Assembly: GCA_934246625.1 (NCBI GenBank) | Contig: CAKQHZ010000001.1 | Span: 390,001 to 422,000, forward strand | From: an uncultured Alphaproteobacteria bacterium | GTDB taxonomy: Bacteria > Pseudomonadota > Alphaproteobacteria > Rs-D84 > CACZYB01 | Reading direction: 5' to 3' | DNA length: 32,000 bases | In this document: positions 1-32,000 of the stretch, in pieces | Layout: every line of letters begins with the position of its first letter | How positions within the stretch are numbered: the stretch's first letter is position 1 | Translations under genes and position numbers: made by a program | The notes under the pieces: generated by a model | What the model was told of the DNA's origin: nothing | What the model saw: only the letters and a program-made list of their open reading frames with translations | The model's database searches: none

Positions 1-813
1 TTAAAAATACTTCCATACATTATATGTATTTTGACTGGAATAATTGTATTTTTATTTGAAAAATTCACTATTGACCCAGATATAAAAAATATGGTCATTA
101 ATATATCATCTGGTTTGATAAGTGTGCCATTTGTTTTTATATCCTATGAACTTGTAAAAAATATTACTGAACAAAAAATTCGTGCTCGTATCACAGGATA
201 TATAAAATTCCATGTTGAAAAGTCTTTGTTTGGAATGTTGAAATACTTTTATACTTGGTTTTTCCCAACGGAAAAAATGGCTATAATTTTAACTGATGCA
301 AAGTTAAATTTTCTTTTTGATATGGAAACATTGAAAATTGAACGCTTTTTTATGGAAAGAAAAATGCTTGGCTTTTTTGTATATAAGGATATTTCTTCGT
401 TTATAGAAGAACTTAGTTCTATTATAAAAAACCCTAATATAAATTCTTATATATCTACTGACGAAATGGTTCGTTTTATGGATATTTTGCGAAATATTAC
501 CTTGATAAAAAAAGAAACTTTGGATTTCATAAACGAAGATAAAGATACAAGATTTACAATAAAAACTGACCCTAATCCAAATAATTCAAAATTGACACTG
601 ACAAATGGGAATATTCAAATTGATAGTGGCGAATTTGGTAATTTGGATAAGGAAAAATTAACAGAATATTTTCGTGTGCCAACCGAAGATATAGAATTGG
701 TGGCAAAGCAAATTCATGAACTTCTTTTTAATATAGAAGAAATTTTGGAAATAATGAATATTGATTTTTGGAACGAAAATTATCCGTATGATATAAAAAA
801 TCCAAACTCTTAA
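1..813 (+). CDS. hypothetical membrane-associated protein, probably 5'-partial
   Basis: The ORF track gives 31..813 with a TTG start. The same frame has no stop back to base 1, so the true start may lie upstream of the window. The N-terminus is hydrophobic (GIIVFLF, SSGLISVPFVFISY). I recognise no family motif. Confidence 0.45.
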   Translation, partial: LKILPYIICILTGIIVFLFEKFTIDPDIKNMVINISSGLISVPFVFISYELVKNITEQKIRARITGYIKFHVEKSLFGMLKYFYTWFFPTEKMAIILTDAKLNFLFDMETLKIERFFMERKMLGFFVYKDISSFIEELSSIIKNPNINSYISTDEMVRFMDILRNITLIKKETLDFINEDKDTRFTIKTDPNPNNSKLTLTNGNIQIDSGEFGNLDKEKLTEYFRVPTEDIELVAKQIHELLFNIEEILEIMNIDFWNENYPYDIKNPNS

Positions 814-861
814 AAATATGCTTGCATATTTCTATTTTTTTTGTATCCTTTGCTAATAGAT

Positions 862-937
862 GTTCCCATCGTCTAGTGGTCTAGGACTCAAGATTCTCAT
901 TCTTGCAACACGGGTTCGAATCCCGTTGGGAATGCCA
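862..937 (+). tRNA. tRNA-Glu (anticodon CUC), CCA encoded
   Basis: Cloverleaf folded by hand. Acceptor stem is GTTCCCA/TGGGAAT with a G1:U72 wobble. Anticodon stem is CAAGA/TCTTG with 7-nt loop TTCTCAT, giving anticodon CTC. The variable loop is 4 nt (CAAC). The T arm is ACGGG-TTCGAAT-CCCGT, followed by discriminator G and CCA. Confidence 0.9.
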
Positions 938-1038
938 AGTCTTTACACCGATTACCAGTATTCGGAAATAACCTTGTTCTCTTCTATGCTCCACACTAAC
1001 ACCGTGTGTCGCTAAGGTTTCACAATTATAAAGATATT

Positions 1039-1063
1039 AAAAAAATCCCCTTTTCAGGGGATT
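1039..1063 (-). terminator. rho-independent terminator of rlpA
   Basis: Stem AATCCCCT (1044-1051) pairs with AGGGGATT (1056-1063) around loop TTTC. On the minus strand the hairpin is followed by a 7-T run (A-run 1039-1045). It lies 10 nt after the rlpA stop. Confidence 0.75.
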
Positions 1064-1072
1064 AGTTAAGAT

Positions 1073-2206
1073 TTACATTTTCCATTTGAAACTGCCATCT
1101 GATTTTATTATGACACGTGAACCAGGAATTCCAGCTTCGGAAACTGCACGTTGTGCTTTCTCTGCTTCTTCTGGAGTCATAAATTCACCAAGACGAACTT
1201 TGTAAAGTGTATTGCCATTTGCTACGGCTTTGAAAATCTTTACTGTTCCAAGAGATGAAAGTTTGTTTTTCATTATTTCTGCCTTATCATAAGTTGAGTA
1301 TGCACCAACTTGAACGAAATAATCACCAACACCCTCTGTCTTTGTTGTATCAGAAACACTTTCTGGTTGAACAGGTGCAGGTGCTTCTTGCACAGGAGCA
1401 ACTACAACAGGTTCTGCTGGCTTTTCAACAGGATTTTGTTGAATATCAGGAGCATAAATGTCAGTGTTTTGTGAGGCAATAGCTAATTCCTTAAGATTAC
1501 GGCTTTCTTCTGGTAAAATTTCAACTTTTACACGTGCTGTGCCCTTTTCTTTAATACCAAGAACATCAGCAGCGGCAGAAGATAAATCCAAAATTCTGTC
1601 TCTTGCATAAGGACCTCTGTCATTTACCTTTATATTTGCAGAAATTCCATTTTCAAGGTTTGTTACACGAACAAGTGATGGCATAGGTAATGTTCTGTGT
1701 GCAGCAGTAAGTTTTGTTTCATCAAAAACTTCGCCATTTGCTGTTTTTCCACCATGGAAATCTGGACCATACCATGATGCAATACCTATTTCACTGTATG
1801 TATAATCTTCGTGTGGATAATATGAAACACCATCAATTAAATATGGGTTTCCGATTTTATAATTTCCCATTGCACCAAATGCAGTTTTTGAAACATCTAT
1901 ATCAGCAGGATTTTCAGCTGGCTTTGTTGCTTCTACTGGGGCAGATGCTTCTTGCACAGGAGCAGGAGCCTCTACAGGTTGATTTTGTTGTTGTGCTTGA
2001 TTATTTTGAACAGCCTTCATACTTGTAGCCATTTCTTCACTAACTTCTTCCTCATCACCATAAATATCATCATACATATCATAAAAATTTGTTTTTGTAT
2101 AGCTTGATGGTTTTGAAGTTGATGTAATTGCAACACCTTCTTGCTTTGCCACTGAACAAGCACTTAATAATATAGACCCAAATAAAGCAATTAAAATTTT
2201 ATTCAT
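1073..2206 (-). CDS. rlpA: septal ring lytic transglycosylase RlpA-family lipoprotein (DPBB domain plus C-terminal SPOR domain)
   Basis: Lipobox LLSAC at the N-terminus. The DPBB core reads ASWYGPDFHGGKTANGEVFD...LTAAHRTLPMPSLVRVTNLENG...VNDRGPY. The C-terminus is SPOR-like (YFVQVGAYS...LYKVRLGEF). RBS AAGGAGA lies upstream of the ATG at 2206. Confidence 0.85.
   Translation of the reverse strand: MNKILIALFGSILLSACSVAKQEGVAITSTSKPSSYTKTNFYDMYDDIYGDEEEVSEEMATSMKAVQNNQAQQQNQPVEAPAPVQEASAPVEATKPAENPADIDVSKTAFGAMGNYKIGNPYLIDGVSYYPHEDYTYSEIGIASWYGPDFHGGKTANGEVFDETKLTAAHRTLPMPSLVRVTNLENGISANIKVNDRGPYARDRILDLSSAAADVLGIKEKGTARVKVEILPEESRNLKELAIASQNTDIYAPDIQQNPVEKPAEPVVVAPVQEAPAPVQPESVSDTTKTEGVGDYFVQVGAYSTYDKAEIMKNKLSSLGTVKIFKAVANGNTLYKVRLGEFMTPEEAEKAQRAVSEAGIPGSRVIIKSDGSFKWKM
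1382..1400. repeat. 19-nt perfect direct repeat, copy 1, inside rlpA
   Basis: TGCTTCTTGCACAGGAGCA is identical to 1946-1964. It encodes the APVQEA linker motif. Confidence 0.9.
1946..1964. repeat. 19-nt perfect direct repeat, copy 2, inside rlpA
   Basis: TGCTTCTTGCACAGGAGCA is identical to 1382-1400. Confidence 0.9.
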
Positions 2207-2265
2207 ATTTTTTCTCCTTCATTTCATATTTATAATATCATTTTTTTCCTACTGATGCAACAAGT

Positions 2266-3063
2266 TTATTTTAAATAAAAGTATAAAAAGATTGCAAATA
2301 AAATCCTATAGATAGCAAATATTTTGAATGATGATTTTTTAACCCAATTTATCATAAATTTTATGGCAAATAATGAGAATATAAAAGACATACAAATTGT
2401 AAAAATTAAATAGACTATGTTTATTTTTACTGGATTTGCAATAAATTCAACTATACTTCCAACACCAAGAAAACCAACCGTTGGAATTGAAAGCAAAAAT
2501 GCAAATCGAACCGCAGATTGTCGCTTTTGTCCGCACATCATACCAGCTGTCATAGTAGCTCCACTTCGGCTTACACCTGGAATTATTGAAATAATTTGTG
2601 CTAAACCAATAAAAATGGCATCAAAGTATGAAAGTTGTGGAATATCTTTTTTTTTCGCACTATAGACATCAGCAAGATACAAAAGTCCACCAAAAATAAT
2701 GCTTGTATAGATTACAATCTTTGGATTTCTTATACCTGAAATTCTACCAAAATACATTATTGCCCCAGCAATAAATATTGGGATAAATGCTAAACAAATT
2801 TTATAAAATAAACTTCTTTGGGATTTGGTGCTGTTGCTTCGAAAAATGGAAAAAAAGATTTCCTTTATATCCTTTCGATAAAAATAACATACTGCCAAAA
2901 TAGACCCTATATGTGCAGAAATATCAACTATTATCCCCTGATCCGCAACATTGACTAAATAAGGTAAAACTAAAAGATGGGCAGAAGAACTTACAGGAAG
3001 AAACTCCGTCATTCCCTGAATAAAAGACAAAATTGTTAAATATACAAATTCAAACAAATCCAC
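2266..3063 (-). CDS. uppP: undecaprenyl-diphosphate phosphatase
   Basis: Polytopic membrane protein with the BacA/UppP motifs GMTEFLPVSSSAHL and PGVSRSGATM. GTG start at 3063 is preceded by AAGGGGG. Confidence 0.85.
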   Translation of the reverse strand: MDLFEFVYLTILSFIQGMTEFLPVSSSAHLLVLPYLVNVADQGIIVDISAHIGSILAVCYFYRKDIKEIFFSIFRSNSTKSQRSLFYKICLAFIPIFIAGAIMYFGRISGIRNPKIVIYTSIIFGGLLYLADVYSAKKKDIPQLSYFDAIFIGLAQIISIIPGVSRSGATMTAGMMCGQKRQSAVRFAFLLSIPTVGFLGVGSIVEFIANPVKINIVYLIFTICMSFIFSLFAIKFMINWVKKSSFKIFAIYRILFAIFLYFYLK

Positions 3064-3184
3064 TCCTACCCCCTTTATAAAAAAAACTTGTTTTATTATT
3101 GTAATTTTGATATAATAAGTAAGATTATATAGTAAAAAATTTCTTTTTTCTATTATTTTTTAATAATTTTAGACGGAGTTTATT

Positions 3185-3748
3185 ATGGCGAAGAATGAAT
3201 GGGAAATTACAGTAGGTGATTATGTTGTTTATCCAACTCACGGTGTCGGACAAGTAGCAGAAATAGTAGAAGAAACTATTGCAGGAATGAATATTGAATT
3301 TTTGGTTGTAAGATTTGCAAAAAATCGTATGACTTTGAAAATTCCTGTGGATAAAATTGAAGTATCTGGACTTAGAAAACTATCAACAGAATATGAAATT
3401 AAAAAAGCTATTGATATTATGAAAACTTCACCTCAACAAAAAAGAATTGTGTGGGCAAAACGTGCTCAAGAATATGAAGAAAAAATCAATAGTGGCGACC
3501 CTCAAGTTGTTGCTGAAGTTGTGCGTGATTTATATAAGCGTTCTGATAAACTTGAACAATCATTTAGCGAAAGACAAATTTATGAACAAGCATTGTCAAG
3601 ACTTGCTGATGAATATGCTGTGATTTATGGTCTTCCATCTGATGATGCGATTGCAAAAATTGAATCTATTATGGAAAAGGAAGATAAAAAACAACAAAAG
3701 AATGCTGAAGCTAAACAAGCAGAAGAAATTGACGAAGACGAAGAATAA
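3185..3748 (+). CDS. carD: CarD-family transcriptional regulator
   Basis: The N-terminal Tudor-like segment GDYVVYPTHGVGQV and RMTLKIPVDK are typical of CarD/CdnL. The C-terminal tail is acidic. RBS GGAG is present. Confidence 0.8.
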   Translation: MAKNEWEITVGDYVVYPTHGVGQVAEIVEETIAGMNIEFLVVRFAKNRMTLKIPVDKIEVSGLRKLSTEYEIKKAIDIMKTSPQQKRIVWAKRAQEYEEKINSGDPQVVAEVVRDLYKRSDKLEQSFSERQIYEQALSRLADEYAVIYGLPSDDAIAKIESIMEKEDKKQQKNAEAKQAEEIDEDEE

Positions 3749-3776
3749 TTCTTTTCTTTATTAAATCAAAAAAATT

Positions 3777-3803
3777 ATCCTCCAATATGGAGGATTTTTA
3801 TTT
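3777..3803 (+). terminator. rho-independent terminator of carD
   Basis: ATCCTCC (3777-3783) pairs with GGAGGAT (3789-3795) around loop AATAT, followed by TTTTATTT. Confidence 0.75.
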
Positions 3804-3804
3804 G

Positions 3805-3828
3805 AAAAAAGCCACCTTTTAAAGTGGC
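3805..3828 (-). terminator. rho-independent terminator of fpr
   Basis: GCCAC (3811-3815) pairs with GTGGC (3824-3828). On the minus strand the hairpin is followed by TTTTTT (A-run 3805-3810). It lies just after the fpr stop at 3835. Confidence 0.6.
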
Positions 3829-3834
3829 ATTTTT

Positions 3835-4611
3835 TTAGTGCTTATCAAAATAAAGATTTCCTTTTTCCTTAAGGGTATGTCTTGTAAAGCCCTTTTGTAA
3901 AAAGATTTCTACTGTTTCATCAACCATTCTTGGATTTCCACAAAGGAATACATGGAAACCTTCTGGTGTAATTTTTTTACCAAAATCCTTCTCAATAGTG
4001 CCATCTTTTACCAATGATTGTGCATGACCCTTATATCCCTTCCATTGTTCACCTTGTTCCTGTTCTGAACGAGAAACGATTGGATAATAATGGAAATATG
4101 GTGAAAGTTTTTCAAGTTCTTCTAATTCACCCTTAAAACCAAGTTCATAAGTATGTCTTGCACCATGGATAAGAGCAACTTGTCTTTTACCATTTAAAAT
4201 TTCATCTTTGTGGTCGCGAAGAATACTTACAAATGGGGCAATACCTGTGCCTGTGCTTATAAATAATAAGTCTGCTGTATCTTCTACACCATCAAAATTC
4301 ATAACACCAGCGGCCCTTTCACCCATAAATATTTCATCACCTATCTTTAAATCAAAAAGACGTGGAGTAAGTCTTCCATCTGGAACCAAAACAATATAAA
4401 ATTCAACTTCATCTTCCTTTGGTGAAGATGTGATTGAATATGCACGTCTGTGCCATTCGCCATCTAAATTATTTTTATCATCAGGAAGTCCAAGAACAGC
4501 AAATTGACCTGCTTTGAAATCTAATTTATGTTCATCTTTAAACTTTACAAAAAAAAGTTTAATTTCTGGAGTAATTTCTTTTATATTTTTTACTATTGCA
4601 TTGTATTGCAT
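3835..4611 (-). CDS. fpr: ferredoxin--NADP(+) reductase (Fpr-type)
   Basis: FAD-binding RAYSITSSP motif, the NADP-binding GTGIAPF motif and the LCGNPRM motif. Length 258 aa is typical. Confidence 0.8.
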   Translation of the reverse strand: MQYNAIVKNIKEITPEIKLFFVKFKDEHKLDFKAGQFAVLGLPDDKNNLDGEWHRRAYSITSSPKEDEVEFYIVLVPDGRLTPRLFDLKIGDEIFMGERAAGVMNFDGVEDTADLLFISTGTGIAPFVSILRDHKDEILNGKRQVALIHGARHTYELGFKGELEELEKLSPYFHYYPIVSRSEQEQGEQWKGYKGHAQSLVKDGTIEKDFGKKITPEGFHVFLCGNPRMVDETVEIFLQKGFTRHTLKEKGNLYFDKH

Positions 4612-4807
4612 AATAAACCTCTTTAATTATGATTGAAGTCTTATTTTAATATAATTGTTAAAAAAAATCAATTGCAAAAAAAAATTTATATGATATATTG
4701 AGTTTTATATAGAATTTAATAAAAAAATAATCTCAAATTACCAATTTTTTAAATAACTTTTCATAAAAAAGTTGGGGTTTGTTATTATAATTATAAGGAG
4801 ATTTAAA

Positions 4808-5284
4808 ATGATTGATAAAATGCCTATTACTCCAAAAGGTTATAAAAAACTTGAAGACGAATTGAAAAATTTAAAATATGTTGAAAGACCTGCTGTAATT
4901 CAAGCTATCAGTGAAGCTCGTGCTTTAGGCGATTTATCTGAAAATGCGGAATACCACAGTGCAAAAGAAAAACAAGCCCTTATTGAAGGTAAAATTACTT
5001 ACCTTGAAGGTGCAATAAGCACTGCTGAAATTATTGACCCTCTTAAAATGAGTGGCGATGTCGTAAAATTCGGTGCAACAGTTAAATTTGTTGATGTTGA
5101 AACTGATGAAGAAAAAACTTATCAAATAGTTGGTAAGGAAGAAGCCGACCTTGAACATGGACTTATTTCTTTTGAAAGCCCTATTGCTCGTGCTTTGATT
5201 GGAAAAAGTGTTGGTGATGAATTTACTGTGGCTTCTCCTAAAGGTAATAGAGAATTTGAACTTTTATCTGTAGAATATAAATAA
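4808..5284 (+). CDS. greA: transcription elongation factor GreA
   Basis: MPITPKGYKKLEDELKNLK...ISEARALGDLSENAEYHSAKE is the canonical GreA N-terminus. I chose the ATG at 4808, 7 nt after AAGGAG, not the TTG at 4772 from the track. Confidence 0.9.
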   Translation: MIDKMPITPKGYKKLEDELKNLKYVERPAVIQAISEARALGDLSENAEYHSAKEKQALIEGKITYLEGAISTAEIIDPLKMSGDVVKFGATVKFVDVETDEEKTYQIVGKEEADLEHGLISFESPIARALIGKSVGDEFTVASPKGNREFELLSVEYK

Positions 5285-5292
5285 AAATTATA

Positions 5293-5409
5293 ATGAAAAA
5301 AATTTTATTACTTATATTGGTTTCTGTTATACTTGCTTCTTGTGGAGTAAAGGGACACCCTGATATTCCAGAAGGAGCAAAGTATAAAAGAACTTATCCT
5401 GCAGTATAA
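5293..5409 (+). CDS. small lipoprotein (38 aa), LptM/YifL-like
   Basis: Below the ORF-track size cutoff. Translation is MKKILLLILVSVILASCGVKGHPDIPEGAKYKRTYPAV. It has lipobox LASC followed by C-G-V-K-G-x-P, resembling the CG(L/V)KGPL motif of the small YifL/LptM lipoproteins. Confidence 0.55.
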   Translation: MKKILLLILVSVILASCGVKGHPDIPEGAKYKRTYPAV

Positions 5410-5492
5410 TTTGAATTTACTCCTATCTTTCAAACTTGACTTTTTTCATTTTTTATTTTTAAAATTATATCAATTTTAATTTTGGAAATATT

Positions 5493-6410
5493 ATGGATAA
5501 TAAAAATTCAAACAAAAATATGTTGTCTAAATCTGTTAATTTTAATATTACAGGTGGACTTCCTTCTAATATAAACGATGGCGGTATTTCAAGCTATATC
5601 AATATGGTTAAAAATATTCCTCATCTTTCCCCAGAAGAAGAATATGACTTGGCCGTTAAGGTTCAAGAACAACATGATATTGATGCAGCCGAAAAACTTA
5701 TTAAATCTAATCTTTTTTTGGTTGTGGCAACCGCGTTTGAATATAAGGGTTATGGACTTCCGATTTCTGATATTATTTCCGAAGGTAATATAGGACTTAT
5801 GAAAGCGGTGAAAAAATATGACCCGAAAAAGGGTTTTCGACTTTCAACCTATGCTCTTTGGTGGATAAGGGCGACTATCAATGAATTTGTTCTTTCTTCT
5901 TGGAGCTTGGTTAAAATTGGAACACAAACCGCACAAAAAAAACTTTTCTTTTCACTTAAAAAGTTAAAGGCAAAACTTGGCATTTACAATGATAATGATA
6001 TGACTAAAGATGATGTTAAAAAAATTGCCGATACTTTAGATGTTGAAGAATCCGATGTCGTGGAAATGAATAATCGTATGGTTAAGGATAGCTCTCTTAA
6101 CAAAATGATTTCCAATGACGAAGATGGCGATGAAAAGATAAGCCAGCTTGTGGCTACTACTCCAAATAGCGAAGAAATAGTTGGGGAAAATGAAACCCAA
6201 TATTTAAGAAGAAAAATGTTGTTTGAGGCACTTCAACAACTTAACCCTCGCGAACAACTTATTATTAAAAAAAGACGACTTGTTGAAAATCCCGCAACGC
6301 TTGAAGAACTATCTGATGAACTTAAAATCAGTAAGGAACGTGTGCGTCAAATTGAAAATAGAGCTATGGAAAAGCTAACAAGCTATCTTTCAAAATTCAA
6401 AAAATCTTAA
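5493..6410 (+). CDS. rpoH: RNA polymerase sigma-32 factor RpoH
   Basis: Sigma-70 family regions 2-4 are present. The RpoH-box-like segment QKKLFFSLKKLK is present, and region 4.2 reads ISKERVRQIENRAMEKL. Confidence 0.85.
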   Translation: MDNKNSNKNMLSKSVNFNITGGLPSNINDGGISSYINMVKNIPHLSPEEEYDLAVKVQEQHDIDAAEKLIKSNLFLVVATAFEYKGYGLPISDIISEGNIGLMKAVKKYDPKKGFRLSTYALWWIRATINEFVLSSWSLVKIGTQTAQKKLFFSLKKLKAKLGIYNDNDMTKDDVKKIADTLDVEESDVVEMNNRMVKDSSLNKMISNDEDGDEKISQLVATTPNSEEIVGENETQYLRRKMLFEALQQLNPREQLIIKKRRLVENPATLEELSDELKISKERVRQIENRAMEKLTSYLSKFKKS

Positions 6411-7324
6411 ATCTTTTTTAACTTTGAAAGTGGGTGATTGTTTGCAATCGCCGATTTTAACTTATCTGTCATTATATGTGTATATATTTGTGTGGTGGCA
6501 ATATTGCTATGCCCTAACATAGTTTGAACCGCCCTTAAATCTGCTCCTCCTGCGATTAAATGAGATGCAAAAGAATGACGGAAAACGTGCGGAGAAACCT
6601 TTGTTTCATCAATGCCAGCGGAAATTGAAATTTCCTTTAGCTGTCTGTAAAAATAAAACCTTGTTAAATGGCCATATTTTGAAGTTGATGGAAATAAATA
6701 TTTCGAATCAATTTCATTTTTTGGTATAAATGTATCACGAATTTTTAAATATGTTTCCATCTTTTTTAAAACCGTATCGTTTATTGGAACCAATCGTTCC
6801 TTTGACCCCTTTCCCATTACTTGTATATATTCTCGCTTTACAAACGCACGAAGCGGAAGTGAAACAAGCTCTGATACACGAAGACCCGTTGCATACAAAA
6901 GTTCCAAAATAAAATCCAATCTTATCCCATTGTTTGTGTGGATTTTTTTTGCTGTATCAATAAGTTTTTCAATTTCAGCACGAGTTAAATATTTTGGCAA
7001 AGATTGCCCTTGTTTTGGTGAAAAAATTGATGATGAAGGATTTTCCTTTATTTTGCCTTCGGATAAATAAAAAAGAAAAAATGTGTGCAATGCAGATAAT
7101 CGTCTTGCCTGTGTTTTGGCGGAAATTTTTTCCTCAGTTAAAAATGAAAGATAGTATCGTATATCAGATTTATCAGTATCAAGAAGAGATTTCTTTTTAC
7201 ACTCCTTAATCAAAAATTCGGCAAATTTTTCCAAATCTGTCCTGTATGCAGATTTTGTATTTTGCGAAATACCTTTTTCTGCAGAAAGCATATTCAAAAA
7301 ATTTTCAATTAAATCTTTGTTCAT
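6407..7324 (-). CDS. xerD: site-specific tyrosine recombinase XerD (XerC not excluded)
   Basis: N-terminal SAM-like domain (LSAEKGISQNTKSAYRTDLEKF, ARRLSAL). The catalytic C-terminus has ATGLRVSEL, HVFRHSFASHL and LGHSNIATTQIYTH. Confidence 0.75.
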   Translation of the reverse strand: MNKDLIENFLNMLSAEKGISQNTKSAYRTDLEKFAEFLIKECKKKSLLDTDKSDIRYYLSFLTEEKISAKTQARRLSALHTFFLFYLSEGKIKENPSSSIFSPKQGQSLPKYLTRAEIEKLIDTAKKIHTNNGIRLDFILELLYATGLRVSELVSLPLRAFVKREYIQVMGKGSKERLVPINDTVLKKMETYLKIRDTFIPKNEIDSKYLFPSTSKYGHLTRFYFYRQLKEISISAGIDETKVSPHVFRHSFASHLIAGGADLRAVQTMLGHSNIATTQIYTHIMTDKLKSAIANNHPLSKLKKI

Positions 7325-7419
7325 ATTTTTATAATATCATTTTTAACTTCTTTATGAAAGAAAATAAATATAGAAAAAGTCCTTTTTTATTTTTTAATTT
7401 ATACTATAATAAAAAGATT

Positions 7420-7956
7420 ATGTTAAAAGAAAATAAAGTTTTTAGAAAATGCGACCACCCTGATTGTGATAAAGAAGGGGAATATCGTGCACCCAAAAAT
7501 CGCAACCTTGATGATTACTATTGGTTTTGCCTTAAACATGTAAGTGAGTATAATAAATCATGGAATTATTACGAAGGTATGAGTATTGAGGAAATAGAAG
7601 CTGAAAATAAACGCGATGAAACATGGCAAAGTAAAACATGGAAGTTTGGCGTATCATTGGATAAAATTGCAAAGGAAGGTAGGCTTGAAGACCCATTTGA
7701 AATTTATGCAAAATATATGAAGGGAACAAACTATAAAACCACAAATAAAAAGGTTATAAACCCTATTACCAAAAAGGAACAAGAAGCATTGACTGTGTTT
7801 AATCTTTCATATCCATTTACAAAAGATGAACTTCGTAAAAAATATAAAATCCTTGTAAAAAAACATCACCCAGACTTAAATGGTGGGTCAAAGGAAGCAG
7901 AAGAAAAATTCAAAGTAATTTCTGCTTGCTATACAATACTTCTTAAAAAGTGTTAA
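7420..7956 (+). CDS. J-domain protein with an N-terminal Cys/His-rich module
   Basis: C-terminal J domain LRKKYKILVKKHHPDLNGGSKEAEEKFKVISACY contains the HPD motif. The N-terminus reads CDHPDCDKEGEYRAPK...WFCLKHV. The start is set at ATG 7420 because the track's 7246 start would overlap xerD. Confidence 0.7.
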   Translation: MLKENKVFRKCDHPDCDKEGEYRAPKNRNLDDYYWFCLKHVSEYNKSWNYYEGMSIEEIEAENKRDETWQSKTWKFGVSLDKIAKEGRLEDPFEIYAKYMKGTNYKTTNKKVINPITKKEQEALTVFNLSYPFTKDELRKKYKILVKKHHPDLNGGSKEAEEKFKVISACYTILLKKC

Positions 7957-8703
7957 TTACTTTTTTATATTCATCATTGATTTTATTTTATGTCTTTTGA
8001 ATGCCATAAAGAATACATTTATCATTGCTTCGATGAAAATTTTCTTGCTCATTTTTGATTTACCGACACGACGGTCTTCAAATACAATAGGTGTTTCCTT
8101 TATTTTTAATTTTGCAAGTGCATTTCGAAATTTCATTTCAATTTGGAAACAATATCCGTTTGAAATAATCGTATCAAGGTTGATTGTTTCAAGTGATTTT
8201 TTTGTATAACAATTATATCCACCTGTTAAATCGTGAATATTTGTTAAAAGCAAAATTCGAGAATAAAGAGAACCTCCCTTTGAAATAAGTTTTCTTAAAA
8301 ATCCCCAATTTACAACACTTCCACCCTTTACATAACGGGAACCAATAACCAAATCATTACCAGCATCAACCAACTTTAACATATCCTTTATATAAATAGG
8401 ATTGTGAGAAAAATCTGCATCTTGAGAAATGAAAATATCAAATCCATTTGAAATTGCCCATTTAAAACCTTCTATATATGCGGTGCCAAGACCAAGTTTT
8501 CCCTTTCGGTGCATAATATGAAGTTTGCCATCAAATACATTGTCCTTTATCAATTTATCAACAATTTTACCTGTGCCATCAGGAGAGTTATCATCAACTA
8601 TTAAAATATGAATATTGGGATTTACCTTTAAATCTGTTTTGATAATATTCTTGATATTTCCTTTTTCATTATATGTAGGAATAACTACACAAACTTTTTT
8701 CAT
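7957..8703 (-). CDS. family-2 glycosyltransferase, Dpm1-like polyprenol-phosphate mannosyl/glycosyl transferase
   Basis: VVIPTYNEKGNI, LIVDDNSPDGTG, GKLGLGTAY and DADFSHNP are typical of Dpm1/Ppm1-like GT2 enzymes. The start is set at ATG 8703 (MKKVCVV), preceded by AAAGGA. The track's upstream extension has no support. Confidence 0.8.
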   Translation of the reverse strand: MKKVCVVIPTYNEKGNIKNIIKTDLKVNPNIHILIVDDNSPDGTGKIVDKLIKDNVFDGKLHIMHRKGKLGLGTAYIEGFKWAISNGFDIFISQDADFSHNPIYIKDMLKLVDAGNDLVIGSRYVKGGSVVNWGFLRKLISKGGSLYSRILLLTNIHDLTGGYNCYTKKSLETINLDTIISNGYCFQIEMKFRNALAKLKIKETPIVFEDRRVGKSKMSKKIFIEAMINVFFMAFKRHKIKSMMNIKK

Positions 8704-8781
8704 AATACGTCCTTTGGTTATTTTAATAGGAATATTATAGCAATTACAAAATATTAGGGCAATACCTTTTTTAATAAAGTC

Positions 8782-8810
8782 TTTACAAATTATGATTTTT
8801 GATATATTTT
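8782..8810 (+). promoter_or_regulatory. candidate sigma-70 promoter for the Cys-rich gene cassette
   Basis: TTTACA (8782-8787), a 17-nt spacer, then TATTTT (8805-8810). Such matches are easy to find in AT-rich DNA, so this is tentative. Confidence 0.3.
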
Positions 8811-8814
8811 GAAA

Positions 8815-8989
8815 TAGATACTTGGAGACAAGTATTGGGACCACAAAATCCCGAACAGTAATAGTAGTAATTTCTACTGAGCTATTCTCCTTTGGGGAGT
8901 GTAGCTCTATAAGGCATAACTATGCGCGAAAAAGTTACGCCATTACTGTGATGGTTTTGTGCCTCCCCACCAAAAAAGGGAGAAAGAAA
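8815..8989 (+). promoter_or_regulatory. long structured 5' leader or possible cis-regulatory RNA upstream of the first Cys-rich gene
   Basis: About 47% GC by hand count over 8881-8970, inside an otherwise AT-rich intergenic region. Imperfect 12-bp hairpin at 8879-8907. A 9-bp hairpin GGCATAACT/AGTTACGCC at 8913-8941. GGGGAG (8894-8899), CTCCCC (8963-8968) and the SD GGGAGA (8978-8983) can form mutually exclusive pairings. Confidence 0.4.
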
Positions 8990-9547
8990 ATGAACCATGA
9001 CAAATTAAATTTATCAAAAGATAAAATCTTTAAACTTTCGATTATTATATCAACCTTAATTATCAGTTCTTCGGCTTTCGCAAGTGGATATGGATATTAC
9101 CCAGGTGGTGGAACAAGTTATACTGTTTTTGGACCAAGCACTGAAAAGACATCTTCTTCATCAAGTTCAAAGACATTTGGAACATCATTGAAAGATATGT
9201 TATCAAAATACTGTGTTCCGACGGTTGGCAATTGCGACAAAAAGGCTACCTACAAAGAAAATATAATAGCACCTGGCGTTAAAAAAACTTGGTGCGATTG
9301 TGCCAACATCAACAAATTCTATAACTCTTCGAATCGTTCTTGCGAGAACTGTATCCTCGGCTCTTTCGCAACCTCAGACTATAAAACTTGTGAGCCTATT
9401 CATTGCCCTGACGGCTATGTTGCGACTTTGATTTCCAAAGGGGCGTGTCCAGATGGCTATACTTTGCAACAAATCAATGTGGCTTCGGGTTGTGGCGAGG
9501 GTTATGCGTTGAAGAAGTATAATCCGGCGACGAAGAGTTTTAATTAA
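8990..9547 (+). CDS. secreted cysteine-rich repeat protein (185 aa)
   Basis: RBS AGGGAGA lies 6 nt before ATG 8990. Signal peptide KIFKLSIIISTLIISSSAFA/SG, then a Gly/Ser/Tyr-rich linker, then 10 Cys with CENCILGSF, CPDGY (twice) and CGEGY units. Confidence 0.7.
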   Translation: MNHDKLNLSKDKIFKLSIIISTLIISSSAFASGYGYYPGGGTSYTVFGPSTEKTSSSSSSKTFGTSLKDMLSKYCVPTVGNCDKKATYKENIIAPGVKKTWCDCANINKFYNSSNRSCENCILGSFATSDYKTCEPIHCPDGYVATLISKGACPDGYTLQQINVASGCGEGYALKKYNPATKSFN

Positions 9548-9553
9548 AGATAT

Positions 9554-9589
9554 GGGCGGGAGTTTTTTATCATAGTCTTGCTTCCGCCC
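9554..9589 (+). promoter_or_regulatory. GC-rich intercistronic stem-loop (terminator, attenuator or processing structure)
   Basis: GGGCGGGAG (9554-9562) pairs with CTTCCGCCC (9581-9589), 9 bp including one G:U, around an 18-nt loop. No U-tract follows, so it is not a canonical intrinsic terminator. Confidence 0.4.
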
Positions 9590-9654
9590 TCCCAGATTGG
9601 CACTTTTGAAGAGGGGGAGGTGTCAAGGAAGAAACACCCTCGAAGGAGAAAAAA

Positions 9655-10182
9655 ATGAAAACCATGAAGAAAAAGAAATTAGCGGTGATAGGGATAGCGG
9701 GAATGCTCTCTGCGACAGCACCTGCCTCCGCTCAAACATTTTATCAATGTATGCCGATAACTTGCCCAGCAGGTAAGTATTTAGAAAATGGAAAATGTAA
9801 TAACTGTCCTTCTGGAACATATAATAACAAATCTGGACAAGTTGGAAGTGAAAGTTGTATAAAATGCCCTTCTGGAACAGGCTCATGGAACGGTGCTTCA
9901 AAATGTGAAGCTCCATCTTGTTTAAAAATTTACGGTGTAAATAATTCAAATAATTTTTCTAGCAAATATAAAGAAATATGCTTAAATCAAACTGTAAATT
10001 GCACCTGTGATTTTATTTCAAATTTATTTAATGGTAGTGGCTGTGATAGTCAAGGTCGCTCTTATTTTAGCAGAGGTGCAATAAAATGTAGTAATGGATA
10101 TCACGATTTCTTTACAGGAAAGAGAAAGGCTGTCTGTGAAAATCAAAATAATTGTTTATATTTAAAAATTATAAATGATTAA
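9655..10182 (+). CDS. secreted cysteine-rich repeat protein (175 aa), distant paralog of 8990-9547
   Basis: RBS AAGGAG lies upstream. Signal peptide KKKLAVIGIAGMLSATAPASA/QT. There are 15 Cys, with CPAGKY, CNNCPSGTY and CIKCPSGTGSW units. Confidence 0.75.
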   Translation: MKTMKKKKLAVIGIAGMLSATAPASAQTFYQCMPITCPAGKYLENGKCNNCPSGTYNNKSGQVGSESCIKCPSGTGSWNGASKCEAPSCLKIYGVNNSNNFSSKYKEICLNQTVNCTCDFISNLFNGSGCDSQGRSYFSRGAIKCSNGYHDFFTGKRKAVCENQNNCLYLKIIND

Positions 10183-10216
10183 AAAAATCCCCCTCTATTG
10201 AGGGGGTATTTTATTT
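10183..10216. terminator. bidirectional rho-independent terminator (Cys-rich gene 2 / gyrB)
   Basis: Perfect 7-bp stem CCCCCTC (10189-10195) / GAGGGGG (10200-10206) with loop TATT. An A7 run lies upstream and a T-rich tract downstream. Confidence 0.8.
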
Positions 10217-10220
10217 CGGA

Positions 10221-12824
<2,604 letters not shown>

Positions 12825-12976
12825 TTATAAAAAAAATAAAAGGAAAGCAAGGAAAATCCTTATCTTTTTTCATATACTGATTTATAATTTTTACAAAAAA
12901 TTTATGAAAATTTTGCAAGATTGACTTAAAACTCGTTTAAATCGATTTTAAGAGGATTTTTACATAAAAACTATAG

Positions 12977-13010
12977 ACAAAAAGACTCTCTTATATCAAA
13001 AAGAGAGTCC
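12977..13010 (-). terminator. rho-independent terminator of the 13031-13405 gene
   Basis: Perfect 9-bp stem GACTCTCTT (12984-12992) / AAGAGAGTC (13001-13009). On the minus strand it is followed by TTTTT. Confidence 0.7.
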
Positions 13011-13030
13011 TTAAAATCGAGAAAAAATAT

Positions 13031-13405
13031 TTATTCTTTACAGCCACAACCTGCTTGTTCACACATATTGCCTTCTGCTGAATAATCTCCATCTTTTATT
13101 TTTTCTTCTATTCTATCCATTTTGGATTTAATCGCTGCTGAAACATCAATTCCCAAACATTTTGCAAGAAGGTGAGAATATATAATCACACTTGCAAATT
13201 TGTTATCAAGTCGGCTTGGCATATCTAAACGCTTACGACTTGCAAAACCAAATGAACGAGCCACTTCACGAGAAAGTTTGCCGGTGGATTCTGCAACTTT
13301 CATCATTAAAAGAAAAGCCTGCATTTCCTTTGTTTGAGTTTTATATGTATCTGTCCATTTTTCGTAATACATATCAATAAATTTTTGTATATCTTTCATT
13401 TCCAT
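13031..13405 (-). CDS. MazG-like all-alpha NTP-pyrophosphohydrolase-fold protein, probably non-catalytic, with a C-terminal Cys cluster
   Basis: The helix pattern LLMMKVAESTGKLSREV...NKFASVIIYSHLLAKCLGIDV resembles YpjD/MazG-like proteins, but the ExxE and ExxD acidic ligands are mostly missing. The tail is CEQAGCGCKE. The start is set at ATG 13405, preceded by AAGGGAGA. Confidence 0.5.
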   Translation of the reverse strand: MEMKDIQKFIDMYYEKWTDTYKTQTKEMQAFLLMMKVAESTGKLSREVARSFGFASRKRLDMPSRLDNKFASVIIYSHLLAKCLGIDVSAAIKSKMDRIEEKIKDGDYSAEGNMCEQAGCGCKE

Positions 13406-13502
13406 TTTAATCTCCCTTATGTTGTTAATATATGCATAATGCAAATAAATTATACCTTAAATAAGGGGACAAACCTATAAGTCTATATTCAAAGGAAAGA
13501 TT

Positions 13503-14156
13503 TCAAACTTTTTTATCTTTGGCAACAGGGCGAACTTTACAAAACTCTTTTATATAACAAGTTTCACATTTTGGATTTATTGCCTTACACTCATAACGAC
13601 CATATAAAACAAGGAAATTTGAAATGTATGGTTTATATTTTTGTGGAGTGGTCTTATCCAATGATGCTTCGATTTTCTCAGGTGTGGTCGCAGAAGGTGG
13701 AACCAAATCCAACCTTTTTACTAAACGCATAACGTGGGTATCGACACCTATTGTTGGAGTGCCATAAAGTTCATTTAAAATAACATTTGCAGATTTACGC
13801 CCTATTCCTGAAAGACTCATTAACTCGTCTCTTGTTTTTGGTAAAATACCATTAAATTTTTCAATTAAGGTTTGGGACATTTCAATAATATGTTTCGCCT
13901 TTGAATTAAAAAGTCCAATAGTCCTTATATACTTTTTAAGTTCGGCTTCACCCAAATCAAGCATAGCTTTTGGATTATCAACTATTTCAAACAAATTATG
14001 TGTAGCAATATTAACTGATTTATCGGTTGCCTGTGCAGAAAGAAGAACTGCCACCGCAAATTGATATGGATTTTTATAATGAAGTTCGGATTTTTTTCTT
14101 CCTATTTTTTCATTAAAAATTTCAAGCAATTTTTCATATTTTGATTTTGTTATCAT
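13503..14156 (-). CDS. nth: endonuclease III
   Basis: HhH-GPD motif LMSLSGIGRKSANVILNE, the DTHV motif, and the C-terminal 4Fe-4S cluster C-x6-C-x2-C-x5-C (CKAINPKCETCYIKEFC). Confidence 0.9.
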   Translation of the reverse strand: MITKSKYEKLLEIFNEKIGRKKSELHYKNPYQFAVAVLLSAQATDKSVNIATHNLFEIVDNPKAMLDLGEAELKKYIRTIGLFNSKAKHIIEMSQTLIEKFNGILPKTRDELMSLSGIGRKSANVILNELYGTPTIGVDTHVMRLVKRLDLVPPSATTPEKIEASLDKTTPQKYKPYISNFLVLYGRYECKAINPKCETCYIKEFCKVRPVAKDKKV

Positions 14157-14188
14157 ATAAAAACCCAGTTCTTTTGTTAAAAATTTGA

Positions 14189-15940
14189 TTAAATCAAGTT
14201 TTCAATTTGTTTATTGATTTGTTCAATTTCCTGATTGATTTCTTTGATTTTTTCTTGATACTTTGCAACATTGTCATCTGTGGCAAGCAAAGCCTGTTTT
14301 GTTAATTCACCCTTTTCAAATTGCAAATTTTCCTTATGCAAATTAAGGATTTTTTCACGAATAATATTTTCAGCAGTATCAGGCTTTTTTATCAAAGCAT
14401 CAATTTCAAATTTTAATAAAACAGATGGATTGAACCCCTTTGATTCCAAAAATTTCATCATTGTTTCACGAGTATGGGGATTGATACTTATTTCTGAAAT
14501 AACACAATCAAAAATCTTTTTATAAACTGGATTATGAAGTGTTATTTTTTTGCCTTCCTCTAAAAATTTAAAAAATAGTGATGGATAAGTAATTGCAAAA
14601 GCAAGAATCATTTTTTCATTTGGGTTTTCTGGATTTGCCTTTGGCTTTACAACCTTTGGTGTTTTTGCAATTTTTGAAAATTCCTTTTTCATACGATTTG
14701 CAAAATCTTCCATATAAAATTTAAGGACACTTTCATTTTTAATTCTGGAAAGTTCCTGTTTGATTTCAATTTCCAAACCTGCACGTTGTTCTGGTGTTTG
14801 TATTATTTTATCAGATGTAAAATAAAGCCACAAAATATCAGAAAGAGAAATACACTTTGTATCAAGCATTGTTTGAAATTTATCATGACCAAAGGCATGT
14901 AAAAATTCGTCTGGGTCCTTTGCACCCTCAATTAAACAAAATCGCAATGATTTCCCAGGCCTTAAAATCGGTAATACACGAAGTGCAGCACGAATACCTG
15001 CCTTTCGACCAGCGGTATCGCTGTCAAAACAAAGTATTGGTTCATTTGCAAGTTTCCATAATAATTCTATTTGCATTTCGGTAATTGCAGTTCCAAGTGG
15101 TGCAACCGCCGTTTTAAAACCAAATTTGTGAAGTGAAATTGTATCCATATATCCTTCAGTTGCAATTACTTGATTTTTTTCAATAGCTTCTACCCTTGCC
15201 TGTGCAAGCCCATACAAATTTCGACCCTTTGAAAAAATTATTGATTCAGGAGAGTTCAAATATTTCGGTTGAGAATCGTCCATAACACGACCTCCAAATG
15301 CAATTATTCGACCCTTTGCATCAGTAATAGGGAACAAAACTCTGTTTCGAAAATAATCGTATGGAGTTTTTGTTCGTTCACTTATTCTTGCAAGTCCAGA
15401 ATTTAAAATTTGCTTTAATGGTATATGTTTATTTTCAAGATATTTTACAAGTTTATTTACACCTTGTGGAGCATAGCAAAGATGAAAATTTGCAATCATT
15501 TCATCGGAAAGCCCACGTTTTCGTAAGTATGCAAGACCTTCCTTACCTTCATCACTATAAAGACATTCTTTGTAAAAATCAGCTGTTAGTTTTAAAATTT
15601 CATATAAATCATGAGATTGCTTATCTTTCGCCCTTTGTTCAGGAGTTGATTGCGGAATTTCAATACCATGGTCGTGGCAAAGTTGCTCTATTGCCTCAAT
15701 AAAAGAAAGATGTTGATATTGCATCATAAATGTAATTATATCGCCATGTGCCCCACAACCAAAACAATGATAAAAACTTTTATCTTCAACAACGGAAAAT
15801 GATGCTGTCTTTTCATTATGAAATGGACAACAACCCCAATACTCTTTACCCTTTCGTGTCAAAGGGATATATTTTGATATACAATCGACTATTGATATTC
15901 TATCACGAAGATTTTCTATAAAACGTTTATCTATATTCAT
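14189..15940 (-). CDS. dnaG: DNA primase
   Basis: Zinc finger CCPFHNEKTASFSVVEDKSFYHCFGCGAHGD. Toprim region EGYMD and FDSDTAG. Confidence 0.92.
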   Translation of the reverse strand: MNIDKRFIENLRDRISIVDCISKYIPLTRKGKEYWGCCPFHNEKTASFSVVEDKSFYHCFGCGAHGDIITFMMQYQHLSFIEAIEQLCHDHGIEIPQSTPEQRAKDKQSHDLYEILKLTADFYKECLYSDEGKEGLAYLRKRGLSDEMIANFHLCYAPQGVNKLVKYLENKHIPLKQILNSGLARISERTKTPYDYFRNRVLFPITDAKGRIIAFGGRVMDDSQPKYLNSPESIIFSKGRNLYGLAQARVEAIEKNQVIATEGYMDTISLHKFGFKTAVAPLGTAITEMQIELLWKLANEPILCFDSDTAGRKAGIRAALRVLPILRPGKSLRFCLIEGAKDPDEFLHAFGHDKFQTMLDTKCISLSDILWLYFTSDKIIQTPEQRAGLEIEIKQELSRIKNESVLKFYMEDFANRMKKEFSKIAKTPKVVKPKANPENPNEKMILAFAITYPSLFFKFLEEGKKITLHNPVYKKIFDCVISEISINPHTRETMMKFLESKGFNPSVLLKFEIDALIKKPDTAENIIREKILNLHKENLQFEKGELTKQALLATDDNVAKYQEKIKEINQEIEQINKQIENLI

Positions 15941-16022
15941 CTTTACTTCCTTATAATAGAAAATAAATTAACTTTATAAAAATTGCAATATTTTAATGCG
16001 TTTAAATTTTTATATAAAACTA

Positions 16023-16050
16023 TTGCCTTTGCTTTTGAATTATCTATAAT
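16023..16050 (+). promoter_or_regulatory. candidate sigma-70 promoter for thrS
   Basis: TTGCCT (16023-16028), a 16-nt spacer, then TATAAT (16045-16050), about 35 nt upstream of the thrS ATG. Confidence 0.35.
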
Positions 16051-16084
16051 ACTAAAGTAATTACTAATATATAGAGGTTAAAAA

Positions 16085-18013
16085 ATGATTAAAATAACTT
16101 TCCCTGATGGAAATATAAAAGAATTTGATAATGGAGTATCTGGATTTGATATTGCAAACTCTATTTCTCCATCACTTGCAAAATCTGCTTTGTTTATAAA
16201 ATTAAATGATGAATACTATGATTTACATAGAGCCATTGAAAAAGATGGAACCATTAAAATTTTAACAATCAAAGATGATGAGGTTTTACCTCTTCTTCGT
16301 CATACTTGTGCTCATATTATGGCACAGGCTGTAAAACAAATTTATCAAAATGCAAAACTTGCTATTGGTCCATCTATTGAAAACGGATTTTATTACGATA
16401 TAGATATGGACGAAAAGTTGACCGAGGCTGACTTTGCAAAAATTGAAAAAAAGATGGTTGAAATCATTAACCACAATTTAAAAATTGAAAGAAAAGATTT
16501 AACAACTGAAGATGCAAAAAAATTCTTCCTTAAAGAAAACGAATCTTATAAAGTAGAGCTTATTTCCGATTTGGAAAAAGATGGTGTTAAAACTGTAAGT
16601 ATTTATACTCAAGGTGATTTTGCAGATTTATGCCGTGGTCCACATCTTCCATCAACTTCAAAAATGCCAGTTGATGCGTTTAAAATCACATCTGTTGCTG
16701 GTGCATATTGGAGAGGAGATTCAAAAAATAAAATGCTTCAACGACTTTATGCTACTGCTTGGAGAAATAAGGACGAATTAGATGCTTATATAAAGCAACA
16801 AGAAGAAGCAGAAAAACGCGACCACAGAAAAATCGGTGTTGCAATGGATTTATTCCATTTTGAACCTGACTATGCTCCTGGTGCTGTATTTTGGCACCCA
16901 AATGGTTGGAAATTGTTCCAAAGCCTTATTTCTTATATGAGAAAGAAACAAGAAGAAAATGGTTATATTGAAGTTTCAACTCCTACTATTATGAACAGAT
17001 GTTTATGGGAAACTTCAGGCCATTGGGATAAATATAAACACAATATGTATACTGCTCGTGTTCAAGATGAAGATACAGAATTTGCAGTAAAACCAATGAA
17101 CTGTCCTGGTGGAGTTTTGATTTATAAACAAGGAATCAAAAGCTATCGCGACCTTCCTATTCGTATGGCTGAATTTGGTAAAGTAAATAGATATGAAGCA
17201 AGTGGTGCTTTGCATGGTATCCTTCGTGTTCGTGAATTTACTCAAGACGATGCACACATCTTCTGCACAACAGAACAAATGGAAGAAGAATGTGTAAAAG
17301 TTATCAAACTTATTATGGAAATATATAAGGACTTTGGTTTTGACTCTGTAAGAATTAAACTTTCTACACGTCCAGAAAAACGTATCGGTTCAGATGAAGT
17401 TTGGGATATGCTTGAAAAATCTTTGGCAAATGCCCTTGAACATCATGGATATGAATATACTATTTTCCCAGGAGAAGGTGCATTCTATGGTCCAAAGTTA
17501 GAGTTTGTTCTTCGTGATGCTATTGGTCGTGATTGGCAATGTGGAACTTTGCAAGTTGATATGAATTTGCCTGAACGATTTGATATTTCTTATATTGGTC
17601 AAGATGGTGAAAAACATCGCCCTGTGATGTTGCATCGTGCTTTGTTTGGTTCACTTGAAAGATTTACTGGTATTTTGATTGAAAACTTTGCTGGTCATCT
17701 ACCTCTTTGGTTATCACCTGTTCAAGTTGCAGTTGCAACCGTAAATGAAGGTGTAAATGATTATGCAGAAAAGGTAAATAACCTTTTGAAAGAAAATGGA
17801 ATTTCAACAGTTCTTGATACAAGTAATGAAAAGATAAGTTATAAAATCCGTGCTCACTCAACTGCAAAAATGCCTATCATTGCAGTAATCGGTGATAAGG
17901 AAAAGGAATCAGAAACAATTACTATAAGACGTATTGGTAGTGATAAATCTGACACTTTTGGATTAAATGAATTTATTTCTAAAATCAAAAATGAAATAAA
18001 TGCAAAGAAATAA
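16085..18013 (+). CDS. thrS: threonine--tRNA ligase
   Basis: TGS domain (MIKITFPDG...), the editing-domain motif HTCAHIM, and class II core motifs (FRNE-like region, RVREFTQDDAHIF, GAFYGPKLEF). Confidence 0.93.
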   Translation: MIKITFPDGNIKEFDNGVSGFDIANSISPSLAKSALFIKLNDEYYDLHRAIEKDGTIKILTIKDDEVLPLLRHTCAHIMAQAVKQIYQNAKLAIGPSIENGFYYDIDMDEKLTEADFAKIEKKMVEIINHNLKIERKDLTTEDAKKFFLKENESYKVELISDLEKDGVKTVSIYTQGDFADLCRGPHLPSTSKMPVDAFKITSVAGAYWRGDSKNKMLQRLYATAWRNKDELDAYIKQQEEAEKRDHRKIGVAMDLFHFEPDYAPGAVFWHPNGWKLFQSLISYMRKKQEENGYIEVSTPTIMNRCLWETSGHWDKYKHNMYTARVQDEDTEFAVKPMNCPGGVLIYKQGIKSYRDLPIRMAEFGKVNRYEASGALHGILRVREFTQDDAHIFCTTEQMEEECVKVIKLIMEIYKDFGFDSVRIKLSTRPEKRIGSDEVWDMLEKSLANALEHHGYEYTIFPGEGAFYGPKLEFVLRDAIGRDWQCGTLQVDMNLPERFDISYIGQDGEKHRPVMLHRALFGSLERFTGILIENFAGHLPLWLSPVQVAVATVNEGVNDYAEKVNNLLKENGISTVLDTSNEKISYKIRAHSTAKMPIIAVIGDKEKESETITIRRIGSDKSDTFGLNEFISKIKNEINAKK

Positions 18014-18088
18014 AAACTTGCTTTTTATACAAAATATGTAATAATGAACTTTGTTGAAAAACAAAATTAAAATGAAAGGACTATCAAA

Positions 18089-18583
18089 ATGAAAAAAGTA
18101 TTAAATTATTTAGCTGTTGCAGGTCTTGCTCTTGCTGTATCTGCTTGCTCAAAAGAAGCTCCTGAAACATCAATGGAAGATAATGCAGAAGTTGCAATTT
18201 CTTCTGAAATTAAGGGTGTAATTGCTGGAACACAAGCTGATTTAGATGCACGTGCTGGTAATACTGTTTACTTCGGTTATGATAAATATTCATTATCACC
18301 AGAAGCAACAAAAACTTTGAAAAAACAAGCTGCATGGTTAAAAATGTTCCCAAAAGTTAACGTTATTATCGAAGGAAACTGCGATGAACGTGGAACAAGA
18401 AAATATAACCAAGCTCTTGGTGAAAAACGTGCTAATGCTGCAAAACGTTATTTAATTGCTCAAGGTGTTTCTGCAAAACGTATTACAACAGTATCTTATG
18501 GTAAAGATAAACCAGTTGCTCTTGGTAATACAGAAGAAGCATACGCTAAAAACCGTCGTGATGTAACAGTTATTGCAAAATAA
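18089..18583 (+). CDS. pal: peptidoglycan-associated lipoprotein Pal (OmpA family)
   Basis: Lipobox AVSAC. OmpA-like domain VYFGYDKYSL...EGNCDERGTRKYNQALGEKRANAAKRYL...SYGKDKP. Confidence 0.88.
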   Translation: MKKVLNYLAVAGLALAVSACSKEAPETSMEDNAEVAISSEIKGVIAGTQADLDARAGNTVYFGYDKYSLSPEATKTLKKQAAWLKMFPKVNVIIEGNCDERGTRKYNQALGEKRANAAKRYLIAQGVSAKRITTVSYGKDKPVALGNTEEAYAKNRRDVTVIAK

Positions 18584-18607
18584 TTAAATTACATTGTGAA
18601 AATTTAA

Positions 18608-18637
18608 AACCTCCTGATTTTATGGAGGTTTTTTTAT
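18608..18637 (+). terminator. rho-independent terminator of pal
   Basis: AACCTCC (18608-18614) pairs with GGAGGTT (18624-18630), followed by TTTTTT. Confidence 0.8.
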
Positions 18638-18709
18638 TATATTTTTTATTTACAATAATCTTTTCCTATGTTAAATTTTAAATACTTTAAACATTAAAAG
18701 GAAACAATT

Positions 18710-19282
18710 ATGGCATATGCAAATTTTAACGAAATAAAAACTGACCTTAATACAAAAATGACTAAGGCATTAGAAATTTTAAAAAAGGATTTATCTGGAT
18801 TAAGAACTGGTCGTGCTTCTATTAACCTTTTGGATAATATTATGGTTATGGCTTATGGCACTCCTACACCTATAAACCAAGTTGCAAGTCTTTCTACACC
18901 TGATGCAAGAACTATTTCTGTTTCTGTGTGGGATAAATCTGTAGCAGGAGCAGTAGAAAAAGCTATTCGCGATTCTGATTTGGGTTTAAATCCTGCTTCT
19001 GATGGCACACTTATCAGAATTACTCTTCCTACACTTACAGAAGAAAGACGTAAAGAACTTGTAAAAGTGGCAAATAATTATTCTGAACAATCAAAAGTTT
19101 CTATCCGTAATATAAGACGTGAAGGTATGGACAGTGTTAAAACTTTGGAAAAAGATAAAGTTATTTCAGAAGATGAAAGAAAATCAAACGAAGAAGAAAT
19201 TCAAAAAATTACTGATAAATTCATCGCTGAAGTTGATGAACATTTAAAAACTAAACAAACAGAAATTATGAGCATTTCTTAA
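18710..19282 (+). CDS. frr: ribosome recycling factor
   Basis: Length 190 aa. Contains LSGLRTGRAS, NLLDNIMV and TEERRKELVK, typical of Frr. Confidence 0.9.
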   Translation: MAYANFNEIKTDLNTKMTKALEILKKDLSGLRTGRASINLLDNIMVMAYGTPTPINQVASLSTPDARTISVSVWDKSVAGAVEKAIRDSDLGLNPASDGTLIRITLPTLTEERRKELVKVANNYSEQSKVSIRNIRREGMDSVKTLEKDKVISEDERKSNEEEIQKITDKFIAEVDEHLKTKQTEIMSIS

Positions 19283-19294
19283 TGAAAGATTAGT

Positions 19295-20005
19295 ATGGTA
19301 GAAGAACTTAAAATACCTCTACATATAGGGATTATTATGGACGGTAATGGTCGATGGGCAAAGGCAAAAGGTCTTCCTCGAACAACTGGTCATACAAATG
19401 GTGCAAAGGCATTACAAAGAATTATTGAAGCATGCAAAAAATATGGGGTAAAAATTCTTACTACCTATGCTTTTTCAACTGAAAATTGGGAAAGACCAAA
19501 AGAAGAAGTTGACTTCCTTATGAATCTTTTTGCTAAATATCTTAAAAATCAAGGTCAAAAACTTATTGAAAATAAAATAAGGTTTCGTGTATTGGGCGAT
19601 AAATCCCGATTTTCAAAAGATATTCAAGAATCTATGATAAAACTTGAAAATGAAACAAAGGATTTTACCGATTTTTACCTTAATGTTGCAATGAATTATG
19701 GTGGTCGTGCCGAAATTGTAAAGGCAGTTAAGGAAATTGCAACTGATGTTAAGAATAACAAAGTAAATATTGATGACATAACTCCTGATATGGTAAGTAA
19801 TCATCTTTATACTGTGGGACTTCCTGACCCTGATTTGATAATAAGAACCAGCGGTGAACAAAGATTAAGTGGTTTCTTGTTATGGCAATGTTCTTATAGC
19901 GAATTTTATTTCCCAAAAGTGCATTTCCCAGATTTTGATGAGGAACAAATTAAACTTGCAATACAGGAATATACAAAAAGGGACAGACGTTATGGAAAAG
20001 TTTAA
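19295..20005 (+). CDS. uppS: isoprenyl transferase (undecaprenyl-diphosphate synthase)
   Basis: HIGIIMDGNGRWA, YAFSTENWERP and RTSGEQRLSGFLLWQ are the cis-prenyltransferase signatures. Confidence 0.92.
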   Translation: MVEELKIPLHIGIIMDGNGRWAKAKGLPRTTGHTNGAKALQRIIEACKKYGVKILTTYAFSTENWERPKEEVDFLMNLFAKYLKNQGQKLIENKIRFRVLGDKSRFSKDIQESMIKLENETKDFTDFYLNVAMNYGGRAEIVKAVKEIATDVKNNKVNIDDITPDMVSNHLYTVGLPDPDLIIRTSGEQRLSGFLLWQCSYSEFYFPKVHFPDFDEEQIKLAIQEYTKRDRRYGKV

Positions 20006-20858
20006 AAAATTTATTTCTCTATTTATTTCAACAAACAGAAGATTAAGAATCACTACTGCAATCATAATGCTTGCTTTGGCATTTGGTGTTTTCAAAATTG
20101 GATTTTTTGGGGTTGTGCCTTTTGCTCTTGTGCTTGGTTCTCTTATGATTTACGAATATGATATAAAACTTTTTAACACAAGTAAATTAAAGTTTGTATG
20201 GGATTTGATTTCTATCAATCTTGTGCTTTGTGCTTTTGTATTCAACAGAATTTGTTGCGATTTGCCAGTTTACTATATTTCAGCTTTGTTTGTAATACTT
20301 TTTTGCGTATCAAATCTTTTCAATATTGCAACGGATAGAAAACATTGGATACTTGAAAGTCTTCAACCTATATATATCGGATTTGGCATAATGTCTTTCC
20401 TTTATATTTACTTATATTCAAGTATTTTTTCACTTATTTATTTATTCGTGATTACAATATCTACTGATAGTGGTGCATATTTCATTGGAAGTATGATTGG
20501 TGGACCAAAGTTTTGGCCAGCAATAAGCCCAAAAAAAACTTGGAGCGGTGCTATTGGTGGTGTGCTTTGTGCTTTTGCATTTGGAACAACTTATATCATA
20601 AGTTCACTTTGGCTTTCTGGATTTGATAATTTCAACAGTGTATCACTTTGGGCTTTGATAAGTATAATTCTTTCTGTGATTTCAGAATTTGGTGATTTAT
20701 TCGAATCATGGCTTAAACGTTTAAATAGTGTAAAAGATTCAAGTAATATTATACCAGGACATGGTGGTGTGCTTGACAGATTTGATAGCTTTTTATTCAT
20801 TGTTCCAATTATGGCTTTGATTATTGCATTTACAAAAATTGGTTATTTTATGCTTTAA
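19992..20858 (+). CDS. cdsA: phosphatidate cytidylyltransferase
   Basis: Polytopic protein with the signature SWLKRLNSVKDSSNIIPGHGGVLDRFDS. The start is set at ATG 19992 (MEKFKKF), overlapping uppS by 14 nt. The track's 19869 start lies inside uppS. Confidence 0.85.
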   Translation: MEKFKKFISLFISTNRRLRITTAIIMLALAFGVFKIGFFGVVPFALVLGSLMIYEYDIKLFNTSKLKFVWDLISINLVLCAFVFNRICCDLPVYYISALFVILFCVSNLFNIATDRKHWILESLQPIYIGFGIMSFLYIYLYSSIFSLIYLFVITISTDSGAYFIGSMIGGPKFWPAISPKKTWSGAIGGVLCAFAFGTTYIISSLWLSGFDNFNSVSLWALISIILSVISEFGDLFESWLKRLNSVKDSSNIIPGHGGVLDRFDSFLFIVPIMALIIAFTKIGYFML

Positions 20859-20893
20859 ATTGCTAAAAAGAACTGGGTTTTAAAGGATTTTTT

Positions 20894-23857
20894 ATGAAAA
20901 ATGTTTTTAACATATCCCCTGTGTATTCCTTTCTTGATGTATTGGGAGAATATGTTTTAAATAGTGCAAAGGAAAAAAATCTTAACATTGCAAATGATAT
21001 TATACTTCTTCCAACAAGACGTGCGTGTCGTGCATTAAAGGATATTTTTGTATCCCTTAATAATGGGGCAACATTGCTTCCAAAAATTTGTCCGATTGGC
21101 GATATTGATGAAAATGGAATCGCCTTTTTGGATTATGAAAATGAAAATATTTCTGATGAATGTCTTTTGCCTCCTATAAATGAAATTGAAAGAAATTTAA
21201 TACTTTCAAAACTTATCAAACAAAAAAATCAATCTTTAAATGATGAACAGGCTTTTGCCTTGGCTGTGGATTTGGCTCATCTTATTGACACAGTAGAAAT
21301 GGAAATGTTAAGTTTTGATAACCTTTCATCTATTGTGCCTGAGCATCTTTCACAATATTGGCAAGAAACTTTGGAATTCTTGCAAATCATTACAGAATGG
21401 TATCCAAAGATTTTACAAGAACGCGGATATACAAATCCTGTTGCCAGAAAAATAAAACTTATATATAAACAAGTTGAAATTTGGAAACAATTTCCACCAA
21501 AGGGTCGTATTTTTATTGCGGGGTCTACTGGTTCTCTTGTGCCGATTGCATATATGATAAATGCAATTTCAGAAATGGAAAATGGATATGTGATTTTGCC
21601 TCACCTTGATAAAATATTAAGTGATGACGATTTTGAAAATGTAGGTCAAAACCACCCTCAATATGGGCTTAAAAACCTTCTTTTGAAAATGAATATCAAA
21701 AGACAAGATGTAAAAGAATTAAAACCATCAACTCCAATAAATGAAAATTTGTTTGAACGTGAAACTCTTTCAAGCTATATAATGCTTAACTCTTCATTAG
21801 ATGCAAATTGGCAAACTATGCCAAATGTTAATGCAAATACATTAAATGGCATATCAAAAATAACCTTTAAAACAGATTTAGATGAAACTTTGGGACTTGC
21901 CCTTTGTTTAAGAGAAATGGTTGAGAAAAATAAAAAAACTCTACTTATTACTCCAGATAGAAAAATTGCAAAATCTGTGGCATCGGAACTTAAACGTTGG
22001 GATATTATTGTTGATGATAGTGCGGGAATTTCGGCAAGTGAAATTGATACAGGAAATTATATAATTTTACTTTTGAATGCAATAATTGAAAAATTTCCAC
22101 CATTTGCATTGCTTTCCATATTAAAACATAAATTTACTTCTTTGGGTTATGCAAAGGATAAGTTAGAGCAAATTGTAAATAACCTTGAAGAAAATGTTTT
22201 AAGAGGTAATTTCGGACTTGATAACATTGATAAAATTATTTCAAAAACCGAAGAATTAAAAATTAAAAATGATAAAATTGAAATAAGCCCTATTCTTTCA
22301 CTTCTTAATACATTAAAGGAACAAATAAAAATTTTTGATAACCTTTTTGAAGAAAATGAAAAAGTTTCAATTTACAATATACTTTATACACATTTGCAAA
22401 TTGTTGAAAAATTTGTGCAAAATGATAAAAAAGAACCGGATTTTGTAAATAATCTTTTATATAATGGGGATTTGGAATTTCAACTTTGTGATAAGTTAAA
22501 AGAGCTTTTGAAAACTCTTTATAATCTTAAAGATGACAAATTTGATATTGATAAAATGGATTTGAAATCTTATCGTGATTTTATTTCAAGTTATCTTTTT
22601 AATTTAAAATTGCGACCAACAAATAATTCTCACCCTTTGATTGCAATAATGAATTCTATCGAAGCAAGACTTTTGAATGCCGATGTATTTATTATGGCAG
22701 GCTTGAATGAACAAACTTTTCCATCTACAACTTCAGATGACCCATGGATGAGCCGACCTATGAAAGCGGAATTTAAACTTCCTCTTCCTGAACGAAAAAT
22801 TGGTTTATCATCACATGACTTTTCAGAATTTTTTTGCAAACAAAATGTCATTATGACAAGGGCTTTAAAGGTAGATAGTAATAATACCATAGAATCAAGA
22901 TGGCTTCAAAAACTTGATGCTATACTTCAAATTAAAAACCTTAAACTTGATGATGAATTTTCAAATATGGTTTTGGATTGGACCAATAATATTGATAAAG
23001 TAAACGATACTCCTGTGCGATGTGTGCGACCTGCACCAAAACCTCCACTTGAGGCAAGACCGAAACAACTTTCCGCAACAAATATCGAAAAACTTTATCG
23101 CGACCCATATATTATTTTTGCAAAATATATTTTGAAACTTTCAAAACTTAAAGATATAGAGCAAGATACTTTGCCAGCGGATTTTGGAAATGTTATTCAT
23201 AATTCGTTAGAAGAATTTAAAAAGAAAAACCTTTCTACTTATGAAGAATTGATGCAAATTATTATGAAAAATGCTTTGCCATACAAGGAAATTGATATTA
23301 TCGATTTTTGGTATAGAAAATTCGAATCTATTGCTAAATGGTTTATCGAATATGAAGCAAAGTTAAAAAAAGAAGGTGTCGAGGCAACTTATACCGAAAT
23401 CAATGGAACTATGCCGATAACAAAAAGGTTTAATTTGTTTGCAAAGGCTGACCGTATTGATATTTTAAAAAATTCTGGTGGTGCAATTATAAGTGATTAT
23501 AAAACTGGCACTGCACCAAGTGTAAAAGATGTTGAAAGCGGATATTCTCCTCAACTCCCTCTTGAAGCGTTAATCCTTAATCATCATGGGTTCAAAGATG
23601 TAAAGGGAAACCCTAAAACATCAGAAATGAGATATTTGGAAATATCTGATGGTAAAGAAAAAAGTGCAATTAAAAATATTGAAATTGATGAATTTTTGGA
23701 AAAAACTTTGGCAAGTTTGGTTGAAATAATCGAAAAATTTGATAATGAAAATACTCCTTATATTTCAAGACCAAACCCAAGCACCGTTGGACAGGCAATA
23801 GAAGAGTATTCTGACTATAACCATCTTGAACGTGTAAAAGAGTGGAATGAACAATAA
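20894..23857 (+). CDS. addB: double-strand break repair protein AddB (alphaproteobacterial type)
   Basis: Length 987 aa. The N-terminal region LLPTRRACRALKD is degenerate helicase-like. The C-terminal PD-(D/E)XK nuclease motif is ADRIDIL...ISDYKTG. Confidence 0.75.
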   Translation: MKNVFNISPVYSFLDVLGEYVLNSAKEKNLNIANDIILLPTRRACRALKDIFVSLNNGATLLPKICPIGDIDENGIAFLDYENENISDECLLPPINEIERNLILSKLIKQKNQSLNDEQAFALAVDLAHLIDTVEMEMLSFDNLSSIVPEHLSQYWQETLEFLQIITEWYPKILQERGYTNPVARKIKLIYKQVEIWKQFPPKGRIFIAGSTGSLVPIAYMINAISEMENGYVILPHLDKILSDDDFENVGQNHPQYGLKNLLLKMNIKRQDVKELKPSTPINENLFERETLSSYIMLNSSLDANWQTMPNVNANTLNGISKITFKTDLDETLGLALCLREMVEKNKKTLLITPDRKIAKSVASELKRWDIIVDDSAGISASEIDTGNYIILLLNAIIEKFPPFALLSILKHKFTSLGYAKDKLEQIVNNLEENVLRGNFGLDNIDKIISKTEELKIKNDKIEISPILSLLNTLKEQIKIFDNLFEENEKVSIYNILYTHLQIVEKFVQNDKKEPDFVNNLLYNGDLEFQLCDKLKELLKTLYNLKDDKFDIDKMDLKSYRDFISSYLFNLKLRPTNNSHPLIAIMNSIEARLLNADVFIMAGLNEQTFPSTTSDDPWMSRPMKAEFKLPLPERKIGLSSHDFSEFFCKQNVIMTRALKVDSNNTIESRWLQKLDAILQIKNLKLDDEFSNMVLDWTNNIDKVNDTPVRCVRPAPKPPLEARPKQLSATNIEKLYRDPYIIFAKYILKLSKLKDIEQDTLPADFGNVIHNSLEEFKKKNLSTYEELMQIIMKNALPYKEIDIIDFWYRKFESIAKWFIEYEAKLKKEGVEATYTEINGTMPITKRFNLFAKADRIDILKNSGGAIISDYKTGTAPSVKDVESGYSPQLPLEALILNHHGFKDVKGNPKTSEMRYLEISDGKEKSAIKNIEIDEFLEKTLASLVEIIEKFDNENTPYISRPNPSTVGQAIEEYSDYNHLERVKEWNEQ

Positions 23858-24508
23858 TTATATTTCTATTGTTTCACTTAAAATCCATGATGGATTCTTT
23901 TTACTATAATCCTTTGTAAAAGTCCATGTATCAGTAATTGTTTCAATTTGATTATCATCACCCTTTATAATTTTACCGGCCTTATCCTTTAACACAGTAA
24001 TTTGTTCGGTAATAAATTCAATTAAAATATTTGCTGATTTTTTTGTAATGCCAATATCCTTTATCAAAATCCTTTTGAAACGAATAATTTCTGTATTTAA
24101 TGTTTGATTTTTTGTTTCAAATTCAGAAATACTTTCATCAAAAACCTTATAAACATTTGGGGAAACCAAAGTTTTTAATTGGTCCCTATTTTTTTCCTCA
24201 AATGCCTTTAAAATAGAGGTAAAAGTTTGTTTTGATTTTTCCATAAATGATTGTGGTTCAAATGATTTATCAAGTTTTGATAATTTTTGAGCCTTTGTTT
24301 CAATGCTTTCATTTGAAAGTGTTTCAATAATAAGGTTGGCAAATTTTTTATCCTTTGACTTTATCAATGATTTTAAAGCCTTTTTATTAAGAGAAGCTCC
24401 TGAAACAACATTTGTTATTTCAATATTTTCAGGTTTTAATATCTTATAAATAGAAATTACTATTGTTATAAAAAGCCCAATTACCAAAAAATCTATCAAA
24501 TTCAACAT
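23858..24508 (-). CDS. Tim44-like domain protein
   Basis: One N-terminal TM helix, then a soluble domain of about 150 aa ending in WTF...W. It sits divergently next to secB, the usual position of alphaproteobacterial Tim44 homologs. Confidence 0.6.
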   Translation of the reverse strand: MLNLIDFLVIGLFITIVISIYKILKPENIEITNVVSGASLNKKALKSLIKSKDKKFANLIIETLSNESIETKAQKLSKLDKSFEPQSFMEKSKQTFTSILKAFEEKNRDQLKTLVSPNVYKVFDESISEFETKNQTLNTEIIRFKRILIKDIGITKKSANILIEFITEQITVLKDKAGKIIKGDDNQIETITDTWTFTKDYSKKNPSWILSETIEI

Positions 24509-24592
24509 TGTCTACCCTTTAAAAAAATTGTTGTTTAATTTATATAATATAATATAGTATAAATGTTAACAAAATTAAAGAGGAAAAATAAA

Positions 24593-25063
24593 ATGGCTGA
24601 AAATATTCAAAATAATGCTCAAGAAAAACCAGAATTTGAAATTCTTAATCAATTTATAAAAGATTTGTCTTTCGAAGCTCCTAATTCTCCTAAAGTTTTC
24701 TTTGAAAAAATTCAAGAAAAACCAAATATGGAAATAAATTTAGAAGTTAAATCAACTCCTGTTAATGAAAAACTTTTTGAAGTTGTTATTCATGTTAAAG
24801 TTAAAAACAGCCTAAAAGACAATGTATTATATTTAATCGATTTGTCTTATGGTTCTATGGTTGTATTAAATGTTGAAGATGAAGAAACAAAGAAAACTCA
24901 TTTATTAAAATCTGTTCCATCTTATCTTTTCCCATTTATCAGAAGTTTGGTTTCAGATTTAACAAAGGATAGTGGCTTTATGCCTTTTGTGCTTCAACCT
25001 ATTAACTTTGATAAATTAAAAGCAGAACCTCAAGTTCAAGCTCCTGCAAATGAAAATAAATAA
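24593..25063 (+). CDS. secB: protein-export chaperone SecB
   Basis: FEILNQFIKDLSFEAPNSP and LFPFIRSLVSDLTKDSGFMPFVLQPINF match SecB. The start is set at ATG 24593, after AAAGAGGA. Confidence 0.88.
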   Translation: MAENIQNNAQEKPEFEILNQFIKDLSFEAPNSPKVFFEKIQEKPNMEINLEVKSTPVNEKLFEVVIHVKVKNSLKDNVLYLIDLSYGSMVVLNVEDEETKKTHLLKSVPSYLFPFIRSLVSDLTKDSGFMPFVLQPINFDKLKAEPQVQAPANENK

Positions 25064-25073
25064 AAGGGTTTAA

Positions 25074-25868
25074 ATGTTTAAAAACTTGATTACTATATTC
25101 AAACTTATTTTATTTGTATTGTGGATGATTACTGAAATGCCTGTGCTTATAGTATGCCACTATACAAAGGTTTTGATGCCATGGTATGCAAAATTTTATT
25201 TTAAGGCTGTGTGTTTAATCCTTGGGATAAAGGTCAAAGTAAAAAGTGGTAAATTGGCAAAGGCAAAAAAACTCCTTATCCTTTCAAATCATGCTTCTTA
25301 CTTAGATATTTTTGCAATAGGTTCAGTATTTAAAACCAACTTTGTATCAAAGGCAGATGTGAAAAAATGGCCTTTGTTCGGTTGGATTGCAAATCTTGGA
25401 AATACTGTATATATCACAAGAAACAGAATGGATGCAAAAAACCAAATAAGTGTTATTGATAAGGCATTCGAAGGAAGAAAACTTCCTCTTGTAATATTTC
25501 CAGAAGGAACAAGTTCAAATGGTTGCGAAGTGCTTCCTTTTAAAAGCTCTATGTTTGCAATGTTTGAAAATCATATTGGAAGAAAGTCCGACGATAATAT
25601 AGTTATTCAACCTATATCTATGGCCTATGTTTCAAAAAATGGTAAAAAATTATCTGAGAAACAAAGACAGGCTTTTGCTTGGTGGCTTGATAGTCAAACA
25701 ATAACCAATCATCTTTTTGGTGCTGTGAAGGCTATGCCTGTGGAAGTGGAAATTATTATCCATAAACCTATTGATTTATCCGAATTTAAGGATAGAAAAG
25801 AGCTTGCAAAATATTGTCATGATATAGTTGAAAATGGATTTAATAAACTTGTTGATAAGGAGGTATAA
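25074..25868 (+). CDS. plsC: 1-acyl-sn-glycerol-3-phosphate acyltransferase
   Basis: Acyltransferase motifs NHASYLD and FPEGTSS, with an N-terminal TM helix. Confidence 0.8.
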   Translation: MFKNLITIFKLILFVLWMITEMPVLIVCHYTKVLMPWYAKFYFKAVCLILGIKVKVKSGKLAKAKKLLILSNHASYLDIFAIGSVFKTNFVSKADVKKWPLFGWIANLGNTVYITRNRMDAKNQISVIDKAFEGRKLPLVIFPEGTSSNGCEVLPFKSSMFAMFENHIGRKSDDNIVIQPISMAYVSKNGKKLSEKQRQAFAWWLDSQTITNHLFGAVKAMPVEVEIIIHKPIDLSEFKDRKELAKYCHDIVENGFNKLVDKEV

Positions 25869-26053
25869 TGTTAGGTAGCAATAAAAGAATATCTATTGGA
25901 AATAACAGAAGACGTGAACCAATAACAAAAAAACAAATCATACTTTTGATTGTTTTGGCATTGGTTATATTTCTTTCTATATGGCAAATGCCATTGAAAC
26001 AAAAAATTGTTTCCGAGAATATAAATCCTCCTAAACCAACAGAAATAAAATAA
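25868..26053 (+). CDS. small single-pass membrane protein (61 aa)
   Basis: The ATG overlaps the plsC stop (TAATG). A strong AAGGAGG lies 5 nt upstream. It has a basic N-terminus, one TM helix (IILLIVLALVIFLSIW) and a terminator immediately after. Confidence 0.55.
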   Translation: MLGSNKRISIGNNRRREPITKKQIILLIVLALVIFLSIWQMPLKQKIVSENINPPKPTEIK

Positions 26054-26082
26054 AAGGTGGCATAAAACCACCTTTTTTATTT
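26052..26082. terminator. bidirectional rho-independent terminator
   Basis: Perfect 9-bp stem AAAAGGTGG (26052-26060) / CCACCTTTT (26068-26076) with loop CATAAAA, flanked by T tracts. It overlaps the stop codons of both flanking genes. Confidence 0.8.
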
Positions 26083-26376
26083 TTTAAATCTTTGATTATT
26101 GATTTCTATTTTACTTAAAATCGCCTTATCTAAATCTATACCACATTTTTCTGCCAAAGCATAAAGATATATTGCGACATCAGCCATTTCATGTTTAAGA
26201 GAACTTTTATCATTTTCTGGAACATCTGGTTTATGATAAACGAATTTGCCACGAACGCAACTTGCAAGCTCTCCAAGTTCGGTTGTTAAACCACAAACCA
26301 AAAGCATATTGTCTTCCTCTGAAAAGCCCCATGATGACCTTGCATTACAAATTGTTTTTTGAATATTATCTGCCAT
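26077..26376 (-). CDS. MazG-like nucleotide pyrophosphohydrolase (short, single-domain)
   Basis: The canonical acidic ligands are present: TTELGELA (ExxE) and KHEMADVAIYL (ExxD), followed by GIDLDKAI. Confidence 0.7.
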   Translation of the reverse strand: MADNIQKTICNARSSWGFSEEDNMLLVCGLTTELGELASCVRGKFVYHKPDVPENDKSSLKHEMADVAIYLYALAEKCGIDLDKAILSKIEINNQRFKK

Positions 26377-26408
26377 TTTGCCTCCTATGATAAATTGAAA
26401 TAGAAAGT

Positions 26409-27695
26409 TTATAATTCGTCCTTTACTATATGTTGTATTTTTTCAAAGACTTTATTAACTGGTATTGTTTCAGGATATTCTTCTTTTAATCCTGAATATT
26501 TCATTTCAAATACACCATGTTCAAGATTTTTTGGACTTATAATTGCACGAATAGGTGCACCAATTAAATCTGCATTGGCAAATTTTGAACCTGCTCTGTC
26601 ATCTGTTGTATCAATAATTACTTCAATACCAGCAGATGTTAATTCAGTATAAAGTTTTTCTGCAAGTTCCTTTGCTTCACCTTCACCTATTGATATAATG
26701 TGAACTTTATAAGGAGCAACTTCCATATTGAAACTTGCCTTTACATCACTGCCACATTCTTCCAAAAGACAACCGAAAACACGGCTTACACCAATACCAT
26801 AGCAACCCATTACTGGAATTTGTTTCTTACCTTCGGCATCTGTGTAAATTGCATTCATTGATTTTGTGTATTTATCACCAAGTTGGAAAATATTACCAAC
26901 TTCTACACCACGAAGTTTTTGAAGTTTTTTACCACAATTTGGACATACAAGAACGTCCTCGGCATCTTTATCTGTTAAAACTTCCTTGTTTGCACGATAA
27001 TCACAATTTTCACAAACATAGATAGTGTCTTCACCAATATCACTTATCATTTGAAATTCGTGTGAAACCTTTCCACCCATATCTCCTGTTGGAGCAAGAA
27101 TATCAATCACGTTTTTCATTCCCAAACGTTTATAAATTTTATGATAAGTTTTAAGCATTATATCGTAAAATTCCTTTAAATCGTTCCATGATGTGTGGAA
27201 TGAGTAAGCGTCCTTCATCATAAATTCACGACAACGAATAAGTCCTGCACGAGCACGCAATTCATCACGATATTTTGTTTGAATTTGGTATAGACACAAA
27301 GAATTTGGAGATGCAGGTAATTGCTTATAACTTTGCAATATTGAACGAACATAATCTGTTACAATTTCTTCGTGTGTTGGATTGACAACAGCTTCTATCC
27401 CTGCACGAGTTTTAAATTTTAATAAAACATCAATGTTTTCACGACCTGTTTCCTTCCACAAAGATAATGGTGAAACAACTGGCATATTCATTTCTTGACA
27501 ACCAACGGCATCAAGTTCTTCTCTTATAATCTTTTTAATATTTTGAAATACCTTAAATCCAAGTGGTGAGTATGTATATATACCCGCACCAGTTTGATGA
27601 ATATAGCCACCCTTTAATGCCAACTTATGTCCCAAAGTTGTTGCATCAGCAGGCAATTCTTTTGTTCGCTTTATAAATAAATTTTCTAATCTCAT
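26409..27695 (-). CDS. proS: proline--tRNA ligase (short bacterial type, no INS editing domain)
   Basis: Class II motifs REFMMKDAYSF, SHEFQ, GIEVGNIFQLGDKYT-like and GCYGIGVSR, plus a C-terminal anticodon-binding domain. Length 428 aa. The INS position is occupied by a CxxC...CxxC segment. Confidence 0.9.
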   Translation of the reverse strand: MRLENLFIKRTKELPADATTLGHKLALKGGYIHQTGAGIYTYSPLGFKVFQNIKKIIREELDAVGCQEMNMPVVSPLSLWKETGRENIDVLLKFKTRAGIEAVVNPTHEEIVTDYVRSILQSYKQLPASPNSLCLYQIQTKYRDELRARAGLIRCREFMMKDAYSFHTSWNDLKEFYDIMLKTYHKIYKRLGMKNVIDILAPTGDMGGKVSHEFQMISDIGEDTIYVCENCDYRANKEVLTDKDAEDVLVCPNCGKKLQKLRGVEVGNIFQLGDKYTKSMNAIYTDAEGKKQIPVMGCYGIGVSRVFGCLLEECGSDVKASFNMEVAPYKVHIISIGEGEAKELAEKLYTELTSAGIEVIIDTTDDRAGSKFANADLIGAPIRAIISPKNLEHGVFEMKYSGLKEEYPETIPVNKVFEKIQHIVKDEL

Positions 27696-27697
27696 AA

Positions 27698-27919
27698 TTA
27701 TCTTTCTTTGGTTGTGAAAAAATCTTTCAATTTTTCGGAATTGTTTATATCATAAACTCCATTTTTAAAACAAAGTCCACAAGGTCCATTTAAATTCCAG
27801 TTTAAAGATTTACAATGATTATTTAAAAAATAAGGACACTTTGATAAAAATTTTGAACTTTCAGATACAAAAATATTTTTCTTATCTTTGGATATACCTA
27901 TTTTTACAAGATTTGACAT
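27698..27919 (-). CDS. small Cys-rich hypothetical protein (73 aa)
   Basis: The ATG overlaps the infA stop by 1 nt (TAATG) and the stop lies 2 nt before the proS ATG. Four Cys are arranged C-x7-C...C-x2-C (CPYFLNNHC, CGLC). I recognise no family. Confidence 0.55.
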   Translation of the reverse strand: MSNLVKIGISKDKKNIFVSESSKFLSKCPYFLNNHCKSLNWNLNGPCGLCFKNGVYDINNSEKLKDFFTTKER

Positions 27920-28167
27920 TATAATTCTTCCTTTATTGTGCCTTGTTTATCCTTATAACGGAAAGTGATACGACCCTTTGTTAAATCGTATGGGGTCATT
28001 TCGATGTTAACAACATCACCAACCATAACCCAAATTCTGAACTTTCTCATTTTACCAGCGGTATGAGCAATAACGGTATGTCCGTTTTCAAGTTCGACTT
28101 TGAACATTGCATTTGGAAGTTTATCTATAACTGTTCCTTTGAATTCTAGTAATTCTTCTTTATCCAT
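27919..28167 (-). CDS. infA: translation initiation factor IF-1
   Basis: [62 protein letters not shown] is near-canonical IF-1, with a C-terminal tail of about 10 aa. Confidence 0.93.
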
Positions 28168-28252
28168 AAAATCACCTTTTTTGTTGTTTTTATTCTTTGT
28201 TTTTTATATATTATAAACCTAAGAAGATTAAAATTGCAACAAGGATTTAAAA

Positions 28253-29206
28253 ATGACTTATTTGGATTATTTTCATTTCGATAAAGAACCTTTTCCAACA
28301 ACAACTTTTAATAACTATATTTATGAAAATAAAGGACAATTTAAAATTATTGATGATATAGTTAATTCTATTAGATTTAACTCTGGTATTTATTCAATTA
28401 TTGGCTCTGAAGGTGTTGGAAAAACCTTTGTTTTACGACAAATTCAACAAAACCTTAAAAATAACGATATAGTGGTTTTCATATCTGCAAATGAAAATTT
28501 AGATATTTTAAAAACTATAAACGACCAAATAACTTTTGCATCAAAAAAACAAAATGTAGAAGATATTTTTCAAATAATTTCCAAATATTACAAAAAGGGT
28601 CAAAATATTATCTTTCTTATTGATAATATGCAAAACTTAGATAAAAAACAAATCACAAATTTGACTGCATTGATAGATGTTTTGCCATATTTAAAAATTG
28701 TTGCAACTGGTGATAAGTCATTAAAAAAACTTTTTAATAATAAGAAATATAAAATCCTTAAAACAAAAATGGTAAAGCAATATAAACTTTCATACCTTTC
28801 ATTTACAAAGGCAATGAAGTATATAAACTCTATTTCTGTTGATGCGTTGTCATTAAGCCAATATAAAAAAGTCATCGGATTTTTGCCAAGAGCTTTTATT
28901 TCATATATATCCAACAGAAATATTAAAAATATCAATTTTATTACAACCGAAGCTATAAAAAAAGCGTATGAAAATAAAAATAAAGTTGTAAAAATCAAAG
29001 ATGTTTATGATGTGGCAAAAACAAATTTTCATATTGTGAAGGAAAATATCTATCTTAAATTTCAAAAGATTTTCTTTTGGATTTTGGTTGTGGTTTCAAT
29101 GTATTTTTGCTTTAAACTTTTTGCGGATAGAAACTATCTTCTTCAAAAAATAGAAGTTGAAAAATCTCTTGATAAACAAGAAAAAAGTTTTGAAAAACTA
29201 CACTAA
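28253..29206 (+). CDS. ExeA/GspA-like AAA ATPase with a C-terminal membrane anchor
   Basis: The N-terminus YLDYFHFDKEPFPTT is typical of the ExeA family. Walker A is GSEGVGKT. The Walker B position reads IIFLIDN (DN instead of DE). One TM helix (IFFWILVVVSMYFCFKLF) near the C-terminus. No peptidoglycan-binding domain. Confidence 0.6.
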   Translation: MTYLDYFHFDKEPFPTTTFNNYIYENKGQFKIIDDIVNSIRFNSGIYSIIGSEGVGKTFVLRQIQQNLKNNDIVVFISANENLDILKTINDQITFASKKQNVEDIFQIISKYYKKGQNIIFLIDNMQNLDKKQITNLTALIDVLPYLKIVATGDKSLKKLFNNKKYKILKTKMVKQYKLSYLSFTKAMKYINSISVDALSLSQYKKVIGFLPRAFISYISNRNIKNINFITTEAIKKAYENKNKVVKIKDVYDVAKTNFHIVKENIYLKFQKIFFWILVVVSMYFCFKLFADRNYLLQKIEVEKSLDKQEKSFEKLH

Positions 29207-30834
29207 TATTTCATTGATTTAAGTTTATTATAAACTTCACTATTTCCAATTATTTTTGTTGCAATAGTAATTGGAAGTTTTTGTATATCCTTAAGTGGAT
29301 AAAGTGCAGGACAAGTTTTTCTTACCCTTTCAATATCTGTATTTGATGGAGTTGCTAAAAATCTTTCACGATTATCCTTGAACTTTCCATCCTTTACATT
29401 TGAAATAAATATATCTATATCAGAATCAGTTTTGAAACTTGAAAGACAAACAAGTGGTATTACCCCAACCTTATTTAAAACATAATCGTTTGGTGATACA
29501 ACTTGTTTTGTTGTAAATGTTATTTGGGCTTTATTCGGTAAATCAAAAGTTTCCTTAACTGTGCCATTTCCAAATGTTGGTGAACCAATCAAAACTGCAC
29601 GTCCCATTGATTGAAGTATAAATGCAAAGATTTCAGCTTCTGCTTTTGTAGTATTATCCGCAATTATAACAATAGGTTTGTCGTTTAAAATATCACCACT
29701 TTTTGCGGTATAGGATTGATTTTTATTTGAACCAAGACCCTTTGTTTTAAGAATTTCACCACCATTTATAAATAAATTTGCCATTTCAACAGCTTCGGTA
29801 AAATCGCCACCACCACTCGCACGCAAATCAATAATTAAACCATCTGCCTTTGATTTAACCTTATCAATACTATCTTTTAATTCATAAGATGATTTTGGTT
29901 TAAAATTCATAATTGAAATTACTGGAACTTTTGGATTTGCAATATCAACATATATTGATGGAACAATAACCTTGTTTCGTTTTACATAAACTTCATCTGT
30001 TTGACCACTTATGTAAGAAATATAGTTTATATGCACAATTTCAGATATATCATTATTGAACGTTGCTTCTATCTCTTCGTCTTTTAATTTTGATACAGGA
30101 ACAGTATTCAAATGTGTGATTAAATCACCCTCCACTATATTTGTATGATATAAAGGCGAATCGTTAATAATGCTTAATACTTGAAGTCCATAAGGTGTTC
30201 TTCTGTATGTAAAACCAAGAATATGTGAGTTGTATTCATTTTTCTTTTTAAGCAAACTTATATTATCACTATACTTTGCATTTTCATCTAAACTTTTAAG
30301 TAAATATGTGGAAGTAAGATAGTAAATTTGTTCTGGATGAACATTTTTTACACCTTGATTTATCTCCCTTAATGATAAAATAACATTTACAATTAAATTT
30401 GCCCAAGCACGAGTATCTCCTTCAACTGGAGTATTAAAATTACCTATTAACTTTAGGTTCTTATCATGCACAAGAACTCTAGTATTCGCAATAGTAATAT
30501 CTAATTTACCATAAAAGCCTGATAAACCTTCTAAAACATAATTCAACATTTTAACATAAGGTATGTCATACACAAAATTATCTGATAATGTTTGAAGAAG
30601 TGCTGTGTAAAAATCAGATGCTTGTTGAATTGAAAAATTATCAACTATATCAGTTCCATTTAACCAATATTCGTATTTATTATATGAATACTTTTGTCTG
30701 TCTTCCTTTGATATAGGGATTATTTCAACTGATTTAGTATTTTTTACTACAGAGGGAACTGTATTTGCAAAAACCATAGAAGGCATTAAAAATGCTCCTA
30801 TAATTAACTTTACAAAAAACTTTCTTCCCCCCAT
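29203..30834 (-). CDS. S41-family (C-terminal processing peptidase-like) protein, catalytic residues apparently substituted
   Basis: Signal peptide, a PDZ-like segment (GDLITHLNTVPV) and the S41 core IIDLRASGGGDF...VIIADNTTKAEAEIFAFILQSMGRAVLIGSPTFGNGTVKE. TKAEAE replaces SASASE and GNG replaces GKG. Confidence 0.7.
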   Translation of the reverse strand: MGGRKFFVKLIIGAFLMPSMVFANTVPSVVKNTKSVEIIPISKEDRQKYSYNKYEYWLNGTDIVDNFSIQQASDFYTALLQTLSDNFVYDIPYVKMLNYVLEGLSGFYGKLDITIANTRVLVHDKNLKLIGNFNTPVEGDTRAWANLIVNVILSLREINQGVKNVHPEQIYYLTSTYLLKSLDENAKYSDNISLLKKKNEYNSHILGFTYRRTPYGLQVLSIINDSPLYHTNIVEGDLITHLNTVPVSKLKDEEIEATFNNDISEIVHINYISYISGQTDEVYVKRNKVIVPSIYVDIANPKVPVISIMNFKPKSSYELKDSIDKVKSKADGLIIDLRASGGGDFTEAVEMANLFINGGEILKTKGLGSNKNQSYTAKSGDILNDKPIVIIADNTTKAEAEIFAFILQSMGRAVLIGSPTFGNGTVKETFDLPNKAQITFTTKQVVSPNDYVLNKVGVIPLVCLSSFKTDSDIDIFISNVKDGKFKDNRERFLATPSNTDIERVRKTCPALYPLKDIQKLPITIATKIIGNSEVYNKLKSMKY

Positions 30835-30845
30835 ATATAATTCCT

Positions 30846-31739
30846 TTATTTTATTCGTGATTTGTTAAATAAAAGCAATGATGATGTTGATAAAAACATT
30901 GAAGAGTAAGTTCCAATGATTATACCAAATAACATAATTGCAGAAAAGCCACGTAAAACTTCACCACCAAACAAATAAATTGCAAGAACGGCAAATATTG
31001 TTGTCATTCCAGTCAAAATTGTTCGTGAAAATGTTTCATTGATTGAAAGGTCTACAACATCACTTAATGACTTTGATTTATATTTTTTAAGATTTTCTCT
31101 TACTCTATCATAAATAACAACTGTATCGTTAATTGAATAACCTGCAAGTGTTAAAAGTGCAGCAAGTGTTGTTAAATCAAATTCTATACCTGTAATACAT
31201 AACATTGCCAAAGCCAACAAGACATCGTGCAAAAGTGAAAGTCCAGCGCCAACTGCAAATGGCAATTCAAATCTTATCCATATATAAATAGAAATTACAA
31301 GAATTGAAAGAAGAACGGCTAATGTTCCATTTTTAACCAAATCTGCACCAACCTTTGGTCCAACAATTTGTGTATTTCTGTATTCAACTGTTTCACCCAA
31401 AATATTTTTTACTGATACCAAATCAGATGTGATTTCGGTTTCGGTTTTATGTCCCTGTGGAAGATAGATTGAAACAACATCACCTGTTTCACCTTGGGAT
31501 TGAATTTGTGGTGAAAAAGATTTTAATTCTTCACGTAAATTTTCTATATTTGCCGGTGTTTTTGTTTTGATTTCCAATAATACACCGCCAGAAAAGTCAA
31601 TACCATAATTAAATGGTTTTATAAATAATGTAATTATTGATGCAAGTGAAAATAAGCATGCAATACTTACAAAAAAGATATTTCTTTTCATTATATTAAA
31701 ATGTGTTTGTATTGGAACAACCTTGATAAGTTTAAACAT
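30846..31739 (-). CDS. secF: protein translocase subunit SecF
   Basis: Six-TM SecF topology with GIDFSGG, FELPFAVGAGLSLLHDV and YDRVRENL motifs. Length 297 aa. Confidence 0.88.
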   Translation of the reverse strand: MFKLIKVVPIQTHFNIMKRNIFFVSIACLFSLASIITLFIKPFNYGIDFSGGVLLEIKTKTPANIENLREELKSFSPQIQSQGETGDVVSIYLPQGHKTETEITSDLVSVKNILGETVEYRNTQIVGPKVGADLVKNGTLAVLLSILVISIYIWIRFELPFAVGAGLSLLHDVLLALAMLCITGIEFDLTTLAALLTLAGYSINDTVVIYDRVRENLKKYKSKSLSDVVDLSINETFSRTILTGMTTIFAVLAIYLFGGEVLRGFSAIMLFGIIIGTYSSMFLSTSSLLLFNKSRIK

Positions 31740-31750
31740 AGCAACTTCCT

Positions 31751-32000
31751 TTACTCTATTATCTTTGGAACTGTAAAATATTCACCTTCGTCATCAGGAG
31801 CAGGTGCATTTTCAAGAACCTGTTCACGTGTATTGTCTATACTTACTGTATCAATACGACGAGGAAGTGGGTGATCCGCAACAGAATTAAGTGGTTCAAC
31901 ACCATCAACATTTACGTCATCAAGCCCCTCTATCCATTCAATAACATTTTCAAGTTCACCAACCATTTTTTCAGCCATTTCGTCAGTCATACCGATACGA
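31751..32000 (-). CDS. gatC: Asp-tRNA(Asn)/Glu-tRNA(Gln) amidotransferase subunit C, 5'-partial at window edge
   Basis: ELENVIEWIEGLDDVNVDGVEPL...LPRRIDTV...NAP...EGEYFTVPKIIE matches the GatC C-terminal two-thirds. The frame stays open to base 32000, so the start lies beyond the window. Confidence 0.8.
   Translation of the reverse strand, partial: RIGMTDEMAEKMVGELENVIEWIEGLDDVNVDGVEPLNSVADHPLPRRIDTVSIDNTREQVLENAPAPDDEGEYFTVPKIIE

Follow-up and report, generated by a model that had tools for sequence, protein, structure and literature searches.

A multi-locus two-gene cassette with an invariant junction and strain-variable heads in an uncultured gut alphaproteobacterium

Why does an uncultured alphaproteobacterium carry, between a GT2 gene and gyrB, two adjacent genes for small, cysteine-dense proteins that are the sole non-housekeeping genes in this interval? 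An earlier note on the 32,000-nucleotide stretch of DNA analysed here (the window) proposed that the pair, A and B, could be host-mimicking effectors of an intracellular bacterium, built from eukaryote-type cysteine repeats. Based on comparisons of the pair across loci, strains and related genomes, we find that A and B form a self-contained, lineage-specific and previously undescribed two-gene cassette, the features of which suggest a binding system, secreted or surface-located, that varies between strains.

Both genes are real, as many independent metagenome contigs carry called proteins identical or near-identical to A and B. The two ORFs, their sizes and their cysteine counts had been read correctly, with exactly matching coordinates (Table 1), and the motifs reported for them are present: CENCILGSF (residue 118), CEPIHCPDGY (134), GACPDGY and GCGEGY in A, and CPAGKY (residue 37), CNNCPSGTY (48) and CIKCPSGTGSW (68) in B. 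Cysteine makes up 5.4% of A and 8.6% of B, whereas the 27 remaining ORFs in the window, taken as one pool, contain 0.95%. Inspection of the n, h and c regions agrees with predicted Sec leaders of classic layout in both proteins, with cleavage sites AFA/SG and ASA/QT. A and B both have the look of accessory genes that are rich in cysteine and exported through Sec. Gene A is preceded by a good Shine-Dalgarno sequence, AAGGGAGA, ahead of 8990. Downstream, the gyrB stop codon lies 39 bp from that of B, and at another locus rpsD follows at about 70 bp. Each B copy is closed by a locus-specific terminator hairpin 5-25 nt 3' of the gene, and no ORF stands between B and its terminator at any locus. 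Type IVb pilus genes are absent from the window, where the 543-aa ORF encodes CtpA and the 297-aa ORF SecF. The idea that A and B are paralogues was rejected, as hhalign aligned only 11 columns at a probability of 27%, and a free cysteine for an A-B disulfide was likewise dismissed because cysteine parity is inconsistent (31 B proteins with an odd number, 22 with an even one).

Table 1 Features of the A-B cassette at the gyrB locus, in window coordinates.
Feature	Position	Strand	Evidence and remarks
Gene A	8990..9547	+	185 aa, 10 Cys; ORF and translation; homologues P0048-P0054; 5' of B at all five loci
Predicted A signal peptide, 31 aa, ending SSSAFA/SG	8990..9082	+	Inspection of n/h/c regions
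A linker, Gly/Ser/Tyr-rich, low-complexity	9083..9193	+	Alignment A3, per-locus A translations
A conserved Cys-rich core, L..L.KYCVP...C.C...R.C..C..GSF...CEPI.CP.GY...CP.GY...LK.YN..TK.FN	9194..9544	+	Inter-locus alignment
Invariant junction block (spacer and first 44 nt of B)	9551..9698	+	Perfect-match extension, alignment A2
Conserved hairpin, GGGCGGGAG-N18-CTTCCGCCC	9554..9589	+	Begins 7 nt past the A stop; no T-run behind
Shine-Dalgarno of B, AAGGAG	9643..9648	+	Sequence
Gene B	9655..10182	+	175 aa, 15 Cys; ORF; 47-54 family clusters; alignment A1
Predicted B signal peptide, MKTMKKKKLAVIGIAGMLSATAPASA, cut before Q	9655..9732	+	Alignments A1 and A2; near-invariant in the family
B mature N-terminus QTFYQCMP (invariant) and three Cys-rich ephrin-receptor/TNFR-type modules	9733..9918	+	Pfam, AF2, Foldseek
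B hypervariable C-terminal head, class I	9919..10179	+	gyrB-locus orthologues only; no known family
Intrinsic terminator, bidirectional, common to B and convergent gyrB	10189..10206		Terminator scan

Gene A falls into a leader, a linker and a core. At the nucleotide level the signal peptide is 78% identical to that in the long-type A of L003, and the linker (GC3 0.21) is particular to the gyrB-locus copy, being missing in the 138- and 145-aa A copies elsewhere. The core, in which blastn homology to other loci begins at 9207, has a mean pairwise nucleotide identity of about 90% between loci and a GC3 of 0.45, against 0.20 for the genome. An exhaustive profile search places A in a family of 65 clusters of small proteins, with matches to the ephrin-receptor-like family PF07699 at E<0.01 in 15 of the 65 representatives. 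The AF2 model of A reached a pLDDT of only 43 and was left unused for this reason; searches of the PDB by sequence with the A and B profiles returned no relatives.

The proposal of an ephrin-receptor-like or TNFR-type module holds for B; the window's A has no PF07699 match, and its best hit, cEGF at 18.7 bits, lies under the cut-off of 26.6. In B, residues 40-75 (9772-9879) match model positions 1-35 of 48 of PF07699 with 26.2 bits against a gathering score of 23.1 (E=7e-6), 21 of 48 B homologues match at E<0.01, and the B protein of L005 reaches 35.9 bits over two stretches. The AF2 model of B has pLDDT values of 74-91 for residues 33-80 and of 48-73 for the head, and its top Foldseek matches are the Cys-rich domains of EphA2, CaSR, ELAPOR1, thyroglobulin and 4-1BB. 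Residues 33-80 can be superposed on the domains of EphA2, CaSR and ELAPOR1. For EphA2 the rmsd is 1.7-2.9 A and the identity 27-31% for an aligned length of about 52 residues (range about 50-55), at a Foldseek probability of 1.00 but an E-value of only 4e-3 to 0.2. The domain type of the B stalk is ephrin-receptor/TNFR-like, and the gene contains an internal 34-nt direct repeat here (9786-9819 and 9846-9879). In divergent lineages with differing signal peptides, the AQTFYQC motif and the order A then B are both kept, and the most divergent A (L006, 5348-5737) accompanies the most divergent B.

The pair does not stand alone but is one copy of a cassette that this species carries at five or more separate housekeeping loci and that also occurs in MAGs of related Alphaproteobacteria. 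The genome carries at least five copies, a multiplicity per genome that is judged from contig breaks and shared contigs rather than from a closed genome. Searching 5.8 billion proteins with single sequences and with profiles, an approach of limited sensitivity for short repeats, recovered 47-54 clusters for the B family and 65 for the A family, and the matches were confined to these families on bacterial metagenome contigs and in Alphaproteobacteria MAGs. Orthologues in free-living alphaproteobacteria, named beforehand as speaking against the host-interaction reading, were not found, and both families are tiny. A phage or plasmid origin was rejected as well: tblastn of A and B against a phage collection and of B against a plasmid collection found nothing, a conserved 31-mer is absent from IMG/VR, and no PHROG or PADLOC family matched. 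At locus 2, a DsbA gene adjoins the cassette.

What the copies share most strictly is the junction between the two genes. Ungapped perfect-match extension over 12 loci, representing five genomic positions in many samples, shows that at least 148 bp are 100% identical in all 12, a stretch that takes in the A stop codon, the 107-nt spacer and B up to its nucleotide 44. Perfect identity between loci spans 148-367 bp, and the spacer measures 107 nt at each of the five distinct loci. The inter-locus identity profile runs from about 0.9 in the A core through 1.0 in the spacer to about 0.3 in the B head. MEGAHIT k141 contigs end exactly on this block. Its GC3 reaches 0.40-0.45, compared with 0.13-0.21 for neighbouring genes and for the parts that vary, an enrichment that gene conversion between the copies would also explain.

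Within the spacer, a hairpin is found solely after A genes in the 208 kb of loci scanned. All five of its sequence variants retain the 10-bp stem, in which two pairs have changed in a compensatory manner and no pair is disrupted, and it has no Rfam match, nor does the remainder of the spacer. The fold of the whole spacer is not significant (z-score -0.68), only the first hairpin being conserved. A promoter search of the spacer gave no sigma-70-like site, so A and B are probably co-transcribed. Several other roles for this region were considered and discarded: a sigma-54 promoter at TGGCAC, for which inspection showed a poorly fitting -12 element; a mini-ORF in the hairpin (MGGSFLS), which is not conserved and lacks its ATG in L016; an integron attC or dif-like site, since inspection of the hairpin gave no core-site match; and an invertible promoter, the inverted repeats around the promoter region not being credible. 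The cassette contains no frame-shifting repeat of the phase-variation type, the sole repeat variant being an in-frame 9-bp copy-number difference in the B leader.

Past about codon 45, B is hypervariable. The class I head of the window is covered by P0001-P0004 alone, at 59-92% identity, and strains compared at the same locus with flanks 99.26% or 99.15% identical have B heads that are unrelated or unalignable; against L004, for example, 9930-10116 cannot be aligned despite 99.15% flank identity. For B, dS is 0.50 and dN 0.31, compared with 0.015-0.05 and 0.001-0.003 for gyrB, dnaG and thrS, i.e. a dS 10-30 times that of the flanking genes, and from codon 91 to the end dN rises to 0.61 and dS to 0.76, with an omega of about 0.8 in the head. 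B heads are replaced allelically between strains. The family comprises at least five head classes, mostly locus-specific; one is a Gly_rich_2 domain, and the others have no Pfam, PHROG, PADLOC or PDB-sequence match. The B cassettes of different loci have no 3' anchor in common, the terminators being locus-specific. Variation driven by a diversity-generating retroelement was rejected, as the window holds no B-head repeat that could serve as template, dS is high and indels occur; Mtd_N at locus 3 is encoded by a gene of its own.

With this architecture in hand, the origin and role of the cassette can be weighed. It is very unlikely that A and B are a host-mimicking pair acquired from a eukaryote, secreted to bind host ligands or to act as decoys in the manner of viral TNFR homologues. 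The PF07699 score above its gathering threshold, the exclusively eukaryotic Foldseek matches of B, the TNFR-Cys proteins that are its best viral matches and the human gut as the habitat of the organism all speak for such mimicry. The likeness is nevertheless restricted to a simple disulfide module, of which about 35-50 residues are involved at Foldseek E-values of at least 4e-3, and neither sequence nor profile search returned a single eukaryotic protein, so that a eukaryotic donor finds no footing and the resemblance stays at the level of the domain. Moreover, variation, and presumably activity, resides in the head, which is not eukaryote-like; the family is multi-copy and confined to one lineage; and the GC3 anomaly is limited to the block shared between copies. 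Eukaryotic Ephrin_rec_like (PF07699, formerly GCC2_GCC3) and TNFR modules do occur in tandem in stalks, as they do in B, but the B-family proteins are bacterial, 175-250 aa long, predicted to be Sec-secreted, without transmembrane or kinase part, and have their modules fused to novel heads, and no specific eukaryotic relative was found. The intracellular lifestyle has fared no better: the organism is found in human stool metagenomes (a Hadza sample), and nothing indicates life inside cells in a genome with genes for peptidoglycan, O-antigen, a type IVb pilus and GGDEF proteins as well as prophage genes. In sum, the sequence comparisons give no evidence for host mimicry through recent eukaryotic transfer.

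A polymorphic secreted toxin or bacteriocin, MafA/MafB-like or similar to lectin-like bacteriocins, with A as constant helper and B bearing variable killing domains, appears unlikely, too, albeit with more in its favour. Neisseria maf loci are mafA-mafB-mafI polymorphic toxin islands, and the cassette resembles them in its several loci per genome, its conserved 5' partner gene and its second gene with a signal peptide, a constant N-terminal and a variable C-terminal part; C-termini are also replaced at strain level, and one product, P0052, is chimeric. However, among the hallmarks of MafB/CdiA/Rhs-like systems only the constant N-terminus with variable C-terminus at several loci is present, while an immunity gene and a recognisable toxin domain are absent: each B is followed by its terminator and then directly by gyrB or rpsD, the head classes have no toxin, PADLOC or PHROG family match, orphan C-terminal cassettes were not seen, and the heads are Cys-rich themselves, as binding domains are. 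In addition, A is, on inspection, not a lipoprotein, unlike mafA. Lectin-like bacteriocins lack immunity genes as well, and a toxin role is conceivable for this reason.

The proteins could alternatively be cargo or tip proteins of a type IVb pilus, with the QTFYQ mature N-terminus acting as a secretion signal by which interchangeable B heads would be exported or displayed at the pilus tip. TcpF and CofJ are soluble colonisation factors secreted through type IVb pili, and the TcpF signal relies on Phe1 and Tyr5 at the mature N-terminus (PMC9565799). B likewise combines a Sec leader with an invariant mature N-terminus containing an aromatic pair (F3, Y4) across lineages of differing signal peptides, and the genome has a type IVb pilus cluster (TcpQ, secretin, PilO, ATPase and platform genes) 2.7 kb from locus 2. 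This is the only one of five loci near pilus genes, though, with rpsD and queH on the opposite strand in between; QTFYQC leads directly into the first disulfide module and does not form a long flexible tail, its conservation could merely reflect the signal-peptidase site and that module, and A and B, unlike TcpF and CofJ, lie outside the pilus operon, are multi-copy and are Cys-rich. We regard a pilus role as remote. A housekeeping or stress function in the periplasm, such as metal or redox buffering by disulfide-rich proteins whose variability reflects relaxed constraint, is likewise given little chance. It would fit the head omega and the fact that a Sec signal alone is recognisable, with no anchor or outer-membrane secretion motif found. 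On the other hand, divergent alleles and at least five head classes persist with undamaged ORFs and a preserved Cys framework, each genome retains several cassettes, and leader and stalk are strictly conserved, a pattern typical of interface molecules and not of decaying genes.

Taken together, we consider it about evenly balanced whether the A-B pair is what we propose, namely a recombination-diversified, Sec-exported two-protein binding system with a constant A and a variable-headed B. According to this model, both products would leave the cytoplasm through Sec and fold into disulfide-rich proteins, with A as the constant subunit. B would be modular, consisting of the invariant leader and QTFYQCMP, one to four ephrin-receptor/TNFR-type modules that most likely make a rigid stalk, and an unrelated, strain- and locus-specific head. 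Gene conversion presumably keeps the A core, the spacer and the 5' end of B identical across copies, while homologous recombination between strains would swap the heads, using the invariant block as left anchor and the housekeeping flank as right anchor. A and B may then act jointly outside the cytoplasm, A binding the constant part of B, and diversifying selection would maintain a varied set of molecules for binding or recognition. These may serve a given strain in colonisation or adhesion, or may be what host IgA, phage or competitors target. As only the Sec leader is recognisable and the sequences reveal neither an anchor nor a route across the outer membrane, the two proteins could also remain periplasmic.

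Such a binding system would have close counterparts among multi-locus variable surface families homogenised by gene conversion, as in Neisseria opa, Helicobacter babA/babB/sabA and Anaplasma msp2. These share with the cassette complete separate copies, identical 5' ends, divergent variable regions and allelic replacement by recombination, but they are single-gene outer-membrane beta-barrels or autotransporter-like adhesins, whereas A-B is a soluble-looking, Cys-rich two-protein unit and, unlike opa and bab, lacks a phase-variable on/off repeat or invertible promoter. Mycobacterial PE/PPE pairs, thought to be heterodimers at the cell surface, are similar in that two neighbouring genes recur together many times, the N-terminal parts of their products being conserved and the C-termini variable; these are, however, helical proteins of another phylum that use type VII secretion, in contrast to the disulfide-rich, Sec-dependent A and B. 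More speculatively, and with a small probability only, the cassette may represent a new variable-ligand system in which A and the invariant N-terminus of B dock on a shared export or display machine, e.g. a type IVb pilus tip. A TcpF-like N-terminal signal would then present interchangeable eukaryote-type stalk-and-head proteins to the gut environment, the hairpin after A would determine how much A is made relative to B, and the docking end would stay the same in every copy through GC-biased gene conversion.

In conclusion, the cassette marks, in a clade of uncultured gut Alphaproteobacteria that is essentially unstudied, molecules by which the organism meets its host, phages or competitors. 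Its heads differ wholly between 99%-identical strains while the junction is base-perfect in each copy, a clean natural case of concerted evolution beside diversifying replacement, with an apparent signature of GC-biased conversion in a genome of 31% GC. The 148-bp identical block systematically disrupts short-read assemblies at the cassette loci. Ephrin-receptor-like modules serve bacterial secretomes, and an explanation by host mimicry is unnecessary. The cassette offers strain-typing markers as well as candidate colonisation factors or IgA targets.

Both genes of the cassette, the upstream gene A for a constant Cys-rich protein and the downstream gene B for one with a variable C-terminal head, lie exactly where the earlier note had located them, with every Cys motif it quoted. 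Cys accounts for 5.4% (A) and 8.6% (B) of residues as against 0.95% in the window's 27 remaining ORFs pooled, good Shine-Dalgarno sites precede both genes, and the predicted leaders, assessed by eye, show textbook n/h/c organization ending in ...SSSAFA/SG (A) and ...APASA/QT (B). Gene calls on many independent metagenome contigs give the same or nearly the same proteins, so both are real genes. Housekeeping genes lie on either side, with RlpA, UppP, CarD, GreA, an RpoH-type sigma factor, XerD, a J-domain protein and GT2 upstream, and gyrB, nth, dnaG, thrS, pal, frr, uppS, addB, a Tim44-like gene, secB, plsC, ctpA and secF downstream.

The module type named in the earlier note, a eukaryotic Cys repeat, was right for B, residues 40-75 of which match Pfam Ephrin_rec_like (PF07699) at 26.2 bits (E=7e-6; curated threshold 23.1 bits), with sub-threshold overlaps with NCD3G, TNFR_c6 and TNFR_ELAPOR1. 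The same model matches 21 of 48 B homologues at E<0.01, one distant member reaching 35.9 bits in two stretches. The AlphaFold2 model of B, based on the family alignment, has pLDDT 74-91 for residues 33-80 and 48-73 for the C-terminal half, and Foldseek against the PDB returned exclusively eukaryotic Cys-rich modules (thyroglobulin, ELAPOR1, the CaSR Cys-rich domain, the EphA2 CRD, 4-1BB and mastigoneme) at modest E-values of 4e-3 upward; agreement with the EphA2 CRD is 1.7-2.9 Å rmsd over about 52 residues, at 27-31% identity. Module duplication inside gene B is evidenced by a 34-nt direct repeat that corresponds to two neighbouring 20-residue Cys modules. For A, no Pfam model reaches threshold and the AlphaFold2 model is unusable (pLDDT 43); PF07699 matches occur in 15 of 65 A-family representatives. 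A and B are not paralogues; the CxPIxCPxG motif is all that hhalign aligns. The C-terminal motif that A retains across lineages may serve as a sorting or interaction signal.

At five separate housekeeping positions, contig look-ups find A exactly 107 nt upstream of B. Averaged over pairs of loci, sequence identity is ~0.9 in the A core, reaches 1.0 in the spacer and at the beginning of B, and falls to ~0.3 (background) past B codon 45; some locus pairs are perfectly identical over 200-367 bp. MEGAHIT k=141 contigs start or stop exactly at the invariant block, as expected of an intragenomic repeat. The spacer has 48% GC, and GC3 outside the shared block is 0.13-0.21 in the variable parts and ~0.20 in neighbouring genes; we infer that the GC3-rich shared block reflects concerted evolution through GC-biased gene conversion.

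Coordinates of the cassette, its genomic positions and nearby features (plain numbers, window positions; L, contigs or loci with A and/or B homologues; P, homologous proteins)
Feature	Position	Strand	Description
Gene A	8990-9547	+	185 aa, 10 Cys
Gene B	9655-10182	+	175 aa, 15 Cys
Shared block	9194-9789		GC3 0.40-0.45
Invariant block	9551-9698		100% identity across 12/12 loci
Unit in B signal peptide	9699-9707 region; L008, L010 equivalents		in-frame 9-bp GGGATAGC[G/T], one or two copies; IGIAG vs IGIAGVAG/IGIAGIAG
Direct repeat in B	9786-9819, 9846-9879		76% identical, 60 nt apart
Unalignable part of B, L004 vs window	9930-10116
A C-terminal motif	9520-9544; P0054, P0086, P0088, P0093		[ST]-K-[ST]-[FW]-[NK]-COOH
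Hairpin	9554-9589; L005 3308-3351; L006 3812-3855, 5744-5788; L016 712-747; L017 914-952		7 nt past A stop codon
GyrB	10221-12788	-	855 aa; acidic N-terminal extension of ~45-60 residues, preceding ATPase domain, also conserved in strain L004
Locus 1	window, L001, L002, L004		GT2-[AB]-gyrB
Locus 2	L003, L007		DsbA-[AB]-rpsD; DsbA immediately upstream
Locus 3	L008-L010, L012, L013		O-antigen genes/Mtd_N-[AB]-TraT
Locus 4	L011		RNase E/G-[AB]-DUF5131
Locus 5	L014, L015		BamA-Skp-LpxD-FabZ-[AB]-TsaB
Type IVb pilus or R64 thin-pilus-like cluster	L003 14186-20639; L007 3446-10754		2.7 kb from locus-2 cassette; TcpQ, secretin, PilO, 292-aa protein, ATPase, platform
Mtd_N protein (major tropism determinant; phrog_9648 tail protein)	L008 7431-8814; L012 3457-4840		376 aa, adjoins locus-3 cassette; gene overlapped by 86-aa ORF
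Inverted repeats, ~170-220 bp	L008 8929-9141 vs ~15988-16365 (inverted); L012 12104-12436		bracket ~7-kb segment with locus-3 cassette, TraT-like gene, accBC
Prophage-like genes	L008 16167-20597; L009 6274-10704		T7-type capsid, Phage_capsid_2, nozzle; ~6 kb downstream of locus 3
Cys-rich secreted-looking protein	L006 1580-2995		471 aa, CLSCPAGW module, coiled-coil-like segment; no Pfam match; just upstream of tandem cassettes

The N-terminus is near-invariant among B homologues (MKTMKKKKLAVIGIAG..ASAQTFYQCMPxxCxxGxY), and the C-termini behind it fall into at least five unrelated classes, one of them a Gly_rich_2 (PF21722) domain. At the gyrB locus, L004 and the window are 99.15% identical over 10 kb of flank and 89.6% identical in the 5' part of B, part of which cannot be aligned. 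Two strains whose flanks at the rpsD locus are 99.26% identical have wholly different head classes there, the replacement stopping at the terminator. Nei-Gojobori estimates are dS=0.50 and dN=0.31 for B (head omega 0.8), and dS 0.015-0.05 and dN 0.001-0.003 for gyrB, dnaG and thrS. The high dS and the indels point to recombinational import of old, divergent alleles rather than to local hypermutation or a DGR. A locus-specific intrinsic terminator lies 5-25 nt beyond each B, with no ORF in between at any copy. One 155-aa protein (P0052, 10-kb ENA contig) is a chimera in which the A leader and core, up to ...SDYK, run into the C-terminal portion of a head of B class IIIb; either A/B recombination or deletion really produced it, or it is an artefact of assembly. 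The locus-3 Mtd_N gene with its overlapping ORF may be what is left of a DGR or a tail fibre; no reverse transcriptase was detected within 10 kb.

A related MAG (L005/L006; CAZHAL010000047.1, CAZHAL010000011.1) holds three A-B pairs, two in tandem, and has a 232-bp conserved block of its own (94% identical). It is labelled 'uncultured Bacteroidales', probably wrongly: it shares the cassette, and its priA matches contig L011, which is of alphaproteobacterial type, at 84.6% nucleotide identity. The A-then-B order recurs in more distant members (L016), and AQ(T/K)FYQC(M/L/F)P of B is retained across lineages although the signal peptide diverges. In the 208 kb of loci scanned, a hairpin directly follows every A stop codon and occurs only after A genes; its 10-bp stem is kept in five sequence variants (two compensatory pairs, none broken) and the loop keeps the motif TCAT(A/G)GTCTT. 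The hairpin lacks a T-run, no Rfam family matches it, and it might act in attenuation, in processing or in setting the A:B ratio.

A Hadza human stool metagenome is the source of one carrier contig, the proteins are carried on contigs of up to 715 kb, and other relatives bear the NCBI label 'Alphaproteobacteria bacterium'. The Tim44-like/SecB pair, CarD, DciA and the RpoH-type sigma factor also fit Alphaproteobacteria. Nothing supports the intracellular lifestyle assumed in the earlier note: one carrier contig is from stool, and the cassette loci encode peptidoglycan, LPS, O-antigen, type IVb pilus, GGDEF protein and prophage genes. The organism may be associated with a gut protist.

Based on these comparisons, we propose that A and B would form a self-contained, Sec-exported, disulfide-rich two-protein system, in which A is constant and B combines a constant leader and stalk with a variable head, and that the common end of the several copies would be homogenised while heads are swapped between strains. 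As a whole, this model of a binding repertoire strikes us as an evenly balanced call, whereas the structural and evolutionary statements inside it are much more secure and are held with high confidence. A toxin-immunity system is disfavoured, as immunity genes and toxin domains are absent, although a toxin role is possible because lectin-like bacteriocins, to our knowledge, likewise lack immunity genes. Host mimicry acquired by recent eukaryotic transfer, in line with the effector pair first suggested for these genes, is unsupported by sequence and profile searches, in which both families proved small, B comprising 54 clusters among 5.8 billion proteins and A, with all matches read, 65 at E<1e-3 in a set of 1.84 billion representatives. 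Export of B via a TcpF-like pilus secretion signal is an attractive idea that we consider weak.

Shared module aside, Pfam and NCBIfam contain no model for either family, and no published description was found in the literature searched. The opa/bab, maf and PE/PPE families are multi-locus, combine a constant N-terminus with a variable C-terminus and are maintained by recombination, and A-B is of the same kind. What is new is a form that combines two genes, the eukaryote-type module and the invariant junction, in a gut alphaproteobacterium. On the best-supported reading, the constant end and variable head are the pattern shown by molecules of an interface that is antagonistic or adhesive.

What the first reader, a model, noticed from the sequence alone, without database searches (positions are those of the whole stretch)
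29566..29649. S41 peptidase homolog with all three catalytic positions substituted (candidate pseudo-protease)
The S41 core aligns without gaps to the E. coli Prc/Tsp segment as I remember it. E. coli reads ...[33 protein letters not shown]. This protein reads ...NTTKAEAEIFAFILQSMGRAVLIGSPTFGNGTVKE. With that alignment, the nucleophile Ser430 corresponds to Ala398, Asp441 to Ser409 and the general-base Lys455 to Asn423. The flanking scaffold is well conserved (IIDLRASGGGD, EIFA, GRAxLxGxPTFGxGTV). The fold therefore seems to be under selection while the Ser-Lys dyad is lost. The protein has a signal peptide and an unusually long region of about 210 aa before the PDZ domain. It sits last in an apparent gatC-secF-S41 operon. 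A periplasmic non-catalytic Ctp-like protein could act as a substrate-binding adaptor or regulator.
Basis: partly seen in the sequence, partly recalled or inferred. Interest (0 to 1): 0.65.

Follow-up and report, generated by a model that had tools for sequence, protein, structure and literature searches.

The report
Catalytically dead CtpA-like periplasmic protein
This gene encodes a secreted relative of the bacterial tail-clipping (C-terminal processing) proteases that has lost all its catalytic residues. Selection has nevertheless kept it intact, always just downstream of the protein-export gene secF, across a large group of uncultured gut-associated Alphaproteobacteria.

Summary
ORF 29203-30834 (-) encodes a 543-aa protein with a signal peptide and a confident Peptidase_S41 domain. 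Its predicted fold is CtpA/Prc-like.

HMMER aligns it without gaps to E. coli Prc and P. aeruginosa CtpA.

This is not an error or recent decay:
- The identical protein occurs on 12 contigs from several metagenomes.
- None of 35 orthologs (99-37% identity) has both Ser and Lys.
- dN/dS is 0.11-0.25.

A sister clade (about 24% identity, 121 sequences checked) is also dead, with Gly at the nucleophile position. In a rough tree the two dead clades group together, next to intact relatives.

The gene follows secF in all 12 genome loci and in the three sister-clade loci examined. It also follows secF in one intact relative, so the linkage is older than the loss of catalysis.

The mechanism is inferred, not shown. 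I think it is a non-cleaving periplasmic binder of exported polypeptides or a scaffold. I could not test whether the same genomes carry an intact Ctp paralog.

It is a new bacterial variant of a known kind; vertebrate IRBP is the known inactive S41 relative.

The parts
29203..30834 (-). Complete CDS of the catalytically dead CtpA-like (S41) protein, 543 aa plus stop codon
   Evidence: ORF list. Pfam Peptidase_S41 E=9.5e-34. The identical protein is called on 12 contigs. AF2 model pLDDT 86.3, pTM 0.80. Foldseek top hit is CtpA 8sxe_A, E=4e-27.
30766..30834 (-). Sec-type signal peptide, residues 1-23 (MGGRKFFVKLIIGAFLMPSMVFA|N). It has no lipobox cysteine.
   Evidence: Read directly from the sequence. 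Residues 1-37 have low model confidence. The MGG start is conserved in close orthologs.
30250..30717 (-). N-terminal region, residues about 40-195. It comprises a subfamily-specific alpha/beta extension plus the S41 N-terminal helices, including the conserved SLDEN..Y motif (D183, Y188).
   Evidence: Secondary structure and pLDDT. D183 is invariant across intact and dead sequences. About 520-aa intact relatives match the family profile from about position 70.
29965..30237 (-). PDZ domain, residues about 200-290. The carboxylate-binding loop position reads L206-G207-F208, and the conserved G236-D237-x-I239 is present.
   Evidence: Pfam PDZ_2 E=6e-4, below the gathering score. Aligned to the CtpA PDZ domain. 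G207, D237 and I239 are conserved.
29455..29925 (-). Peptidase_S41 core, residues 304-460, with the retained scaffold motifs IIDLRASGGGD, EIFA, GRAvLIG and PTFGxG
   Evidence: D336, R338, E401, G417 and G422 are invariant across dead and intact sequences.
29566..29649 (-). Degenerate active-site segment, residues 396-423. It contains T396-K397-A398 (A398 in the nucleophile Ser column), S409 (Prc Asp463 column) and N423 (general-base Lys column).
   Evidence: Translation. Alignments to Prc and CtpA. Family table of these columns.
29554..29556 (-). Codon for Lys427, in the column of the third triad residue Gln (CtpB Q338, CtpA Q331)
   Evidence: Alignments. The triad is defined in PMC3808539 and PMC11021448.
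29206..29448 (-). C-terminal helical domain, residues 463-543. It carries the protein's only two cysteines, C463 and C508, which are invariant. I infer they form a periplasmic disulfide.
   Evidence: Cys positions. The pair is invariant in the family and in all 121 sister-clade sequences. Most intact relatives of the subfamily also have it.
30841..30845 (-). AGGAA ribosome-binding site in the 11-nt gap between the secF stop codon and the S41-like ATG
   Evidence: Sequence read.
30846..31739 (-). secF, immediately upstream in the same operon. This adjacency is conserved in every locus examined.
   Evidence: Pfam SecD_SecF_C E=9e-63 and Sec_GG. secF is followed by the S41-like gene in L001-L016 and in sister-clade loci L018, L019 and L020.
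31751..32000 (-). 3' part of gatC, the first gene of the gatC-secF-S41-like cluster. It runs off the window end.
   Evidence: Gene calls on the source contigs show a GatC product of 97 aa. Sequence and the 11-nt gap containing AGGAAG.

Best explanation
The gene encodes a periplasmic, catalytically dead member of the CtpA-type C-terminal processing protease (S41) family.

Shown:
- It keeps the whole Ctp architecture: signal peptide, N-terminal helices, PDZ domain, S41 core and a C-terminal domain with a conserved Cys pair.
- Its nucleophile Ser, general-base Lys and orienting Gln are replaced by Ala, Asn and Lys.
- The loss is shared by a large clade that groups as one branch in a rough tree.
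- The gene is under purifying selection.
- It sits in a tightly packed gatC-secF-S41-like cluster.

Inferred:
- It cannot hydrolyse peptide bonds by the Ser-Lys mechanism. In effect it resembles the S-to-A substrate-trap mutants used experimentally.
- It works by binding, not cleaving. The retained PDZ domain and core scaffold would capture C-terminal or unfolded segments of exported envelope proteins.
- It therefore acts as a holder, scaffold or regulator in the periplasm, made together with the SecF export component.
- A conserved Thr-(Lys/Arg)-Gly/Ala motif now occupies the former nucleophile elbow and may be part of the new binding site.
For: Catalytic columns:
- Ungapped HMMER alignments to Prc and CtpA put A398, N423, K427 and S409 in the S, K, Q and D columns.
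- Every intact S41 sequence in the same alignment shows S/K/Q.
- S302A and K327A abolish CtpA activity, and S309A inactivates CtpB (PMC11021448 and PMC3808539).

Fold: AF2 pLDDT 86.3, pTM 0.80. Foldseek finds CtpA, Prc, CtpB and D1P at E=1e-27 to 1e-20, with TM up to 0.72 normalised by target.

Not an artefact: the identical protein is on 12 contigs from several samples.

Family-wide loss:
- In 35 orthologs the nucleophile column is G27/A6/S1/N1. The Lys column is N13/K7/S5/D4/M2/E2/I1/T1. None has both Ser and Lys.
- In 121 sister-clade sequences the nucleophile column is always Gly, and the Lys column holds K once.
- In an NJ tree the two dead clades form one group, next to intact P0119-P0121 and then a large intact S/K/Q clade.

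Selection:
- dN/dS is 0.11-0.25.
- Divergence from the L005 ortholog (72% identity) is in the range of neighbouring housekeeping genes: proS 74%, secF 86%, tim44 52%.

Retained scaffold and binding elements:
- D336, R338, E401, G417, G422 and the PDZ residues G207, D237 and I239 are conserved.
- F421 corresponds to CtpA F325, a residue on the substrate path.
- T396 is invariant and K397 nearly so. K/R at 397 is found in 116 of 121 sister-clade sequences.

Operon:
- The intergenic gaps are 11 nt and contain AGGA.
- Promoter-like sites in the region are no more frequent than in shuffled sequence. The one terminator-like hit lies inside the CDS.
- The secF adjacency holds in all 12 genome loci and the 3 sister-clade loci.
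Against: - No biochemical data exist. Inactivity is inferred from sequence.
- The G246-equivalent position of the P1 pocket (residue 342) is Asn in about half the family, and the GG motif is relaxed in the sister clade. The former active-site cleft may therefore be remodelled rather than kept as a peptide groove.
- The Pfam PDZ match is below the gathering score.
- The secF linkage predates the loss of catalysis: intact P0119 also follows secF. It may be inherited gene order rather than a functional coupling.
- No partner, substrate or oligomeric state was identified.
- Whether an intact Ctp paralog coexists in the same genome is unknown.
Confidence: 0.6

Rival explanations
1. It is still a hydrolase that uses migrated catalytic residues. 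For example, the conserved Thr395/Thr396 could act as nucleophile and the adjacent conserved Lys/Arg397 as base, replacing the canonical Ser-Lys dyad.
For: - T396 is invariant, and T395 and K397 are nearly invariant in the family.
- K/R at 397 is found in 116 of 121 sister-clade sequences.
- A review abstract notes that some pseudoenzymes have migrated catalytic residues (PMC10211241, listed).
- The DLR...GG region and E401 are retained.
Against: - T396 occupies the column that is already Ser or Thr in intact enzymes (the first S of S-A-S*), so it is an ancestral, probably structural, position rather than a new one.
- Arg replaces Lys at 397 in most of the sister clade, and Arg is a poor general base.
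- Neighbouring residues in a turn rarely form a dyad.
- The canonical Lys and Gln columns drift freely, and the oxyanion/P1 glycines are relaxed. That pattern fits loss of catalysis, not relocation.
Confidence: 0.08
2. It is a non-catalytic regulator or adaptor of another envelope enzyme, such as a peptidoglycan hydrolase or an intact Ctp/Prc paralog. This would resemble the way degenerate LytM (M23) factors activate amidases. It would not be a binder of newly exported proteins, and the secF adjacency would be inherited gene order.
For: - Intact Ctp proteases act on peptidoglycan hydrolases (CtpA-LbcA, Prc-NlpI-MepS; PDB titles; PMC11021448).
- The closest intact relative examined is followed by an M23 peptidase gene.
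- The organism has peptidoglycan functions: RlpA-like DPBB+SPOR, BacA, UppS and a Pal-like OmpA protein.
- The secF linkage predates the loss of catalysis.
Against: - No hydrolase or adaptor gene is linked to the dead genes. The downstream gene is an AAA ATPase on the opposite strand in the close relatives, variable in the others, and PAP2 in the sister clade.
- No second S41 gene lies in the window or within 10 kb in any locus.
- No interaction data exist.
Confidence: 0.25
3. It is a decaying pseudogene, a sequencing or assembly error, or a very recent loss of function.
For: One ortholog (L013) has an in-frame TGA. One source contig has a split secF. These show that some assemblies contain errors.
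Against: - The identical 543-aa product is on 12 contigs from different samples.
- Intact full-length orthologs exist down to 37% identity, and a sister clade at about 24%, with the same substitutions.
- dN/dS is 0.11-0.25.
- The predicted fold is confident.
Confidence: 0.01

Closest known systems
CtpA-type C-terminal processing proteases (MEROPS S41A): P. aeruginosa CtpA, H. pylori CtpA, B. subtilis CtpB, E. coli Prc/Tsp
   Same: - Homologous over the N-helices, PDZ domain and S41 core.
- Best structural matches: E=4e-27, TM 0.70-0.72 normalised by target.
- Secreted to the periplasm.
- Retains the DLR..GG, E401, GRA and FGxG scaffold motifs and a PDZ carboxylate-loop glycine.
   Different: - Ser, Lys and Gln are replaced by Ala, Asn and Lys, and these columns are variable across orthologs.
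- It scores below the NCBIfam TIGR00225 cutoff: 138 against 218.6.
- It has an extra N-terminal extension of about 100 aa and a C-terminal domain with a Cys pair. Both are shared with a subfamily of about 520-aa proteins.
- A T-[KR]-[GA] motif sits at the former nucleophile elbow.
- It is fixed downstream of secF.
About 520-aa intact S41 proteins of the same subfamily (for example P0037, P0119-P0121)
   Same: - Same length and architecture, including the N-terminal extension and the C463/C508 pair.
- P0119 also sits in yajC-secD-secF-S41.
   Different: - They keep S/K/Q (P0119 has S/K/P).
- P0037 passes TIGR00225 at 241 bits.
- P0037 and P0120 are not next to secF.
- P0119 is followed by an M23 peptidase gene, which the dead clade lacks.
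Interphotoreceptor retinoid-binding protein (IRBP/RBP3), the known non-proteolytic S41 relative in vertebrates
   Same: - Its S41-fold modules are homologous to residues 329-464 at E=1.8e-16.
- The catalytic serine at the start of the helix has been lost while nearby residues stay conserved.
- It is secreted and has taken on a binding role (PMC10120077).
   Different: - IRBP is a eukaryotic four-module repeat that binds retinoids and arose by horizontal transfer.
- The IRBP match covers only the S41 core (residues 329-464), not the PDZ region, whereas bacterial CtpA aligns across the PDZ domain and core (residues 206-469).
- The protein here is a single-module bacterial protein that keeps its PDZ domain.
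- The two losses of the serine are independent.
Other bacterial pseudo-proteases and pseudo-peptidases (C. difficile CspC/CspA; degenerate LytM factors such as EnvC/NlpD)
   Same: A hydrolase fold retained without its catalytic residues and reused for sensing or regulation (CspC/CspA papers listed; the degenerate LytM factors are from my own knowledge).
   Different: They belong to unrelated folds and families (subtilisin S8, M23). The analogy is functional only, and no homology or shared context was found.

Membership tests
Peptidase S41 (homology/fold family) | Significant match to the Peptidase_S41 profile | tested here: met
   PF03572 E=9.5e-34, 116.8 bits against a cutoff of 24, residues 304-460.
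Peptidase S41 (homology/fold family) | Ctp three-dimensional fold (core plus cap, with a PDZ domain inserted) | tested here: met
   AF2 model pLDDT 86.3, pTM 0.80. Foldseek finds CtpA 8sxe_A at E=4.4e-27, TMt 0.70, then H. pylori CtpA, Prc, CtpB and D1P.
Peptidase S41 (homology/fold family) | PDZ domain preceding the protease core | tested here: inconclusive
   Pfam PDZ_2 E=6e-4 (20.5 bits, below the cutoff of 27) at residues 206-253. However, this region aligns to the CtpA PDZ domain, and G207, G236, D237 and I239 are conserved.
C-terminal processing protease, active enzyme (MEROPS S41A; NCBIfam TIGR00225 prc) | Nucleophile Ser at the start of the core helix (Prc S452, CtpA S302, CtpB S309) | tested here: not met
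   Ala398 in ungapped alignments. In 35 orthologs the column is Gly 27, Ala 6, Asn 1 and Ser 1 (P0002, which lacks the Lys).
C-terminal processing protease, active enzyme (MEROPS S41A; NCBIfam TIGR00225 prc) | General-base Lys in the FGKG motif (Prc K477, CtpA K327, CtpB K334) | tested here: not met
   Asn423. The column is variable in orthologs: N13/K7/S5/D4/M2/E2/I1/T1.
C-terminal processing protease, active enzyme (MEROPS S41A; NCBIfam TIGR00225 prc) | Gln four residues after the Lys, which orients the base (CtpB Q338) | tested here: not met
   Lys427. The column is variable in orthologs, and all intact comparators have Q.
C-terminal processing protease, active enzyme (MEROPS S41A; NCBIfam TIGR00225 prc) | Score above the curated NCBIfam cutoff | tested here: not met
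   TIGR00225 gives 138.3 bits against a cutoff of 218.6. Intact P0037 scores 241.3.
C-terminal processing protease, active enzyme (MEROPS S41A; NCBIfam TIGR00225 prc) | Proteolytic activity on C-terminally recognised substrates | not testable with these tools
   Requires biochemistry.
Non-peptidase S41 homologs (pseudoenzymes; prototype IRBP) | S41 fold retained, catalytic Ser lost, and the gene kept under purifying selection | tested here: met
   The IRBP precedent is in PMC10120077.
Non-peptidase S41 homologs (pseudoenzymes; prototype IRBP) | Specific relationship to IRBP (tandem modules, closest homology to IRBP) | tested here: not met
   The protein has a single module. Bacterial CtpA is the better hit (E=1.9e-24 against 1.8e-16), and the IRBP match covers only residues 329-464.
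secF-linked dead-Ctp clade (defined here) | T-[KR]-[GA] at the nucleophile elbow, no Ser-Lys dyad, the C463/C508 pair, and the gene immediately downstream of secF | tested here: met
.

The most novel reading that the evidence does not exclude
The dead Ctp may be the only Ctp-family protein left in these host-associated Alphaproteobacteria. It may have been converted from a tail-specific protease into an accessory of the Sec machinery. In that role it would be a periplasmic factor, made together with SecF, that captures the C-terminus of a polypeptide as it leaves SecYEG-SecDF and holds or hands it on without cutting. That would be a new class of translocon-associated chaperone derived from a protease.
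Probability: 0.12. Interest if true: 0.8.

Novelty: new variant of a known kind. Interest (0 to 1): 0.55.

Why it matters
C-terminal processing proteases control peptidoglycan hydrolases, signalling and virulence in many bacteria. To my knowledge, and in seven literature searches here, no naturally inactive bacterial Ctp has been characterised. The known inactive S41 relative is vertebrate IRBP.

This work defines a large and old clade of naturally inactive Ctp proteins in uncultured gut-associated Alphaproteobacteria. I checked 35 orthologs and 121 sister-clade sequences, and 933 database proteins match the sister-clade query at E<=1e-30. The clade has intact sister proteins for comparison and a fixed position after secF.

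It offers three things:
- A natural experiment on how a PDZ-gated protease is repurposed.
- A testable link between a PDZ protein and the Sec export machinery.
- A correction to annotation, since these proteins are currently labelled 'S41 family peptidase' or 'carboxyl-terminal processing protease'.

Tried and rejected
- **Intact paralog in the same genome.** An HMM built from intact S41 sequences, run on six-frame ORFs of the window and of L001-L016, found only the dead gene itself. Whole MAGs cannot be read with these tools, so the question stays open.
- **AT-rich intact hits P0059 and P0098-P0107.** I considered them as possible paralogs from the same lineage. I rejected them because they are closest to a Fictibacillus (Firmicutes) S41 (38-40% identity) and each has a hydrophobic N-terminal segment that looks like a membrane anchor.
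- **Genome scan with alignment A1 (dead plus intact sequences).** It failed for lack of a conserved stretch. I repeated it with the family-only alignment A2.
- **Literature.** Seven searches found no description of a naturally inactive bacterial Ctp. The term 'S41' mostly matched journal DOIs.
- **Sequencing error or pseudogene.** Rejected.
- **Shifted alignment.** Rejected.
- **TGA read as Trp in L013.** A stop-codon census was uninformative.
- **First dN/dS script.** It timed out and was rerun.
Full report
**1. What is there**

The finding lies inside ORF 29203-30834 on the minus strand, a 543-aa protein. Coordinates 29566-29649 translate to TKAEAEIFAFILQSMGRAVLIGSPTFGN, residues 396-423.

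The protein starts with a Sec-type signal peptide, MGGRKFFVKLIIGAFLMPSMVFA|N, without a lipobox cysteine. Its only two cysteines are C463 and C508.

Pfam finds Peptidase_S41 at residues 304-460 (E=9.5e-34) and a sub-threshold PDZ domain at 206-253. NCBIfam TIGR00225 (prc) matches at 138 bits, well below its cutoff of 218.6.

The window has 31% G+C and carries typical alphaproteobacterial housekeeping genes:
- Tim44-like, SecB and an AddB-like nuclease
- GyrB, DnaG and ThrS
- Envelope and peptidoglycan functions: an RlpA-like DPBB+SPOR protein, BacA, UppS and a Pal-like OmpA protein

**2. The catalytic columns**

phmmer against PDB sequences aligns the core without gaps to E. coli Prc. Prc S452 corresponds to A398, D463 to S409 and K477 to N423. 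The alignment to P. aeruginosa CtpA gives S302 = A398 and K327 = N423. The Gln of the proposed Ser-Lys-Gln triad corresponds to K427.

Published mutagenesis shows that S302A and K327A abolish CtpA activity and that S309A inactivates CtpB (PMC11021448 and PMC3808539).

In a joint alignment, every catalytically intact S41 sequence shows S/K/Q in these columns, so the register is right.

**3. Fold**

An AlphaFold2 model built on a 33-sequence alignment is confident (mean pLDDT 86.3, pTM 0.80). Only residues 1-37 are disordered.

Foldseek against the PDB returns the following at E=1e-27 to 1e-20, with TM up to 0.72 normalised by target:
- P. aeruginosa CtpA
- H. pylori CtpA
- Prc
- CtpB
- the D1 processing protease

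**4. Not an artefact, and under selection**

The identical protein is called on 12 contigs from several ENA metagenome samples.

A database search found 35 full-length orthologs at 99-37% identity, all from uncultured Alphaproteobacteria or 'Rickettsiales' MAGs. Twelve species-representative genomes carry the gene. Judging by their isolate names, most come from animal guts, for example rumen RUG and RUI MAGs and a water-deer rectum MAG.

| Column | Residues in the 35 orthologs |
|---|---|
| Nucleophile Ser | G27, A6, S1, N1 |
| General-base Lys | N13, K7, S5, D4, M2, E2, I1, T1 |
| Gln | variable |

No ortholog has both Ser and Lys.

Scaffold positions stay invariant even when intact enzymes are included: D336, R338, E401, G417, G422, G457, P460 and the PDZ residues D237 and I239.

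Pairwise dN/dS is 0.11-0.25. The least saturated pair, L005/L006, gives dN 0.068, dS 0.605 and a ratio of 0.11.

The protein diverges at about the same rate as its neighbours. Against L005 it is 72% identical, compared with proS 74%, secF 86%, plsC 84% and tim44 52%.

**5. Wider family**

A full HMMER scan of 1.84 billion representatives with the family profile found 2,673 proteins at E<=1e-30.

Most of the top 150 are proteins of about 520 aa that match from about position 70 to the C-terminus. They therefore share the long N-terminal region and the C-terminal domain, and most of them also carry the Cys pair. In the 156-sequence comparison set (147 of these representatives plus 9 reference sequences), 134 have an intact S/K/Q triad. 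The long region before the PDZ domain is thus a subfamily trait, not a mark of the dead proteins.

A neighbour-joining tree places the target family next to a second dead clade (P0036, P0038, P0039, P0130, P0196, P0255; about 24% identity to the window protein). The two together sit next to intact P0119-P0121, and outside them is the large intact clade.

A search seeded with P0039 found 933 proteins at E<=1e-30. Among 121 sister-clade sequences (118 of the hits listed by that search plus P0036, P0038 and P0039):
- All have Gly in the nucleophile column.
- The Lys column is S, N, A, L, T or R, with K only once.
- The Gln column is Ala in 119 of 121.
- Residue 397 is Arg in 115 and Lys in 1.
- The Cys pair is present in every sequence.

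Both dead clades share a T-[KR]-[GA] motif at the former nucleophile elbow. T396 is invariant and K397 nearly so in the target family.

The simplest reading is a single ancient loss of catalysis. The tree is only NJ on BLOSUM distances, so this point is provisional.

**6. Genomic context**

gatC, secF and the S41-like gene are separated by 11-nt gaps that contain AGGA ribosome-binding sites. Promoter-like sites in the region are no more frequent than in shuffled sequence, and the single terminator-like hit lies inside the CDS.

- secF is followed by the S41-like gene in all 12 genome loci, including the most divergent one at 37% identity.
- In the sister clade the order is yajC-secD-secF-S41-like-PAP2. 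It is complete in L020. In L018 a restriction-enzyme-like insert lies between yajC and secD. L019 is a short contig that shows secF(3' end)-S41-like-PAP2.
- The intact relative P0119 lies in yajC-secD-secF-S41-M23 peptidase.
- Intact P0037 and P0120 are not next to secF.

The secF linkage therefore predates the loss of catalysis. It is consistent with a functional tie to export but does not prove one.

Downstream, an AAA_22 ATPase gene runs in the opposite direction and overlaps the stop codon by 4 nt. That adjacency is kept only among close relatives.

**7. Mechanism**

Shown:
- The protein is exported and has an intact Ctp fold.
- It lacks the Ser-Lys(-Gln) residues.
- It is conserved by selection.
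- It sits in a tightly packed cluster with secF, consistent with co-transcription.

Inferred:
- It cannot cleave by the S41 mechanism and acts by binding.
- The PDZ carboxylate-loop glycine (L-G-F), the DLR motif and F421 are retained. F421 corresponds to CtpA F325, which lies on the substrate path.
- S-to-A mutants of CtpA and CtpB still bind peptides.
- I therefore favour a non-cleaving binder of C-terminal or unfolded segments of exported proteins, or a scaffold or regulator.

Caveats:
- The residue equivalent to CtpA G246, which lines the P1 site, is Asn in about half the family.
- The GG motif is relaxed in the sister clade. The old active-site groove may be remodelled.

Rival readings:
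- Regulator of a hydrolase or of an intact Ctp (0.25)
- Migrated catalysis through T396/K397 (0.08)
- Artefact or pseudogene (0.01)

**8. Comparison with what is known**

By homology and fold this protein belongs to the S41 family. It fails the defining features of an active C-terminal processing protease: Ser, Lys, Gln and the NCBIfam cutoff.

The known inactive S41 relative is vertebrate IRBP. IRBP lost the helix-start serine after horizontal transfer from bacteria (PMC10120077). It is homologous here at E=1.8e-16 but less similar than CtpA. The loss in this clade is independent of that one.

Seven literature searches found no characterised naturally inactive bacterial Ctp. Databases label these proteins 'S41 family peptidase', 'carboxyl-terminal processing protease', 'PDZ domain-containing protein' or 'hypothetical protein'.

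**9. Open points**

I could not read whole genomes, so the presence of an intact Ctp paralog is unknown. None lies in the window or within 10 kb of the gene in any locus.

**10. Verdict**

This is a solid, moderately interesting case: a new bacterial variant (a large, old, secF-linked clade) of a known phenomenon, a pseudo-protease within the S41 family. Its function remains to be established.

Noticed in passing
window 28253-29206 (+): A 317-aa AAA_22 ATPase with a weak match to the ExeA-like/PEP-CTERM-associated ATPase family (TIGR03015, 53 bits against a cutoff of 324.5). It has a hydrophobic, apparently membrane-spanning stretch near the C-terminus. It runs towards the S41-like gene and overlaps its stop codon by 4 nt. 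The adjacency is kept in L005-L009 (50-67% identity) but not in more distant relatives.
   Followed up: partly
L013 3228-4847 (contig CAYJFW010000024.1, binned as 'uncultured Bacteroidales'): The ortholog has a single in-frame TGA at about residue 218 (IQV*TITK). The database protein P0021 reads it as Trp. It could be a nonsense mutation, a sequence error or a gene call under genetic code 4. A stop-codon census could not decide between these. The taxonomic label of this MAG, and of L008, looks like a binning error.
   Followed up: partly
protein P0002 (74% identical ortholog): This ortholog has Ser back in the nucleophile column (DNTTKSEAE), but Asn in the Lys column and Thr in the Gln column. 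It looks like an apparent A-to-S change without a functional dyad.
   Followed up: no
proteins P0040 (Hyphomicrobiales MAG, 326 aa), P0203 and P0123: Other S41 proteins are partly or fully degenerate. P0040 reads S/N/A, P0203 reads S/Q/R and falls inside the intact clade, and P0123 reads G/E/Y. Loss of catalytic residues may recur in this subfamily.
   Followed up: no
L001 923-2647 (source contig, about 7 kb beyond the window end): A 574-aa TPR-repeat protein (faint or weak Pfam TPR hits only) lies on the same strand as the S41-like gene. TPR lipoproteins (LbcA, NlpI) are the known adaptors of CtpA and Prc. No link was tested.
   Followed up: no
window 30846-31739 and loci L001-L016: In the target family, secF is separated from secD and yajC. 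No secD lies within 10 kb, and gatC precedes secF. The sister clade keeps yajC-secD-secF together.
   Followed up: partly
L022 7616-9151: In the closest intact relative examined (P0119), the secF-linked S41 gene is followed by a Csd3_N2 + Peptidase_M23 gene. The dead clades lack this neighbour. In the same contig secD is split into three ORFs, probably because of assembly errors.
   Followed up: no
L003 9085-9989: In one of the source-species contigs, secF is split into two ORFs (143 and 164 aa). This is a likely frameshift or assembly error, while the S41-like gene next to it is intact.
   Followed up: no
window 9655-10182 (+) and 8822-9547 (+), 31-813 (+), 13031-13444 (-): Several ORFs have no Pfam family. 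One 175-aa ORF has only a weak Ephrin_rec_like match (E=7e-6). None was examined further.
   Followed up: no
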